This document shows, in pieces, positions 1 through 64,000 of a stretch of DNA of 64,000 nt. This DNA comes from Alistipes sp. (lineage in GTDB: Bacteria; Bacteroidota; Bacteroidia; Bacteroidales; Rikenellaceae): NCBI GenBank assembly GCA_045654285.1, contig JAZONC010000019.1, positions 46,602 to 110,601 on the forward strand. Direction: 5' to 3'. The notes beneath the pieces are model-generated. The model saw nothing but the letters and a program-made list of their open reading frames with translations, was not told the DNA's origin and did no database searches. Made by a program: the position numbers and the translations under genes. Every line of letters begins with the position of its first letter. Position 1 is the first letter of the stretch.

Positions 1-141
1 CAAACGCGCAATAGGAGTTGCCTTAGATGCTGTGTTGCCACCACAAGATGTCATCATTGCAGATGAACCAACGAGGCTTGATACGCCCAATACTGCAGAC
101 ATTGACAAGAAGTCCTTTCTGCTAAGTTTGTTGTTGCTCAT
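1..141 (-). CDS. 5' part of an exported protein running off the window edge; Tat-like signal plus lipobox (possibly a Gfo/Idh/MocA oxidoreductase)
   Basis: Manual translation from ATG at 141: MSNNKLSRKDFLSMSAVLGVSSLVGSSAMMTSCGGNTASKATPIARL; SRKDFL motif, hydrophobic stretch, TSC; AT-rich leader. The product guess is inference only. Confidence 0.7.
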   Translation of the reverse strand, partial: MSNNKLSRKDFLSMSAVLGVSSLVGSSAMMTSCGGNTASKATPIARL

Positions 142-204
142 AATTTTAAGTTGTTTTATAGTTATATACCTTTATTATTTAATTGTATTTCGTCTTCACT
201 TCGA

Positions 205-1734
205 TTAGTGTGCATTAACACCCTCGGGAACCTCGCATACTACGCGGAAACCTATACCCTTAATATCAGAGTACCACCAGATACTCTTCGGGTTCTGCGG
301 ATCGGTGTTGAGCCAAGCATCGTGGTTAGTCTTGCCACGGGCCGCGCTACGCAAATTAGCAGCGTCGTCAACATAGTAACCACCGCGAACAACATGCTCT
401 GTACCCGACGCAGGACCCTTAGGATCGACTGCGCCATCCTGCATCTTTGAGTAAGCATCCTCAGCATACCAATCTGAGCAGTACTCCATTACATTACCCA
501 ACATATTCTTCAAGCCGAACGGGTTAGCCTTCATCTTGGTAGGCTCCTGTGTGCGGTTCTTACTGTTGTTCACATAGATAACGTGGCTATTGATAACAGT
601 AGTATCAGCACCGAACATACCGTTCCAGAAGCCCTCGTTGGTGTAATCCTTCGGACTACCCTCGAAGTAGTAAGGAGTCTCGGTACCACCACGAGCTGCA
701 TACTCCCACTCCGCCTCGGTCGGCAGACGATACTTCTTGCCTGTCTTGAGTGAGAGCCACTGGCAGAAGGTCTCAGCCGAGTAGTGTGTCATCGTAATAG
801 CGGGACGCGAGCCCTGACCCCAACCCTGATCGGGGAAGCCGAACGGAGGAGTGGGACCACTCACAGCATCCAAATCCTCGCGTGTGTTGTTTGCATATAT
901 CACATCGGGATGTGTACGACCCTCCGACATTGTCTCGCCATAGAAAGCCCAGAACTGATCCCAAGTAACCTCAACCTCAGCCATAAAGAAGGGCGAGATA
1001 GTTACATTACGCTGAGGAGCCTCGTCGGCCTTATGGAAAGGCTCGTTGTCGGGGCTACCCATCTTGAACGAACCACCTGGGATAGCAATCATATTGATTG
1101 ATGCCGAGGTGCCGGGAATAGTCTCGGTAAAGTTCTCAAACGAGGTTACGGGTGTAGCCTCAGCATAGATATCGCCACTAGTTACGGGAGCACCCGAGAA
1201 GGCCTCGTGCTTGTAATTGGGGTTATAGTGGCCTGCGTCGAGGTGGCAACTAATACACTGCAGATTAAGCTTCTCCTCGTTCTCATCATAATATAGGTGC
1301 GCTGTAACACCCTCGTCGGTAATACCCTGGGGGAAGAGGTTTACGTGGCACGCCTTGCACGACTCGTTGTAAACGATGGTCTGTGCATACTCCAACTCAC
1401 TCTTTACTGACCAATCAACATCCTCGGGATTCTTTGTGATGTAAGACCACACATCCTTAACACCTGTGCCTATCTTCGCCTTCACATACTCGAACGAGCC
1501 CTTGGGTGGGAGGTGGCAGGCGGCACAATCGGTCATAACTCCGCTCTCATTGTTGTAGTGATACGACTGTTTCCAACTTGCATCTGACTCTGGGTGGAAG
1601 TGGCAAGCCATACAAGACTCGTTCTTCGAGCTATTCACCCAAACATAATTAAATGCAATCATCAACGAAAATCCCGCAACGAGACCAGCCAGGCCTACGA
1701 GCAGAAACTTCTTCTTACTTCCTGATTTCGACAT
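205..1734 (-). CDS. NapC/NirT-type tetraheme cytochrome c fused to a SUMF1/FGE-sulfatase-like domain
   Basis: N-terminal TM helix; four CxxCH motifs (CMACH, CAACH, CKACH, CISCH); C-terminal FGE-family motifs IPGGSFKMGS, RLPTEAEWEYAARGG, NPFGLKNMLGNVMEYC, VVRGG, IGFRVV. Confidence 0.88.
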   Translation of the reverse strand: MSKSGSKKKFLLVGLAGLVAGFSLMIAFNYVWVNSSKNESCMACHFHPESDASWKQSYHYNNESGVMTDCAACHLPPKGSFEYVKAKIGTGVKDVWSYITKNPEDVDWSVKSELEYAQTIVYNESCKACHVNLFPQGITDEGVTAHLYYDENEEKLNLQCISCHLDAGHYNPNYKHEAFSGAPVTSGDIYAEATPVTSFENFTETIPGTSASINMIAIPGGSFKMGSPDNEPFHKADEAPQRNVTISPFFMAEVEVTWDQFWAFYGETMSEGRTHPDVIYANNTREDLDAVSGPTPPFGFPDQGWGQGSRPAITMTHYSAETFCQWLSLKTGKKYRLPTEAEWEYAARGGTETPYYFEGSPKDYTNEGFWNGMFGADTTVINSHVIYVNNSKNRTQEPTKMKANPFGLKNMLGNVMEYCSDWYAEDAYSKMQDGAVDPKGPASGTEHVVRGGYYVDDAANLRSAARGKTNHDAWLNTDPQNPKSIWWYSDIKGIGFRVVCEVPEGVNAH

Positions 1735-1855
1735 AGTTATATTTAACTCAACTCAATTATTACAATGCGCCTGTAGCTAATCATCACCACTACACACATC
1801 GCACGCAGAAGGGGTGCGAACTCACACTTTTTGATTAAGGCGGGTATATTTTGTT

Positions 1856-1886
1856 CAAAAGTAATCATTTTTTCGGCAGTTTCAAA
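1856..1886 (-). promoter_or_regulatory. Bacteroidota sigma-A promoter for the cytochrome/FGE gene
   Basis: Minus strand TTTG (1883-1886), N19, TACTTTTG (1856-1863). Confidence 0.6.
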
Positions 1887-2193
1887 CAATAATTTTAATT
1901 TTTTAGAGAAAAAAGGCAATAATTTGAAATTTTACGCTTTTTTCTTACCCCACAACAACATATTTTCATCCAACGCCACACTCACTATGATAGAATAATT
2001 CCAAAATTTCGTTAATACCAATGCAGAATTTCGACTTTTGCACATATCGTGTTTTACAACAAGCATAAGCGGCAAACGCCCCCCCCTGTTACCTCGCAAC
2101 ACGAACGAAAAATATTAAAACTATTTTGCCCGAACAAGCATATTTTTTACAAAAAATTACTATTTTTGTAGGAATTGTAACCGTACAAAATTT

Positions 2194-2922
2194 ATGGAGA
2201 AGAATAAGTGCGTAGTAGATCTTCGAGGAGTCTCAATATACCATACCGACGGCTCGACAAAGCGCCCAAAATCGGACGACGAGTTAGTGCTTTCGGATGT
2301 AAATTTACGGGTTTCAGAAGGCGAGATGGTCTATTTCATCGGACGCGTAGGAAGCGGAAAAAGCACTCTACTAAAGACGCTATATGCCGAAGTGCAACTG
2401 TTTGAGGGTGAGGGGCGTGTAGTTGGTGTTGATCTGCGCCGTCTAAAGCGCAAAGAGATCCCCTACCTGCGCCGCAAAATGGGCATCGTATTTCAGGATT
2501 ATCAACTACTCGACGACCGCAATGTATTCTACAACCTTTACGATGTAATGCGCGCTACGGGCTGGAGCAACGACACCGATATTCGTCGTCGCATTTCAGA
2601 AGTTTTAGGCGTTGTAGGGCTCGAAACTAAGTCCTACAAAATGCCACACGAGCTATCGGGTGGTGAGCAACAACGCTTAGTCATCGCTCGCGCTCTGATA
2701 AATTCGCCACGCCTACTACTGGCAGACGAGCCCACGGGCAACCTTGACCCCGTGACGGCCGACGGTATTATGCGCCTCTTCTGCGAGATTGCCTCTCGAG
2801 GCACGGCCATTGTGATGACCACTCACAACACGGCACTTATAGAGCAATATCCCGCTCGCACGATTATGTTTTCGAAGGGACGGATCGCAGAGATAGACCT
2901 TGAGAAGAGTTTTTCGCAATAA
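2194..2922 (+). CDS. ftsE: FtsE-like cell-division ABC ATP-binding protein
   Basis: Walker [44 protein letters not shown]. Confidence 0.8.
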
Positions 2923-3015
2923 TCTACCGAATCTACGATTCGTTATTTGGAAAAGTCGATTAAAAAGTCTATTTTTGTACGATTTAAGAATCGGAATAGA
3001 ATTTAAGCATAAATA

Positions 3016-4974
3016 ATGAGTACTGAACAGGAAATTGTAAAGCACGAAGAGGAGTATTCGGCGTCGAATATCCAAGTGCTGGAGGGTTTGGAGGCTGTGC
3101 GTAAACGCCCCGCTATGTATATTGGCGACATCGGCGAGAAGGGTCTGCACCACCTTGTATATGAGGTTGTGGACAACTCTATCGACGAGGCGTTGGCTGG
3201 CTACTGTACCCATATTGATGTTACGATAAACGAGAACAACTCTATCACCGTTCGCGATAACGGCCGAGGCATTCCCACCGACTACCACGAGAAAGAGGGT
3301 AAGTCGGCATTGGAGGTTGTACTCACCGTGTTGCACGCTGGAGGTAAGTTCGACAAGGGTAGCTACAAGGTATCTGGTGGTCTGCACGGTGTAGGTGTAT
3401 CGTGTGTGAATGCGCTCTCAACACAGCTCATCGCCGAGGTACATCGTGGTGGTAAGATCTATCGTCAGACCTATAGCAAGGGTGTTCCCACATCGCAGAT
3501 GGAGATTATTGGCGATACGGAAGATCGTGGTACCATCATCACATTCCTGCCCGATAACTCGATCTTTACACTCACCACCGAGTATAAGTACGACACGCTG
3601 GCCAACCGTCTGCGCGAGCTCGCGTTCCTTAACAAGGGCATCCACCTTTCTCTCACCGACCTGCGTCAGAAGGACGAGGAGGGCAACCCCTTGCGTGAGC
3701 AGTTCTACTCGAAGGATGGCTTGCAGGAGTTCGTTAAGTACCTCGACGCTACACGCGGAGAGGCTCTCACCGAGGAGGTTATCTACATCGATACCGAGTA
3801 CAATGGAGTTCCCGTTGAGGTAGCTATGCAGTACAACAACTCGTTCTCGGAGAATGTACATTCCTATGTAAATAATATCAACACCATCGAGGGTGGTACC
3901 CACCTGACGGGTTTCCGTATGGCTCTTACTCGTACCTTGAAGCGCTACGCCGAGGAGTCGGGTATGTTGGCAAAACTTAAGTTTGAGATCAACGGCGAGG
4001 ACTTCCGCGAGGGTCTCACAGCCGTAGTATCGGTTAAGGTTGCTGAGCCTCAGTTCGAGGGTCAGACCAAGACCAAGTTGGGTAATAGCGAGATTTCGGC
4101 CGCAGTTAATGGTGCCGTTGCATCGGCTATGGCTCTCTATCTGGAGGAGCACCCCCGCGATGCTAAGGCTATCGTACAGAAGGTTATCCTGGCCGCTACT
4201 GCTCGCCACGCCGCACACAACGCTCGTGCCGCTGTACAGCGCAAGACGGTGTTGTCGGGTGCTGGCCTGCCGGGTAAGTTGGCCGACTGTTCAAGCCGCG
4301 ACCGCTCGATTGCGGAGATCTTCTTCGTCGAGGGAGACTCTGCGGGTGGTACTGCCAAGCAGGGCCGCGACCGTAACTTCCAGGCTATTATGCCTCTGCG
4401 TGGTAAGATCTTGAACATCGAGAAGGCGCAGGAGCACCGTATGTGGGAGAACGAGGAGATTAAGAATATGTTTATCGCCCTGGGCGTGTCGATCGGCACC
4501 GAGGAGGATAGCAAGGCTCTTAATCTTGAGAAATTGCGTTACGACAAGATTATCATTATGACCGATGCCGATGTCGATGGTGCGCACATCGCTACACTTA
4601 TGCTCACATTCTTCTTCCGCAAGATGAAAGAGCTTATCGAGAATGGCCACATATATATCGCCACACCGCCCCTCTACCTCGTTAAGAAGGGTAACCACGA
4701 GCGTTACTGCTGGACCGACGCCGAGCGTGATGCCATCATTGAAGAGATGGGCACAAAGGGTGTTCACATCCAGCGATACAAAGGTCTTGGTGAGATGAAC
4801 GCACAGCAGTTGTGGGATACTACGATGAATCCCGAGACTCGCATCTTGCGTCAGGTGAATATCGAGAATGCTGCCGAGGCTGATCGTATATTCTCAATGC
4901 TGATGGGCGACGATGTACCGCCCCGTCGAGAGTTTATCGAGAAGAATGCTCACTACGCAAATATCGACGCGTAA
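3016..4974 (+). CDS. gyrB: DNA gyrase subunit B
   Basis: LEAVRKRPAMYIG, EVVDNSIDE, GGLHGVGVS, EGDSAGG, PLRGKILN, MTDADVDG, QRYKGLGEM. Confidence 0.97.
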   Translation: MSTEQEIVKHEEEYSASNIQVLEGLEAVRKRPAMYIGDIGEKGLHHLVYEVVDNSIDEALAGYCTHIDVTINENNSITVRDNGRGIPTDYHEKEGKSALEVVLTVLHAGGKFDKGSYKVSGGLHGVGVSCVNALSTQLIAEVHRGGKIYRQTYSKGVPTSQMEIIGDTEDRGTIITFLPDNSIFTLTTEYKYDTLANRLRELAFLNKGIHLSLTDLRQKDEEGNPLREQFYSKDGLQEFVKYLDATRGEALTEEVIYIDTEYNGVPVEVAMQYNNSFSENVHSYVNNINTIEGGTHLTGFRMALTRTLKRYAEESGMLAKLKFEINGEDFREGLTAVVSVKVAEPQFEGQTKTKLGNSEISAAVNGAVASAMALYLEEHPRDAKAIVQKVILAATARHAAHNARAAVQRKTVLSGAGLPGKLADCSSRDRSIAEIFFVEGDSAGGTAKQGRDRNFQAIMPLRGKILNIEKAQEHRMWENEEIKNMFIALGVSIGTEEDSKALNLEKLRYDKIIIMTDADVDGAHIATLMLTFFFRKMKELIENGHIYIATPPLYLVKKGNHERYCWTDAERDAIIEEMGTKGVHIQRYKGLGEMNAQQLWDTTMNPETRILRQVNIENAAEADRIFSMLMGDDVPPRREFIEKNAHYANIDA

Positions 4975-4994
4975 AGCGTTCACAATAGAACAAC

Positions 4995-5027
4995 AAAGGC
5001 CGCCAACATTGATGTTAGCGGCCTTTT
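4995..5027. terminator. Bidirectional intrinsic terminator between gyrB and mutS
   Basis: AAAGGCCGCCAACAT-TG-ATGTTAGCGGCCTTTT hairpin between convergent genes. Confidence 0.75.
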
Positions 5028-5067
5028 CTATATCTAATTACTTAAGAATTGTAGAACAAAAGAGCTA

Positions 5068-7728
5068 TTACAACCCTGTAATCTTCTTTATCTCATTGAG
5101 TTTATTTAGCGCCTCGATGGGTGTGAGCGAATTTATATCCAAGCCCTTGATCTGGTCGCGTATCTGCACCAGCACAGGATCATCAAGTTGGAACATCGAA
5201 AGTTGCATATTACCCTTCTCGGCTACCTCTGCCACCTGCTTTGCCGAGGGCTGACGGCGCTTGCGCTGACGCACTGCCGTGCCTGCAGCGACATCCTGCT
5301 CGCCATAAGCTGTCTCGAGTGATGAGAGTATCTCCTCGGCTCGACGCACAATCGTTGTTGGCATACCAGCCATACGCGCCACGTGAATACCGAATGAGTG
5401 CTCTGTACCGCCACGCTGCAGTTTACGCATAAATACTATAGTGTTATCGACCTCACGCACCGACACGTGGTAATTTTTCACACGCTCGAAGAGGTGTTCC
5501 ATCTCGTTAAGTTCGTGGTAGTGCGTAGCGAAGAGCGTCTTTGCTCGGCCTGCTGGGTGGTTGTGGATATACTCTACCATAGCCCACGCAATAGATATTC
5601 CATCGTAGGTGCTTGTACCTCGGCCAATCTCATCCAGCAGGATAAGACTGCGGCCAGAGAGGTTATTCAGGATACTTGCCGACTCCAACATCTCGACCAT
5701 AAAAGTTGACTCGCCCTGCGAGATATTATCCGACGCACCTACGCGTGTAAATATCTTATCCACAAGGCCAATATGAGCCTTCTCTGCCGGCACGAACGAG
5801 CCCATCTGCGCCATAAGGATGATGAGCGCCGTCTGACGCAACAGTGCCGACTTACCCGACATATTGGGACCCGTGATCATCATTATCTGCTGGTCGCGGT
5901 CGTTGAGCAACACGTCGTTAGGGATATACTCCTCGCCTACGCCCATCAGTCGTTCGATGACGGGGTGGCGTCCCTGGCGGATGTCGATCACCGTGCCATC
6001 GTCGAGCGTAGGACGCACATAGCGACACTCGGCGGCCATCGAGGCGAACGACTGCAGGCAGTCCAGACGTGCCACCACCGCGGCATCACGCAAGATACTC
6101 TTTAGGTAGGATGCCGCACGCTGAACAAGGGCATTGTATATCTCTAACTCGATGGCAAGGATACGATCCTGCGCACCAAGAATCTTCTCCTCATACTCCT
6201 TCAACTCCTCAGTTATGTAACGCTCGGCGGCGGTAAGCGTCTGCTTACGAATCCACGACTCGGGCACCTTATCTTTATGAGTGTTACGCACCTCGATATA
6301 GTAACCAAAGACATTGTTATAACTAATCTTGAGCGATGGAATACCCGTAGCCTCGCTCTCGCGCTGGAGAATCTGATTCAACACATCCTTTCCGTGCAGA
6401 GCCACACGACGCAGATCGTCCAACTCTGCCGACACACCATCGGCGATAACGCCTCCCTTCTGAATCTGGTTATTGGCAGGATCAGGATAGATGGTAGTAG
6501 CAAGCAGGTCGCGCAACTGTGTTAGAGGGTCAATCTCATCGGCGATGGCGTTCAGAGGCTCCGAGTCGGTAGAATCGAGCAGAGCCTTAAGGGTTTCTAT
6601 GGCCGTGAGCGAAGACTTGAGTTGCACCAACTCGCGGGGCAGAATACGCGCCGCTGCAATACGAGATGAAAGGCGCTCCAAATCACCTATCGATGCAATC
6701 TGCTCACGCAAGGCATCGGCCAAATCGCTATCGTTCATAATGCCTTGCACCACATCCTGACGACGCTCGATGCGAGCCTTATCACGCAGAGGCATAGCCA
6801 CCCAACGACGCAGCAGACGGCCACCCATCGAAGTGAGTGTGCGGTCGATGACCTCGGTAAAGCTTGTTTTAGCACCTCCGCCCGAATTAAACAACTCAAG
6901 GTTACGGATGGTGAATTTATCAATCCACACTGCATCATCGCTATCGATGCGCGAGATGGATGCTATGTGAGCCGTGTCGCGATGCTCGGTAAACTCCAGA
7001 TAGTACAACACTGCACCTGCGGCAGCAATGGCGTCGTTCATACCCTCAACGCCAAAGCCCTTGAGCGAGGGTGTTGAGAACTGCTTACACAAACGGTCGT
7101 AACCCACCTCCGAAGAGAAGACCCAATCCTCGAGGCGGTAGGTGTAGAAACGCGAGCCGAATAACGACTGAAAACGATCGGCAGAGCCACGCGCGTAAAG
7201 TACCTCCTTGGGAGCGAAAGATGCCATTAATTTATCGATGTAGCGGTCGTCGCCCTGAGCGACATAGAACTCGCCAGTAGATATATCGAGAAATGCCACA
7301 GCCGTAGATTTGGCACCAAAGCACACGGCCGCAAGGAATGAGTTCTCCTTGGCTGGCAGGATGTTATCTCCCATCACAACGCCTGGGGTAACCAACTCGA
7401 TAACACCGCGTTTAACAAGGCCCTTGACCAACTTCGGATCCTCCAATTGCTCACATATAGCCACTCGCTCGCCTGCGCGAACAAGTTTAGGCAAATATAC
7501 ATCTACAGCGTGATGAGGGAAACCCGCCAACTCGACCGACGAGGCCGAGCCATTGGCACGACGAGTGAGGGTGATGCCAAGAATCGACGAGGCTTTGATA
7601 GCGTCGTCGCCAAAAGTTTCGTAGAAGTCGCCCACACGAAACAGCAGTATAGCATCGGGGTGTACGGCCTTGATTTGATAGTATTGTTTCATCAAGGGTG
7701 TCTCCACATATTTCTTTTCGACGGCCAT
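5068..7728 (-). CDS. mutS: DNA mismatch repair protein MutS
   Basis: [52 protein letters not shown]. Confidence 0.97.
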
Positions 7729-7842
7729 AGGTCAATAGTTCAAAATTACACGATGTTAATATGCAAAGATAGAAAATAAACCCGTCAATACAAAATTTGT
7801 GCGGCGACATTTACGAGTAGAGACACAGAGCAACAACTCTCC

Positions 7843-9258
7843 CTACTCGAAAAATCTCTCATCGAAATTGACCAAATAGAGCCGCTCCGTTGCGCGGGTA
7901 AAAGCCGTATAGAGCCAGCGTAACATATCGCCCGTCATAGGCTCATCGCCGAAGAGTGCCCTATCGACAAAGACCGCCTTCCATTGACCACCCTGCGCCT
8001 TATGACACGTAACGGCATAGGCAAACTTAACCTGCACGGCATTAAAATGTGGATTATCGCGAATCTCCTTGAGGCGCTTAAGGCGACTCTTTATATCGAG
8101 ATAATCCTGCTCTACCTCCGTAAACAGGCGCTGGCTCTCCTCGCGCGTGAGCGAGGGCGACTCCGAGGTGATTGTATCAAGCAAAATCTTACATCCAATC
8201 TCATAGTCGTTATAGTCGGGAAACGAAAGCACCGCATCGGCAAAATGGAACCCATAGAAATCCTCAAAACGGCGAATCTTGCGCAACTGCGCCACATCAC
8301 CATTGGCCACAAAACTCATTGGGCACTCCTGCTCACGCTCAGTGAAATAGTAGTTATTCTTCACCACCATCAGTCTGTCGCCACTCTCGATAGCCTCCTC
8401 AGCCGAGAGGTTGTAACGACGCACGCCCTCGTTGTAGCGGTTGGCTCGACGATTTGAGCGGGTGATGATAATGGTCTCCTCGCTACCGTATTTGTCGTAG
8501 CACTCCTGCACCTTCTCCATCACCTCACCACCCGTGATAGACTCCACATCGGGGAAGTTCATATCAAGGTGCGGTATCTCCCATATACCGTTCTCGAGCA
8601 TACAGCGCAACATAGTGGCATTAAACAAGATACCCGACTCAGCCTGCTGGCGGACCACATCGTCCATCGAGGCATACACCACCTCGCCGTAGCCTCGCAT
8701 AACGGTCTCGTCGAGAGCAGGACTATAAGGAGAGCCTACGGGTGGTAGCTGGGCATTATCGCCCACCAAAACCAGACGGCAATCGCGACCCGAACGCACA
8801 TAGCGCACCAAATCGTCAAGCAACGAGCCACTGCCGAAAATCTGCCCATCGGATGTAGAGTCGGAGAGCATCGAGGCCTCATCAACGATAAAGACTGCTC
8901 CGCGCTCCTTATTGATGTTGAGCGTGAAGTGAGACTCATAGTCTGCCGTGGTGCGTTCACGATAAATTCGCTTGTGGATGGTAAGTGCTGGTCGATGGCA
9001 ATAACGCGAGAGCACCTTTGCCGCACGACCCGTCGGAGCGAGCAAAACGGTAGGCACTTGCATCTGCTCCAACACATCGACAACGGCCGCTACCAAGGTG
9101 GTCTTTCCGGTGCCCGCATAGCCGTTCAGAACGAAAATTTGCTCATTTTTTGGCGCAGAAAGGTAGTCGGATAACATTTCTACAACTTTTTTCTGACTAA
9201 AAGTTGTTTCGAACGAGATTTTTTCGTAAATTTGGCCTGCGATATAAGTGTTAAGCAT
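7843..9258 (-). CDS. RecD-like ATP-dependent helicase/exonuclease V alpha family protein
   Basis: GYAGTGKTT, LAPTGRAAK, IVDEASML, VGDNAQLPPV, AYAVTCHKAQG, LYTAFTRA. Confidence 0.88.
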   Translation of the reverse strand: MLNTYIAGQIYEKISFETTFSQKKVVEMLSDYLSAPKNEQIFVLNGYAGTGKTTLVAAVVDVLEQMQVPTVLLAPTGRAAKVLSRYCHRPALTIHKRIYRERTTADYESHFTLNINKERGAVFIVDEASMLSDSTSDGQIFGSGSLLDDLVRYVRSGRDCRLVLVGDNAQLPPVGSPYSPALDETVMRGYGEVVYASMDDVVRQQAESGILFNATMLRCMLENGIWEIPHLDMNFPDVESITGGEVMEKVQECYDKYGSEETIIITRSNRRANRYNEGVRRYNLSAEEAIESGDRLMVVKNNYYFTEREQECPMSFVANGDVAQLRKIRRFEDFYGFHFADAVLSFPDYNDYEIGCKILLDTITSESPSLTREESQRLFTEVEQDYLDIKSRLKRLKEIRDNPHFNAVQVKFAYAVTCHKAQGGQWKAVFVDRALFGDEPMTGDMLRWLYTAFTRATERLYLVNFDERFFE

Positions 9259-9319
9259 TTGGGTCGTCGATTTTAATCGTGAATATTTGAATACAAACTT
9301 AATAACAAATAACTAAAAA

Positions 9320-9952
9320 ATGAAAAAGGGAATACAATTTATTCTTGGTCTGGCAATCATCGGATTGGTTTATGTGGTTGCTAATCTTATCTACACTCCC
9401 ATCAGCTTCGAGCAGCAGTTGGAGGAGCGTAATGCTGAGGTAATCGTTAAGTTGAAGGACATCCGTGCTGCACAGCGTGCTTACAAGAGCAAGTACCAGC
9501 AGTTCACCGGCGACTTCGATTCACTCATTAACTTTATCTTGAACGACTCGCTCACAATGGAGCGTAAGTTGGTTGACGAGGATGACTCAGTTGCTATGGC
9601 ACAGCTTAAGAAGCAGGGTAAGAAGAATGTAGAGCAGTACAACATCGCTGTTGTTGATACTATCTTCAACCCCCGCAAGCTCACTAAGGAGGATATCCAG
9701 AATTTGCGTTACATCCCCCACACTGACAACAAGGTTGAGTTCCTCCTCGAGGCTGATTTCGTTACAACTGGTAATGTTAAGGTTCCCGTTGTAGAGTGCC
9801 GTGCACCCTACAAGTTGTACCTCGACACTATTGCTTACCGTCAGAACGTTATTAACCTTATCGACGACCGCGAGAACAACTTCAACGCTTATGGTGGTTT
9901 GAAGTTCGGTTCAATGGAGGGTTCTAACAACGAGGCTGGTAACTGGGAGTAA
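9320..9952 (+). CDS. Conserved Bacteroidota hypothetical protein with N-terminal membrane anchor
   Basis: 210 aa ORF, biased codon usage, N-terminal TM, C-terminal GLKFGSM...AGNWE. Confidence 0.8.
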   Translation: MKKGIQFILGLAIIGLVYVVANLIYTPISFEQQLEERNAEVIVKLKDIRAAQRAYKSKYQQFTGDFDSLINFILNDSLTMERKLVDEDDSVAMAQLKKQGKKNVEQYNIAVVDTIFNPRKLTKEDIQNLRYIPHTDNKVEFLLEADFVTTGNVKVPVVECRAPYKLYLDTIAYRQNVINLIDDRENNFNAYGGLKFGSMEGSNNEAGNWE

Positions 9953-9971
9953 TCCTTTGCCGAGAGAACAT

Positions 9972-10005
9972 AAGAGTCCGTCCCCAAAGAGGGCGGGCTC
10001 TTTTT
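9972..10005 (+). terminator. Intrinsic terminator
   Basis: AAGAGTCCGTCC...GGGCGGGCTCTTTTT. Confidence 0.7.
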
Positions 10006-10071
10006 ATACCTATATTTATATATACAGAGGGACGGGGTCTGCCCACCACCAATAATAGCTATATATAGACA

Positions 10072-10605
10072 ATGAGAATCATCAGTGGCCGATGCGGAGG
10101 CCGTAATATCACACCGCCAAAAAACCTACGCGCACGCCCTACGACCGACTTTGCTAAGGAGAATCTTTTCAATGTGCTGGGCAATCGCCTCGACTTCGAG
10201 GAGCTGGAAGTACTCGACCTCTTTTCAGGCACAGGCTCTATAAGCTACGAATTCGCTTCGCGCGGTGCGTCGTCGGTAACCTCGGTGGAGATTAACGCCG
10301 TGCATTACAACTTCATACGACAGACGGCACGCGAATTTGGTTTCAGCGCGCTCCACCCCGTCAAGGCCAATGTATTCTTATACCTGAAGAGTTGCGCAAA
10401 GCAGTACGATGTGATATTCTCTGATGCTCCCTACGATCTCGAGGGTAGCGAGCAGGTTATCGACCTTGTATTTGAGCGCGACCTACTGCGCGAGGGTGGC
10501 ATCCTAATTTTCGAGCACTCGAAGGGCAAGGATTTCTCCTCTCATCCGCGATTCTCGGCGTTACGCAGCTATGGTAGCGTGCAGTTCTCGATATTTGAGA
10601 AATAA
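10072..10605 (+). CDS. rsmD: 16S rRNA m2G966 methyltransferase RsmD
   Basis: MRIISG, RPTTDFAKENLFN, LDLFSGTGSISYE, DAPY, YGSVQFS. Confidence 0.92.
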   Translation: MRIISGRCGGRNITPPKNLRARPTTDFAKENLFNVLGNRLDFEELEVLDLFSGTGSISYEFASRGASSVTSVEINAVHYNFIRQTAREFGFSALHPVKANVFLYLKSCAKQYDVIFSDAPYDLEGSEQVIDLVFERDLLREGGILIFEHSKGKDFSSHPRFSALRSYGSVQFSIFEK

Positions 10606-10826
10606 ATTTAGCGAGCCAACCTATTTTGGGGGCTCGCTTTTCTTTTATCCAATCACCATTATGCCACTACAGATAACGCATATATGCAATTAAAACCTGT
10701 ATTCTAAAAGTAGTTGCGTCATATCTTACACCCCAACAAAGTCTCAACAAACATTATTACGACCCCAGCAAACGGCGGTTTCTCTACACAAATTTCACCA
10801 TCAATGCACTTTTTTTCTGAAAATTA

Positions 10827-10857
10827 TTTGCAGATTACAATTTTTATACTACCTTTG
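10827..10857 (+). promoter_or_regulatory. Promoter of tRNA-Asp
   Basis: TTTG (10827-10830), N19, TACCTTTG (10850-10857). Confidence 0.75.
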
Positions 10858-10875
10858 CACTCGCAATCAGCAACT

Positions 10876-10949
10876 GGTGCGTTAGTTCAGCTGGTTAGAA
10901 TACGTGCCTGTCACGCACGGGGTCAGGGGTTCGAGTCCCCTACGCACCG
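10876..10949 (+). tRNA. tRNA-Asp(GTC)
   Basis: Acceptor GGTGCGT/ACGCACC, anticodon arm CGTGC-CTGTCAC-GCACG, GTTCGAGTC T-arm; followed by terminator AAACGAC...GTCGTTTTTT. Confidence 0.96.
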
Positions 10950-11008
10950 CGAAACGACTTACAGAAATGTTGGTCGTTTTTTTTATTTTTATATCGCAAT
11001 CGAGTTCC

Positions 11009-11503
11009 CTACTCCATCTCTTGACTTATAGGTGCCACCGTAGCGCCTACATACTCAATCAAATCATTCGGTGCAATACGAATCTGTAAGCCTCGCACAC
11101 CAGCACTTATGTAGATAAACTCGTGATCAAGGCTTGAGGTGTGGATATAAGTCGGGAAACGACGTTTCATACCAATGGGAGAGCAACCGCCGCGAATATA
11201 TCCCGTCGTAGGCAATAGCTCCTTCATTGCAATCATCTCAACCCATTTATTACCAGATGCACGCGCCGCAGCCTTCAAATCAACCTCGTGATCGCCAGGC
11301 ACCACGCAAACCAAATGCCCCGTACGATCGCCCGTGAGCACGAGAGTCTTAAAGACCGAGGCTATATCCTCACCAAGTTGCTCGGCAACGTGCGTAGCAG
11401 CAAGATTATTCTCATCTACCTCGTAGGGGATTAGTTCGTAACTTATCTTAGCCCTATCGAGCAGACGGGCGGCGTTGGTCTTTTCAATCTTTTGCTTTGC
11501 CAT
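11009..11503 (-). CDS. ybaK: Cys-tRNA(Pro) deacylase YbaK
   Basis: KTNAARLLD, VFKTLV, TGYIRGGCSPIGMK, SAGVRG; start placed at MAKQ. Confidence 0.92.
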   Translation of the reverse strand: MAKQKIEKTNAARLLDRAKISYELIPYEVDENNLAATHVAEQLGEDIASVFKTLVLTGDRTGHLVCVVPGDHEVDLKAAARASGNKWVEMIAMKELLPTTGYIRGGCSPIGMKRRFPTYIHTSSLDHEFIYISAGVRGLQIRIAPNDLIEYVGATVAPISQEME

Positions 11504-11607
11504 AAACAAATATTTGACTACAAATTTATCAAAAAAACAAACTAACTACCACCTCAATAGCCATTTTTCCTTGCTCCTTTGGCTATAAATTTATAAATTT
11601 GTGGCAT

Positions 11608-11997
11608 ATGAAGTCTATTTTTTCATACCTATTACCACTCGTTGCACTCTTGCTTGTAGGATGCAGTATAGGGCGTAATCCAAGCTCTGCAGCCAAACAT
11701 TTCTACTCATCGATTGCCGAAGGTGAGTATGCCCAAGCACTAGCGGCAACCACCATTTCCGAGGATATAGACCCCGAAATCTATTACGCAATAATGGATA
11801 AGGTAAATCATTCTATTACCGAGCGAGGAGGGATTAAGCATATCGAAGTGGTGAGTGAGATTATTGCCGAAGATGGTCTTACAGCTGTTGTCGAGACCCT
11901 CATAACCTACGCCAACGGCACCGAGCAGAGAGAGGAGTGTGATGTAATTTTGATAGATAAGTATTGGAAAGTAGATGTTAATCTCGATTCGAAATAA
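11608..11997 (+). CDS. DUF4878-like lipoprotein
   Basis: Lipobox LLVGC; NTF2-like pattern (PSSAAKHFY...AVVETLITYANG...YWKV). Confidence 0.65.
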   Translation: MKSIFSYLLPLVALLLVGCSIGRNPSSAAKHFYSSIAEGEYAQALAATTISEDIDPEIYYAIMDKVNHSITERGGIKHIEVVSEIIAEDGLTAVVETLITYANGTEQREECDVILIDKYWKVDVNLDSK

Positions 11998-12604
11998 CCT
12001 GTTTATCATACTATTAGCCATCAGCGCTGTACAATGTAGCACGCACGAGGTTACTATGCCCAAGCCTCCTATCGAGGAGTTCTACTCAGGCGATTTGGCG
12101 TTTCGTCTTGGGCGTACTCTCGAGAGCGATGCCATAGCAGCCTCGGCAGATGAGGGTTGCGACTACTCTCACATCGGGGTTATAATTCGTCAAGAGGATA
12201 GCATTCGCGTAATACACATCGAGCCCGAGCGAGGAGCTTCAGAGCGTATAAAGTGTGAAACTTTGGAGAAGTTTTTTCACCCTACTCGTGCTGTAAAAGG
12301 GTGTGTTGCAAGACGCAAAACACTCTCTAAAGAAGAGCAACAAATAATTGAAAATAGGAGTATTAGCCTATTAAATTCGGGTATTCCATTCGATCACGAT
12401 TACTCGCTACAAGACTCCTCGGCAATGTACTGCACCGAGCTTATTAATACCATATTTCTTAAGGCTGGCATATCGCTCACCGAGATACGCCACAAGGTGC
12501 CACTCATCGAGGAGGGTGTCATCCTGCCTTCAGATATGCTACGCGATGGGGATTTGGAGATCATATGGCACTACTCCGAGCGACGGCCTGCACGCCACAA
12601 CTGA
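11975..12604 (+). CDS. YiiX/YebB-like permuted NlpC/P60 papain-like amidase, probable lipoprotein
   Basis: GDLAFR, YSHIGVI, PFDHDY, MYCTELI, ILPSDM; AVQC lipobox. Confidence 0.82.
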   Translation: MLISIRNNLFIILLAISAVQCSTHEVTMPKPPIEEFYSGDLAFRLGRTLESDAIAASADEGCDYSHIGVIIRQEDSIRVIHIEPERGASERIKCETLEKFFHPTRAVKGCVARRKTLSKEEQQIIENRSISLLNSGIPFDHDYSLQDSSAMYCTELINTIFLKAGISLTEIRHKVPLIEEGVILPSDMLRDGDLEIIWHYSERRPARHN

Positions 12605-13467
12605 TAGCTATTAACTATATTCTGCCATACGATATATGCCGTAGGTGCTACCGATGAAATAGGATCAAGGAACGCCTGCGAGAGCCACACGGCCAGCACC
12701 GTATTCTTTTGTCCGAGCGACTGACCTCCAGCTACCGTGTCGCCATAATGACGACCAATGCTACGACCAAGCTTAAACTGCACCAAACATATCACAAGTG
12801 CCACAAACGCCAATAGCAGTGTGGTAGTACGGTCGGTATCCTGATTATCGAGCAGGAAACAAGTTGTGCGAGAGATAATTACCGTAAGCGACATAAGCCA
12901 TATATAGAACGATAGACGGCTATGTTCGGCCACCCATCCGCTCACTTTAGGAAGAAACGCACGGCATAATTGCCCCGCCACAAAGGGGGCTATAAGCAAG
13001 GGCGACACCTTTTGCAAAATCTGCGCCATCGTACACTCACCATTGCCAAAGGCGTGCAACACAACCGGCGCAAAGAGAGCAATAGCGATATTACACAGAA
13101 GGCTATACGCCGCCATTGTTTCGAGATTAGCACCCAACATTCCGCCAATCACCACAGCCGCCATAGCCACGGGTGCCAAAATACATATCATTGCACCCTG
13201 CGCCACCACAACATCGAACCACGCCAGAGCATAATATACCGCCAGCGAGCCCACTACCTGAAACAACAATAGCCACAAATGCATCCACGAGAAGCGTATG
13301 CGGCGCGCATCGACACGGCAAAAAGTGAGGAACAACATCGTAAAGATAAACGACGGCGTGAGCATACCCCACAATGTAGCATCGACCCACGCGATGGGTC
13401 TACAAAGCAGTGCGCCAACAACCATTCCCAATGGCATTGATATTGTACGAAAAGTATTGAATGTCAT
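12571..13467 (-). CDS. Bile acid:sodium symporter-like transporter
   Basis: Multiple TMs; GQSLGQKNTVLAVW, PTAYIVWQNIVNS; start moved to MTFNTF to avoid overlap with the upstream gene. Confidence 0.8.
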   Translation of the reverse strand: MTFNTFRTISMPLGMVVGALLCRPIAWVDATLWGMLTPSFIFTMLFLTFCRVDARRIRFSWMHLWLLLFQVVGSLAVYYALAWFDVVVAQGAMICILAPVAMAAVVIGGMLGANLETMAAYSLLCNIAIALFAPVVLHAFGNGECTMAQILQKVSPLLIAPFVAGQLCRAFLPKVSGWVAEHSRLSFYIWLMSLTVIISRTTCFLLDNQDTDRTTTLLLAFVALVICLVQFKLGRSIGRHYGDTVAGGQSLGQKNTVLAVWLSQAFLDPISSVAPTAYIVWQNIVNSYQLWRAGRRSE

Positions 13468-13468
13468 A

Positions 13469-14923
13469 CTATTTACTTCTTTTTTTAGATGATATAAGCA
13501 GTAATCCCACAAAGGTAAAGGCTGCATTATAGCCAAGCAGCTCAAAGCCGATACCATACCCCACTTTCTGACTTAAAAACCACTGTAACAGATAGCTAAA
13601 AATGGGCGAACAGATGGCGATCAACGGCACATATCGCTCGTTGATTTGACGCTTCGAGATAAGTCCAAACGAATAGAGTCCAAGTATGGGTCCATAGGTA
13701 TATCCTGCCACCTTGAAAACAAGATTTATTATACCGTCGCTGGCCATCTGCTCAAGCAACAGAATCACCACCACAAGCACCACGGCCATCGCTATGTGAG
13801 TACGATGGCGTAGGCGCGTAAGTTGCTCCTCATCGTTATATTTTTGTGCCTGCAAAATATCGATCGTAAAGGCCGTCGTGAGCGATGTGAGCGACGCTCC
13901 AGCCGCCGAGTAGGTACTCGACACAAGGCCGATAACAAACATCACACCTGCGGCAATGGGTAAACCACCCTGCACGGCCACCAACGGGAAGGCATCATCG
14001 CCCTTAGCGGGAGTGGGCAACGAGGCAAAGTCGATATAGCGATAGATAAGCGCACCCAGAGCAAGAAACATCAGGATGACAAATATCTGACACAGAGCCG
14101 TAAGCACAATGTTGATTTGCGAATCGCGCACACTACGACAGCTCAGATTGCGTTGCATCATATCCTGATCAAGTCCCGTCATAGCCACCAAACACAGCGC
14201 ACCACCCGCCACCATCTTCCAGAAGTTGCGAGGCGACGAGGCATCGCAAAAGAACCACATCTGCGAATATGGCGACTCGGCTACGGCATCCACCGCCGAT
14301 GCAAACGACAACCCCATCTGGCGACATATAAACCACGTGCAAACCACTATGCTGGCCACCAAACAAAGCGACTGCAGAATGTCGGTATGAATAAGCGAGC
14401 GCACGCCTCCTGTGCGGGTATAGAGCCACACGACAAGCATCGTAAAGAGCAGATTGACAGTAAAGCCAACGCCAAAACTATCAAACACAAGTGTCTGCAT
14501 CACAGCGCAAACGACATAAATCTTCAGCGCCGCACCCACAATTTTTGCCACCAAGAAACACCACGCTCCCGTACGATGTGTCGCAGGACCAAATCGGTCG
14601 CCCAACCACTCGTAGAGCGATACCACTCCACGACGGTAGAAGGCAGGCACAAGAACAAAGGCCACGATGAGTTGTCCGATGGTAAAACCTACCACCATCT
14701 GCATATAGGAGAACGAGTCGGCTGCCACCGAGCCAGGCACCGAGATAAAGGTTACACCCGACATCGCGGCACCAATCATCGCAAGCGTCGCGGCATACCA
14801 CTTTGTACGGCGTGCACCGATGAAAAATGTGGCATTATCGGCACCTCGGGCGGCTCGTCGCGCAATGACAACGAGTAGAGCCAAATAGGCTGCAAGGGTT
14901 ATGAGTACTATGTATGATGACAT
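13469..14923 (-). CDS. Sodium:solute symporter
   Basis: SGVTFISVPG, MTGLDQDMMQRNL, AGYTYGPILGL; many TMs; start placed at MSSYIV. Confidence 0.88.
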   Translation of the reverse strand: MSSYIVLITLAAYLALLVVIARRAARGADNATFFIGARRTKWYAATLAMIGAAMSGVTFISVPGSVAADSFSYMQMVVGFTIGQLIVAFVLVPAFYRRGVVSLYEWLGDRFGPATHRTGAWCFLVAKIVGAALKIYVVCAVMQTLVFDSFGVGFTVNLLFTMLVVWLYTRTGGVRSLIHTDILQSLCLVASIVVCTWFICRQMGLSFASAVDAVAESPYSQMWFFCDASSPRNFWKMVAGGALCLVAMTGLDQDMMQRNLSCRSVRDSQINIVLTALCQIFVILMFLALGALIYRYIDFASLPTPAKGDDAFPLVAVQGGLPIAAGVMFVIGLVSSTYSAAGASLTSLTTAFTIDILQAQKYNDEEQLTRLRHRTHIAMAVVLVVVILLLEQMASDGIINLVFKVAGYTYGPILGLYSFGLISKRQINERYVPLIAICSPIFSYLLQWFLSQKVGYGIGFELLGYNAAFTFVGLLLISSKKRSK

Positions 14924-15098
14924 TTTTTCACTTTCTATTGGGTAATCAACCACAAAAGTGCGTTTTTTCGCCGTACAAAGATACGAATTCGCCACAAAAA
15001 AATTGCTGTTTCAAATAAGTTTAATATCTTTGCGTGGAGATAAAAGTTTTTATCCGAAATAGGAGAATAGTAATAATAGATAATTTTTAATTTAGACT

Positions 15099-16979
15099 AT
15101 GGCAAAATCATTGAAGATTAGAGATCTTAGTTTGCGCGACGGACAGCAGTCGTCATTTGCTACCCGAATGACTCAGGAGCAGATCAATCGCTGTCTTCCT
15201 TACTATAAAGATGCAGGATTCTTCGCTATGGAGGTTTGGGGCGGTGCAGTGCCCGACTCTGTAATGCGTTACTTGGGCGAGAACCCCTGGACTCGTTTGG
15301 AGAGCATCCACAAGGAGATTGGTGATATTTCAAAGCTTACAGCACTTTCACGAGGCCGTAACCTTTTTGGTTACGCTCCCTATACCGATGAGATTATCGA
15401 CGGTTTCAGCCGCAATGCTATCCAGAGCGGTTTGGGTATTATGCGTATCTTCGACGCATTGAACGACGTTGATAATGTAAAGTCTACTATCAAGTATGTT
15501 AAGCGTTACGGTGGTATTGCCGACTGCGCAGTATGTTACACCGTAGACCCCAAGTACCCCCAGCCCACATTCTTGCAGAAGCTCTTCGGCAAGAAGGCTC
15601 CCCAGCCCGTATTTACTGACGAGTACTTCCTCGAGAAGGCTACCAAGATGGCCTCTCTCGGTGCTGATATGATCACCATCAAGGATATGTCGGGACTTAT
15701 TCCTCCCCAGCGTATCAGCCGTTTGGTAAAGCTCTTCAAGCAGCACATCAAGGTGCCCATCGACTTCCACACTCACTCTACTCCCGGCTACGGCTTGGCT
15801 TCAGTATTTGCAGCTATCGCCGCAGGTGTTGATGTAGTGGATACAAACTGCTGGTGGTTCGCTGGTGGTACAGGTGCACCCGCATTGGAGCTCGTATATG
15901 TATTCTGCCAGAAGATGGGTATCGACATCGGTGTAAATATGGACGCTGTTGCAAAGATCAACGAGCAGTTGAAGGTTATCCGCAAGGAGCTGGAGTTGTC
16001 GGTATTCGGTGCCGAGAAACCCAAGCCCAACCGCTTCGCATTCTCTGATACTGCTGACCAGCTCTTCAACGAGGCTGTTGCTGCAGCTAAGGCCGAGAAC
16101 TTCGACAAGTTGCTCGAGGTTAGCCAGAAGATCGAGGCTTACTACGGCTTCCCCGCTCCCAACGAGCTCGTACAGAAGGCCGAGATCCCCGGTGGTATGT
16201 ACTCAAATATGGTTGCACAGCTCAAGCAGCTTAAGTCGGAGGATATTCTCCCCCGCGCTATGGAGCTCATCCCCTCAGTACGTTTGTCGGCAGGTTTGCC
16301 TCCCCTCGTAACTCCCACATCGCAGATCGTGGGTGCACAGGCTGTAAACTGCGCTATGGACGAGAAGGCTGGTCGCGAGATGTACACCAACAAGAGCTCG
16401 CAGTTCATTGGTTTGGTTAAGGGTGATTACGGTAAGACTCCCGTGGAGATCGATCCCGAGTTCCGTATGAAGATATGTGGTTTCAGCGACGAGCGTCCCT
16501 ACGATACTTCAAAATACACTATGCAGCCCAACCCCGAGTTGCCCGAGGCTGGTGGCGTGAAGCTCGCTGAGAACGAGAAGGAGATCCTCTTGCTCGAGTT
16601 GTTCCCGCTCGTGGCTAAGAACTTCCTCACCAACACCAAGAAGAAGGCTTACGAGACCGAGCAGGCTGAGAAAGCTGCTAAGGAGGCTGCAAAGGCTGCT
16701 GCTGAGGCTAAGCGTGCTGCTGAGGCTAAGGCTGCGTTGGCTGCTCAGAAGGTTAAGCCTATCACAGGCAAGACCGTTGAGGCTCCCCTGCCTGGTCGCA
16801 TCTTGGAGGTTTGCGTTAAGGTTGGCGATGTAGTTAAGCGTGGCCAGACAATCGTAATCCTCGATGCGATGAAAATGGAGAACAACATCACCACCGACTA
16901 TGCAGGTACCGTTAAGCAGGTAGTTGTAGAGGTTGGCGAGGCTGTTCCTGCAAATGCAATTTTGGCAGAGGTGGAGTAA
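15099..16979 (+). CDS. Oxaloacetate decarboxylase alpha / pyruvate carboxylase carboxyltransferase with biotinyl domain
   Basis: LRDGQQS, MEVWGGA, RIFDALND, IKDMSG, HTHST, PGGMYSNM, VTPTSQIVG, biotin motif AMKM. Confidence 0.9.
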   Translation: MAKSLKIRDLSLRDGQQSSFATRMTQEQINRCLPYYKDAGFFAMEVWGGAVPDSVMRYLGENPWTRLESIHKEIGDISKLTALSRGRNLFGYAPYTDEIIDGFSRNAIQSGLGIMRIFDALNDVDNVKSTIKYVKRYGGIADCAVCYTVDPKYPQPTFLQKLFGKKAPQPVFTDEYFLEKATKMASLGADMITIKDMSGLIPPQRISRLVKLFKQHIKVPIDFHTHSTPGYGLASVFAAIAAGVDVVDTNCWWFAGGTGAPALELVYVFCQKMGIDIGVNMDAVAKINEQLKVIRKELELSVFGAEKPKPNRFAFSDTADQLFNEAVAAAKAENFDKLLEVSQKIEAYYGFPAPNELVQKAEIPGGMYSNMVAQLKQLKSEDILPRAMELIPSVRLSAGLPPLVTPTSQIVGAQAVNCAMDEKAGREMYTNKSSQFIGLVKGDYGKTPVEIDPEFRMKICGFSDERPYDTSKYTMQPNPELPEAGGVKLAENEKEILLLELFPLVAKNFLTNTKKKAYETEQAEKAAKEAAKAAAEAKRAAEAKAALAAQKVKPITGKTVEAPLPGRILEVCVKVGDVVKRGQTIVILDAMKMENNITTDYAGTVKQVVVEVGEAVPANAILAEVE

Positions 16980-17000
16980 CCACCCCTCCCTTTAAATAGC

Positions 17001-17032
17001 AAATAGGCCATCCCAAGCGGATGGCCTATTTT
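17001..17032. terminator. Bidirectional terminator
   Basis: AAATAGGCCATCC-CAAGC-GGATGGCCTATTTT. Confidence 0.8.
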
Positions 17033-17054
17033 ATTTATATCGTATTGCCGCAAA

Positions 17055-17720
17055 TCACTCTTGCGATTTATTGTTGCTCCTAAGTGAGTAGATATTTGTT
17101 ACATATATCGTGAATATAGGGAAGAACATCATTCCCAATGCGGGCAACAACACCGCCAGCACCTTTCCTACGGCCGTTACAGGAAATATAGCTGCACCAA
17201 CGGTAGTTACATTCATCCAAGCCCACCATAGGGCATTGCCAAAGCCGTGCAAACGCTCGTTCACACCAACCTCATAGTCGAAGAACATAAGTGCAGCAAG
17301 ATAAGTGAAGCAGACAACGGTAAATAGGTAAGCCGCAAAGAGAAACTTAACACCTCCGCCGATAAACCACTTTACCACCACCCCCATTGCTACAAATGAG
17401 CGCACTAACGGCAAAGCCGCCACGACAATGGCTACACCTCGCTCGGGAGTAGCGCCTATCCAGTGCAGGATATTGAGGTATGGGATCGAGAGCAGAAGTA
17501 ACACAAGATTGAGCATATAATACCTCGGTCGCACATCGCGAGCAACGAGAGCCGAGGCAAAATCGACGATAAAGACGATGCAGACCACAAATTGTAGCCA
17601 CAAATACCACTCTGAATAGGTGTGATGATTGCCCGCCAGCACCTCTATCGACACTCCCACCAGCAGAGCCACTCCCGCAAGGAGATTTATTACTCCGGCA
17701 AAATTGTTTTCACTCTTCAT
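17055..17720 (-). CDS. Potassium-channel-family membrane protein
   Basis: Pore region FGNALWWAWMNVTTVGAAIFPVTAVGK; multiple TMs. Confidence 0.75.
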   Translation of the reverse strand: MKSENNFAGVINLLAGVALLVGVSIEVLAGNHHTYSEWYLWLQFVVCIVFIVDFASALVARDVRPRYYMLNLVLLLLSIPYLNILHWIGATPERGVAIVVAALPLVRSFVAMGVVVKWFIGGGVKFLFAAYLFTVVCFTYLAALMFFDYEVGVNERLHGFGNALWWAWMNVTTVGAAIFPVTAVGKVLAVLLPALGMMFFPIFTIYVTNIYSLRSNNKSQE

Positions 17721-17800
17721 ATAATCAATGTTTTAGCCCATTTGCGACAAATTATGTGCCGCAAAAAGAGAAAAATAAAAGTAAATTTTTTGCAAAATAT

Positions 17801-17831
17801 TTTGCGCGAAAGAAAAAATAATATATCTTTG
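17801..17831 (+). promoter_or_regulatory. Promoter of the tRNA-Met/tRNA-Pro operon
   Basis: TTTG (17801-17804), N19, TATCTTTG (17824-17831). Confidence 0.75.
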
Positions 17832-17849
17832 CACTCGCATTTAGGTGAT

Positions 17850-17923
17850 GGCGAGATAGCTCAGCTGGTTAGAGCGCATGATTCATAATCATGAGGTCGA
17901 GAGTTCAAGTCTCTCTCTCGCTA
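17850..17923 (+). tRNA. tRNA-Met(CAT), elongator type
   Basis: GGCGAGA/TCTCGCT acceptor, CATGA-TTCATAA-TCATG anticodon arm, GTTCAAGTC. Confidence 0.93.
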
Positions 17924-18015
17924 CTAAAAGGGAATGGAGATGCAGACAACCCCAAGCTGCAAACAAATCCACCCTGATGCAAGGCGAGTGCAACGATAAG
18001 TGGCACAGACCAAAA

Positions 18016-18090
18016 CGGGATGTAGCTCAGCCCGGTTAGAGTACACGTCTGGGGGGCGTGGTGTCGCTGGTTCGAATCCAGTCATCCCGA
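18016..18090 (+). tRNA. tRNA-Pro(GGG)
   Basis: CGGGATG/CATCCCG acceptor, CACGT-CTGGGGG-GCGTG anticodon arm, GTTCGAATC. Confidence 0.95.
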
Positions 18091-18410
18091 CTTTTTGAGC
18101 AGACCGCAGGATAAAATCCTGCGGTTTTTTTGTTATATGGTGTGGCGATTTAAGCAAGCTTATCGCCGCACCAAAACAAAAAACCTCATTTCATTCGGAC
18201 TGCTCGGGATGGGAATGGTTGGTATTCTTTAATATTTGGTTGCGGGGATATAATAATATTATTACTACGCATAATGAATCCCCGCTTCGGCTTCGCCGTT
18301 CGAATCCAGTCATCCCGACCTTTTTGAGCAGACCGCAGGATAAAATCCTGCGGTTTTTTTGTTATATGGTGTGGCGATTTAAGCAAGCTTATCGCCTCAC
18401 CAAAACAAAA
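18070..18410 (+). repeat. Direct duplication of tRNA-Pro(GGG) T-loop/3' end, terminator and downstream hairpin, flanking a structured cassette
   Basis: 18070-18181 vs 18298-18410: identical except one extra C and one G/T substitution. Confidence 0.92.
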
Positions 18411-18438
18411 GAGGTTTGACATAAATCAAACCTCTTTT
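18407..18438. terminator. Terminator for the convergent GH78 gene
   Basis: AAAAGAGGTTTGA-CATAAA-TCAAACCTCTTTT. Confidence 0.75.
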
Positions 18439-18443
18439 ACATT

Positions 18444-20708
18444 TTATTGATAATGTAGTTCAAACCTATGCCTACCCGACCCTATCTCACCACAATCGAT
18501 GCGGCCATCTGCCGTCTGGTGAAGTTTGACGCTCTTGCCGTCAATATACAGCTCCTTCACCGAGGCCAACGTGGGAAGCGACACCTCGGCGGTAGTATTG
18601 GCAGGGATTGACACGCTCATCGAATAGGCCTCCGACGAAGAGCTTATCTCAACCTCTACACCACCTCTGATGGTAGGCACCGTAGCCTTAACCGATTTAA
18701 GGCTCGAGGTCTGCGGAGCAATAGCCATCCGCGCAAAGCCCGCCTCGAGAGGCGTTACGCCCACAACATAGCGAGGAATGATATTAGCCGGAGCAGCACC
18801 CCACGCGTGGTTCCAATCCTGGTTATTCTTAAACTTATCGTCCCACGCCTCGTAGGTGATCGTCGCCCCGTGGCGCACCATATTATACCAGCTACGCTCA
18901 TCCTCCTTCGAGAGCAGGTGCAGGCCATAGTCGCCATCGGCGGCGCCATACACGGCATCCATCAAGAACTGGGCGGCATAGACACTGCAAACCAATCCTC
19001 GGCTACGTATATACTCCATCACTCTCGGCTGGCGACTATCATCGACAAGACCCAACGCCAGCGGGAAGAGATTAGAGTGTAGCGATATATGTTCGCTATC
19101 CACTCCATCGCGATAAACACCCTTCTCCTCGTCAAAGAGTAGCGCATTAAACGCCTCCTTCAACGCCTTGCACTCCTGCTCCAAAGCCTTAGCCTCCGCG
19201 TGGCGGTTGGTCAGCGTGGCCATCTGTTGCAAAATCGTGAGCGCACGATAGTGGAAGGCATTGACTACGGTGTTATAGTCGGTCAAATGGTAGTTATCAT
19301 CCTCGCCGTGCGGCCAATCACCGCAGCGTGGCCAATCGACAATGTCGCGCATATTTCCATAGAAGCGAATCGAAGACTTAAACTCGTCGCTCGCCACCCT
19401 CTCGTCGGTAGTCGAGATAAGACCATTGTCGCGGCGCAACGACTGCAGGGTGCGGGCCTTCAGGATGTCGTAATTAGCCTCTATCGAGCGGCTGTCGCCC
19501 GTATATAGATAGTCGTTCCACGCAATGATAAGTGCCTGCAAGATCCACTCCGTAGGCCAGGTGGGGTGCTCCAACAGATACTCCGATGTGCGGCGTCCCA
19601 TAGCATACTCGCGGTCGGTGGTATAGTGGCTCAACTGATTGATTATGGCGTCGGCCTCGTAGGGGATACGCTCTCGGTCGCCATCGATATAGATACCCAG
19701 CGCCGAGGTGGCTTTGATGGTATATTTACATAACTCCCACACGGCGTTGAGCACCTCGTTGTCGCTCTCGAAGTGGGCGGCCTCCATATCAAAGGGATAG
19801 ATCGTAGTGTGGCGCACCACATCCTCGGCCTTCACCTCACCTGCATACTCCTCAATCTGGCAGTAGCGCATCGGGGCAATCTCATCCAGATAGTCGGGCA
19901 CAAGCACTGCCTGCGGGCCTGTGTTTCGTTTGTCGGGAGTGGGAATAACTTTATAGGTATGGCGTCCCTGACGGAGCACCAGCGGGTAGCGATAGTAGCG
20001 CACCGTGCCGTGGGGCTTGGTGTTGATGCGGTCATCTTTGGCATCCTCGCCAATGGCTATATAAATAGTGTCGTTATCCCTCTCGCTCTCGAGCGTTACC
20101 TCCAATGAGGCAAACGACGCACGGCCAAAGTCGAGGAATGTGGTCTTTTCATCGGTGCGGCTAACGCTCACGGCATACTCGCGTTCACGAATCTGCGGAC
20201 GATACGATACGGCGTATGGTTGCAACTCTACGGCTGTGCGGAATGGCTCCACCTTAGACCACGCCGAGGTGCCGTTGTTAGTCTGCACCATCACACTCCA
20301 ATAATAGGTCTTATCAGCGAGCAAATCCTCTCCGCCATACCCTACTGCCACCGACTGCTGGCTCGGAGTCATTGCACTATCCCACACGCGACCACGATGC
20401 TTGGCCGCATCGGCAGCATTATCGTCAACCACAATGCGGTAGGCCGTCTGCAGAGTACCCTCACCCAAATCGGGGACAATCCAACCAAATGATGGTCGCG
20501 AGGAGCGAATCTCGGCGTACTGATATACCTTCAGCTCCTCATCGCTCAAATCCTGCATACGGGCATCGACACGATAACCTCCGGCATAGAGTGCCGAGGC
20601 GTCGCTCACAAGATCGGTCATAAGGGATGTAGGTTGTGGCTTTCGAAGAATAAAACAGATAGCCACCACAACACAGAGGGCAAGAAGAGGGAGAGTCCAC
20701 TTTTTCAT
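18444..20708 (-). CDS. Alpha-L-rhamnosidase (GH78 family), exported
   Basis: QTAYRIVV, VWDSA, LDFGR, DGDRERIPYEAD, GATITYEAWD, WNHAWGAAP, TIRGGV; start at MKKWTL signal peptide. Confidence 0.85.
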   Translation of the reverse strand: MKKWTLPLLALCVVVAICFILRKPQPTSLMTDLVSDASALYAGGYRVDARMQDLSDEELKVYQYAEIRSSRPSFGWIVPDLGEGTLQTAYRIVVDDNAADAAKHRGRVWDSAMTPSQQSVAVGYGGEDLLADKTYYWSVMVQTNNGTSAWSKVEPFRTAVELQPYAVSYRPQIREREYAVSVSRTDEKTTFLDFGRASFASLEVTLESERDNDTIYIAIGEDAKDDRINTKPHGTVRYYRYPLVLRQGRHTYKVIPTPDKRNTGPQAVLVPDYLDEIAPMRYCQIEEYAGEVKAEDVVRHTTIYPFDMEAAHFESDNEVLNAVWELCKYTIKATSALGIYIDGDRERIPYEADAIINQLSHYTTDREYAMGRRTSEYLLEHPTWPTEWILQALIIAWNDYLYTGDSRSIEANYDILKARTLQSLRRDNGLISTTDERVASDEFKSSIRFYGNMRDIVDWPRCGDWPHGEDDNYHLTDYNTVVNAFHYRALTILQQMATLTNRHAEAKALEQECKALKEAFNALLFDEEKGVYRDGVDSEHISLHSNLFPLALGLVDDSRQPRVMEYIRSRGLVCSVYAAQFLMDAVYGAADGDYGLHLLSKEDERSWYNMVRHGATITYEAWDDKFKNNQDWNHAWGAAPANIIPRYVVGVTPLEAGFARMAIAPQTSSLKSVKATVPTIRGGVEVEISSSSEAYSMSVSIPANTTAEVSLPTLASVKELYIDGKSVKLHQTADGRIDCGEIGSGRHRFELHYQ

Positions 20709-20785
20709 AATGCAAGTTAGGTTTGATTGTGTAAATTTAACAAAAATACTCCTATCGACCAAACATTGCATCGACATAGACTCGG

Positions 20786-22399
20786 TTAGAAGTCGGCCGC
20801 ACACTCAATCTCGATGCGCTCGCCCGTCGAAGGGTGATTAAACGAGAGCGCACAGGCGTGCAGGCAAAGGCGATGGCCATCCTCTAAGTCGGCCAGCAGG
20901 CCTCGGCCATATATATCGTCGCCCACGATTGGGGTGTTAAGACCCAAAGAGTGTGCGGCGTGCAGACGTAGTTGGTGGGTACGACCCGTTATGGGATGAA
21001 ACAAAACGCGGGTATGGCCATTCTCGATGGCTAATACCTCATACTCGGTGATCGCCTGCTTGCCATCGGGGGCTATCATCTGGCGAGGACGGTTGTCGTA
21101 ATCAAGACGCATCGGGAGATCGATTCTGCCACTACGCTTTTCGATTACGCCATCGAGCAGGGCTACATAACTTTTTGCAACCGTACGACCAATAAACTGC
21201 GACTGCAACGCATAGTGAGAGGCCTTATTTTTCGCCACAACGAGTATTCCCGAAGTGGATTGATCCAGACGATGCACAATCATAGCCTCGCTATATCGCT
21301 CGCGCGCCCACATCTCCACCGAACGCACGCCCGACTTGCCATCGACAGATAACATTCCGCACGGCTTGTTAATTACCACCAGATCGCTATCTTCGTAGAG
21401 TATTTCGGGCTCGGCTGGTTCTATTTCGGTCAATGGATTAGACTCGACATCGAGGCCTTGCATCATATGCATAAGTATAGGTTTACACTTGCTATTGCAC
21501 GATGGGTAGAAATGGCCGTCGTGACGCACCTCACCTCGGGGTGATGCGCCCTGCCAGAATTCCGCCATAGCCAACGGCTTGAGACCATTACGATAGGCAT
21601 ATTGCAGAAGTTTGGGTGCAGCACACTCGCCCGCACCAGCAGGGGGAATACATTGCGCAGTGGGAGCAAATAACTCACAGAGATCTCGTTCCTCACCACG
21701 AGCATTGAGCATACGAAACTCGCGGAACAGCGCCATCTGCAACTCGGCCGAACGGTGGCGACGCTCCTCACGCAGGGCGTCAATAGCATCTTGCAGCGAT
21801 TTTAACTCTTGCTCGGCCTTACTCTCCGCCTCTCGCAAGGCACGCTTTAGGCGTTGCAGATCTGCATTGTCGCGCTGACTCTCCAATCGAAGCGCCGACT
21901 CCTCCTCGCCCATTGCTCGGCGCTCATCTCTTGCCGCCTTGCGCTGGGCAAGAGCCGATTTAAGGGCGTCCATCTCTTGCTTGGCTCGCTGCCGCTGTGC
22001 GGCTAAGTTATGCTGTGCCGATAGGTAATCATCGCTACTGTACATCGCATCTATGCGGTGATTAATGGCCGAAATAGCAGCCTCCTCGCGACGGAAGAAG
22101 TCGTCGGGTTGCAACATATCGTACACCGCTGGCACGAAGTATTCGTGGTCGTTACGACCTGCCAGATTACCCGAAAAAGCGGCCAGGAAGCCCAACTCAC
22201 CCACCTCGTTCTGCACCACCAGCACACCAAACATCTTACCTAAGGCAACCTCGGCACTCCACTCACTGCGTGAACACACATACCGACGCACCTCATCGGC
22301 AGCCAGACGGCAAAGCGGATGAGGCGTGTAATGAAACGGCCAAGTGAACTGATGCGGTAGTTCGATAGCCGATATATCGTGGCTAAAACGGTGCAGCAT
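20786..22399 (-). CDS. RluA-family pseudouridine synthase with long N-terminal extension
   Basis: FTWPFHYTPHPLC, GKMFGVLVV, GAGECAAPKLLQYA, VINKPCGMLSV, VHRLDQSTSG, TGRTHQLRLH. Confidence 0.9.
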   Translation of the reverse strand: MLHRFSHDISAIELPHQFTWPFHYTPHPLCRLAADEVRRYVCSRSEWSAEVALGKMFGVLVVQNEVGELGFLAAFSGNLAGRNDHEYFVPAVYDMLQPDDFFRREEAAISAINHRIDAMYSSDDYLSAQHNLAAQRQRAKQEMDALKSALAQRKAARDERRAMGEEESALRLESQRDNADLQRLKRALREAESKAEQELKSLQDAIDALREERRHRSAELQMALFREFRMLNARGEERDLCELFAPTAQCIPPAGAGECAAPKLLQYAYRNGLKPLAMAEFWQGASPRGEVRHDGHFYPSCNSKCKPILMHMMQGLDVESNPLTEIEPAEPEILYEDSDLVVINKPCGMLSVDGKSGVRSVEMWARERYSEAMIVHRLDQSTSGILVVAKNKASHYALQSQFIGRTVAKSYVALLDGVIEKRSGRIDLPMRLDYDNRPRQMIAPDGKQAITEYEVLAIENGHTRVLFHPITGRTHQLRLHAAHSLGLNTPIVGDDIYGRGLLADLEDGHRLCLHACALSFNHPSTGERIEIECAADF

Positions 22400-22404
22400 A
22401 ACTT

Positions 22405-23004
22405 TTATTTATGGCGCAGCGATAGTTCGCGCTCCAAATCCTCAATCGAGCAACCCATCTGCTCCAACAATACAAGCAGATGATAGACCATATCCGAGGC
22501 CTCATAGATAAAGCGATCGCGATTACCATCCACAGCCTCCACAACGCTCTCCACAGCCTCCTCGCCCACCTTCTGCGCGATTTTCTTCACACCCTTGATA
22601 AAGAGCTTTGTTGTATATGAACCCTCTGGCATATCGCGATGGCGTTGCTGAATAACACTCTGCAAGTGGCGGATAAAACCCTCATCAGCGGGAGTGTCGA
22701 AGCAACTAACCGTGCCACGATGGCAAGTAGGGCCAATGGGATCTGCCTTGATGAGCAAGGTGTCGCCATCGCAGTCGATATACATATCCCTTACCATCAG
22801 ATAATTACCACTCGTCTCACCTTTAGTCCAGAGAGTTTGGCGCGTACGCGAGAAGAATGTTACGCGCCCCTCGGCCACGGTGCGCTCGAAAGCCTCACGA
22901 TTCATATAGCCGAGCATAAGCACCTTAAGCGTCGATGCATCCTGCACAACGACGGGTAGCAGGCCATCGGCACATTTATCTAATTTGAAATCATCGAATG
23001 TCAT
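22405..23004 (-). CDS. hisIE: Bifunctional phosphoribosyl-AMP cyclohydrolase / phosphoribosyl-ATP pyrophosphatase
   Basis: LWTKGETSGN, DCDGDTLL, CHRG, SYTTKLF, KVGEEAVE. Confidence 0.95.
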   Translation of the reverse strand: MTFDDFKLDKCADGLLPVVVQDASTLKVLMLGYMNREAFERTVAEGRVTFFSRTRQTLWTKGETSGNYLMVRDMYIDCDGDTLLIKADPIGPTCHRGTVSCFDTPADEGFIRHLQSVIQQRHRDMPEGSYTTKLFIKGVKKIAQKVGEEAVESVVEAVDGNRDRFIYEASDMVYHLLVLLEQMGCSIEDLERELSLRHK

Positions 23005-23759
23005 AATCTAACATCTATGTTTAACTGTTTCAACTCCTGTTTCAGATTCCCCACCGTAATCTCGCCAAAGTGGAAAATGCTGGCGGCCAATGCCGCATCG
23101 GCACGACCTGCGGTAAGCACATCGGCAATATCCTTTACCGAGCCGGCACCACCCGATGCGATGATGGGTATTGATACCGTATCGGCCAGACGGGCAAAGG
23201 TCTCGCACGGATAACCCGAACGAGTGCCGTCGTGATTCATCGAGGTGAAGAGAATCTCTCCCGCACCACGCTCCTGAGCCTCAAGAGCCCACGAGAATAG
23301 TTCCTTGTCGCTGGGTCGGCTACCGCCGTGGGTTGTGGCACGCCAAATGCCATCCTCCATCTGCTTAGCATCGATAGCCACCACCACAAACTGACTACCA
23401 TATCGAGCAGCAATCTCGTCAATGAGAGCGGGGTTAGCAATAGCGGCCGAGTTAATCGAAATCTTATCGGCACCAGCATCGAGTAAGCGTGCAGCATCGT
23501 CAATCGAAGAGATACCACCACCTACGGTGAAGGGTATGTTTATGCCATCGGCAATGCGTTCAACCAAGCGAGTGAAGATGTTGCGGCCCTCGCGTGTGGC
23601 GCTAATATCGAGATATACCAACTCGTCGGCACCACTGTGGGCATAGAACTGTCCCAACTCAACAGCATCACCCACATCGCGCAAATCGACAAAATTTATG
23701 CCCTTGACCGTGCGGCCCTCTTTGACATCGAGACAGGGAATTATACGTTTAGCGACCAT
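23001..23759 (-). CDS. hisF: Imidazole glycerol phosphate synthase cyclase subunit
   Basis: KRIIPCLDV, GADELVYLDISAT, GADKISINS, IASGGAG. Confidence 0.95.
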   Translation of the reverse strand: MVAKRIIPCLDVKEGRTVKGINFVDLRDVGDAVELGQFYAHSGADELVYLDISATREGRNIFTRLVERIADGINIPFTVGGGISSIDDAARLLDAGADKISINSAAIANPALIDEIAARYGSQFVVVAIDAKQMEDGIWRATTHGGSRPSDKELFSWALEAQERGAGEILFTSMNHDGTRSGYPCETFARLADTVSIPIIASGGAGSVKDIADVLTAGRADAALAASIFHFGEITVGNLKQELKQLNIDVRL

Positions 23760-24475
23760 TGCTCAATATCTTTTAATGTTATACGATTCTCATATATAGC
23801 CTTGCCGACAATCACCTTGCGAAGGCCCTTCTCGTTCAGGCGTTCGATGTCGGCCATCGAGCCAATACCGCCCGAAACGGTGAAATCAACCGACGGATAG
23901 CTACTCTGCAACTTTACATAGAGTTCATCCGAGGGGCCCTGCAACATACCATCGCGAGTGATATCAGTGCATACAACCTGACTAAGACCCATAGGCATAA
24001 ACTCATCGATCAGTTCCTCGATAGTAACGGCCAAATCCTCCTGCCAGCCATTTACCGACACCTTGCCATTACGCACATCAGCACCCAAAACCATCTTATC
24101 GCCACCAAACTGTGCCAGCCACTGGGCAAAAAGCATAGGCTCACGGGCAGCCACACTGCCTACGATGGCATAGTTGGCACCATAGTCGAACAATGCGCGG
24201 AGCGACTCCTCACTCTTGATACCTCCGCCCCACTCTATCTCTACGCCCGAGCCAACGACCATACGCTCGAGTGTCTTGAGATTTTTGGGTGTCGATGACT
24301 TTGCACCATCCAAATCCACAATGTGTATGCGCTTAACGCCACAATCGGCATAGCGTTTAGCCATATCCACAGGGCTCTGATCATAAACCTTACGACGGTC
24401 GTAATCGCCCTGCGAGAGGCGTACACAACGACCCTCGATGATATCTATCGCGGGAATTATCTCTATTCGACTCAT
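23741..24475 (-). CDS. hisA: ProFAR isomerase
   Basis: IIPAIDIIEGRCVRLSQGDY, HIVDLDGA, TDITRDGML. Confidence 0.95.
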   Translation of the reverse strand: MSRIEIIPAIDIIEGRCVRLSQGDYDRRKVYDQSPVDMAKRYADCGVKRIHIVDLDGAKSSTPKNLKTLERMVVGSGVEIEWGGGIKSEESLRALFDYGANYAIVGSVAAREPMLFAQWLAQFGGDKMVLGADVRNGKVSVNGWQEDLAVTIEELIDEFMPMGLSQVVCTDITRDGMLQGPSDELYVKLQSSYPSVDFTVSGGIGSMADIERLNEKGLRKVIVGKAIYENRITLKDIEQWSLNV

Positions 24476-25056
24476 AAGTTAAGAAAATTTTCGATTATAC
24501 GCTCACCCACATCACCACTCTTCTCGGGATGGAACTGCGTACCGTAGAAATTCTCGTACTTTAGTGCCGCACTAAACATCACACCGTGCGACGAGGTAGC
24601 AATGGTGTCTGGGCATAGTTCGGGGTAATATGAGTGTACGAAATAGACATAACTGCCACTCTCCAAACCTTTGAATAGTTTAGTTTCCAGATTTCCAATC
24701 TGATTCCAACCCATATGGGGCACCTTCACATCGGGTGCAGGCGAAAAACGCCTAACGCGTGCATCGAAGATGCCGAGGCAATCAACATCGCCCTCCTCGC
24801 TATGGCGACACATCACCTGCATACCCACGCAAATACCCAACACAGGGCGACGCAGCGAGCGTATGACATCTACGAGGCCTGCCGCACGCAGATTCTCCAT
24901 AGCCTCGGCGGCATTGCCCACACCCGGCAACAGCACCCTGTCGGCCGAGCGGATGACATCAGCATCGGAGGTAACACAGAATTCTGCCCCCAGACGCTTC
25001 AGAGCATTCTCCACCGAGCGAAGATTACCCATCTTATAATCTACAATAGCTATCAT
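24472..25056 (-). CDS. hisH: Imidazole glycerol phosphate synthase glutamine amidotransferase subunit
   Basis: GNLRSV, LPGVG, GICVGMQ, PHMGWN, QFHPEKS. Confidence 0.95.
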
Positions 25057-26177
25057 AACACGCCTTTGCTTGAAGGTAAATCATACTTAAATACATCTCT
25101 ACGGATAGCCATCTTCAGCGCACGGGCAAAAGCCTTGAACACGCCCTCGATGAGGTGGTGATTGTTCTCGCCACGCGCCTCGATGTGCAGGTTGCATCGC
25201 ATAGCCACACACAACGACTTGAAGAAGTGCTTAAACATCTCGGTAGGCACATCGCCCACTCGTTCGCGCGTAAAGGGCACATTCCACACAAAGTCAGCAC
25301 GGCCACCGAAGTCAATCAACACCATAGCTCGGCACTCATCCATCGGCAGAACAAAACCGTAGCGGTCGATGCCTCGCTTCGAGCCAAGAGCCTTACTTAC
25401 GGCCTCGCCCAATGCGATAGCTACATCCTCGATGGTGTGGTGCTCGTCGACCTCTAAATCGCCCTTGCACAAAGCCTCCAGCGAAATGCCAGCGTGATGA
25501 GGCAACTGCCACAACATATGGTCGAAGAACTTAAGTCCCGTATCCACCCGCGACTGCAAGCCACCATCCAGATCTATTGCTATGCGAATATCGGTCTCCG
25601 AGGTCTTGCGCTCTACAACAGCCACTCGCTCGCTACGGCGCAGAAACTCTGCCACATCGGCCCATCGGGGAGTAATAAACACACACGACGAGGCAAAAGC
25701 CTTATCCTCGAGCATAGCTTCGCCCACCGCCTTCGGCTGCAACAGGATGGCCTTTGCGCCAAGGTTGTAAGCCAACTCTACATCGGTTGCGCGATCGCCA
25801 ATAACATAGGATGACGCCATATCGTACTCTTCGGTGAGATACTTACCAAACATTCCCACACCCGGTTTACGCGTAGGAGCATTCTCCTGCGGGAAGGTAG
25901 GGTCTATGAGTTGATCATTGAAGAATACACCCTCGCCCGCCAGCGTGCGAAGCATCTTGGTGTGTGCTGGCCAGAAGGTATGCTCAGGAAAAGAGTCAGT
26001 TCCCAAGCCATCCTGATTAGAGGCCAAGACCAACTCGTAGTCCAACTCGGCCACTGATTTGAGTCCCGAAATGGCGCCTGGCACAAACTCCAACTTCTCA
26101 AGCGAATCGACCTGATAATCCTCGGGCGGTTCAACGAGTATCGTGCCGTCACGATCAACGAATAGTACGCTCTTCAT
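25053..26177 (-). CDS. hisB: Bifunctional histidinol-phosphatase / imidazoleglycerol-phosphate dehydratase
   Basis: [34 protein letters not shown]. Confidence 0.95.
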
Positions 26178-27198
26178 ATCTCTTTAACGAATTTATCAAT
26201 TTATCATTTTCCGACTCCACGCCAATGGTAATACGCAAGCAACCCTCACAACCTTTCACGCGGTTACGGTTACGCACGATAATTCCGTCGGCAATCAAAT
26301 AGTCATACACTGCATCGGCATCGTCCACCTTCACAAGCAGGAAGTTGGCGTCGCTCGGATATACCTTCTCAACGAACGAAAAGGCACCCAAAGCCTCTGC
26401 TACAACCGAGCGTTGAGCCTTAATCTCGGATACTTGGTCTTCAATACCCTTTGTCAAAAGTTCGCTCACGATACCCATCGTGGCAACATTGATATTATAG
26501 GGATACTTAACCTGCGAAAAGAGCTCCACCACACGCTTATCGGCAAGAGCCAAGCCTACTCTTAAGCCCGCCATAGCCCACGCCTTTGACATTGTCTGCA
26601 AGACGACAAGGTTAGGGTGCGACTCAATCTCCGAGGCAAGGCTATCGGCGTCGGCAAAGTCGATATATGCCTCATCGACCACAACCATACAATCCATCTC
26701 TCTCACCAAGCGCATCAACTCCTCGCGCGGGAACGAATTTGCCGTGGGGTTATTAGGAGAGCAGAGAAACAAAGCCTTGGTGTTCTTGTCAGCCGCAGCA
26801 AGCAGGGCCTCAACGGGGAGCGAATACTCCTCGCCCAACGCTACTTCGCGAATCTCAACATCGTTAATTGCCGCCGCAACCTTATACATTCCGTAACTTG
26901 GAGCAATGGCAACCACATTATCCAATCGCGGCTCGCAGAAGACACGAAAGACCATATCGATGGCTTCGTCGCTACCGTTGCCAATAAAGATATTCTCGGC
27001 CGCAATGCCCTTGATGGCCGCAATCTGCGCCTTCAGGGCCTTCTGGTGGGGGTCGGGATAGCGGTTATAGCCATTCTCATAGGGGCTCTCGTTGGCATCG
27101 AGGAAGACGCCCAACTCGCCCTTGTACTCGTCGCGTGCTGTCGAATAGGGGGTAAGAGCCGCTATCGAGGGGCGGACATATGTGTTTATACTCTTCAT
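26155..27198 (-). CDS. hisC: Histidinol-phosphate aminotransferase
   Basis: [44 protein letters not shown]. Confidence 0.95.
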
Positions 27199-27201
27199 AA
27201 C

Positions 27202-28482
27202 CTAACTTTTTTCAATTCTAACTCTAACTGCCGCCGCGTGAGCCTCCAAGCCCTCAGCCTCGGCCATAGCGATGATGGTGGGGGCCAAAGCCTCAACGCC
27301 CTCGCGCGAAAGGTGCTGGATGGTCATCTTACGCATAAAACTGTCGATATTCACACCACTGCACGAATGTGCCCAACCCGAAGTGGGTAGTGTGTGGTTT
27401 GTGCCCGAAGCATAGTCGCCAGCACTCTCGGGCGAATAGTTACCGATAAATACGCTTCCTGCCGATGTAATCTGAGAGGCTACACTCCACACATCCTCCA
27501 TCGAGATGATTAGGTGCTCGGCGGCATACTCCTCGGCAAAGGCAATCATATCGTTGCGATTATCGAACACTATGGCACGGCTGTTTGCGAGCGACTCGGC
27601 TACATACTCTTCGCGTGAGAGCAATGCTCGCTGACGCTCTACCTCGGCCCCGACAGCCTCGGCAATGGCACGACTTGAGCAGACCACGATAGCCTGACTG
27701 TCGCGTCCGTGCTCAGCCTGCGACAACATATCGGCCGCAACGAAGCGTGCATCAGCCGATGAATCTGCCATAACCATAACCTCCGACGGGCCAGCGGGCA
27801 TATCGATTGATGTATTACGGCTTGCGACGAGTTGCTTAGCCAGGGTTACATATCTATTACCAGGACCAAAAATCTTATCCACCTTCGGAATGGTTGCCGT
27901 TCCATAGGCCATAGCCGCAACAGCCTGTGCACCGCCAGCCTTAAAGACAGCCGTAACGCCACAACGGCGTGCCGCATACAGCACCTCGGCAGCCACCGCG
28001 CCCTGCTTGTTAGTCGGAGTGCAAAGAATGACCTGCTCGCAACCTGCTAAACGCGCTGGAAGAGCCAACATAAGCACCGTAGAGAAGAGGGGCGCCGTGC
28101 CACCAGGTATATATAATCCCACTCGGCGAATAGGCACGGGGCGCTGTAAGCACTCCACACCCGACTGAGTCTCCACCCTTACTTCCGAGGGTAGCTGAGC
28201 ACGGTGAAAAGCCTCGATATTGCGAACGGCAACCTCGATGGCAGCCTTCACATCATTGCTCACTCGCTGCTCGGCGGCGACAAACTCTTCCTCCTGCACC
28301 TTGAGTGATGAGAGGCATACGCCATCAATCTGCTCAGCAAGAGCCTTCAACGCCTCATCTCCCTCTTGGCGCACACGCTCCACGATGGCCTCCACGCGCT
28401 CGGCGATGAGCGAGTTATCCTGCTCGGCACGACGACACAGCTCAGGCCACTGCTCAGGGGCGGGGTTTAAGTAGATGTTCAT
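27202..28482 (-). CDS. hisD: Histidinol dehydrogenase
   Basis: GLYIPGG, GGAQAVAA, FGPGNRYV, DMPAGPSE, GDYASGTNHTLPT. Confidence 0.96.
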   Translation of the reverse strand: MNIYLNPAPEQWPELCRRAEQDNSLIAERVEAIVERVRQEGDEALKALAEQIDGVCLSSLKVQEEEFVAAEQRVSNDVKAAIEVAVRNIEAFHRAQLPSEVRVETQSGVECLQRPVPIRRVGLYIPGGTAPLFSTVLMLALPARLAGCEQVILCTPTNKQGAVAAEVLYAARRCGVTAVFKAGGAQAVAAMAYGTATIPKVDKIFGPGNRYVTLAKQLVASRNTSIDMPAGPSEVMVMADSSADARFVAADMLSQAEHGRDSQAIVVCSSRAIAEAVGAEVERQRALLSREEYVAESLANSRAIVFDNRNDMIAFAEEYAAEHLIISMEDVWSVASQITSAGSVFIGNYSPESAGDYASGTNHTLPTSGWAHSCSGVNIDSFMRKMTIQHLSREGVEALAPTIIAMAEAEGLEAHAAAVRVRIEKS

Positions 28483-28487
28483 ATCGT

Positions 28488-29339
28488 TTACTGTATAATC
28501 TTATCCAAAGTAAGCACCAAAATACCTTCGGCACCGATAGCCTTGAGTTGGCACACCTTATCCCACAAATCAGCCGCATCGACCACCGAGTGCAGCGAGC
28601 ACCACCCCTCAGCAGCAAGCGGCATAACGGTCGGGCTTCGCATAGCAGGCAAAATCTTCACAGCCTCGTCGAGCGATGCGGTGGGAATGTTCATCAGCAG
28701 GTACTTCTTGCCACGGCTCACGCTCTCCGACTCGATGCGGAATAGCAACTCCTCGAGAAGTGCCTTATCCTCCTGTGCGAGATTCTTGTTTGCAATCAAC
28801 ACAGCCTCCGACTCGAATACGCGCTCGACCTCCTTCAGGCCGTTCGACACAAGCGTACCGCCTGACGATACAATATCAAAAATAGCATCGGCAATACCCG
28901 CAGCGGGTGCAATCTCCACAGAGCCTGTGATGACCTCCATCTGAGCCTCGACACCTTGCTCTTTGAGGAAGTTACCCAAAATGGCTGGATATGAGGTAGC
29001 AATACGCTTACCCTGAAAATACTCTACGCCCTCGTATGCATCGTTTTTGGGAATAGCGAGCGATATGCGGCAACCGCCAAAGCCCAACTTCTTAACAACC
29101 TCGACATCGCAACCACTCTCGGCCACCTCATTGAGGCCTACGATACCCAGCGTAGCCGTACCATTGGCCACCACTTGCGGAATATCATCGTCGCGCAAGT
29201 AGAGCACTTCGATGGGAAAATTAGCCGCCTGCGAGAGAAATTTACGCTTGGCAGCATCAACATCGATACCAATCTCGTGGAGCAGATCCATACTCTGCTC
29301 GTTAAGACGACCTTTGGTCTGAATAGCAATTCTCAACAT
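28488..29339 (-). CDS. hisG: ATP phosphoribosyltransferase (long form)
   Basis: LRIAIQTKGRL, RDDDIP, IATSYP, GSVEIAP, DIVSSGGTL. Confidence 0.96.
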   Translation of the reverse strand: MLRIAIQTKGRLNEQSMDLLHEIGIDVDAAKRKFLSQAANFPIEVLYLRDDDIPQVVANGTATLGIVGLNEVAESGCDVEVVKKLGFGGCRISLAIPKNDAYEGVEYFQGKRIATSYPAILGNFLKEQGVEAQMEVITGSVEIAPAAGIADAIFDIVSSGGTLVSNGLKEVERVFESEAVLIANKNLAQEDKALLEELLFRIESESVSRGKKYLLMNIPTASLDEAVKILPAMRSPTVMPLAAEGWCSLHSVVDAADLWDKVCQLKAIGAEGILVLTLDKIIQ

Positions 29340-29386
29340 AATTATATCTTTTCCTTACTTTTTATCACCCGTTCGGCAAACAATTC

Positions 29387-29419
29387 AATAAATAAGGGCC
29401 TACCACAAAGGTAAGCCCT
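29387..29419 (-). terminator. his attenuator terminator
   Basis: Minus strand AGGGCTTACC-TTTGT-GGTAGGCCCT then TATTTATT, between the leader ORF and hisG. Confidence 0.8.
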
Positions 29420-29447
29420 CATATTGCATTTCACCATACAGCACGAC

Positions 29448-29504
29448 CTACCCTATCTTTCGCAAGATATAATGATGGCGGTGGATGTTGAATGTATTTG
29501 TCAT
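29448..29504 (-). CDS. hisL: his operon leader peptide (MTNTFNIHRHHYILRKIG*)
   Basis: 18-codon ORF with an H-R-H-H cluster upstream of a terminator and hisG; TATATTTG promoter element at 29526-29533. Confidence 0.8.
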   Translation of the reverse strand: MTNTFNIHRHHYILRKIG

Positions 29505-29618
29505 TTTATGTAGTCTTTCTCTATGCAAATATAATTATTTATTCCTAAAATGCAACATAACAATGCAAATTTTTCGAATAAATCGCTATTTTTCTTGGCA
29601 TAAATATGAACTATTGCG

Positions 29619-30209
29619 CTATGATACAGGAGCCTCACCCTGAACATTGAGGTTTACCTTGACATATTTATATCCCATACGGCGCAACTCGAGCGACACA
29701 CCCAAGCGGAAGAATACCTTCACCACGCGCGCAAAGAGATGGAATGCCATAACACTCTGTGGCTCGATACCCTCCTTGCGAATCATAGTCTGGGCAATGT
29801 TGGCCGCCTTGCGAATTGAAGCCTCCAACTTCTGATTAGCCTCGCTATCGAGCTTAAGACCTACCAAACACTCGATAACATACTCATCCAAACAGTCGAA
29901 ACCACGAGGCTTAGCCATAAGCGTATACCAATCCTCGGTATCCTTATACTCGCCCCACGACTTATCCCACAGTACAGCCGAGCCCATACCTACATAGCAG
30001 GCCCAAGCAATGGCAGCCGAAGGATACTGTGCAATCTGCGGAACGGCAGCCACCATATACTCGGGGGCCGACGTGCGCCACTTATCGTCCAACTCCTCAA
30101 CCTCAAGGATCTTGCCATCGAGCAACTGATCGGCAGTGCACTGATCGACAAGCGTCTTCTCCAACTTCTCGGTAAATGAGTCTAAAAACTCTCTATCCTT
30201 ATCTTCCAT
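29619..30209 (-). CDS. Conserved Bacteroidales hypothetical protein
   Basis: 196 aa ORF 2 nt after the galM stop; motif YPSAAIAWACYVGMG...W...PRGFDCLDEY. Confidence 0.75.
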   Translation of the reverse strand: MEDKDREFLDSFTEKLEKTLVDQCTADQLLDGKILEVEELDDKWRTSAPEYMVAAVPQIAQYPSAAIAWACYVGMGSAVLWDKSWGEYKDTEDWYTLMAKPRGFDCLDEYVIECLVGLKLDSEANQKLEASIRKAANIAQTMIRKEGIEPQSVMAFHLFARVVKVFFRLGVSLELRRMGYKYVKVNLNVQGEAPVS

Positions 30210-30211
30210 AA

Positions 30212-31267
30212 TTAGAATGTACCTAACTTAAACACGATTTTCTGACAATAAAGTTCATCGGCAGCCAACACTACCGAGGGGAACGAAGGCTCGTTCACCG
30301 CATTGGGATAACCCTGACACTCGATAGCAACGCCTGCATAATCCTTATAGCGGCTACCCGACTTGGTGATGGGGCATCCACCCTCGAGCCAGTTGCCTGT
30401 ATAGACCATAGCACCTGCCTGCGATGAGAGAATCTCCACCTTACGGCCCGTAGCCTCGCAACGAAGCTCACCTACCTGAGAAAGGATATTGGGCTTCCAG
30501 CCATCCAACACGAAGAAGTGGTCGTAACCCTTAAAGTCCTTCATATGGTTAAACTCCGAGAGAATCTCGTCGCCAAAGCGTCGCCACGAGGTGAAGTCCT
30601 GCGGAGTACCCTTCACATCGAGATACTCGCCCGTAGGAATCTGCGTGGGATCCATCTCAAGCACGCGTGAACAATTAAGTCGCAACTCGTGGTCGAGAAT
30701 ATCTTTACCGCTACCCTCACCAGCAAGGTTCCAATAGACGTGGTTTGTGAGGTTCACAACAGTAGTCTTATCGCTCTTGGCTGCGTAGGTAATCTCCAAC
30801 TCATTGTCGTCGCCAAAGTAGTAAGCCGCCTCAACATACAACTCTCCAGGATAGTTCTGCTCGCCATCGGGCGACACACGCGAGAAGACCACACGGTTGG
30901 TCTCAACACGGCTCTCCCACAACTGATTGGCAAAGCCCTTTGAGCCGCCGTGCAGATGGTTGGGGCCGTTGTTAATCTCGAGCGAATAATCTACGCCCTC
31001 GATAGTCATTCGACCCTTTGCAATGCGGTTGGCCACACGACCTACGCTCTTACCGCTGGCCGCGCCATCGCCAAAGTAGCTCATAGGCTCCTTGTAACCC
31101 AGCACCACATCGTCAATCTTGCCATCGCGATCGGGCATCTTCACCGACACAATAGCGGCACCGATGTTGCATACCTGCACCTCGCAACCTTGATCATTGC
31201 GCAGGGTGTAGATAACGATTGCCTCACCCTCGGGTGTAGCACCCCATATATGCTGCAAAATCTCCAT
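30212..31267 (-). CDS. galM: Aldose 1-epimerase (galactose mutarotase)
   Basis: GRVANRI, NHLHGG, NLTNHVYWNL, GYDH, AIECQ. Confidence 0.92.
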   Translation of the reverse strand: MEILQHIWGATPEGEAIVIYTLRNDQGCEVQVCNIGAAIVSVKMPDRDGKIDDVVLGYKEPMSYFGDGAASGKSVGRVANRIAKGRMTIEGVDYSLEINNGPNHLHGGSKGFANQLWESRVETNRVVFSRVSPDGEQNYPGELYVEAAYYFGDDNELEITYAAKSDKTTVVNLTNHVYWNLAGEGSGKDILDHELRLNCSRVLEMDPTQIPTGEYLDVKGTPQDFTSWRRFGDEILSEFNHMKDFKGYDHFFVLDGWKPNILSQVGELRCEATGRKVEILSSQAGAMVYTGNWLEGGCPITKSGSRYKDYAGVAIECQGYPNAVNEPSFPSVVLAADELYCQKIVFKLGTF

Positions 31268-32799
31268 TACTCCAGAGGTTTAAGATTTTCCAATAGATAG
31301 TCGATACGCTTCAAGCACTCATCCTTGCCGATAAATGCCGTAACATCATACATACCAGGGCCCTTGCCTGCGCCAACCAACGCCAAACGCAGAGTATTCA
31401 TAATCTGGCCCATACCATAACCCTTCTCCTGAATCCAAGCACCCACTACAGCCTCGGTATTCTCCAGCGAGAAGTCCTCAATTCCAGCCAATACCTCGCG
31501 TACCTCCATCAAGCGTGCAGGGTTCTCGCCTTTCCAATACTTCTTAGTCTGCTTCTCCTCGTAAGATGTAGGAGCTACGAAGAAGTATGAAGTCAAATCC
31601 CACAAGTCGGGAATAAACGATGCTCGCTCCTTCATAATGCCTGCCGCCTTGCCTGCCAACTCATCGGTTGTCTCTACGCCATTTGCCTTCAATATAGGCT
31701 GGAACAGAGCGGCCAACTCCTCGTTGGTCTTGGTGTGCATATACTGAGCATTGAACCACTTAGCCTTATCGGGCTGGAAACGAGCTCCTGCCTTTGAAAC
31801 GCGATCCAATGAGAACGCATCGATGAGCTCCTGCATAGAGAAGATCTCCTGCTCGGTACCAGGATTCCAACCCAAGAGAGCCAACATATTAACAAATGCC
31901 TCAGCGAAGTAGCCATCCTCCTTATAACCGCGAGCAGTCTCGCCCGTAGGCGATGTCCAGAACAAGGGGAATACGGGGAAGCCCATCTTGTCGCCATCGC
32001 GCTTCGAGAGCTTACCGCCGCCCGTAGGCTTCAACAACAGGGGCAGGTGAGCAAACTGGGGCTGCGTCTCTGTCCATCCGAAAGCACGATACAAAAGATA
32101 GTGCAACGGCAACGAAGGCAACCACTCCTCGCCACGAATAACATGCGAGATCTCCATCAAGTGGTCATCCACAATGTTTGCAAGGTGGTAAGTAGGAAGC
32201 TGGTCAGCGCTCTTATAGAGAACCTTGTCGTCCAGCGTAGAGGTATTAACCTTAACATGGCCACGAATCAAATCATCCATCTCAACAATTTCATTCTCGG
32301 GCATCTTGAAACGCACAACCCAAATATCACCACGCGCGATACGCTCCTCAACCTCCTCCTTTGAGAGTGAGAGCGATGTGGGCAACTTCTCACGAACAGA
32401 GTAGTTGTAGGCAAAAGTCTGACCTGCAGCCTCAGCCTCCTTACGCAGAGTATCCAACTCCTCCGAAGTATCAAAAGCATAGTACGCCCAGCCAGCTTCA
32501 ACGAGCTGCTTTGCATACTTCAAATAGATCTCCTTGCGCTCGCTCTGGCGATAGGGAGCGTGAGGGCCGCCAACACCTACACCCTCGTCAATCTCAATTC
32601 CGCACCACTTGAGCGACTCGATGATATACTCCTCGGCACCAGGAACGAAGCGCTGTGAGTCGGTATCCTCGATACGAAGAATCATCTTACCGCCGTGACG
32701 GCGAGCAAACAAATAGTTGTAAAGCGCAGTACGCACACCACCCATATGAAGGGGTCCTGTAGGACTTGGCGCAAAACGCACACGAACTTCTCTTGACAT
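31267..32799 (-). CDS. gltX: Glutamate--tRNA ligase
   Basis: [38 protein letters not shown]. Confidence 0.97.
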
Positions 32800-32821
32800 A
32801 ATTTTCTATCTATTTTAAGTT

Positions 32822-33178
32822 TTATTTCTTTTTCTCTTTAATCTTCAACCAAGCAACAAACAGAAGCGCACAGATGGTATAGGCCACAGAATAAATCAAT
32901 ATTCCACGTGAGAAGCTATCTATTTCGGGGTAATAATCTCCCAGCCAAGTATTGATAGCGGCAGCAAATGCAACTGACAGTAAGAAGACCAGCGCCAAAG
33001 CAATCTGATTATCCTTTTTGTTGCGTTCAATAACGGGCATCGGCACCAAAAACATAAATACCCACAAGGTTATCGACCACGCCCACATTGCAGCCGTTGC
33101 AAAACCCGCTACGGTCAACGCCACAGCCACCAAAGCCAAAACTACGTTGGCAATCTGCATCTTTCTCCAAATCTTCAT
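32822..33178 (-). CDS. Small hypothetical membrane protein (about 4 TM)
   Basis: Hydrophobic ORF in the ychF-gltX run; start placed at MKIWRK. Confidence 0.6.
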   Translation of the reverse strand: MKIWRKMQIANVVLALVAVALTVAGFATAAMWAWSITLWVFMFLVPMPVIERNKKDNQIALALVFLLSVAFAAAINTWLGDYYPEIDSFSRGILIYSVAYTICALLFVAWLKIKEKKK

Positions 33179-33270
33179 AGTGTTTGAGTTTTTTAGTTTT
33201 CTACTCCTATACCGCCACGCCAAAACATTTGTTTTGCGAAGGTATTTTCTATTTGCCCTATTTTTAACTG

Positions 33271-33380
33271 TCGGATTGTGAGATTATTTTTAGGCTTGCG
33301 AAGATTTCAAAAGCGGAGTTTACAAGAGGTAAATGAGCATTTTGAAATCGAGCGTAACGCAGAAATAATCCACAAGACGA
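33271..33380. repeat. Long nested imperfect inverted repeat (REP/MITE-like)
   Basis: TTGTG.GATTATTT...GATTTCAAAA...TTTAC-AAGAG-GTAAA...TTTTGAAATC...AAATAATC.CACAA. Confidence 0.7.
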
Positions 33381-33383
33381 TTG

Positions 33384-34481
33384 TTAAACGTTGAAGAGGA
33401 AGTGCATAATATCACCATCCTGCACGATATACTCCTTACCCTCGATACCAATCTTACCTACATCGCGGCAAGCCTTCTCCGAGCCAAGAACAACATAGTC
33501 GTCATACTTGATAACCTCGGCACGGATAAATCCACGCTCAAAGTCGGTGTGGATGATACCAGCAGTCTGGGGAGCCTTCATACCCTTAACGAAGGTCCAC
33601 GCACGGCTCTCGTCGGCACCTGTTGTGAAGAATGTCTGAAGGTTAAGCAACTTGTAAGCCGCCTTGATAAGACGAGCCACACCTGACTCCTCCAAGCCCA
33701 TATCCTGCAAGAACATCTGACGCTCCTCGAAATCCTCCAACTCAGCAATATCAGCCTCGGTAGCAGCTGCTACGATAAGCATCTCGGCATTCTCGTCAGC
33801 GATAGCAGCCTTCACAGCCTCGGTGTGAGCATTACCAGTTACGGCAGAGGCCTCATCTACATTACATACATAGAGTACGGGCTTATCGGTCAAAAGGTTA
33901 AGATCAGCAACAAGCTTGCGCTCCTCCTTATCGGTCTCAACCGTACGCGCCGAACGGCCCTGCTCCAAAGCCTCCTTGAACTGCACCAGAAGATCGTACT
34001 TACGCTTTGCGTTCTTATCGCCCGCTACGGCCTGCTTCTGGCACTTACCGATGTTATTCTCCACGGTCTCAAGGTCCTTGAGCTGAAGCTCGGTATCGAT
34101 AATACCCTTGTCGCGTACGGGATCAACCGAGCCATCGACGTGAGTGATATTACCATTCTCGAAGCAACGCAAAACGTGGATAATGGCATTTGTATTACGA
34201 ATATTTCCGAGGAACTTATTACCCAAACCCTCGCCCTTCGACGCGCCCTTCACCAGACCTGCAATATCGACAATCTCGATCGTGGTGGGGACAACCTTCT
34301 TGGGGTTATCAATCTCGGCCAACTTAACCAAGCGCTCGTCGGGCACGGTGATTACGCCCACATTGGGCTCGATTGTACAGAAAGGGAAATTTGCAGCCTG
34401 CGCCTTAGCATTCGACAGGCAGTTAAAAAGAGTCGATTTACCCACATTGGGCAGACCAACAATACCGCATTGTAAAGCCAT
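33384..34481 (-). CDS. ychF: Redox-regulated ATPase YchF
   Basis: GIVGLPNVGKSTLFN, NFPFCTIEPN, DIAGLVKGAS, GKEYIVQDGD. Confidence 0.97.
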   Translation of the reverse strand: MALQCGIVGLPNVGKSTLFNCLSNAKAQAANFPFCTIEPNVGVITVPDERLVKLAEIDNPKKVVPTTIEIVDIAGLVKGASKGEGLGNKFLGNIRNTNAIIHVLRCFENGNITHVDGSVDPVRDKGIIDTELQLKDLETVENNIGKCQKQAVAGDKNAKRKYDLLVQFKEALEQGRSARTVETDKEERKLVADLNLLTDKPVLYVCNVDEASAVTGNAHTEAVKAAIADENAEMLIVAAATEADIAELEDFEERQMFLQDMGLEESGVARLIKAAYKLLNLQTFFTTGADESRAWTFVKGMKAPQTAGIIHTDFERGFIRAEVIKYDDYVVLGSEKACRDVGKIGIEGKEYIVQDGDIMHFLFNV

Positions 34482-34750
34482 TCGTTATCTGTTATTAATT
34501 ATATACCTAAATAATTTTACAAAAGTAGTTATTTTTAGGCAGACGAGCCCTATTTTTCTCAAGAAAATTGCATCTATGCCCCATCAAAAACCGTTTCTCA
34601 GAACAAAATACCGAGATTCAACACCCCAACCCCACCAAAAACAGACTCACGATTTGCAAAAACGCATTGAAATGCTTAGCTTTGTACCAAATTCGGCTTT
34701 TTTAAGCCATATACAGAAAACGATTTTAAGAAACATTAGGTTATAAGACT

Positions 34751-35914
34751 ATGCTCAGCAGAAAAGTAGCAGATCAACTCAAGGGTATTGAGACCCCCTT
34801 CTACCTCTACGACATCAACCTCCTGCGTCAGACGCTGGAGAGCGTTATGTACGAGTCAAAAAAGTATGACTACAAAGTTCACTACGCCATCAAGGCCAAC
34901 AACGACGACTACCTGCTCTCAATCATCAAGGAGTATGGTATCGGTATCGACTGCGCCAGCGGTAACGAGGTACGCAAGGCCATCGAGTCGGGTTTCGACC
35001 CCAAGACTGTAGTGTATGCAGGTGTTGGTAAGCGCGATAAGGAGATTCGCTACGCTCTGGAGCAGGAGATCTTGGCTATCAACTGCGAGTCTATCGAGGA
35101 GTTGCAGGTGGTTAACGCCTTGGCTGGAGAGATGGGCAAGAAGGCCGATGTAGGTCTGCGCGTAAACCCCGACATTGACCCCAAGACCAACCGTTGCATC
35201 GACACAGGTCAGGCCGACAGTAAGTTCGGTATCTCATACGAGGAGATTCTCGACAATGTGGAGTTAATCAAGTCGTTGGAGAATATCAACATCATCGGCA
35301 TCCACATCCACATCGGTTCTCAGATTCGCGAGTTGCACGTATTCGAGAATATGTGTAACAAGGCTAATGCCATCGTTGAGAAGTTGGAGTCGCTCGGCTT
35401 CTCGTTCCGTATGGTCGATGTAGGTGGCGGTTTGGGAATCAACTACGATGTACCCGAGAATGAGCCTATCCCCAACTTCGCATCGCTCTTCGCTATCGTT
35501 CGCGAGCACCTTCGTGTTGAGGGTAAGGAGGTACATTTTGAGTTTGGTCGCTCACTCGTGGGTGAGTGTGGTGAGTTGATTACCAGTGTCTTGTTCAACA
35601 AGACCACAGCTACAGGTCGCCGTCTTCTGATCATCGACGCATCTATGACCGAGCTTATTCGCCCTATGCTCTACGGCTCATACCACAATATCGAGAACAT
35701 CACCTCACAGGAGGATATTTTCACTAAGTACACCGTTGTAGGTACTGCGTGCGAATCAACAGATGTATTCGACGAAAATGTGAGTCTAAAGCGCAGTAAG
35801 CGTGGCGATTTGCTCGCCATCAAGTCGGCTGGTGCCTATGGCCGTTCGATGGCATCGCAGTATAATATGCACGATCTGCCCAAGGCCGTGTATAGCGATC
35901 AGCTAAACAAGTAA
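34751..35914 (+). CDS. lysA: Diaminopimelate decarboxylase
   Basis: HYAIKAN, SKFG, HIGSQI, DVGGG, EFGR, CESTD, GAYG. Confidence 0.9.
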   Translation: MLSRKVADQLKGIETPFYLYDINLLRQTLESVMYESKKYDYKVHYAIKANNDDYLLSIIKEYGIGIDCASGNEVRKAIESGFDPKTVVYAGVGKRDKEIRYALEQEILAINCESIEELQVVNALAGEMGKKADVGLRVNPDIDPKTNRCIDTGQADSKFGISYEEILDNVELIKSLENINIIGIHIHIGSQIRELHVFENMCNKANAIVEKLESLGFSFRMVDVGGGLGINYDVPENEPIPNFASLFAIVREHLRVEGKEVHFEFGRSLVGECGELITSVLFNKTTATGRRLLIIDASMTELIRPMLYGSYHNIENITSQEDIFTKYTVVGTACESTDVFDENVSLKRSKRGDLLAIKSAGAYGRSMASQYNMHDLPKAVYSDQLNK

Positions 35915-35940
35915 AAAAAACTTTTACAATAAAAATATAC

Positions 35941-35977
35941 AAGGAGTACCCCAAGAAATATCGGGTACTCCTTATTT
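35941..35977 (+). terminator. Intrinsic terminator after lysA
   Basis: AAGGAGTACCC...GGGTACTCCTTATTT. Confidence 0.7.
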
Positions 35978-36022
35978 ATTTTAGATTTTTTTAGTACTTT
36001 TGAAAAAATTTGCGCAAAGATT

Positions 36023-37231
36023 ATGAATATCAAACTTATAAAAGCAGAACTTGAGAAACTCTCGCTTATGCTCTCAGCGTGGGAGAGCGAGGAGTCTGTC
36101 TCAGCTATCGAACGCGATATTGCACTCGACAAATTGAAGACTCTGTACGATTTGGTACGCTTCGACGCCACCCCACAACCCACCGACACCGTGGCCCCCA
36201 TCCCCGCTGTTCAGGCCGAGCCCACGGAGGAGACAACCGAAAACGAGGAGAATGATGTGGAGGTAGAGCTTATATTTGCCGAGGACGATGATATGTTCAC
36301 CCTACCCTCTACAGAGGAGAGCGAGGAGGATGCAGTGGAAGATACCGAGTCGCCCATCTCGTTGACATCAGAGATATTGACAGCAGCCATAGGTGCATCT
36401 GCTACTGAGGATAGTGCTTCTGCCGCACAGCAGGTAGAGCCTACAATCGCCGAGCCTCAGATCGAGAAGGTAGCAGATGAGCCAGCCGAGAAGGTGTGCG
36501 CCCCTGCCATCGAGCCTGTGCCCGAGAGCGAGACCCAAGAGGTTAAGCCCGAGCCTACACCTGCAGTAGAGCCAACGCCTGAGCCAGAACCCGAGCCTGC
36601 AATAGAGCCTACACCCGTTGCAGAGAAGAGCGTCGAGCGCGAGGAGCCTAGGACTCTCAACAGTTTGTTTGGGATGGAGGAGGTACAACGCCGTCCCCGC
36701 ACCAAGCATCAGCGAATGATGTCGATATACAGCGATAGCGAGGTACATCAAGAGAAGGTGGTCGATATTTCGAAGATATTCGATATGGAGATTGACGCCC
36801 CCATACCTATGACCTCGAAGATTACAGAGTTCACCCCCGAGCCCGAGCCTGAACCTACCCACATTAAGCCTATGGCAGTAGCAACCACCGTGGAGCCCGA
36901 GGCCGAGCGCCCCAAGACTCTCGCCGATGCCATTAGTCCTTCAACACCCACACTTGCTGACACATTGGCTGTACCTACACCCCTGAGCGAGGAGATTCTC
37001 AACTCACGAATCGTATCACTGCGCGACGGCATTGGTCTAAATGATAAGTTCCTGATGATTCGCGATCTGTTCGATGGCGACGACGAGGCCTACGACGAGG
37101 CCATCTCATCACTCGATAGATTGGAGACGATGGACGATTGTATGATTCACATCATCGAGAATTATGCGTGGAATCCCGACTCTGAGGGCTCAAAGTTTAT
37201 TATGCAACTTTTGGAGCGTAAATTATCGTAG
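36023..37231 (+). CDS. Hypothetical protein: short folded ends joined by a long Pro/Glu-rich linker
   Basis: N-terminal IERDIALDKL, C-terminal LRDGIGLNDKFLMIRDLF, EP-rich middle. Confidence 0.75.
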   Translation: MNIKLIKAELEKLSLMLSAWESEESVSAIERDIALDKLKTLYDLVRFDATPQPTDTVAPIPAVQAEPTEETTENEENDVEVELIFAEDDDMFTLPSTEESEEDAVEDTESPISLTSEILTAAIGASATEDSASAAQQVEPTIAEPQIEKVADEPAEKVCAPAIEPVPESETQEVKPEPTPAVEPTPEPEPEPAIEPTPVAEKSVEREEPRTLNSLFGMEEVQRRPRTKHQRMMSIYSDSEVHQEKVVDISKIFDMEIDAPIPMTSKITEFTPEPEPEPTHIKPMAVATTVEPEAERPKTLADAISPSTPTLADTLAVPTPLSEEILNSRIVSLRDGIGLNDKFLMIRDLFDGDDEAYDEAISSLDRLETMDDCMIHIIENYAWNPDSEGSKFIMQLLERKLS

Positions 37232-37234
37232 TTT

Positions 37235-37960
37235 ATGTCGAAGCTATACATAGTGCCTACCCCTATCGGCAACCTCGATGATATAACCTTGCGCGCAATT
37301 AGCACGCTCAAGGAGGCCGACTACATACTTGCCGAGGATACTCGCACCACATCGTTTCTGCTCAAACATTTGGGTATAGAGAAGAAGTTATACTCACACC
37401 ACAAGTTCAACGAGCACGCTACAGCACAATCCGTAGCCGAAGCTATTGGCGAGGGCCGCACCGTGGCACTGGTCTCAGATGCTGGTACTCCAGGAATCTC
37501 CGACCCAGGATTTCTGCTCGTGCGCACCTGCGTGGAGGCTGGCATCGAGGTGGAGACTCTGCCTGGTGCTACAGCCCTTATCCCCGCTCTGGTGCAGAGT
37601 GGCTTCCCCTGCGATAAGTTCTGTTTCGAGGGTTTTCTCCCACAGAAGAAGGGGCGCACAAAACGCCTACAAGAGTTAGCCTCAGAGAGTCGTTCAATAA
37701 TCTTTTACGAGTCGCCCTACCGCGTGGTGAAATGTCTTGAGCAGTTCGCCGAGGCCTTTGGTGAAGATCGCAAAATATCTGTCTCACGAGAGCTCACCAA
37801 GAAATTCGAGCAGACCGTTCGTGGTACCATTGCCGAGGTATTGGCTCATTTCCGCGAGAATGAGCCCAAGGGCGAGTTTGTTATAGTAGTGGCAGGCTGC
37901 CCCAAGGCCGAGACAAAGCAAAAACACAATCGCTATCGCAACGACGAGGCGGACGAGTAA
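37235..37960 (+). CDS. rsmI: 16S rRNA C1402 2'-O-methyltransferase RsmI
   Basis: LYIVPTPIGNLDDIT, AEDTR, SDAGTPGISDPG, YESPYR, RELTK. Confidence 0.95.
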   Translation: MSKLYIVPTPIGNLDDITLRAISTLKEADYILAEDTRTTSFLLKHLGIEKKLYSHHKFNEHATAQSVAEAIGEGRTVALVSDAGTPGISDPGFLLVRTCVEAGIEVETLPGATALIPALVQSGFPCDKFCFEGFLPQKKGRTKRLQELASESRSIIFYESPYRVVKCLEQFAEAFGEDRKISVSRELTKKFEQTVRGTIAEVLAHFRENEPKGEFVIVVAGCPKAETKQKHNRYRNDEADE

Positions 37961-37971
37961 TCAGCAACTAA

Positions 37972-38898
37972 ATGGACAATAAAAAATTAAACCTTACTTT
38001 CGGCCAGCGTGTTGCACTGGAGTTACTGTGGATCGTATGTCGTGGCTTTGCTCTTTTGCCACACTTTGTTCGCCACCACATATTCGGGTCGCTATGCTAC
38101 TTTGTTCTTTGCGATGTGATACACTACCGCCGCCGCGTGATAATGGACAATCTGCGCAACTCGTTCCCCGACAGGAGTGAGCAGGAGTTAAACAAAATAT
38201 GTCGTGGCACATACCGCAACCTTAGCGAGCAGATAATCAATACAATCAGCCAGGCAGGCGTAAGCAACACTACGCTTATGCACAGAATGAAAGTACTCGA
38301 TGCCGACAAGGTGCGCGCAGAGATTGGCAACCGCAGTGTAATTATGCTTACAGCCCACTACGGCCCGTGGGAGGCTGGCAGCACGGTAAGCCTTGTTGTT
38401 CCCGACCAGACCTTTGTGGCTGTATATCACAAGATCACAAGTCCCATAATCGACGAACTGATGAAGCGCATACGCCGCCACACTAATGTCGAATTGGTGG
38501 AGATGAAGCAGACGATGCGCCACTTTGTCGATAATCGCAACAAGCGCCCGATGGCTATGGGTCTTATCGCCGACCAGAATCCTGTACTGCGCGCAAATAT
38601 GCATTGGTATAAATTTTTGCATCAGTGGACCGCATTTTTCGAGGGTGGCGAGACTCTTGCAATGAAGTATCATCTGCCCGTGTACTACTTCTCGCCGCGT
38701 CGCATCAGCGCAGGCCATTACGAGGGTGTGTTCACACTGATTTACGACGGTGAGGAACAGGTGGAGCCATACACTATCACGGAGCGTTATGTGCGTCTGT
38801 TAGAGAACGATATTAATACACATCCCGAGATGTGGATGTGGTCGCACCGCCGCTGGAAGCACACCCCTCCCGCCGAGTTACAGGCACAAAAGATATGA
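37972..38898 (+). CDS. Lipid A late acyltransferase (LpxL/HtrB family)
   Basis: NLRNSFP, AHYGPWE, LIADQ, PEMWMWSHRRWK. Confidence 0.88.
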   Translation: MDNKKLNLTFGQRVALELLWIVCRGFALLPHFVRHHIFGSLCYFVLCDVIHYRRRVIMDNLRNSFPDRSEQELNKICRGTYRNLSEQIINTISQAGVSNTTLMHRMKVLDADKVRAEIGNRSVIMLTAHYGPWEAGSTVSLVVPDQTFVAVYHKITSPIIDELMKRIRRHTNVELVEMKQTMRHFVDNRNKRPMAMGLIADQNPVLRANMHWYKFLHQWTAFFEGGETLAMKYHLPVYYFSPRRISAGHYEGVFTLIYDGEEQVEPYTITERYVRLLENDINTHPEMWMWSHRRWKHTPPAELQAQKI

Positions 38899-39908
38899 TA
38901 CAAACGGCTGTTGTCATACTAAGTTGGAACGGACGCCAACACCTTGAGCAGTTCCTACCGAGCGTAGTGGAGCACACTCCCGCCTCGGCTAAGATTGTTG
39001 TGGCCGACAACGGCTCGACGGACGACTCCGTAGCATTTCTCAGGGAACATTATCCCACAATCAACATAATATCGTTGCCCCAGAACTATGGCTTTGCCGA
39101 GGGCTATAATCGCGCCTTAGAGCAGGTCGATGCCGAGTATTTCGTACTCCTCAACTCCGATGTGGAGGTTACGGCAGGATGGTTGGAGCCGCTGGTGGCA
39201 ACTCTAGCGAATGATAGCAGCGTTGCGGCCGTAGCACCCAAGTTGCGCTCATACGGCCACCGCGATCAGTTCGAGTATGCTGGTGCAGCAGGAGGCTTTA
39301 TCGATTTCCTTGGCTACCCCTTTTGTCGTGGACGAATACTCTCAACGGTAGAGCAGGATCGAGGACAATATGACTCGCCCCGCGAGGTCTTCTGGGCAAG
39401 TGGTGCAGCGTTCTGTTGTCGTGCCAATCTATTCCGCCTACTCGGAGGTTTCGACGCCGATTTCTTCGCCCATATGGAGGAGATCGACCTCTGCTGGCGT
39501 ATGCAACTCGCAGGGTATCGCATTATGGTTGAGCCCCGTAGCGTTGTATATCACCTCGGCGGCGGCACACTCCCCAACGAGTCGCCGCAGAAACTATATC
39601 TTAACTATCGCAACAATCTATCGATGCTCTTCAAGTGTGCGCCCACGCCACAACGCCTAGTGGTGGCTGTCGCACGCCCCATATGCGATATGTTATCGGC
39701 TCTACTCTACGCACTGCGAGGTGAGTGGCCACTTGTTAAGGCTACGCTGCGCGCCTACCGCGATTTTATTGATGCACACGGCGCATTAAACTCTAAACGC
39801 AAGGCCACGCGCTCTGAACGCAAAGCTGAATCGAAGATGATCTACCGCAGCTCGATTGTCTTACGCTACGCCTTAGGTAAAAAGGTTTTCGGAGATATGA
39901 TGAAGTAA
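38895..39908 (+). CDS. GT2 glycosyltransferase
   Basis: VVILSWNG, VADNGSTD, NYGFAEGYN, LLNSD, EEIDLCWR; ATGA overlap start at 38895. Confidence 0.9.
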   Translation: MIQTAVVILSWNGRQHLEQFLPSVVEHTPASAKIVVADNGSTDDSVAFLREHYPTINIISLPQNYGFAEGYNRALEQVDAEYFVLLNSDVEVTAGWLEPLVATLANDSSVAAVAPKLRSYGHRDQFEYAGAAGGFIDFLGYPFCRGRILSTVEQDRGQYDSPREVFWASGAAFCCRANLFRLLGGFDADFFAHMEEIDLCWRMQLAGYRIMVEPRSVVYHLGGGTLPNESPQKLYLNYRNNLSMLFKCAPTPQRLVVAVARPICDMLSALLYALRGEWPLVKATLRAYRDFIDAHGALNSKRKATRSERKAESKMIYRSSIVLRYALGKKVFGDMMK

Positions 39909-39947
39909 AATCATCCTCCTACATTACCATCGCAATTCGAATAAACA

Positions 39948-40224
39948 AAAAAACAGCAGAACCAAAAAGTTCTGCTGTTTTCATCTGTCGGGATAACAGG
40001 ATTCGAACGGCGAAGCCGAAGCGAGGATACCTTCTAAAATTAATATATATTTATCCTCGCAACCTGTATTATGTGAGAACCTACTATTGCAAGATGATAA
40101 CATTGCGAAGCTTTTTTATTGAGTGATGTGGAGTGAGCTTGCTCAACTACAACTAAACTCAATAAAAAACAGCAGAACCAAAAAGTTCTGCTGTTATCAT
40201 CTGTCGGGATAACAGGATTCGAAC
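39948..40224 (-). repeat. Direct duplication of tRNA-Pro(CGG) T-loop/3' end and terminator, flanking a structured cassette
   Basis: 39948-40008 vs 40164-40224: 61 nt with one mismatch. Confidence 0.92.
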
Positions 40225-40278
40225 CTGTGACCCCCAACTCCCGAAGCTGGTGCGCTAACCGGACTGCGCTACATCCCG
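40204..40278 (-). tRNA. tRNA-Pro(CGG)
   Basis: CGGGATG/TATCCCG acceptor, CCAGC-TTCGGGA-GTTGG anticodon arm, GTTCGAATC. Confidence 0.95.
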
Positions 40279-40352
40279 ATGATTATTTTATGAAAGAAAA
40301 AAGAGCAAGTCGCCTGAATACATTCAAATCAATCTTGCCCATTCTCCCGTTG

Positions 40353-40427
40353 TCGGGATACCAGGATACGAACCTGGGACCCCCTGCACCCAAAGCAGGT
40401 GCGCTAACCGGGCTGCGCTACATCCCG
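40353..40427 (-). tRNA. tRNA-Pro(TGG)
   Basis: CGGGATG/TATCCCG acceptor, CCTGC-TTTGGGT-GCAGG anticodon arm; atypical T-loop TTCGTAT. Confidence 0.9.
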
Positions 40428-40458
40428 AAACAAATAATCAGTTTTCTGATTCGTGAGG

Positions 40459-40489
40459 CAAAGATACACTCTTTTTTCTTCTTAGCAAA
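40459..40489 (-). promoter_or_regulatory. Promoter of the tRNA-Pro pair
   Basis: Minus strand TTTG (40486-40489), N19, TATCTTTG (40459-40466). Confidence 0.75.
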
Positions 40490-40522
40490 GTTTTTGCCTA
40501 ATTTTTTGCGGTTGTCGTTGAC

Positions 40523-41293
40523 CTACTGCGCTCCATCCTTGTGAATAACAACCTCGGCTACTATAGGTGCGTGATCCGACTCCACCGAAGCCTCCAACAC
40601 GGTGTGGCTCACCACCTCAGCCGTAACTCCTCCACCCGCATAGAGTGCTATGTAATCAATCTCTCGTTTAGGCTCATTAGCTGGGAAGGTGAATGGCGAG
40701 CCCTGCTTCTCGAAGATCTGAAACTTACGAGCCAATGCCATCATTGACAAGCTATTGGGCTGAGCATTAAAGTCGCCAGCAATAACCACCGGTTTATCCA
40801 ACTTCGACAACTCGTCGATAATAATTGCAACCGACTTTATGCGATCCTCTTCGTGCAATGAGAGATGCGTGCAGCAATAGTAATAATCCTTCAACTCCAC
40901 AATCAGAAGCGAACGCGGCTCTGACCGACAGGGCAATGGCACGCGTCGATGCGACAAGGGAGGCTCCTTAGTCAAAATGCCAATACCATATTTACCACCA
41001 CGATAATCAATCGAAGCAGCATAGGTGGGATACATATCGGTCAGTGCCGCTACCTCCGAGAGCATATCGTGTCCCGGATAGCGTGTGGTCATACTATCCA
41101 GCTCCTGCAAGGCCACAGCCTCAACATTGGCATCTTTAATGATTCCAGCTATGCGCTCGCACGAAAGCACACCATCCAAACCTACACAATTATGCACATT
41201 ATAACACATCAATCGTGCATCGATAGAACGAGGAGAGCAAGCGGCACAAACAAGCGCAAGCGAAAGGGCAAGTAAAGATAAAAATCGTTTCAT
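40523..41293 (-). CDS. Endonuclease/exonuclease/phosphatase family lipoprotein
   Basis: Lipobox CAAC; MCYNV, ALQE, THL, AGDFN, IDYI, SDH. Confidence 0.88.
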   Translation of the reverse strand: MKRFLSLLALSLALVCAACSPRSIDARLMCYNVHNCVGLDGVLSCERIAGIIKDANVEAVALQELDSMTTRYPGHDMLSEVAALTDMYPTYAASIDYRGGKYGIGILTKEPPLSHRRVPLPCRSEPRSLLIVELKDYYYCCTHLSLHEEDRIKSVAIIIDELSKLDKPVVIAGDFNAQPNSLSMMALARKFQIFEKQGSPFTFPANEPKREIDYIALYAGGGVTAEVVSHTVLEASVESDHAPIVAEVVIHKDGAQ

Positions 41294-41379
41294 AGTGTTG
41301 TAATTTTATGTAAAGGTATCAGTTTTTGGCCACATTACCTAAAAAGTGCACAAAAAAGAGTAAAAAAGTTAGTCAAAAA

Positions 41380-41431
41380 TTTGGAAAAGCCACTCGATAT
41401 ATTATATCTTTGTAATATCAAAATGATATTA
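41380..41431 (+). promoter_or_regulatory. Promoter with palindromic operator for the SPFH-Arc operon
   Basis: TTTG (41380-41383), N21, TATCTTTG (41405-41412), then TAATATCA-AAA-TGATATTA (41413-41431). Confidence 0.65.
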
Positions 41432-41467
41432 TATAAAACTTAACTATTAACTAAAAACAATTATCTT

Positions 41468-42415
41468 ATGGAAAACAAAAATTTTGAGTACACAGGTTGG
41501 AAGATCAATGGCTTCGTGGCGTTGATTCTTATTTTGGCGGCTATCGTTGGTGGTGTACTTATGATCGTAAAGGGTGCCGAGGCCGAGGCTCCCGTAGGCC
41601 CTATATTGGTTGTGGGCGGCATTATCATCATCCTGCTTGCAATGATTTCGTGCAAGGGCTTTATGCTTCTGGAGCCCAACGAGGCGCGCGTGCTGACATT
41701 CTTCGGAAAGTATCGCGGTTCATTCTACAACACAGGCTTCTACTGGGTAAACTTCCTAATGTCGTCGAAGAACATCTCACTCCGTGCTCGCAACCTCAAT
41801 GCTGAACCTATCAAGGTGAACGACAAGACGGGTAACCCCATTATGATTGGCCTGGTACTCGTATGGCGTCTTAAGCGAGATGAGATTTACCGCTCGGTAT
41901 TCGACATTGATGCTACGGCCGACAATTCGGGTATGGTTACGCAGAGTAGTCGTATGCGTATGTTGGAAAATTTCGTATCGGTACAGAGCGACGCGGCTCT
42001 GCGCCAGGTAGCAGGCTGCTACGCCTACGACGACAACACCTCGAATGGCGACACAGTAACTCTGCGAAGCAGTAGCGACGAGATTAACAACCTCTTGGAG
42101 GAGCGTCTCTCAGAGCGCCTTGCCATTGCTGGCATCGAGGTTGTGGAGGCTCGCATCAACTATCTGGCCTATGCTCCCGAGATTGCGGCCGTTATGTTGC
42201 GTCGCCAACAGGCCGACGCTATTATCTCGGCTCGTGAGAAGATTGTCGAGGGTGCTGTTTCGATGGTCAAGATGGCTATCGACCGTTTGGCCGACGATGA
42301 GGTTGTCGAACTCGACGAGGAGCGCAAGGCGGCTATGGTTACCAATCTTCTGGTAGTTCTCTGCGCTGACGAGTCGGCTCAGCCAGTGGTAAATGCAGGA
42401 ACTATGCACCATTAA
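41468..42415 (+). CDS. SPFH domain-containing protein
   Basis: [54 protein letters not shown]. Confidence 0.92.
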
Positions 42416-42424
42416 TCTTGCAGG

Positions 42425-42625
42425 ATGGCAAAGAAGGCGGAAAATAAGAGTTTCGTGTTGCGTGTCGATGCCGAGACGATGGCGGCGTTGGAGCGTTGGG
42501 CCGACGATGAATTTCGCAGTATCAACGGCCAATTGCAATGGATCATTGCCGACGCTCTGCGACGCAGTGGCCGCTTAAAGAAGAGTAAGAAAAAGGCCGC
42601 AGAGGCTAATAAGGGAGAGGAGTAA
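42425..42625 (+). CDS. Arc-family ribbon-helix-helix DNA-binding protein
   Basis: KSFVLRVD...ALERWADDEFRSINGQL. Confidence 0.88.
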   Translation: MAKKAENKSFVLRVDAETMAALERWADDEFRSINGQLQWIIADALRRSGRLKKSKKKAAEANKGEE

Positions 42626-42629
42626 GATT

Positions 42630-43058
42630 ATGGGAGAATTTAATAAAAAGTGGTTTCAAGCGGTGTGGGGATGCCTACTCTTGGCATCGGTGATTATCAA
42701 CCACATACCGCGTTGGACAGATGCCGCGTGGGCGCACGGAGCCGCTATCGAGACCCTCGACACGGTGCTGATGTGGATAATGCTACCGCTAACGGTCTTG
42801 ATGTTCATCGCACTCTGCATCAACTATTGGCGACAGGGCGAGCGCCTCTTCTGGCGCGTGTGGCGCCGTTGGGGTGCGGCATTGGCAATAGGCATTGTGG
42901 CGGCTGTGGCACTGGTCTTATCGGTGCGCTATTTCAAGGATGGCAACACGGCTATCGACGATGGTGATCGTATGATTCTGCTTGGCATTTTTGCTGGCGC
43001 AGGATTTATCTGGGCAGTGGCACGATACAAGTTCCAGCATTGGCACAAAAAGGAGTAA
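42630..43058 (+). CDS. Hypothetical membrane protein
   Basis: About 4 TMs; starts 4 nt after the Arc gene. Confidence 0.65.
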   Translation: MGEFNKKWFQAVWGCLLLASVIINHIPRWTDAAWAHGAAIETLDTVLMWIMLPLTVLMFIALCINYWRQGERLFWRVWRRWGAALAIGIVAAVALVLSVRYFKDGNTAIDDGDRMILLGIFAGAGFIWAVARYKFQHWHKKE

Positions 43059-43098
43059 ACGCACTACATTGACAGAGAAAACACCGTATTATATCTAA

Positions 43099-43145
43099 TA
43101 AAAGACCGCCCTGCAGAATTATTTTCGCTTGCAGGGCGGTTTTTT
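43099..43145 (+). terminator. Intrinsic terminator
   Basis: GACCGCCCTGCA...TGCAGGGCGGTTTTTT. Confidence 0.75.
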
Positions 43146-43182
43146 CGTAAATAGTTTGTAACTTTAGAAAAACTATACGACA

Positions 43183-43632
43183 ATGAAAGGAGTACATCTT
43201 AAATTTATTAGAATCGGCAGTTGGCAACCGATTGGTGGTATCAGATTGAAGAGCTGGATAATATGCGCCATATTGCTACTCCTCGGCCTGGGTAATGCCG
43301 TAGCAGGAGCTATGGAGTGGCACGACTCGATGGGGATGTTGCTCTTTAATGGAGTATGCATCATACTTCTTATTCTTGCCGTAATGCAGAAGGTTATGCA
43401 AATGGAGCCTCGCAAAAAGTGGCGCGTGCTGTCGTTCATCACCCCTGGTGGTGGCATACTTGCTCTGCTGTGTGCTCGCGTAGCCGATAGTAGTAACGAA
43501 TATCCCAACTTGATTGCACCACTCCTCGCAGTTGGAGCTGTGTTGCTTGCATTAGGCATAGTGTGCATTATTCGCTGGCGCCGATATAGTTTAGCTCATA
43601 AAGAATTTCTTAAACAACAAAGAAACAAGTAA
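43183..43632 (+). CDS. Hypothetical membrane protein
   Basis: About 4 TMs; abuts the cobB start. Confidence 0.55.
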   Translation: MKGVHLKFIRIGSWQPIGGIRLKSWIICAILLLLGLGNAVAGAMEWHDSMGMLLFNGVCIILLILAVMQKVMQMEPRKKWRVLSFITPGGGILALLCARVADSSNEYPNLIAPLLAVGAVLLALGIVCIIRWRRYSLAHKEFLKQQRNK

Positions 43633-43633
43633 T

Positions 43634-44329
43634 ATGAAAAAGATAGTAGTATTTACAGGCGCCGGAGTAAGTGCCGATAGTGGCCTTTCGACTTTTCGTG
43701 ATGCCGACGGCTTGTGGGCAAGCTACCGCATCGAAGATGTGTGCACGCCCGAAGCGTTAGCGCAAAATCGCGCTTTGGTAATTGAGTTCTACAACAAGCG
43801 ACGCAAGGAGTTGCTCACCACCGAGCCCAATGCTGCACACTACGCCATAGCCAAACTGGAGGAGCATTTCGACGTGGAGGTAGTAACTCAGAATGTAGAT
43901 GACCTACACGAACGAGCCGGCTCTACACGAATCACCCACCTGCACGGCGAGTTGATGAAACTGCGTAGCCAACGCAACCCCGATTTGATTGTACCTATAT
44001 CGGGTTGGGAGCAGGGACTCGACGACAGGGGCGAAGATGGCGCTTTACTGCGTCCGCACATAGTCTTTTTTGGCGAGTCAGTGCCTATGTTCGATGCTGC
44101 AACAAAGATTGCAGCCGAGGCAGATATAATGATTGTCGTGGGCACCTCACTTGCGGTCTACCCTGCCGCTATGTTGGTACGCTATGCAAAGACAGGTGTT
44201 CCCATCTATGTGATTGACCCCGGCACGCCCGACACGGCGATGATTCGCAACCCACTCACCCACATCAAGGCGCGCGCCGCCGTGGGTATGCCCGAGTTGG
44301 CCGAGAGACTAATTGCTGAGTACAAATAA
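43634..44329 (+). CDS. cobB: NAD-dependent protein deacylase (sirtuin)
   Basis: TGAGVSADSG, TQNVDDLHERAG, HLHGE, RPHIVFFGE, VGTSLAVYPAA. Confidence 0.92.
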   Translation: MKKIVVFTGAGVSADSGLSTFRDADGLWASYRIEDVCTPEALAQNRALVIEFYNKRRKELLTTEPNAAHYAIAKLEEHFDVEVVTQNVDDLHERAGSTRITHLHGELMKLRSQRNPDLIVPISGWEQGLDDRGEDGALLRPHIVFFGESVPMFDAATKIAAEADIMIVVGTSLAVYPAAMLVRYAKTGVPIYVIDPGTPDTAMIRNPLTHIKARAAVGMPELAERLIAEYK

Positions 44330-44357
44330 AAAAGGTGTCCCAAACGGGGCACCTTTT
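44328..44357. terminator. Bidirectional terminator
   Basis: AAAAAGGTGTCCC...GGGGCACCTTTT. Confidence 0.7.
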
Positions 44358-44377
44358 ATTTAATCTGCACAGGATCT

Positions 44378-45607
44378 TTATTCTGGGAAGGCAACCTTCA
44401 TAAATAGAGCTGTCGCACCTTGATTCTTCGCAGTGTAGTCCTTTGCTGTAGCACTCACCTTCGATAGATAGGCCTCATCATCACGCAAGGGCACAAACCA
44501 CGCGGCAAGTTCCTCGGCCGAGGCAACCGATGTAGCAGCACCCAACGCCACCATATCGCGAGCCTCCTTAAACTTCTCGTATTTAGGGCCAAAGGCAATA
44601 GGCAAGCCGAATGTTGCCGCCTCCAGCGTATTGTGAATACCTACACCAAATCCACCTCCAATATACGACCACTTGGCATAGCCATACACCGACGAGAGGA
44701 TTCCGATGGTATCGAGCACCAGCACCTGAGTTGCAGAGAAATCGGTCTGCGCATCGCACTCGGTATATCGCTTGGCTCCGCCGCGCACCGACTGCAAAAT
44801 CTTATTTATACGCGCCTCTTCCATCTCGTGAGGAGCAATCACAAAGCGAATATTCGGATTAGCGTTGATGAGTGGCAGGAGAATATCCTCATCGGGACCC
44901 CAAGTCGAACCTGCAACAAAAAGATCGCTATCGCCCTTAAACGCCGCAACCATCTCCACAGGTTTAGCTGCCTTGGCAATAGAGGCAACTCTATCAAAAC
45001 GGGTATCACCCGCCACAATCGTATTATCGAAACCTATGCTATGGAGCAATTCGCGCGACTCCTCATTCTGCACAAACATCTGCTCAAATGCATCCAATGC
45101 CTCGCGCCACATAGTGCCGTAGGTACGGAAAAAGACCGAATTACGACGGAAGATGGCCGACACAAGATAAGAGCGCACACCACGACGCTTAAGCTCGTTG
45201 AGATAGTTAACCCAAAACTCATACTTAACGAACACCGCCAACTCGGGATGTGCTATATCGAGAAAACGCGTTACATTAGACGGAGTATCGACAGGCAGAT
45301 AGAAGATATAGTCGGCACCTGCATAGTTCTTGCGAATCTCATAGCCCGACGGAGAGAAGAATGTGAGCAGAATCTTTCGGTCGGGATACTTACTGCGTAT
45401 CTCCTCCAAAATAGGGCGTCCCTGCTCGAACTCACCGAGCGAGGCGACGTGCATCCACACCACCCTGTCGTCGGCCGAAATGACCTGAGCCATACGCTCG
45501 AAGATATTTTTTCTACCCTCGGTAAATTGTTTGGCTTTCTTATTCCAGAGCGCAACAAAAGCCACCACACGGGCGTAGAGCGCTATACCAATATTGTACA
45601 AAAACAT
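44378..45607 (-). CDS. waaA: 3-deoxy-D-manno-octulosonic acid transferase
   Basis: WMHVASLGEFEQ, TFFSPSGYE, GDTRFDRV, AGSTW, DTIGIL, HNTLEAA. Confidence 0.93.
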   Translation of the reverse strand: MFLYNIGIALYARVVAFVALWNKKAKQFTEGRKNIFERMAQVISADDRVVWMHVASLGEFEQGRPILEEIRSKYPDRKILLTFFSPSGYEIRKNYAGADYIFYLPVDTPSNVTRFLDIAHPELAVFVKYEFWVNYLNELKRRGVRSYLVSAIFRRNSVFFRTYGTMWREALDAFEQMFVQNEESRELLHSIGFDNTIVAGDTRFDRVASIAKAAKPVEMVAAFKGDSDLFVAGSTWGPDEDILLPLINANPNIRFVIAPHEMEEARINKILQSVRGGAKRYTECDAQTDFSATQVLVLDTIGILSSVYGYAKWSYIGGGFGVGIHNTLEAATFGLPIAFGPKYEKFKEARDMVALGAATSVASAEELAAWFVPLRDDEAYLSKVSATAKDYTAKNQGATALFMKVAFPE

Positions 45608-45664
45608 AGAAAAAAATTGCTTACACTATGACAAAGATAGCCTTTTTTCTTCAATTCAACCAAC

Positions 45665-46030
45665 CTACCAGCCAAATTCGGCTATATTACGAATAAATCT
45701 GACATCGTAGCTCCCATCGGGAAACATATCCACAGCCAATAGATCAAACTCCACCTCACCACGCACACGACACTGCGACACATAGGCCGACGCGGCACGA
45801 TGCAGAGCCGACACCTTGGCCTGTGTGATCGTCGCCTCGGGCGTAAGGAGCGAGCCTGCGCGGCGTGTCTTGACCTCGATAAGATGGGTCATACCTTGCC
45901 GCTCGGCTACAATATCTATCTCGTAACGACCACTGCGCCAATTACGGGCTGCAATGAGATAGCCCTCACTGCGCAGATAATCAACAGCAATATCCTCGCC
46001 CTGCTGGCCTATCTGAAGCGTATTTGCCAT
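45665..46030 (-). CDS. YraN family protein
   Basis: GQQGEDIA, RNWR, EIDIVA, IEVKTR. Confidence 0.88.
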   Translation of the reverse strand: MANTLQIGQQGEDIAVDYLRSEGYLIAARNWRSGRYEIDIVAERQGMTHLIEVKTRRAGSLLTPEATITQAKVSALHRAASAYVSQCRVRGEVEFDLLAVDMFPDGSYDVRFIRNIAEFGW

Positions 46031-46032
46031 AG

Positions 46033-46073
46033 AAAAAAGAGGCGAGCAACCCGCCTTATAGCGGATTACTCGC
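46033..46073 (-). terminator. Terminator-like hairpin between pepE and yraN
   Basis: Minus strand GCGAGTAATCCGC-TATAAG-GCGGGTTGCTCGC-CTCTTTTTT. Confidence 0.65.
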
Positions 46074-46083
46074 TTATGATGTT

Positions 46084-46785
46084 TTACAAAAGGAACGAGA
46101 GATCGTCGCCAGAGTGTACTTCGAAAGTCTCAACACCCTTCTTGAAGATACGCATCGGACGCGAGCCAATGAGATCCATCTTTCCATCGTGCAGGTGCAA
46201 CATACACCCCTCACGCAAGCCTACCACCCAACGGCGGGGATTAGCCTCAATATACTCCTCGATACGCTGCTCGCGAGTCTCGCCAGCGTGGCCCTCAGGA
46301 TTAGCATCAAGGTAGTGGGGGTTGATTTGGAATTTAACGGCACCGATAGCCTTGAACGACTCGGGCTCTACGATGGGCATATCGTTGGTAGTGCAGATGG
46401 TCGGACACGACACATTGCTACCTGCCGACCAACCCACATAGGGAGTACCCTCCTTGATCTTTCGAAGGATGGCAGTCATCAAGCCCTGCTCCTGCATCTT
46501 CTTCGCAAGAGCAAAGGTATTACCTCCACCCACGCAGATGGCCTGCGCCTCGCGAATCATACGACGAGGATTCTTCGAGCGGTGAATCGAACGCACCTTG
46601 ATGCCTATCTCGTCGAAGCGAGCCTGCACCTTTGCCTCATAGGCCGCATACGAAAATGTTACAGCAGCATAGGGGATAAAAACCACTTCGCTTATGCCCT
46701 GTAAAAACGAAGCGATATTCTTGATGGGATATTGCAGATATTGTTCACCTGCATTGGTTGAGTTTGAGATCAGTAATAAGTTCAT
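46084..46785 (-). CDS. pepE: Dipeptidase E
   Basis: LLLISNST, FIPYA, VGGGNTF, GWSAGSN, TTNDMPI, INPHY, GETRE. Confidence 0.95.
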   Translation of the reverse strand: MNLLLISNSTNAGEQYLQYPIKNIASFLQGISEVVFIPYAAVTFSYAAYEAKVQARFDEIGIKVRSIHRSKNPRRMIREAQAICVGGGNTFALAKKMQEQGLMTAILRKIKEGTPYVGWSAGSNVSCPTICTTNDMPIVEPESFKAIGAVKFQINPHYLDANPEGHAGETREQRIEEYIEANPRRWVVGLREGCMLHLHDGKMDLIGSRPMRIFKKGVETFEVHSGDDLSFLL

Positions 46786-46951
46786 AATATTTTGGTTTAT
46801 AATAAATTAAATATGGTCATTAATTGCTCAAGTGTAAAATAATTGGTTTCCAATGCCAAAATTAATAAAAAAAGTGTTACATTTGCGCAGAAATGTTTTG
46901 AAAAGATTAAACCAATCAATAATCAAATTGTTAAACTAAAAAATTAAAGTT

Positions 46952-47188
46952 ATGTCAGAAGTTCAGTCAAAGGTTGTCGAGATTATCGTAGACAAGTTGG
47001 GCGTTAAGGCAGAAGAGGTTGTACCCGAAGCAAGTTTCACAGCTCACCTCGGTGCAGATTCTTTGGATTCAGTTGAGCTCATTATGGAGTTCGAGAAGGC
47101 GTTCGATATCCAGATTCCCGACGAGGATGCTGAGAAGATCACTACCGTTGGTGCTGCTATCGAGTATGTAGAGGCACACACAAAATAA
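46952..47188 (+). CDS. acpP: Acyl carrier protein
   Basis: [16 protein letters not shown]. Confidence 0.96.
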
Positions 47189-47227
47189 TTAAAAATCATA
47201 TAATTTCGCACTATTGCGAGAGCGATA

Positions 47228-48478
47228 ATGGTAGGGAGAAGAGTAGTTATTACAGGCATTGGCACCATCAATCCTTTGGGACACTCCGTTGAGGAGTATT
47301 TTTCAAATCTTGAAAAGGGCATTAGTGGTGCTACTGAAGTTACGCTTTTTGATGCCGCCAAGTTTCGTTCACGCATCGCTTGCGAAGTAAAAGATTACGA
47401 CTGGAGCCGTTACTTCGACCGCAAGGAGGTACGCAAGTACGATCGTTTTGCGCAGTGGGCAATAATCTCGGCCGACGAGGCTTTGAGAGATGCTGGCGTG
47501 GTTGAAGACGAATCTATCGACAAGGAAAGAGTCGGTGTGGTTTGGGGCTCTGGCACAGGTGGAACAACAACGTTCTACGAAGAGAGTAAGGGCTATATCG
47601 AGGGGAATTTCACCCCTCGATTTAGTCCATTTTTTGTTCCTCGCTTAGTCCCCGATTTGGCCGCAGGATTCATCTCCATCAAGTACGGCTTTATGGGACC
47701 CAACTACTCTACCGTTTCGGCTTGCGCCTCATCAAACCACGCAATGATCGACGCCTTGAACCTCATTCGTTGGGGTAAGGCAGATATGATTGTAACTGGA
47801 GGCTCTGAGGCTTCGATAAACGATCCTGGAATGGGTAGTTTCTGCGCTATGCAGGCTCTCTCGACACGCAACGACGACCCCGCACACGCCTCACGCCCGT
47901 TCGATAGGGATCGTGATGGATTTGTGATCGGCGAGGGTGGTGGAGCCTTAATCTTCGAGGAGTTGGAGCACGCTAAAAAGCGCGGAGCAAAAATTTATTG
48001 CGAGGTTGTTGGTGGCGGTATGTCGGCTGACGCATATCATATGACGGCTCCTCATCCTGAGGGCAAAGGGGCCTTGATATCAATGCGTGGGGCTCTGCGC
48101 GATGCAGAGTTACAACCCGAGGATGTGGACTACATCAACGCCCACGGCACCTCAACAAATCTTGGCGATGTGGCCGAACTAAAGGCTATTCAGGCTCTGT
48201 TTGGTCAGCACGTTTATTCGATGAATATATCATCGACCAAGTCGATGACTGGACACCTTTTGGGTGGTACGGCGGCTATCGAGGCATTGGCCTGCGTGAT
48301 GGCCATCGAGCGTGGAGTGATTCCTCCTACCATCAATGTGGAGAACATCGATCCCGAAATTGACCCTAACCTTAATCTCACGCTCGGCAAGGCTCAGCAC
48401 CGTGAGGTGCGTTGTGCGCTGAGCAACACATTTGGTTTTGGAGGTCATAACTCGTCGATTATATTCCGTAAACTATAA
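47228..48478 (+). CDS. fabF: Beta-ketoacyl-ACP synthase II
   Basis: SACAS, YINAHGTST, KSMTGHLLG, SNTFGFGGHN. Confidence 0.96.
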   Translation: MVGRRVVITGIGTINPLGHSVEEYFSNLEKGISGATEVTLFDAAKFRSRIACEVKDYDWSRYFDRKEVRKYDRFAQWAIISADEALRDAGVVEDESIDKERVGVVWGSGTGGTTTFYEESKGYIEGNFTPRFSPFFVPRLVPDLAAGFISIKYGFMGPNYSTVSACASSNHAMIDALNLIRWGKADMIVTGGSEASINDPGMGSFCAMQALSTRNDDPAHASRPFDRDRDGFVIGEGGGALIFEELEHAKKRGAKIYCEVVGGGMSADAYHMTAPHPEGKGALISMRGALRDAELQPEDVDYINAHGTSTNLGDVAELKAIQALFGQHVYSMNISSTKSMTGHLLGGTAAIEALACVMAIERGVIPPTINVENIDPEIDPNLNLTLGKAQHREVRCALSNTFGFGGHNSSIIFRKL

Positions 48479-48569
48479 TCGCCATACCGCGCGTGCGGAT
48501 CAATATGGAGGCTGTCGGACTTGTGTGTGGCAGCCATTGTGTTATTATAACTTATAAAAACTTACTGCA

Positions 48570-49760
48570 TTGATAGATTTTCTTCTTCGTCCTTTTCGTC
48601 GTAACTTCGGCAAGGACAAGATGTTTTACCGCGCAATCGACGATATGTTTGGCATCTTGCCCCACAATATCGAACTCTACAAGCTGGCGCTCATACACAA
48701 GTCAGCCTCGATTACGCTCGACAACGGACAGCATATCAACAACGAGCGACTGGAGTTTCTGGGTGATGCGGTTATCGAGACCGTAACATCGGACTACCTG
48801 TTTATTGAGTTCCCCGACAAGAACGAGGGCTTCCTAACTCAGATGCGCTCGAAGATGGTCTCTCGCCAATCGCTCAACGCCGTAGCTAAGCGCCTGGGGC
48901 TGGATCAGCACGTTATTACCAACTCGACCAACAACTCATCGCAAAAACACATCTACGGCGATGCATTCGAGGCAATGATGGGAGCCATCTATTTGGATCA
49001 GGGATACGACTTTGTCAATCGTCTGCTTATCAACAAGATATTCGCCAATTATCTAAAGCTTGACACCCTTGTTGAGGCTGAGACCGACTTCAAGAGCCGC
49101 CTTATCGAGTGGTGCCAGAAGAATCACCACACGATACTCTTTACCACAACCTACGACAAGACCTACTCGTCATCGCATCCTTTCTTCTACTCGAAGGTGT
49201 TGATCGACAACATCGAGGTTGGATATGGAGCTGGCGAGTCGAAGAAGGAGGCCGAACAGCGTGCCGCATACTCTGTATCACAAGGCTTTAACGATGCCGA
49301 CTGTAATAAGCTGATGGATCGTCTCGACAACATCGAGGGTAACAGCAATAGCAAAAACACTACCCCTGCTCCCGAGCCTAAGCAGCCAAAGGAGACAAAG
49401 CCTCGCCGCTCAGTAAAGCCCAAGACAGAGGAGCCTAAAGATGTTGCAAGTAATGAGCCAGATAGTGCCGATGGCGACAACTCAACAAAAGAGGAGGGTG
49501 TAACTGAGGTTGTAGCAAATGAATCAAAGCCAAAGCGCTCGCGCTCAAGACGTTCATCGAAGCCAAAGGCCGACAACGCGGCTACCGATAACTCCCCCGT
49601 AGAGGAAGCAAACACAACAAAAGTTACCGAAGATAACTCTACCTCAACCGAGCAGGGCGATAAACCTAAGCCCCGCACACGCCGTCGTCGTACGCCAAAG
49701 GAGAAAGTGGCTGCAACGGAGGCTACAACCGACAATACATCGGAGGCTACATCCGCATAG
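48570..49760 (+). CDS. rnc: Ribonuclease III with long low-complexity C-terminal extension
   Basis: NERLEFLGDAV, DAFEAMMGAIYLD, dsRBD (DFKSRLIEWCQK...SKKEAEQRAA); TTG start. Confidence 0.92.
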   Translation: MIDFLLRPFRRNFGKDKMFYRAIDDMFGILPHNIELYKLALIHKSASITLDNGQHINNERLEFLGDAVIETVTSDYLFIEFPDKNEGFLTQMRSKMVSRQSLNAVAKRLGLDQHVITNSTNNSSQKHIYGDAFEAMMGAIYLDQGYDFVNRLLINKIFANYLKLDTLVEAETDFKSRLIEWCQKNHHTILFTTTYDKTYSSSHPFFYSKVLIDNIEVGYGAGESKKEAEQRAAYSVSQGFNDADCNKLMDRLDNIEGNSNSKNTTPAPEPKQPKETKPRRSVKPKTEEPKDVASNEPDSADGDNSTKEEGVTEVVANESKPKRSRSRRSSKPKADNAATDNSPVEEANTTKVTEDNSTSTEQGDKPKPRTRRRRTPKEKVAATEATTDNTSEATSA

Positions 49761-49771
49761 TAGCGCTTAAA

Positions 49772-50425
49772 ATGAAAGACTTACACGACAAACTACGCGC
49801 ACGAGGTGCCGAGGCTCTAAGCGACGAGGAGTTGCTGGCTCTGATGATAGAGTCGGCCGATGAACATCGTTCTCCGATGAACATCGCCAAAGGGCTTCTA
49901 TCTGAGTGCGAGTCGTTAGCGACCATTGCTCACACCCCACTCTCTCGGCTGAGGATGATTGAGGGGCTGGGACTGCGTGGTGCCGAACGCCTGATGGTTG
50001 CCACCGAATTGGGGCGTCGTGTAGCTCGCACCGAGGTGCGTCAGGCAGGATGCATCAATAGCGACAGCGATGTGGCACAACTTATGCGCCCTATATTTGA
50101 CGGTATGACGCACGAGGAGTGCTGGGTGTTATATCTCACCTCATCAAATCGACTCATCGAGCATCAACGAGTAAGCCAGGGAGGACTACAAGCTACTGTG
50201 GTTGATTTCCGTCTGATAGTTAAGCGCGCCCTCGAACTACTTGCCACACAGCTTATTCTGGTGCACAACCACCCATCGGGTGCGGCTGAGCCGAGTGCTG
50301 CCGACAAGACACTCACCCGACGCGTTAAAGATGCCGCGGCGTTGTTCGACATAAAGCTACTCGATCACATCATAATATCGAGCGAAGGCACCTTCTCATT
50401 TCGTCGCGAAGGACTGATGCAATAA
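49772..50425 (+). CDS. radC: RadC family protein
   Basis: GAEALSDEELLA, EECWVLYL, HNHPSG, PSAAD, LLDHIII. Confidence 0.92.
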   Translation: MKDLHDKLRARGAEALSDEELLALMIESADEHRSPMNIAKGLLSECESLATIAHTPLSRLRMIEGLGLRGAERLMVATELGRRVARTEVRQAGCINSDSDVAQLMRPIFDGMTHEECWVLYLTSSNRLIEHQRVSQGGLQATVVDFRLIVKRALELLATQLILVHNHPSGAAEPSAADKTLTRRVKDAAALFDIKLLDHIIISSEGTFSFRREGLMQ

Positions 50426-50431
50426 GATCAT

Positions 50432-50466
50432 AAAAGACTGCTAATCCGCGGATTATGCAGTCTTTT
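50432..50466 (+). terminator. Intrinsic terminator
   Basis: AAAAGACTGC-TAATCCGCGGATTAT-GCAGTCTTTT. Confidence 0.75.
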
Positions 50467-50678
50467 TCTTTTTAAGATCCAGCATTCCAAACTATCTTTT
50501 TTCCAGTCCATCACCACCTCTCGGTGCAAAGAGTACAGCGAACAAATCTAACAACAGCATACGGGTGCAAGATAAATTCTTTTTATCTACGATAAAATCC
50601 TCGCAAAATCGAATCTCTTTTCGCGGAAAATTTCTATATTTGTGGATTAGAATTAGAAATCATTAAAAATTTGAAAAT

Positions 50679-52223
50679 ATGACACAGGAGGAGTTGTTTA
50701 AGAAGTTGGTCGCTCACTGCAAGGAGTATGGTTTTATCTTCCCTTCGAGCGAGATATATGACGGTCTGGGTGCCGTTTATGATTATGGCCAGAATGGTGT
50801 TGAGCTTAAAAATAACATCATGCGTTACTGGTGGGATTCGATGGTTAAGCTCAACGAGAATATCGTTGGTATCGACGCCGCCATCTTTATGCACCCCCGC
50901 ACTTGGGAGGCTTCAGGCCACGTTGCAGCATTCAACGACCCCTTGATCGACAATAAGGATTCGAAGAAGCGCTACCGTGCCGATGTTCTCATTGAGGACT
51001 GGATGGCAAAGCAGGACGAGAAGATTCAGAAGGAGGTTGACAAGGCAAAGAAGCGCTTCGGCGAGGCATTCGACGAGGCACAGTATCGTGCTACCTCACC
51101 CCGCGTATTGGACATTGCATCAAAGCGCGACGCTATTCACAAGCGTTTCGCTGATGCATTGAATGACAACAACCTCGAGGAGTTGAAGCAGATTATCCTC
51201 GACTGCGAGATCGTTTGTCCCATCTCGGGCACTCGCAACTGGACCGATGTTCGTCAGTTCAACCTTATGTTCTCAACACAGATGGGCTCTACTGCCGAGG
51301 GTGCTAACACAATCTACCTTCGTCCCGAGACTGCGCAGGGTATCTTCGTTAACTACCTCAATGTACAGAAGACTGGTCGTATGAAACTCCCCTTCGGTAT
51401 TGCTCAGATCGGTAAGGCTTTCCGTAACGAGATCGTAGCTCGTCAGTTCATCTTCCGTATGCGCGAGTTCGAGCAGATGGAGATGCAGTTCTTCGTACAG
51501 CCTGGCACCGAAATGGAGTGGTGGAACAAGTGGAAGAACACTCGTATGGCTTGGCACCGCGCTTTGGGCTTCGGCGACGAGAACTATCGTTTCCACGATC
51601 ACGACAAGTTGGCTCACTACGCCAACGCTGCAACCGATGTAGAGTATAACTTCCCCTTCGGCTTTAAGGAGGTTGAGGGTATCCACTCTCGTACCGATTT
51701 CGACCTCGGTCGTCATCAGGAGTACTCAGGTAAGAAGATTCAGTACTTCGACGCTGAGCGTGGCGAGAGCTATGTTCCCTATGTGGTTGAGACCTCGATC
51801 GGAGTTGACCGTATGTTCTTGCAGATTATGTCGGCAGCTTATACCGAGGAGAAATTGGAGAATGGCGAGGAGCGCGTAGTATTGCGTATTCCCGCGGCAT
51901 TGGCTCCTACGAAGGTTGCCGTTATGCCTTTGGTTAAGAAGGACGGTCTGCCCGATGTAGCTCGCAAGATTATCGACGATTTGAAGTACGACTATGTTGT
52001 AGCATACGACGAGAAGGACTCTATCGGTAAGCGTTACCGTCGTCAGGACGCTGTAGGTACTCCTTTCTGCGTAACTGTTGACCACCAGACTTTGGAGGAT
52101 GGCACCGTTACAGTTCGTCACCGCGATACAATGGCACAGGAGCGTATTAAGATCGAGGCTCTGCGTGCAATGGTTGACGATGAGGTATCACTGCGTAAGT
52201 TATTCCAGAAGATTCAGGCGTAA
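50679..52223 (+). CDS. glyQS: Glycine--tRNA ligase (alpha2 type)
   Basis: SEIYDG, LRPETAQGIF, AFRNEI, REFEQME, IGKRYRRQD. Confidence 0.96.
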   Translation: MTQEELFKKLVAHCKEYGFIFPSSEIYDGLGAVYDYGQNGVELKNNIMRYWWDSMVKLNENIVGIDAAIFMHPRTWEASGHVAAFNDPLIDNKDSKKRYRADVLIEDWMAKQDEKIQKEVDKAKKRFGEAFDEAQYRATSPRVLDIASKRDAIHKRFADALNDNNLEELKQIILDCEIVCPISGTRNWTDVRQFNLMFSTQMGSTAEGANTIYLRPETAQGIFVNYLNVQKTGRMKLPFGIAQIGKAFRNEIVARQFIFRMREFEQMEMQFFVQPGTEMEWWNKWKNTRMAWHRALGFGDENYRFHDHDKLAHYANAATDVEYNFPFGFKEVEGIHSRTDFDLGRHQEYSGKKIQYFDAERGESYVPYVVETSIGVDRMFLQIMSAAYTEEKLENGEERVVLRIPAALAPTKVAVMPLVKKDGLPDVARKIIDDLKYDYVVAYDEKDSIGKRYRRQDAVGTPFCVTVDHQTLEDGTVTVRHRDTMAQERIKIEALRAMVDDEVSLRKLFQKIQA

Positions 52224-52228
52224 TCAGG

Positions 52229-52651
52229 GTGGGAAGAATCATAGCCATAGATTACGGCACAAAGCGCACGGGGTTGGCCGTTACCGACCCCCTGCGTATT
52301 ATTGCTAATGCTCTGGAGACTGTCGAGACCAAACAGTTGGAAAAGTACCTTGCAGACTATTTCTCAAAAAATGACATTGATGTTATAGTGCTGGGAAAAC
52401 CTTCGCAGATGAATGGTCAGCCATCGGAGACGATGCGTTATATCGAGCCGTTGGCAGGTCGCCTGCGCCACGCCTACCCCGATAAGCAGGTGGTGCTCTA
52501 CGACGAGCGTTTCACCTCGGTTATGGCTCACCGCACAATACTTGAGAGCGGAATAGGCAAGATGGCGCGCCGCGACAAAGCATTGGTGGACAGAATCTCA
52601 GCTACTATTATTCTACAATCATATATGGATTCATTGCAAATGCAGCAATAA
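52229..52651 (+). CDS. ruvX: YqgF/RuvX family resolvase-like nuclease
   Basis: AIDYGTKRTGLAVTD, DERFTS, VDRISATIILQ; GTG start. Confidence 0.93.
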   Translation: MGRIIAIDYGTKRTGLAVTDPLRIIANALETVETKQLEKYLADYFSKNDIDVIVLGKPSQMNGQPSETMRYIEPLAGRLRHAYPDKQVVLYDERFTSVMAHRTILESGIGKMARRDKALVDRISATIILQSYMDSLQMQQ

Positions 52652-52678
52652 CCAGGAAATAAGAAATATAAAAGTATT

Positions 52679-53224
52679 ATGATTTATCCGATAGTAATTT
52701 ACGGCTCGCAGACTCTGCGTAACAAGTCGGTAGATATTACTCCCGAATACCCCGATTTGAAGAAGCTCATCGACGATATGTTCATTACGCTCGATGAGGC
52801 TTCGGGCGTAGGTTTGGCGGCACCGCAAATTGGCAAGAATATTCGTCTTTTCATTGTCGATTGCACCCCGTGGGCTGACGACAATCCAGAGTTGGCCGAC
52901 TACCGCAAAGTCTTCATCAATGCCGAGATTTACGAGCGCTCGGAGGAGACTGACCTATTCAACGAGGGTTGCTTGTCGCTACCTGGTCTTCACGAGGATG
53001 TACGCCGTCCCGTAGCCATCAAGATGCGTTGGTTGGACGAGAACTTCGAGGAGCACGACGAGCTTATCGATGGTCTTCCCGCACGCGTTATCCAGCACGA
53101 GTACGACCACTTGGAGGGACAGGTCTTCACCGATCGCTTGAGTCCCCTGCGTCGTAACCTTCTAAAGGGCAAGATGACAAAACTTGCTAACGGCAAATAT
53201 CGTTGCGCATACAAAACCAAATAA
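52679..53224 (+). CDS. def: Peptide deformylase
   Basis: GVGLAAPQ, EGCLS, QHEYDHLEG. Confidence 0.96.
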   Translation: MIYPIVIYGSQTLRNKSVDITPEYPDLKKLIDDMFITLDEASGVGLAAPQIGKNIRLFIVDCTPWADDNPELADYRKVFINAEIYERSEETDLFNEGCLSLPGLHEDVRRPVAIKMRWLDENFEEHDELIDGLPARVIQHEYDHLEGQVFTDRLSPLRRNLLKGKMTKLANGKYRCAYKTK

Positions 53225-53237
53225 AAATTAGGGAAAG

Positions 53238-53783
53238 ATGACAAAAAATAGTTTCTGGAGAGATGCCTCGCAAGGCGGAGCAATCCTTGGAGTGGCTGGA
53301 ATGGTATTCTCACTCGCTAGTATGTTGTGGAGTGCTGGAGCCTTTATCTTCAGCCTGGCAAATTTCGTTGTTACCCTCTATCTACTTTTCTACTTCACAC
53401 GTCGTCGCTCGATGCTCTACCCTGCCGAGGAGGGATTTACCTACTCTCAGTCGTTGGGCTTCATCGTTTCGATGGGTATCTTTGCGGGTATTATCGCAGG
53501 AGCTTACCAGATTGTAGCAAGTAATTTCCTTTTTAGCGATGTGTTCGAGCAGACACTTGCTACATCGCTCGACACGCTCAAGCAGACTGGCGTTTACAAC
53601 AACGATATGATGGATCAGATGTCAGATCTGATGCGTTCTTACACCTTCTCACCCATTCCTGCTCTCATATCGAATGTAGTCGGCAATGTGTTAATTTTCG
53701 GTTTCTACGGTCTATTCATCTCAATCGGCACAAAGCGTGATGCTGATATATTTAGTTCAGAGAACGAGGAGGACGAGGAGTAA
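53238..53783 (+). CDS. DUF4199-like membrane protein
   Basis: Four TMs with the typical spacing; upstream of the GT2 gene. Confidence 0.7.
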   Translation: MTKNSFWRDASQGGAILGVAGMVFSLASMLWSAGAFIFSLANFVVTLYLLFYFTRRRSMLYPAEEGFTYSQSLGFIVSMGIFAGIIAGAYQIVASNFLFSDVFEQTLATSLDTLKQTGVYNNDMMDQMSDLMRSYTFSPIPALISNVVGNVLIFGFYGLFISIGTKRDADIFSSENEEDEE

Positions 53784-54742
53784 TGAGTAAACTATTGGAC
53801 ATATCGGTTGTCGTGCCTCTCTACAACGAGGAGGAGTCGCTCGCAGAACTTGTTGCGTGGATTGACCGCGTAGCCGTACAAAACACGCTCTCCTACGAGA
53901 TAATTATGATCGACGACGGCTCGTCAGATCGTTCGTGGGACGAGGTTGAGCGCCTCAAGGAGCACTACCCCACCATCAAGGGCATACGCTTTGCGCGTAA
54001 CTATGGCAAGTCGGCCGCTCTCTACTGCGGTTTTGCCGAGGCTGAGGGCAAGGTGGTATTCACTATGGATGCTGACCTACAGGACTCGCCCGACGAGATT
54101 CCCGAGATGCGCCGTATGATCTTAGAGGATGGCTATGACCTTGTATCGGGATGGAAGCGTAAACGATATGACCCTGCAGGCAAGCGTCTTCCGAGTAAGT
54201 TCTTCAATCTCACTGCTCGCATTGTATCAGGCATCAAATTGCACGACTTCAACTGTGGACTGAAGGCCTATCGTCGTCGTGTCGTCAAGTCTATCGAGGT
54301 ATATGGCGAGATGCATCGCTACATACCCATCCTTGCCAAGCACGCTGGCTTTAGAAAGATTGGCGAAAAAGTTGTTACCCACCGCGAGCGCAAGTATGGA
54401 GTGTCGAAGTTCGGTATGGAGCGTATGGTAAAGGGGTATTTGGACCTTATCACTGTATCGTTTATGTCGCACTTTGGTCGTTCACCTATGTACTTTTTCG
54501 GAAGTCTTGGCACGATAATGTTCCTGCTTGGTGGATGCACCACAGTGTGGGTTATTGCCGCCAAACTGTGGAAGCAGATGCACGGCCTACCCCTGCGTGC
54601 CGTAACCGACCAACCTCTATTCTTTGTAGCAATCTTAGCCGTAATTCTCGGTGTACAACTATTTTTGGCGGGATTCTTGGGCGAGCTTATCAATCGTCGT
54701 TCGTCGGACCGCAACACATATTTAATCGATAAGAAAATATAG
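53783..54742 (+). CDS. GT2 polyprenol-phosphate glycosyltransferase (ArnC/DPM-like)
   Basis: VVPLYNEEESL, DDGSSD, RNYGKSAAL, MDADLQD, HDFNCGLK; two C-terminal TMs. Confidence 0.92.
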   Translation: MSKLLDISVVVPLYNEEESLAELVAWIDRVAVQNTLSYEIIMIDDGSSDRSWDEVERLKEHYPTIKGIRFARNYGKSAALYCGFAEAEGKVVFTMDADLQDSPDEIPEMRRMILEDGYDLVSGWKRKRYDPAGKRLPSKFFNLTARIVSGIKLHDFNCGLKAYRRRVVKSIEVYGEMHRYIPILAKHAGFRKIGEKVVTHRERKYGVSKFGMERMVKGYLDLITVSFMSHFGRSPMYFFGSLGTIMFLLGGCTTVWVIAAKLWKQMHGLPLRAVTDQPLFFVAILAVILGVQLFLAGFLGELINRRSSDRNTYLIDKKI

Positions 54743-54749
54743 TAAACTT

Positions 54750-55208
54750 ATGATACAACGCATTCAATCACTCTATCTCTTGGCTGTTGCCGCACTTATG
54801 GCGGCCGCCATATTCACTCCGTTGGCATACTTTGCCGCAGGTGTTGAAGAGTATAAGCTCTACGCCTTCTCGTTACAGGGTGCGCAGGAGAGCTACTCGA
54901 CCATATATATGGGTATAATCGTAACATTGGCAACCATCATCCCGTTAGTAAACATCTTCCTGTTTAAGAATCGTCTACTACAGATTCGTCTTTGCGCCGT
55001 GGAGTTAATGTTGTTGGTTGGCTCAGTCATCTTTATGGCTATCTACTATTTCCTGAGCAATAGAATGTTCTCGCAGTTGGAGTTCAGTGCTCACGGATTC
55101 CACATTGCCATCATCTTCCCACTCATCGCTCTGGTGCTCGACTATCTTGCACTGCGAGCTATCTTCCGCGACGAGATGCTGGTGAAGTCGCTCGACCGTA
55201 TTCGATAG
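54750..55208 (+). CDS. DUF4293 family membrane protein
   Basis: MIQRIQSLYL, IFLFKNRLLQIRL, DEMLVKSLDRIR. Confidence 0.85.
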   Translation: MIQRIQSLYLLAVAALMAAAIFTPLAYFAAGVEEYKLYAFSLQGAQESYSTIYMGIIVTLATIIPLVNIFLFKNRLLQIRLCAVELMLLVGSVIFMAIYYFLSNRMFSQLEFSAHGFHIAIIFPLIALVLDYLALRAIFRDEMLVKSLDRIR

Positions 55209-55230
55209 ATAGAGTATGTATTAGAATTAC

Positions 55231-55270
55231 GAGAGGTTTTCTACCCAAACAGGGGTAGAGGCCTCTCTTT
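55231..55270 (+). terminator. Intrinsic terminator
   Basis: GAGAGGTTTTCTACCC...GGGTAGAGGCCTCTCTTT. Confidence 0.7.
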
Positions 55271-55297
55271 TGTAAATGGATAAGACTGGCTCGGAGT

Positions 55298-56848
55298 ATG
55301 AGAAGTTTATGTTACTGTATATTGTTATGGGGCATCGCGCTGTGTGCGCTTGCTTCTTGCTCGAATGAAGAGAAAATCGTCCCATCGTTCAACATTACCA
55401 CAAGCGATGGCGAGGCTCTCAACCACTCTTCGATTACTTTCACGAGCGAAGGCGGTAGTGCCGCAATCAATATTACCAGCAACTCGCAATGGCAAATCGA
55501 ATGTGAGGCCGAATGGGTTGATATATCTCCGCGCGAAGGTCAAGGTAATGGTTCGGTAGTGATTACCGCCGATGCTACCACGGCTGCACGTAGTGCCGTA
55601 GCGGTGGCATATCTTAGCGACTATAAGCAGATGAGTCGGTCATTTAACATCATCCAGTATGCTCCATCAAACGCCGACGACCAACCCGACAACGGCGAGG
55701 ATAACCCGACTGACGACCCCAACGAGGATGGCGGCGAAGACAATCCTACTGACAATCCCAATGATGATGGCAACGAGGACAAGCCAACCGACGACCCCAA
55801 CGATGAGGGCGGAGAGGACAACGGCGAGGATAAGCCGACCGATAACCCCAACGATGAGGGCGGAGAGGATAATGGCGAGGATAAGCCAACCGATGACCCC
55901 AACGAGGAGGGCGGAAATGACAAACCAACAGACAAACCCAACGATAATGAAGGGGAGAATAACGGCGAGGATAAACCCACCGACAACCCCAACGAAGAGG
56001 GCGGAAATGACAAACCAACAGACAACCCCAATGATGAGGGCGGAGAGAACAAGCCAGCTGACAACCCCAACGATGACGATGGGGAGAATAACGGTGAGGA
56101 TAAACCCACCGACAACCCCAACGATAATAACGGGGAGAATAAAGGCGAGGACAAGCCAGCCGACACCCCCAACGATGAGGGTGGAGAGGACGAAAATGAG
56201 GATGACAGTAGCTCGATAGAGAATCCTGAGAATAAACCTGACGATCCTTCGGATGATGGCTCAGGTAACCCATCAGGAAGTACTCCCGACGGCGATACCC
56301 TAAACACCGACAGCGACAATGCTTCCGATAGCGATCAGGACGATGATGCCGAGCAAGGAAACGAAGATTCGATGGCGACCTATACACCCATTACCACAAC
56401 CGCTAATCTCGCCGCAGGCACATACTATTTAGGTGGTTATCAAGGCTCTACACTCCATCTTGTTAGCTATGGCGAAGGTGATAGAAGCGGACACTATTAC
56501 ACCGCTCCCTATACATACGACAGTGTTAGCGGCACGCTCACGCCACAACAATCGGCCCAAGCCATCAAGGTTACACTCGAGGCTACCTCTGGCTCAAACT
56601 GCTATTACATCCGCTTTGACGGCGAGGGTTATCTCTCTGCCACATCTAACACGGCGGGCAAGTTGATCTTCACTCCAGAACCCATTCGTGCGTGGCGTTT
56701 TACTACGAGCGATGGTGGTTTTGTCGTTATTCAAGACGACTCTCTTTATGTGAAGTTGATTATATCGAAACGCGCCACCGATCGCCTTTTGCGTTCGATC
56801 GATGGCTACGAGGAGGGTAATCCCATAGTGCTATTCCATCAAAACTGA
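55298..56848 (+). CDS. BACON-domain lipoprotein with acidic tandem-repeat linker
   Basis: Lipobox LASC; BACON-like ITSNSQWQI...EWVDISP.EG.GNG.V.IT....R; D/N/E/G/P repeats; beta-rich C-terminal domain. Confidence 0.8.
   Translation: MRSLCYCILLWGIALCALASCSNEEKIVPSFNITTSDGEALNHSSITFTSEGGSAAINITSNSQWQIECEAEWVDISPREGQGNGSVVITADATTAARSAVAVAYLSDYKQMSRSFNIIQYAPSNADDQPDNGEDNPTDDPNEDGGEDNPTDNPNDDGNEDKPTDDPNDEGGEDNGEDKPTDNPNDEGGEDNGEDKPTDDPNEEGGNDKPTDKPNDNEGENNGEDKPTDNPNEEGGNDKPTDNPNDEGGENKPADNPNDDDGENNGEDKPTDNPNDNNGENKGEDKPADTPNDEGGEDENEDDSSSIENPENKPDDPSDDGSGNPSGSTPDGDTLNTDSDNASDSDQDDDAEQGNEDSMATYTPITTTANLAAGTYYLGGYQGSTLHLVSYGEGDRSGHYYTAPYTYDSVSGTLTPQQSAQAIKVTLEATSGSNCYYIRFDGEGYLSATSNTAGKLIFTPEPIRAWRFTTSDGGFVVIQDDSLYVKLIISKRATDRLLRSIDGYEEGNPIVLFHQN
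55688..56188 (+). repeat. Intragenic tandem repeat: 11 units of 39 nt, some with an extra 12 nt
   Basis: Consensus (DNGE)DKPTDNPNDEGGE, counted in the translation. Confidence 0.9.
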
Positions 56849-56852
56849 TGCT

Positions 56853-57821
56853 ATGATTCGTTGCACGGCATTAACTCTCTCGATGCTATTGTTCGCTCTT
56901 GTCGGGATGGCTCAGCCATCGCGCACCGTGGCATTCTACAACACCGAGAATCTATTCGACACCATTCCGAGCCGTAGTATCTATGACGAGGATATGCTAC
57001 CGCTTGCCGACAAATGCTGGAATAGCGAACGTTACACAGCTAAGCTACAAATAATCTCACAAACCCTGGCATCTATCTCCGACGGCTACCCCACCCTCAT
57101 TGGACTTGCCGAGGTAGAGAACCTAAATGTGGTCAACGACCTCGTGTCAATGCCAGCACTCGCCGAAGCCCGCTACTCAATCTGCCACTACGACTCCGCA
57201 GATGAGCGAGGCATTGATGTTGCTCTACTCTACCGTCCCGATCTATTCCACCTTGATGGCTGTCTCGCCATAAAACCAACGGCCAGCGACTCTACACGCG
57301 ATATACTCACCGCGTGGGGTGAGATGGATGGCCATCCAACATTTATCGTAGTGGTGCACTGGCCCTCACGCATTGGTGGTGTTGCCTTCACCGAGCCTTT
57401 GAGACGAGAGTGCGCACAGCAGGTACGAGGCATTGTAGATTCGGTGATGGTGTCGCAACCCTCAACACGCATTATTGTAATGGGTGATATGAACGATAAC
57501 CCGCGCGACAAGAGTCTGCACCACGACCTGCGAGCCACCGCACGCCCCTCTGACCCAACCGATCTATACAACCCATTTGCCGAGGTGTGGAACTCACGCT
57601 GCGGCTCTTCGGTGTATGATGGCCGCTGGAATCAGTACGACAATATTGTGGTTTCGACTAATACTCCTCTGCTACCAATTGGTGGTCGAAAACACGCCGC
57701 TGTGTATCGTCATTCTTCGCTACTCACCCACCGAGGGACACCACGCCCCACCTACTCAGGCTCTCGCTACGAGGGTGGCGCAAGCGACCATCTGCCCGTG
57801 TATATTGTAATTGGAGAATAA
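56853..57821 (+). CDS. Exported endonuclease/exonuclease/phosphatase family protein
   Basis: AFYNTENLFDT, GLAEVEN, DERGIDVALLY, HWPSR, MGDMND, SDHLPV. Confidence 0.9.
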   Translation: MIRCTALTLSMLLFALVGMAQPSRTVAFYNTENLFDTIPSRSIYDEDMLPLADKCWNSERYTAKLQIISQTLASISDGYPTLIGLAEVENLNVVNDLVSMPALAEARYSICHYDSADERGIDVALLYRPDLFHLDGCLAIKPTASDSTRDILTAWGEMDGHPTFIVVVHWPSRIGGVAFTEPLRRECAQQVRGIVDSVMVSQPSTRIIVMGDMNDNPRDKSLHHDLRATARPSDPTDLYNPFAEVWNSRCGSSVYDGRWNQYDNIVVSTNTPLLPIGGRKHAAVYRHSSLLTHRGTPRPTYSGSRYEGGASDHLPVYIVIGE

Positions 57822-57927
57822 TCGCCCTTATTTTAGTAGCAAGGAGCCAAAAATTTGGCGCAGACAAAAAAAATGTATAATTTTGAGGCTATATAATACG
57901 AATTCAAAACATTAACTTAATAAGACT

Positions 57928-59346
57928 ATGAAGAAATTCAACCTTTTAACACTTCTCTGCGCTATCCTTTTAGCAGGTGTAATGCAGAGTTGTAGCGATG
58001 CTTCATCATCAATCGCTGGCGACAACTACTCGTTCCAGGATGGAATGATTGTTTTCGACGAGCCCGTCCGCGCTGAGGGTCAGCAGTCAATGTTGGGATT
58101 TGCCGCAGAGCCAATTCCTGTGATACGCGTAGGTTTCATCGGTTTAGGTATGCGTGGCCCTGGTGCTGTGAATCGTTTCACTCACCTCGAGGGTGTCGAG
58201 ATTAAAGGTCTGTGCGACTTGGAGCAAAGCAATGTAGATAAGTGTCAGGGTATTCTCGCTCAGGCCAATATGCCCAAGGCCGAGAGCTATGTAGGTCCCG
58301 AGGCCTACAAGCAGCTCTGCGAGCGCGACGACATCGACCTTATTTATATTGCTACCGACTGGGTAAACCATACCCCCATTGCTGTTTATGCTATGGAGCA
58401 CGGCAAGCACGTGGCTATCGAGGTTCCCGCAGCTACCTCAATTGCCGAGTGCTGGCAGTTGGTTGATACCTCGGAGCGCACACGCCGCCACTGTATGATG
58501 CTTGAGAACTGCGTCTATGACTTCTTCGAGCTCACCAGCCTCAATATGGCACAGCAGGGTTTGTTTGGTGAGATTCTCCACGCCGAGGGTGCATATATCC
58601 ACAACCTCTCTGATTATTGGAACGACTACTATGGAAACTGGCGTTTGGACTTCAACCAGAAGCACCGTGGCGATGTATATGCAACACACGGCTTTGGTCC
58701 CGTTTGCCAGGCATTGAACATTCACCGAGGCAACAAACTCAACTACTTGGTTTGTATGGATACCAAGTCGGTTAATGGCTTGGAGTGGGCACAGAAGAAG
58801 ATGGGCTCTACCGAGTTTGCCAATGGCGACCACACCAACACCTTGATTAAGACCGAGCAGGGTCAGACAATCGAGTTGCAGCACAATGTTTACACTCCGC
58901 GTCCTTACAACCGCTTGTATCAGCTCACCGGCACAAAGGGTTTTGCAAACAAGTACCCCATCACTGGCTTTACATTTATGCCTGGTCAGATTCCCGACGG
59001 TGTATTGCCCGAGGGTACTACGCTCAACCCCCACAACTTCGTTTCTAACGAGGTGAAGGAGGCATTGCTTGCAGCATACAAGCACCCCATCCACCAGGAG
59101 ATTGAGGAGAAGGCAAAGACCGTAGGTGGCCACGGCGGTATGGACTTCGTGATGGATTACCGTTTGGTTTACTGCTTGCACAATGGTCTTCCGTTGGATC
59201 AGGATGTATACGACGCAGCCGAGTGGTCTTGCATTGGCGAGTTGTCAGCAACATCGGCTAAGCACAACAGTATGCCCGTTGCAGTTCCTGACTTTACTCG
59301 TGGCGAGTGGAACAAGTTGCAGGGTGTTAAGTTCCACACAAAGTAA
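57928..59346 (+). CDS. Gfo/Idh/MocA family lipoprotein, GH109 (alpha-N-acetylgalactosaminidase-like)
   Basis: GFIGLGMRG, GKHVAIEVP, MMLENCVY, YATHG, GGHGGMDF, PDFTRGEW. Confidence 0.88.
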   Translation: MKKFNLLTLLCAILLAGVMQSCSDASSSIAGDNYSFQDGMIVFDEPVRAEGQQSMLGFAAEPIPVIRVGFIGLGMRGPGAVNRFTHLEGVEIKGLCDLEQSNVDKCQGILAQANMPKAESYVGPEAYKQLCERDDIDLIYIATDWVNHTPIAVYAMEHGKHVAIEVPAATSIAECWQLVDTSERTRRHCMMLENCVYDFFELTSLNMAQQGLFGEILHAEGAYIHNLSDYWNDYYGNWRLDFNQKHRGDVYATHGFGPVCQALNIHRGNKLNYLVCMDTKSVNGLEWAQKKMGSTEFANGDHTNTLIKTEQGQTIELQHNVYTPRPYNRLYQLTGTKGFANKYPITGFTFMPGQIPDGVLPEGTTLNPHNFVSNEVKEALLAAYKHPIHQEIEEKAKTVGGHGGMDFVMDYRLVYCLHNGLPLDQDVYDAAEWSCIGELSATSAKHNSMPVAVPDFTRGEWNKLQGVKFHTK

Positions 59347-59366
59347 CAGAACTCTCCTTTTAGATA

Positions 59367-59400
59367 AAAATAGGGTGTCCTCGAATGGACACCCTATTTT
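59367..59400. terminator. Bidirectional terminator
   Basis: AAAATAGGGTGTCC-TCGAAT-GGACACCCTATTTT. Confidence 0.8.
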
Positions 59401-59830
59401 ATTTTGTGCGAGGAAGCGGAAACGACAACACATTGGCATCAAGCGAATGCTCGGCAGGATAGGGCGAAAGAGGCGAAGCCTGTCCCGTAGAGAATGTGAT
59501 ACCCCATATCGTAACAGATCGTCGATATACATCCCAGAAGGGAATCTTGTAATCAAACGGCACGGGCGCATAGTGCCTCGATGAGTGTGGAAATGAATCC
59601 GACATAGAGTGCAGATATGGCTGTAGGTTTGGCTTACGATGTATCAGCGAATCGATGAGCATATCGCTCGGCGAGGGCAACACGGGAATCTTATTGATCT
59701 CATACCACAATGTATCGCCACTGCGCCAGTAGCGTGGCTCCTGTGCTGAAGCCGACGGCGGGTCGTGGCGCAAAAAAAATACCGCACCAAGGGCGGCAAG
59801 AGCGATGATTGAGAGAATAATATATTTCAC
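59399..59830 (-). CDS. Hypothetical protein with N-terminal signal/anchor
   Basis: GTG start 10 nt after recO; MKYIILSIIALAALGAVFFL; ends at the terminator. Confidence 0.5.
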   Translation of the reverse strand: MKYIILSIIALAALGAVFFLRHDPPSASAQEPRYWRSGDTLWYEINKIPVLPSPSDMLIDSLIHRKPNLQPYLHSMSDSFPHSSRHYAPVPFDYKIPFWDVYRRSVTIWGITFSTGQASPLSPYPAEHSLDANVLSFPLPRTK

Positions 59831-59840
59831 TTCCTACTAT

Positions 59841-60578
59841 CTAAAAAACCTCTTGCAATATTCTAATCGATTGCACGGAGTTGATAGTATCGAGATGATA
59901 TGAGTAGTAGGCCAACAATGCGGCCAAGAAATCTACACGCTGATGGCGATTTAGACCTATCTCACCCAAATAACGCACATCACACTCCAGCATATCGCGT
60001 AGAATGAGGGCATTCTCCTGCGAGATGCGATATTCACGCGGGGGACACTCCATAGTATAGAGTCCTTCGGCTATGTTAAACCACGCCTCAGGCATATACT
60101 CGTTACCGGGCGAAAAACCCAAGAAACGGCACAGATGCGACAAGAACCATAGATGGAAATTTGCCACTCCCTCCTCGGCCGCATCCAAAGCCTCAACCGA
60201 ACCCCACACGAAATCAAAGAGCATCTCATTTGCCTCACTCTCCTTCACCAGACGGTACAAAACCTCTGCCATAAAGAGTGCTATTGTAGATTTTTTTACA
60301 TCAAAGGGTATTGATTGCAGTACCACACCCGCCTGTACCGATCCAAAGCGGTGCATCTGCATTCGCGAGGACTCTAAGCCCTCGAACTCAAGAGCAAACA
60401 TAGGCTGAAAGAGCGCCATCTTCTGCCCTGCACGGCGCGAGCCTAAGCCCTGCACCATATAGCTCTGACGACCGTGCGACGAGGTGAGCATATGCACAAC
60501 GAGACCTCGATCACCATATTTTAGGGTACCGAGGACCACGCCGCGCGCAGTGTATCTCTTCATCGACGGCGAGGCCAT
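59841..60578 (-). CDS. recO: DNA repair protein RecO
   Basis: GVVLGTLKYGD, GRQSYMVQG, IALFMAEVL, NFHLWFL, LGFSP. Confidence 0.9.
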   Translation of the reverse strand: MASPSMKRYTARGVVLGTLKYGDRGLVVHMLTSSHGRQSYMVQGLGSRRAGQKMALFQPMFALEFEGLESSRMQMHRFGSVQAGVVLQSIPFDVKKSTIALFMAEVLYRLVKESEANEMLFDFVWGSVEALDAAEEGVANFHLWFLSHLCRFLGFSPGNEYMPEAWFNIAEGLYTMECPPREYRISQENALILRDMLECDVRYLGEIGLNRHQRVDFLAALLAYYSYHLDTINSVQSIRILQEVF

Positions 60579-60580
60579 AG

Positions 60581-62065
60581 CTACTCAGCCTCCTGCCAAT
60601 CGCCATTGGCCTTTATCAGAGCAATAAGATGGTCGATAGCCTCCTCTTGCGGGATATTCTTCTCGACAATCTCGCGCCCCTTATACAAGGTAATGCGACC
60701 TGCCGCAGCTCCGACATAACCATAATCGGCATCGGCCATCTCGCCTGGGCCATTAACGATACAACCCATAATACCTATCTTGAGGTTCTTCAGGTGTGAG
60801 GTGCGGCTCTTAATATCGGCCAGAGTCTTCTCAATGTCGTACAATGTACGGCCACAGCTCGGGCAGGCAATATACTCGGTATGTGAGAAACGAACACGGG
60901 CCGCCTGAAGGATCATAAGCTCGATGTCGCGAATCTGCGCCTGATCAATCTGCGGAGCGTCAATCCATATTCCGTCGGCCAAGCCATCGAGGAACAACAC
61001 GCCCAAATCGGCTGCCGCCTTGAGCGCAACGACCTCGGCATCGGCATCCTCGTAGCGGCGCTTAACCACCACGGGGCACTTGTCGTCCATATTGAGTATA
61101 GCAGCACGCAGCTCAGCTGTAGGGTTGGCGCTAACAGCTTCCACGATGCTGAACTCGTCGGTAATCTCATCGTGCACAATAGGCTGCAACACATTCGAAC
61201 GACGCACATATTCTGTGGGATGGTAACGCTCTGGATGCGCAACTACAAACTCGCCTCCGCGCTCGACGAAATAATCGACAAGCATATTTGCCACTGGCAC
61301 CTCGTTCTCGGGCGCCTCGGTGAGCGACACGCGAATCGTATCGCCAATACCATCGGCAAGCAGTGCTCCGATACCAACGGCGCTCTTCACTCTTCCCTCG
61401 ATACCATTACCTGCCTCCGTTACGCCCAAATGCACGGGATAGGTCATTCCTTCGCGCTCCATAGCCTCTACCAACAAACGGTAAGCCTGCACCATAACGC
61501 GCGTGTTGCTCGACTTCATCGACACAACCACCTGATCGAACTCCTCCTTGCGGCATACGCGCAAGAACTCCATAGCAGATACGACCATACCCTGAGGGGT
61601 ATCGCCCCATTCATCAAAAATACGCTTTGCCAATGAGCCGTGATTAACACCGATACGCAAAGCAACTCCTCGCTCACGACACTGCGCGATAAGAGCCTCC
61701 AACTCGCCATTCGAAGTGCGATAATTACCGGGATTGATTCTAACCTTATCGACATAGCGTGCGGCAATCGAGGCTACCTCGGGCACGAAGTGAATATCGG
61801 CAACGATAGCCGTGTTGTAGCCATCCTCGCGCAACTGCGCCACGATATTCTCCAGATTCTCGCCCTCCTTCCTACCCTGCGCCGTGAGGCGAACAATGCC
61901 AGCACCGGCATCGGCTATGCGCTTGGTCTGCGCAACACTCAGCGCCGTATCAGCCGTGGGAGTGTTAGTCATCGACTGCACAGCAATAGGATAGTCCGAT
62001 CCGATACATACCTCGCCGATGCGTACTTCGTGCGCCTTGCGACGCGTATATTTTGAGAGATTCAT
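60581..62065 (-). CDS. ispG: (E)-4-hydroxy-3-methylbut-2-enyl-diphosphate synthase
   Basis: VQSMTNT, VADIHF, RINPGN, RIGVNHGSL, HLGVTEAG, GDTIRVSLT, CPSCGR, MGCIVNGPGE. Confidence 0.95.
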   Translation of the reverse strand: MNLSKYTRRKAHEVRIGEVCIGSDYPIAVQSMTNTPTADTALSVAQTKRIADAGAGIVRLTAQGRKEGENLENIVAQLREDGYNTAIVADIHFVPEVASIAARYVDKVRINPGNYRTSNGELEALIAQCRERGVALRIGVNHGSLAKRIFDEWGDTPQGMVVSAMEFLRVCRKEEFDQVVVSMKSSNTRVMVQAYRLLVEAMEREGMTYPVHLGVTEAGNGIEGRVKSAVGIGALLADGIGDTIRVSLTEAPENEVPVANMLVDYFVERGGEFVVAHPERYHPTEYVRRSNVLQPIVHDEITDEFSIVEAVSANPTAELRAAILNMDDKCPVVVKRRYEDADAEVVALKAAADLGVLFLDGLADGIWIDAPQIDQAQIRDIELMILQAARVRFSHTEYIACPSCGRTLYDIEKTLADIKSRTSHLKNLKIGIMGCIVNGPGEMADADYGYVGAAAGRITLYKGREIVEKNIPQEEAIDHLIALIKANGDWQEAE

Positions 62066-62107
62066 TTGCCTTGAATTTTGTTCGAAAATTATTCTTTATT
62101 TCAATGG

Positions 62108-63394
62108 CTAACACTTGCCTGTCATAATATCTAGAATAAGCGTATCGGTTGCATTCATACCCTCACGACCAATGGTTGTGAGATTGCGTATCGAACGGTC
62201 GACATCCTCGTCGATAATACCCTCCAACTTCGACACACAACGATGCTCCATAGCCATCATTGCCGACAGCACAGCGGTAGATACACCGCTGGCAAGTTTC
62301 ATCGCACAGCTTGGCTTAGCGCCATCGCATATCATACCCGTAAGGTTGGCAATCATATTCTTAACAGCCATCGCAATCTCCTCGTAGCCTCCACCCATAA
62401 GATAGGTAATACCACAACTCGAACCCGAAGCCGCCACTACACATCCGCAGAGTGCCGACAAACGACCCAGGCTCTGCTTGATGTAGATAACGGTCAGATG
62501 GCTGAGCGTAAGGGCACGAATCATCTGCTCCTCAGAAGCACCGCACTCCTCACCATAAACGACAACGGGCAATGTGGCAGTAATACCCTGATTACCACTA
62601 CCCGAGTTACTCATAACGGGCACCATAGCGCCACCCATACGAGCATCGCAAGCCGAAGCTGTATAAGAAAGAATACGAGTAAAGATGCTATCGCCCAACA
62701 CTTGCAACTCGCGGCTCCCTCGCAGAGTCTTACCGAGCGAATGGCCATAATCGACGGCAAATGCGCTCTCGGCGGCAGCCTTATTCAGGCGCTTTGATTC
62801 GAGGATAAACTCAATCTCCTCAATGGGAGTAGTAGTTGCAAAATCGAATACACTACGCAACGAGAGTGCCACATCATCGCTCTGCTCGCTTTTTGAGCCT
62901 ACGGTGCGATAATCCTCAAGAATCTCATCGTCTCGCTGCAACAGCACAAACGAGGTATGCCCACCCGCAATGATGGCTACGGCACGATGACCAGCCGCAG
63001 AGACCTCTACCTCGATATATAACTTCTCCTCGATACCCTCTTTGACATCGATTGCGATGCGCTTCTCGTCGATATAGAGTCGTCCCTGCTCTACGGCCTC
63101 GGGTGTAGAATCTTTGAGTACCTCCAGACCATACTCCGAACGGCCAACAAGCGCTCCGAGCGCAATGGCTATAGGCAAACCAATCATTCCCGTGCCAGGG
63201 ATTCCGACACCCATAGCATTTTTAAGGATATTGGCACTCAAGTACACAGAAATATGTTCGGGCTTAGTACCCAACAGTTCAGTAGCACGCGCCACACACA
63301 ACGATACGGCAACAGGCTCGGTGCAACCAATGGCGGGCACCACCTCGCGTTTTATGAGGGCTATGATAGCCTCTCTTTCGGCAGTAGAAAACAT
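62108..63394 (-). CDS. L-cysteine desulfidase / serine dehydratase alpha family (UPF0597, YhaM/CyuA-like)
   Basis: PAIGCTEP, KNAMGVGIPG, DARMGG, SGSGNQG, LSALCG, GMICDGAKPSCA. Confidence 0.88.
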   Translation of the reverse strand: MFSTAEREAIIALIKREVVPAIGCTEPVAVSLCVARATELLGTKPEHISVYLSANILKNAMGVGIPGTGMIGLPIAIALGALVGRSEYGLEVLKDSTPEAVEQGRLYIDEKRIAIDVKEGIEEKLYIEVEVSAAGHRAVAIIAGGHTSFVLLQRDDEILEDYRTVGSKSEQSDDVALSLRSVFDFATTTPIEEIEFILESKRLNKAAAESAFAVDYGHSLGKTLRGSRELQVLGDSIFTRILSYTASACDARMGGAMVPVMSNSGSGNQGITATLPVVVYGEECGASEEQMIRALTLSHLTVIYIKQSLGRLSALCGCVVAASGSSCGITYLMGGGYEEIAMAVKNMIANLTGMICDGAKPSCAMKLASGVSTAVLSAMMAMEHRCVSKLEGIIDEDVDRSIRNLTTIGREGMNATDTLILDIMTGKC

Positions 63395-63484
63395 AATTTA
63401 GATTCAATTTTGCACAAAATTACAAACTGTCGTGCATTATCGCAATTTTTCTCCTTATTTTCCCTCACCAAAGAGCAAAAAAAC

Positions 63485-63514
63485 AAGGGATGTATCCGCG
63501 AAAATACATCCCTT
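63485..63514 (-). terminator. Terminator after the acyl-CoA synthetase gene
   Basis: AAGGGATGTAT...ATACATCCCTT; A-run at 63477-63483 is the U-tract on the minus strand. Confidence 0.7.
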
Positions 63515-63537
63515 TCCAAAATAACTATATGCTACAA

Positions 63538-64000
63538 TTAATTATAAAGGAATCTCTTGATAGACTGCTTAGGTGTATGCTCAAAGCCTTGTTCGATAAC
63601 CTCAATCTTTGCGATCTTGCTATATGTAGGCAATGACTTGTTGAGCAACAGACGATTCTGCTCGAGAGCCTCCAGCAACTCCTCCGTTACGCCCGCGTTC
63701 TGATCATCGGCAGTAAGCGCAACCAATGCAACCAAACCACCCTTACGCTCAACGACCAACGACTCACCTACGCGAGGCATAGAGTTGAGTTTACTCTCGA
63801 TCTCCTCGGGGTAGATATTCTGACCATTGGGGCTTAGGATCATACACTTACTACGACCCTTGATGAAGATATTACCCTCGCTATCGATAATACCCAAATC
63901 GCCCGTGCGCAGATAACCATCCTCGGTGAAAGTAGCGGCAGTTGCCTCGGGATTCTTAAAGTAGCCCTGCATCACATTCTCGCCACATACCTGAATCTCA
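63538..64000 (-). CDS. Long-chain acyl-CoA synthetase, 3' part (5' end beyond the window)
   Basis: GENVMQGYFKNPEAT, LRTGDLG, IKGRSK, GQNIYPEEIE, TPKQSIKR. Confidence 0.9.
   Translation of the reverse strand, partial: EIQVCGENVMQGYFKNPEATAATFTEDGYLRTGDLGIIDSEGNIFIKGRSKCMILSPNGQNIYPEEIESKLNSMPRVGESLVVERKGGLVALVALTADDQNAGVTEELLEALEQNRLLLNKSLPTYSKIAKIEVIEQGFEHTPKQSIKRFLYN

What the first reader, a model, noticed from the sequence alone, without database searches (positions are those of the whole stretch)
39948..40224. Candidate tRNA-targeting mini-element, copy 2: same architecture after tRNA-Pro(CGG), with a different, locus-specific duplicated terminator
Seen (minus strand): the T-loop/3' end plus terminator (AACAGCAGAAC-TTTTTG-GTTCTGCTGTT) is repeated 216 bp downstream, 61 nt with 1 mismatch, and the junction is again at G-TTCGAATC. 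The cassette order matches copy 1: 58-nt hairpin, mini-hairpin, GGTTGCGAGGATA, AT-rich loop, ATCCTCGC, TTCGGCTTCGCCG. The duplicated terminator is unrelated to the one at 18.1 kb, so each unit has copied its own local host sequence. Inference: a single attP carried between sites does not explain this simply. It points to target-copying (a 60-110 bp target duplication) or to locus-specialised element lineages.
Basis: partly seen in the sequence, partly recalled or inferred. Interest (0 to 1): 0.78.

Follow-up and report, generated by a model that had tools for sequence, protein, structure and literature searches.

The report
Target-matched DNA cassette behind tRNA genes
Behind this proline tRNA gene sits one copy of a gene-less, roughly 220-base cassette that follows 24 kinds of tRNA or tmRNA genes in the gut bacterium Alistipes and carries a backward and a forward copy of its own gene's tail; it is likely a tiny mobile element predicted to travel as folded single-stranded DNA by an enzyme not yet found, a variant of the long-unexplained tRNA-linked repeats of E. 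coli.

Summary
The 61-nt, one-mismatch, 216-bp-spaced repeat and the cassette are real (near-identical pieces in two other studies). It belongs to a gene-less family found in 67 of 150 near-complete genomes of the genus and 0 of 150 other genomes of the order, behind 24 tRNA/tmRNA types. Each unit carries an imperfect mirror of its own tRNA tail (23 of 24 targets). Covarying hairpins have stable DNA-type GNA loops on the strand opposite the tRNA (174 versus 18), the reverse of E. coli tRNA-linked repeats (0 versus 21). Target-derived sequence starts near base 58, as in those repeats. A 60-110-bp target duplication is not the rule: 43 of 119 duplicate only the tail, 29 span 40-119 nt. Here the terminator is native to the locus and re-homogenised within genomes. 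Units are not island ends; islands push them aside. No mobilising enzyme was found. The scan has noted this layout in other genomes. Verdict: new variant of tRNA-linked repeats, likely mobile.

The parts
40203..40278 (-). tRNA-Pro(CGG), the host gene
   Evidence: ARAGORN; Rfam
40164..40224 (-). Copy 1 of T-loop, tRNA tail, trailer and terminator
   Evidence: (D5)
40164..40195 (-). Intrinsic-terminator-like hairpin plus T run; the same type follows 6 cassette-free Pro-CGG orthologues
40112..40169 (-). Long hairpin A (58 nt, CAAG apex on the tRNA strand)
40105..40111 (+). GCGAAGC mini-hairpin on the strand opposite the tRNA
   Evidence: sequence; motif class in PMC13037366
40073..40100 (-). Mirror arm: 9-nt perfect complement of the trailer (40100-40092), imperfect complement of acceptor/T-stem (40087-40080) and T-loop (40079-40073)
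40063..40067 (-). T-stem mimic (same 5 bases as the host T-stem 5' strand), able to pair with the T-stem of copy 2
   Evidence: 90 of 125 units match at both variable positions; 16% expected
40021..40060 (-). Core hairpin B: 9-bp covarying stem with AT-rich loop
40008..40018 (+). Core hairpin C with GAA triloop on the strand opposite the tRNA; its closing pair includes the G read as G53
40003..40007 (-). Element-coded T-loop mimic and inferred junction (target-derived sequence starts near A58, 40003)
39948..40008 (-). Copy 2 of T-loop, tail, trailer (one change) and terminator
   Evidence: D5
18016..18091 (+). tRNA-Pro(GGG), host of the sister unit
18070..18297 (+). Sister unit (228 nt) with the same core and its own mirror arm
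18298..18410 (+). Copy 2 at the sister locus, extending through hairpin A (about 112 nt)

Best explanation
The 216-bp unit is a gene-less member of an Alistipes family of tRNA-linked cassettes that carries a direct and a mirror copy of its host tRNA's tail, and it likely moves as a folded single-stranded DNA circle of the strand opposite the tRNA, which an enzyme encoded elsewhere would join into the T-loop near base 58. Shown: anatomy, target-matched arms, covarying stems, strand bias of loops and mismatches, junction position, presence at 24 targets, filled and empty orthologous sites, 2-unit arrays. Inferred: the unit brings its own tail so the tRNA is restored and the old tail ends up behind it; a nick would fall 4-5 nt 5' of hairpin C on the folded strand; the mirror arm would serve as fold-back stem or pairing guide. 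The long 61-bp repeat here is likely secondary: the lineage at this locus took up the native trailer and terminator, and repeated amplification, loss or conversion between neighbouring copies keeps the two alike; ends of long repeats cluster at the terminator end and near the apex of hairpin A. Re-targeting likely combines exchange between cores at different tRNAs with rewriting of the mirror arm (template switching between inverted arms is a known route). The enzyme is unidentified.
For: Family: 4 copies in this genome; 67 of 150 genus genomes, 297 matches, up to 13 per genome; 155 of 183 parsed cores lie within 900 nt behind a tRNA/tmRNA, 21 at contig edges, 7 displaced (four opposite-strand false parses removed). 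No conserved ORF. Mirror of tRNA positions 61-73: cognate score 13.5 versus 9.4, permutation maximum 10.0, 23 of 24 targets; mirror fits the upstream copy in 77 units, the downstream copy in 19. Stem covariation: 99.1% of cells paired, 53 double-sided changes versus 12 in shuffles. Strand: C(GNA)G loops 174 opposite versus 18 on the tRNA strand; exact GCGNAGC 115 versus 5, and 28 versus 5 outside the searched core; hairpin A mismatches are pyrimidine-pyrimidine 253 versus purine-purine 40 on the tRNA strand, hence purine-purine on the other. GCGNAGC mini-hairpins are extraordinarily stable DNA structures, and the related GCGAAAGC loop is far weaker as RNA (PMC13037366, passages). Junction: copy 2 differs from the tRNA at bases 53, 54, 55, 57 in 9, 24, 6, 8% but at 59-61 in 1-2% of 155. 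Movement between targets: core similarity 0.45 within a genome across targets versus 0.33 same target across genomes and 0.25 otherwise; in G098 seven cores at seven tRNAs share a private signature, and its two Pro units share terminator and hairpin A while tail and mirror both differ. Units lie on both strands of one uniformly skewed contig, so polarity does not follow replication direction.
Against: No enzyme: Y1 transposase in 0 of 39 carriers, reverse transcriptase in 14 of 39 carriers versus 9 of 20 non-carriers, stand-alone GIY-YIG in 14 of 39 versus 2 of 20 (p = 0.06, kin not independent). No circle or excision was seen; the available runs are contigs and cannot show one. For 73 of 108 units the closest core is at the same target in another genome, so most inheritance is vertical and jumps are rare; shared signatures within a genome could come from gene conversion. 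The mirror of the tRNA-coded tail is imperfect (cognate beats every other target in only 42 of 125), and the longest perfect pairing is usually with the trailer. For this copy alone, folding energies of the two strands are equal. The loop statistics inside the core are partly shaped by the first search pattern. All carriers examined are draft assemblies; no same-species filled/empty pair was obtained.
Confidence: 0.55

Rival explanations
1. Target-copying insertion: the body is inserted after the host terminator with staggered cuts or target-primed synthesis, so tail plus terminator are duplicated at each insertion.
For: Native terminator is duplicated here and in 5 other Pro-CGG loci, with within-genome identity above between-genome identity; 6 of 125 units show a second terminator in front of the element's own, and in G161 Val a homologue of it follows copy 2; a cDNA of the tRNA transcript would be the strand that folds.
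Against: 43 of 119 units duplicate the tail only and have a different terminator behind copy 2; one terminator type travels with the element across several targets; the mirror fits the upstream trailer (77 versus 19), which a fresh target copy would not explain; reverse transcriptase is absent from this genome and does not track carriers.
Confidence: 0.15
2. Non-mobile repeats: old tandem duplications at tRNA 3' ends, spread by recombination between similar T-loops and cores, polished by template switching, and kept as structured RNAs (as shown for RrA/B/F in E. coli) or as decoy attachment sites.
For: Mostly vertical inheritance; no enzyme; an apparent core-to-core swap of tails between Lys and Gln loci in G098; E. 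coli RrA/B/F are transcribed and bind Hfq and CsrA (PMC8144298, passages).
Against: The conserved fold is on the strand opposite the tRNA transcript and uses DNA-type loops; a terminator separates the tRNA from the body; a precise junction at 24 targets, mixed arrays with a second module family, and 22 empty of 34 Pro-CGG orthologues suggest turnover.
Confidence: 0.2
3. Eroded ends or minimal satellites of ordinary tyrosine-integrase islands, each with its terminator in attP.
For: Tail duplication at the T-loop/acceptor junction is the classic island signature (PMC4383910, passages); four island-type integrases are in this genome, two beside tRNAs.
Against: One core serves 24 targets; 155 of 183 cores sit within 900 nt of the gene with no integrase; in G201 and G161 an integrase island lies between tRNA and cassette with its own displaced tail, leaving the cassette outside; no phage match for two core patterns except 3 chance hits in coding DNA.
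Confidence: 0.07

Closest known systems
E. coli tRNA-linked repeats (TLRs: tyrT/tyrV units with RttR, lysT-cluster units, RrA/B/F; PMC8144298, passages read)
   Same: Gene-less structured unit behind a tRNA that ends in a copy of that gene's 3' end; identity starts at base 58-59 (18-19 nt); short mirror of the T-stem before a group of hairpins; GNA-loop hairpins; tandem arrays (own reading of NC_000913.3).
   Different: Opposite polarity of the fold (GNA loops 21:0 on the tRNA strand in E. coli, 18:174 here); here an extra long mirror arm, an internal terminator, hairpin A and an element-coded T-loop mimic; no Rfam RtT match. A second Alistipes module family (25 examples, loops 23:8 on the tRNA strand) is closer to the E. 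coli type.
tRNA/tmRNA-integrated genomic islands of tyrosine integrases (Islander; PMC4383910, passages read)
   Same: tRNA gene and displaced 3' fragment bracket the element; T-loop/junction subsite; tandem arrays.
   Different: No integrase, about 0.2 kb instead of at least 2 kb, one core for 24 targets, mirror arm and strand-specific fold.
Ssn GIY-YIG nucleases with NTS/SRM (CGTC-tagged) hairpins (PMC11893778; abstract, passages and section 8 read)
   Same: Strand-specific single-stranded DNA hairpin; SsnA cuts a few bases 5' of its hairpin, the geometry inferred here for hairpin C; a 93-aa GIY-YIG gene with CGTC-type flanks is in this genome.
   Different: No CGTC tag or SRM match in the units; those genes are not at tRNAs in 16 of 16 loci, their flanks are no more like the core than control DNA, and 25 of 39 carriers lack one.
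Integron attC cassettes, CTX attP, IS200/IS605 and REP-TnpA (recalled, no paper read)
   Same: Folded single-stranded DNA as recombination or transposition substrate, with extrahelical bases or base-pairing guides; hairpin A apex resembles REP loops (recalled).
   Different: No Y1 transposase in 39 carriers; no integron integrase was specifically tested; target is the tRNA T-loop and the unit carries the target's tail.

Membership tests
tRNA-linked repeats (TLR) | Located directly downstream of a tRNA or rRNA gene | tested here: met
   155 of 183 cores within 900 nt of a tRNA/tmRNA
tRNA-linked repeats (TLR) | 3' 18-19 bp identical to the 3' end of the upstream gene | tested here: met
   identity from about base 58; 27 of 119 are cut shorter by another module
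tRNA-linked repeats (TLR) | Sequence homology to the E. coli units (Rfam RtT) | tested here: not met
   no match up to E = 10; fold polarity reversed
tRNA-linked repeats (TLR) | Transcribed and processed as read-through RNA (shown for RrA/B/F) | not testable with these tools
   only contig-level runs were available
tDNA genomic island | tRNA gene plus displaced 3' fragment in the same orientation | tested here: met
tDNA genomic island | Encodes a tyrosine integrase; length at least 2 kb | tested here: not met
   unit lengths 138-401 nt
Ssn/SRM repeat system | SRM consensus with CGTC-type tag | tested here: inconclusive
   1 match in 125 units, but the pattern also missed all 17 local GIY-YIG flanks, so the positive control failed
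Ssn/SRM repeat system | ssn gene adjacent to or co-occurring with the repeats | tested here: not met
   not adjacent; 14 of 39 versus 2 of 20, p = 0.06
IS200/IS605 or REP-TnpA non-autonomous element | Y1 HUH transposase in the genome | tested here: not met
   0 of 39 carriers plus this genome (drafts, 84-99% complete)
Target-primed retroelement | Reverse transcriptase partner and a consistent long target duplication | tested here: not met
Integron cassette (attC) | IntI integrase and attC R/L boxes | not tested
   only the general PF00589 scan of this genome: two Xer-like and four island-type proteins by length and context

The most novel reading that the evidence does not exclude
An undescribed base-pair-guided single-stranded-DNA insertion system: a conserved host or helper enzyme recognises the fixed core hairpins while the exchangeable tail and mirror arm pair with both strands of any tRNA T-arm, so the cassette re-programs itself to new tRNA genes; E. 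coli TLRs and the second Alistipes module would be the opposite-strand version of the same system.
Probability: 0.25. Interest if true: 0.85.

Novelty: new variant of a known kind. Interest (0 to 1): 0.58.

Why it matters
tRNA-linked repeats have been known in E. coli since 1978 and are described as having no known function (PMC8144298). This family supplies what the E. coli set lacks: well over a hundred diverged copies at 24 targets, filled and empty sites, covariation, a mapped junction and a clear strand bias that points to single-stranded DNA and not to the tRNA transcript. That makes the question testable: look for the strand-specific intermediate and purify the protein that binds or nicks at hairpin C. 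If the arms are true guides, the system would be a compact programmable integration tool aimed at the sites most used by genomic islands.

Tried and rejected
Rfam: only the two tRNAs pass. Phage collections: 0 hits for the exact junction, 3 chance hits in coding DNA for a looser pattern. Enzyme search: Y1 transposase, reverse transcriptase and DUF559 absent from this genome; profiles over 39 carriers and 20 non-carriers gave no partner; ORFs inside or beside units do not recur as a family; the one ORF inside an array (267 aa, G075) has no Pfam match and only unnamed look-alikes. A short resemblance between the core and flanks of CGTC-type GIY-YIG genes did not exceed control DNA. An antisense Bacteroidetes -7 promoter motif (recalled consensus) in hairpin B is exact in only a minority of cores (commonest 9-mer 24 of 125). 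Helical phasing of unit lengths looked possible in 46 units but lengths form a continuum in 125; no formal test was run. Whole-unit energies do not separate the strands for this copy; across 100 units the opposite strand was lower in 87 (DNA) and 61 (RNA). G080 looked like an empty site with a scar, but its contigs break at this tRNA, so it is left unresolved. The one RNA run (X20) had no cover over the cassette, which shows nothing. Script searches had parser faults that were corrected; 9 of 174 loci stayed unparsed. Williams 2002 was not held.

Full report
Observation. The minus strand shows tRNA-Pro(CGG) at 40278-40203 followed by a 61-nt stretch (T-loop, tail, trailer, terminator) that recurs 216 bp later with one mismatch. 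Between the copies lie a 58-nt hairpin, a 7-nt mini-hairpin, a 9-bp stem with an AT-rich loop and a small hairpin that abuts the second T-loop. The sister locus at 18.1 kb has the same core and another terminator. Contigs from two public studies hold the cassette with 2-3 differences.

Family. A genome scan found four cores: Pro-CGG, Pro-GGG, tmRNA (C19:32.8 kb) and Gly-CCC (C7:69.0 kb). An exact-pattern scan of the species collection gave 20 hits, all titled Alistipes or Rikenellaceae; a pattern with one mismatch hit 36 of 376 genus genomes. A covariance model built from 53 cores hit 67 of 150 near-complete genus genomes (297 matches counting this genome's four, up to 13 per genome) and 0 of 150 other genomes of the order. 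I fetched 174 loci, drawn from the pattern hits and from the 150 listed of the 297 model matches, and parsed 187 cores, four of them false opposite-strand parses; of the 183 left, 155 lie within 900 nt behind one of 24 tRNA/tmRNA types, 21 are at contig edges and 7 are displaced. Fourteen loci hold two cores. ORFs inside units are short and form no recurring family.

Each unit carries a mirror of its own upstream tail and trailer. Restricted to tRNA-coded positions 61-73, cognate pairs score 13.5 against 9.4 for other targets (maximum of 2000 permutations 10.0; 23 of 24 targets; 125 dereplicated units). The match is imperfect: cognate beats every other target in 42 of 125, and the longest perfect stretch usually pairs with the trailer. 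The mirror prefers the upstream copy in 77 units and the downstream one in 19. Just before the core, two variable bases copy the host T-stem in 90 of 125 units (16% expected). The core stems covary (53 double-sided changes against 12 in shuffles), with the caveat that my parser required the stem.

Junction. Comparing copy 2 with its tRNA in 155 cores, bases 53, 54, 55 and 57 differ in 9, 24, 6 and 8%, bases 59-61 in 1-2% (56 and 58 were fixed by the parser). G53 covaries as the closing pair of hairpin C. So the T-loop bases up to about 57 are coded by the element and the target-derived part starts near 58. In E. coli K-12 the tyrV and lysT-cluster repeats start at 58 and 59 and also carry a 9-10-nt mirror, matching the 18-19-bp hallmark of tRNA-linked repeats (PMC8144298, passages).

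Which strand folds. C(GNA)G triloop hairpins number 174 on the strand opposite the tRNA and 18 on the tRNA strand; E. coli repeats give 0 and 21; a second Alistipes module family gives 8 and 23. Outside the searched core the exact GCGNAGC count is 28 against 5. Mismatches in hairpin A are pyrimidine-pyrimidine on the tRNA strand (253 against 40 purine-purine; 79 units), that is G-A and A-A type on the other. GCGNAGC mini-hairpins are unusually stable as DNA and occur in single-strand origins and N4 promoters, and the related GCGAAAGC loop is much weaker as RNA (PMC13037366, passages); that CTTG and TTTA apices are DNA-type loops is recalled. Units occur on both strands of one uniformly skewed contig, so the bias is not set by replication direction. 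I infer a single-stranded DNA substrate of the opposite strand; an antisense RNA is not excluded.

The long duplication. Measured from base 58 in 119 of 125 units with enough flank: 27 at 0-14 nt (another module follows), 43 at 15-24, 7 at 25-39, 11 at 40-69, 18 at 70-119, 13 longer. Of 22 long repeats with a located apex, 7 end at the terminator end and 7 within 11 nt of the apex of hairpin A. At Pro-CGG, 34 genomes share this T-arm: 8 carry this cassette type, 3 only the second type, 22 are empty and 1 is unresolved. Six empty sites have the same terminator, so it is native to the locus or left behind by loss. In six filled loci the two terminators are 0.91 alike within a genome and 0.80 between genomes: they are re-duplicated or converted lineage by lineage. 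Yet another terminator type travels with the element over Ser, His, Pro, Glu and Val targets, and 6 of 125 units hold two terminators. Thus capture of local sequence occurs, but a 60-110-bp target duplication is not the insertion signature.

Mobility. Cores are more alike within a genome across targets (0.45, 177 pairs) than at one target across genomes (0.33, 631 pairs) or otherwise (0.25); yet the best match is at the same target in another genome for 73 of 108 units. Inheritance is mostly vertical with occasional re-targeting or conversion. G098 is the clearest case: seven cores at seven tRNAs share a private signature, and two Pro units share terminator and hairpin A while tail and mirror changed together. 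Integrase islands insert between tRNA and cassette and leave the cassette outside (G201, G161), so the units are not island ends.

Enzyme. This genome lacks Y1 transposase, reverse transcriptase and DUF559, has six tyrosine recombinases, two Xer-like by size and domains, and one 93-aa GIY-YIG gene between CGTC-type inverted repeats away from tRNAs. Over 39 carriers and 20 non-carriers none tracks the cassette. SsnA cuts single-stranded DNA a few bases 5' of its hairpin (PMC11893778, section 8), the geometry inferred here, but sequence tests gave no link.

Mechanism and rivals. Best: a non-autonomous cassette moving as a folded opposite-strand DNA circle, joined into the T-loop near base 58 by a trans-acting single-strand recombinase or nickase (0.55). 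Rivals: static repeats spread by recombination and template switching (0.20; the latter process seen only as a search listing, PMC7202029), target-copying insertion (0.15), island remnants (0.07).

Prior knowledge. Library searches for tRNA-linked repeats (2 papers), tyrT repeats (44), GIY-YIG at tRNA arrays (23), integrase sublocations (61), CGTC repeats (84), non-autonomous tRNA elements (85) and Alistipes tRNA repeats (103) gave no description of this family; subscription papers (Egan and Landy 1978, Rudd 1999, Williams 2002) and all supplements were not seen and may bear on this. The scan's own notes report the same layout in many other bacteria and archaea; they are unchecked AI notes and I count them only as leads. 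I had noted the target-specific antisense piece, before those look-ups; the link to E. coli repeats and the word 'mirror' come from them and were then tested here.

Verdict. Real; a new variant of tRNA-linked repeats with reversed fold polarity and a mapped junction; likely mobile; enzyme unknown. Interest 0.58.

Noticed in passing
G000:C18:5402-5500 (tRNA-Lys CTT), C18:193223-193300 and window 10950-11010 (tRNA-Asp), C31:180-400 (tRNA-Gly GCC tails), C7:69093-69175: Other small hairpin modules followed by tail copies sit behind these tRNAs; they do not match the model of this family.
   Followed up: no
L125, L141, L158, L052, L061, L190 and others: A second Alistipes module family joins directly at base 58 and folds on the tRNA strand like E. 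coli repeats; it forms mixed arrays with the family studied (25 examples).
   Followed up: partly
G098:C1:43153-47637 (L227, L239, L338): Divergent tRNA-Lys and tRNA-Gln loci 4 kb apart have swapped the tails and terminators behind their cores: an inversion through the cores or an assembly error.
   Followed up: partly
G000:C32:40900-41400 (L103): 93-aa GIY-YIG gene between CGTC-type inverted repeats, an Ssn-like unit; similar genes in 16 of 59 genus genomes.
   Followed up: partly
L333:468-2141 (G070:C6): Three-gene cargo (dual OB-fold protein plus two DUF488 proteins) without integrase lies between tRNA-Lys(CTT) and a displaced cassette.
   Followed up: partly
L332:386-1186 (G075:C17): A 267-aa protein of no known family lies inside a tRNA-Pro(GGG) tail array, between a second-family junction and a core.
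   Followed up: partly
window 55640-56194: Tandem repeat array (39/12/51-nt spacings) inside ORF 55298-56848.
   Followed up: no
L293 (G093:C4, about 145.5-146.2 kb): Several tandem partial units behind tRNA-His, each with terminator half and core but not fully parsed.
   Followed up: no
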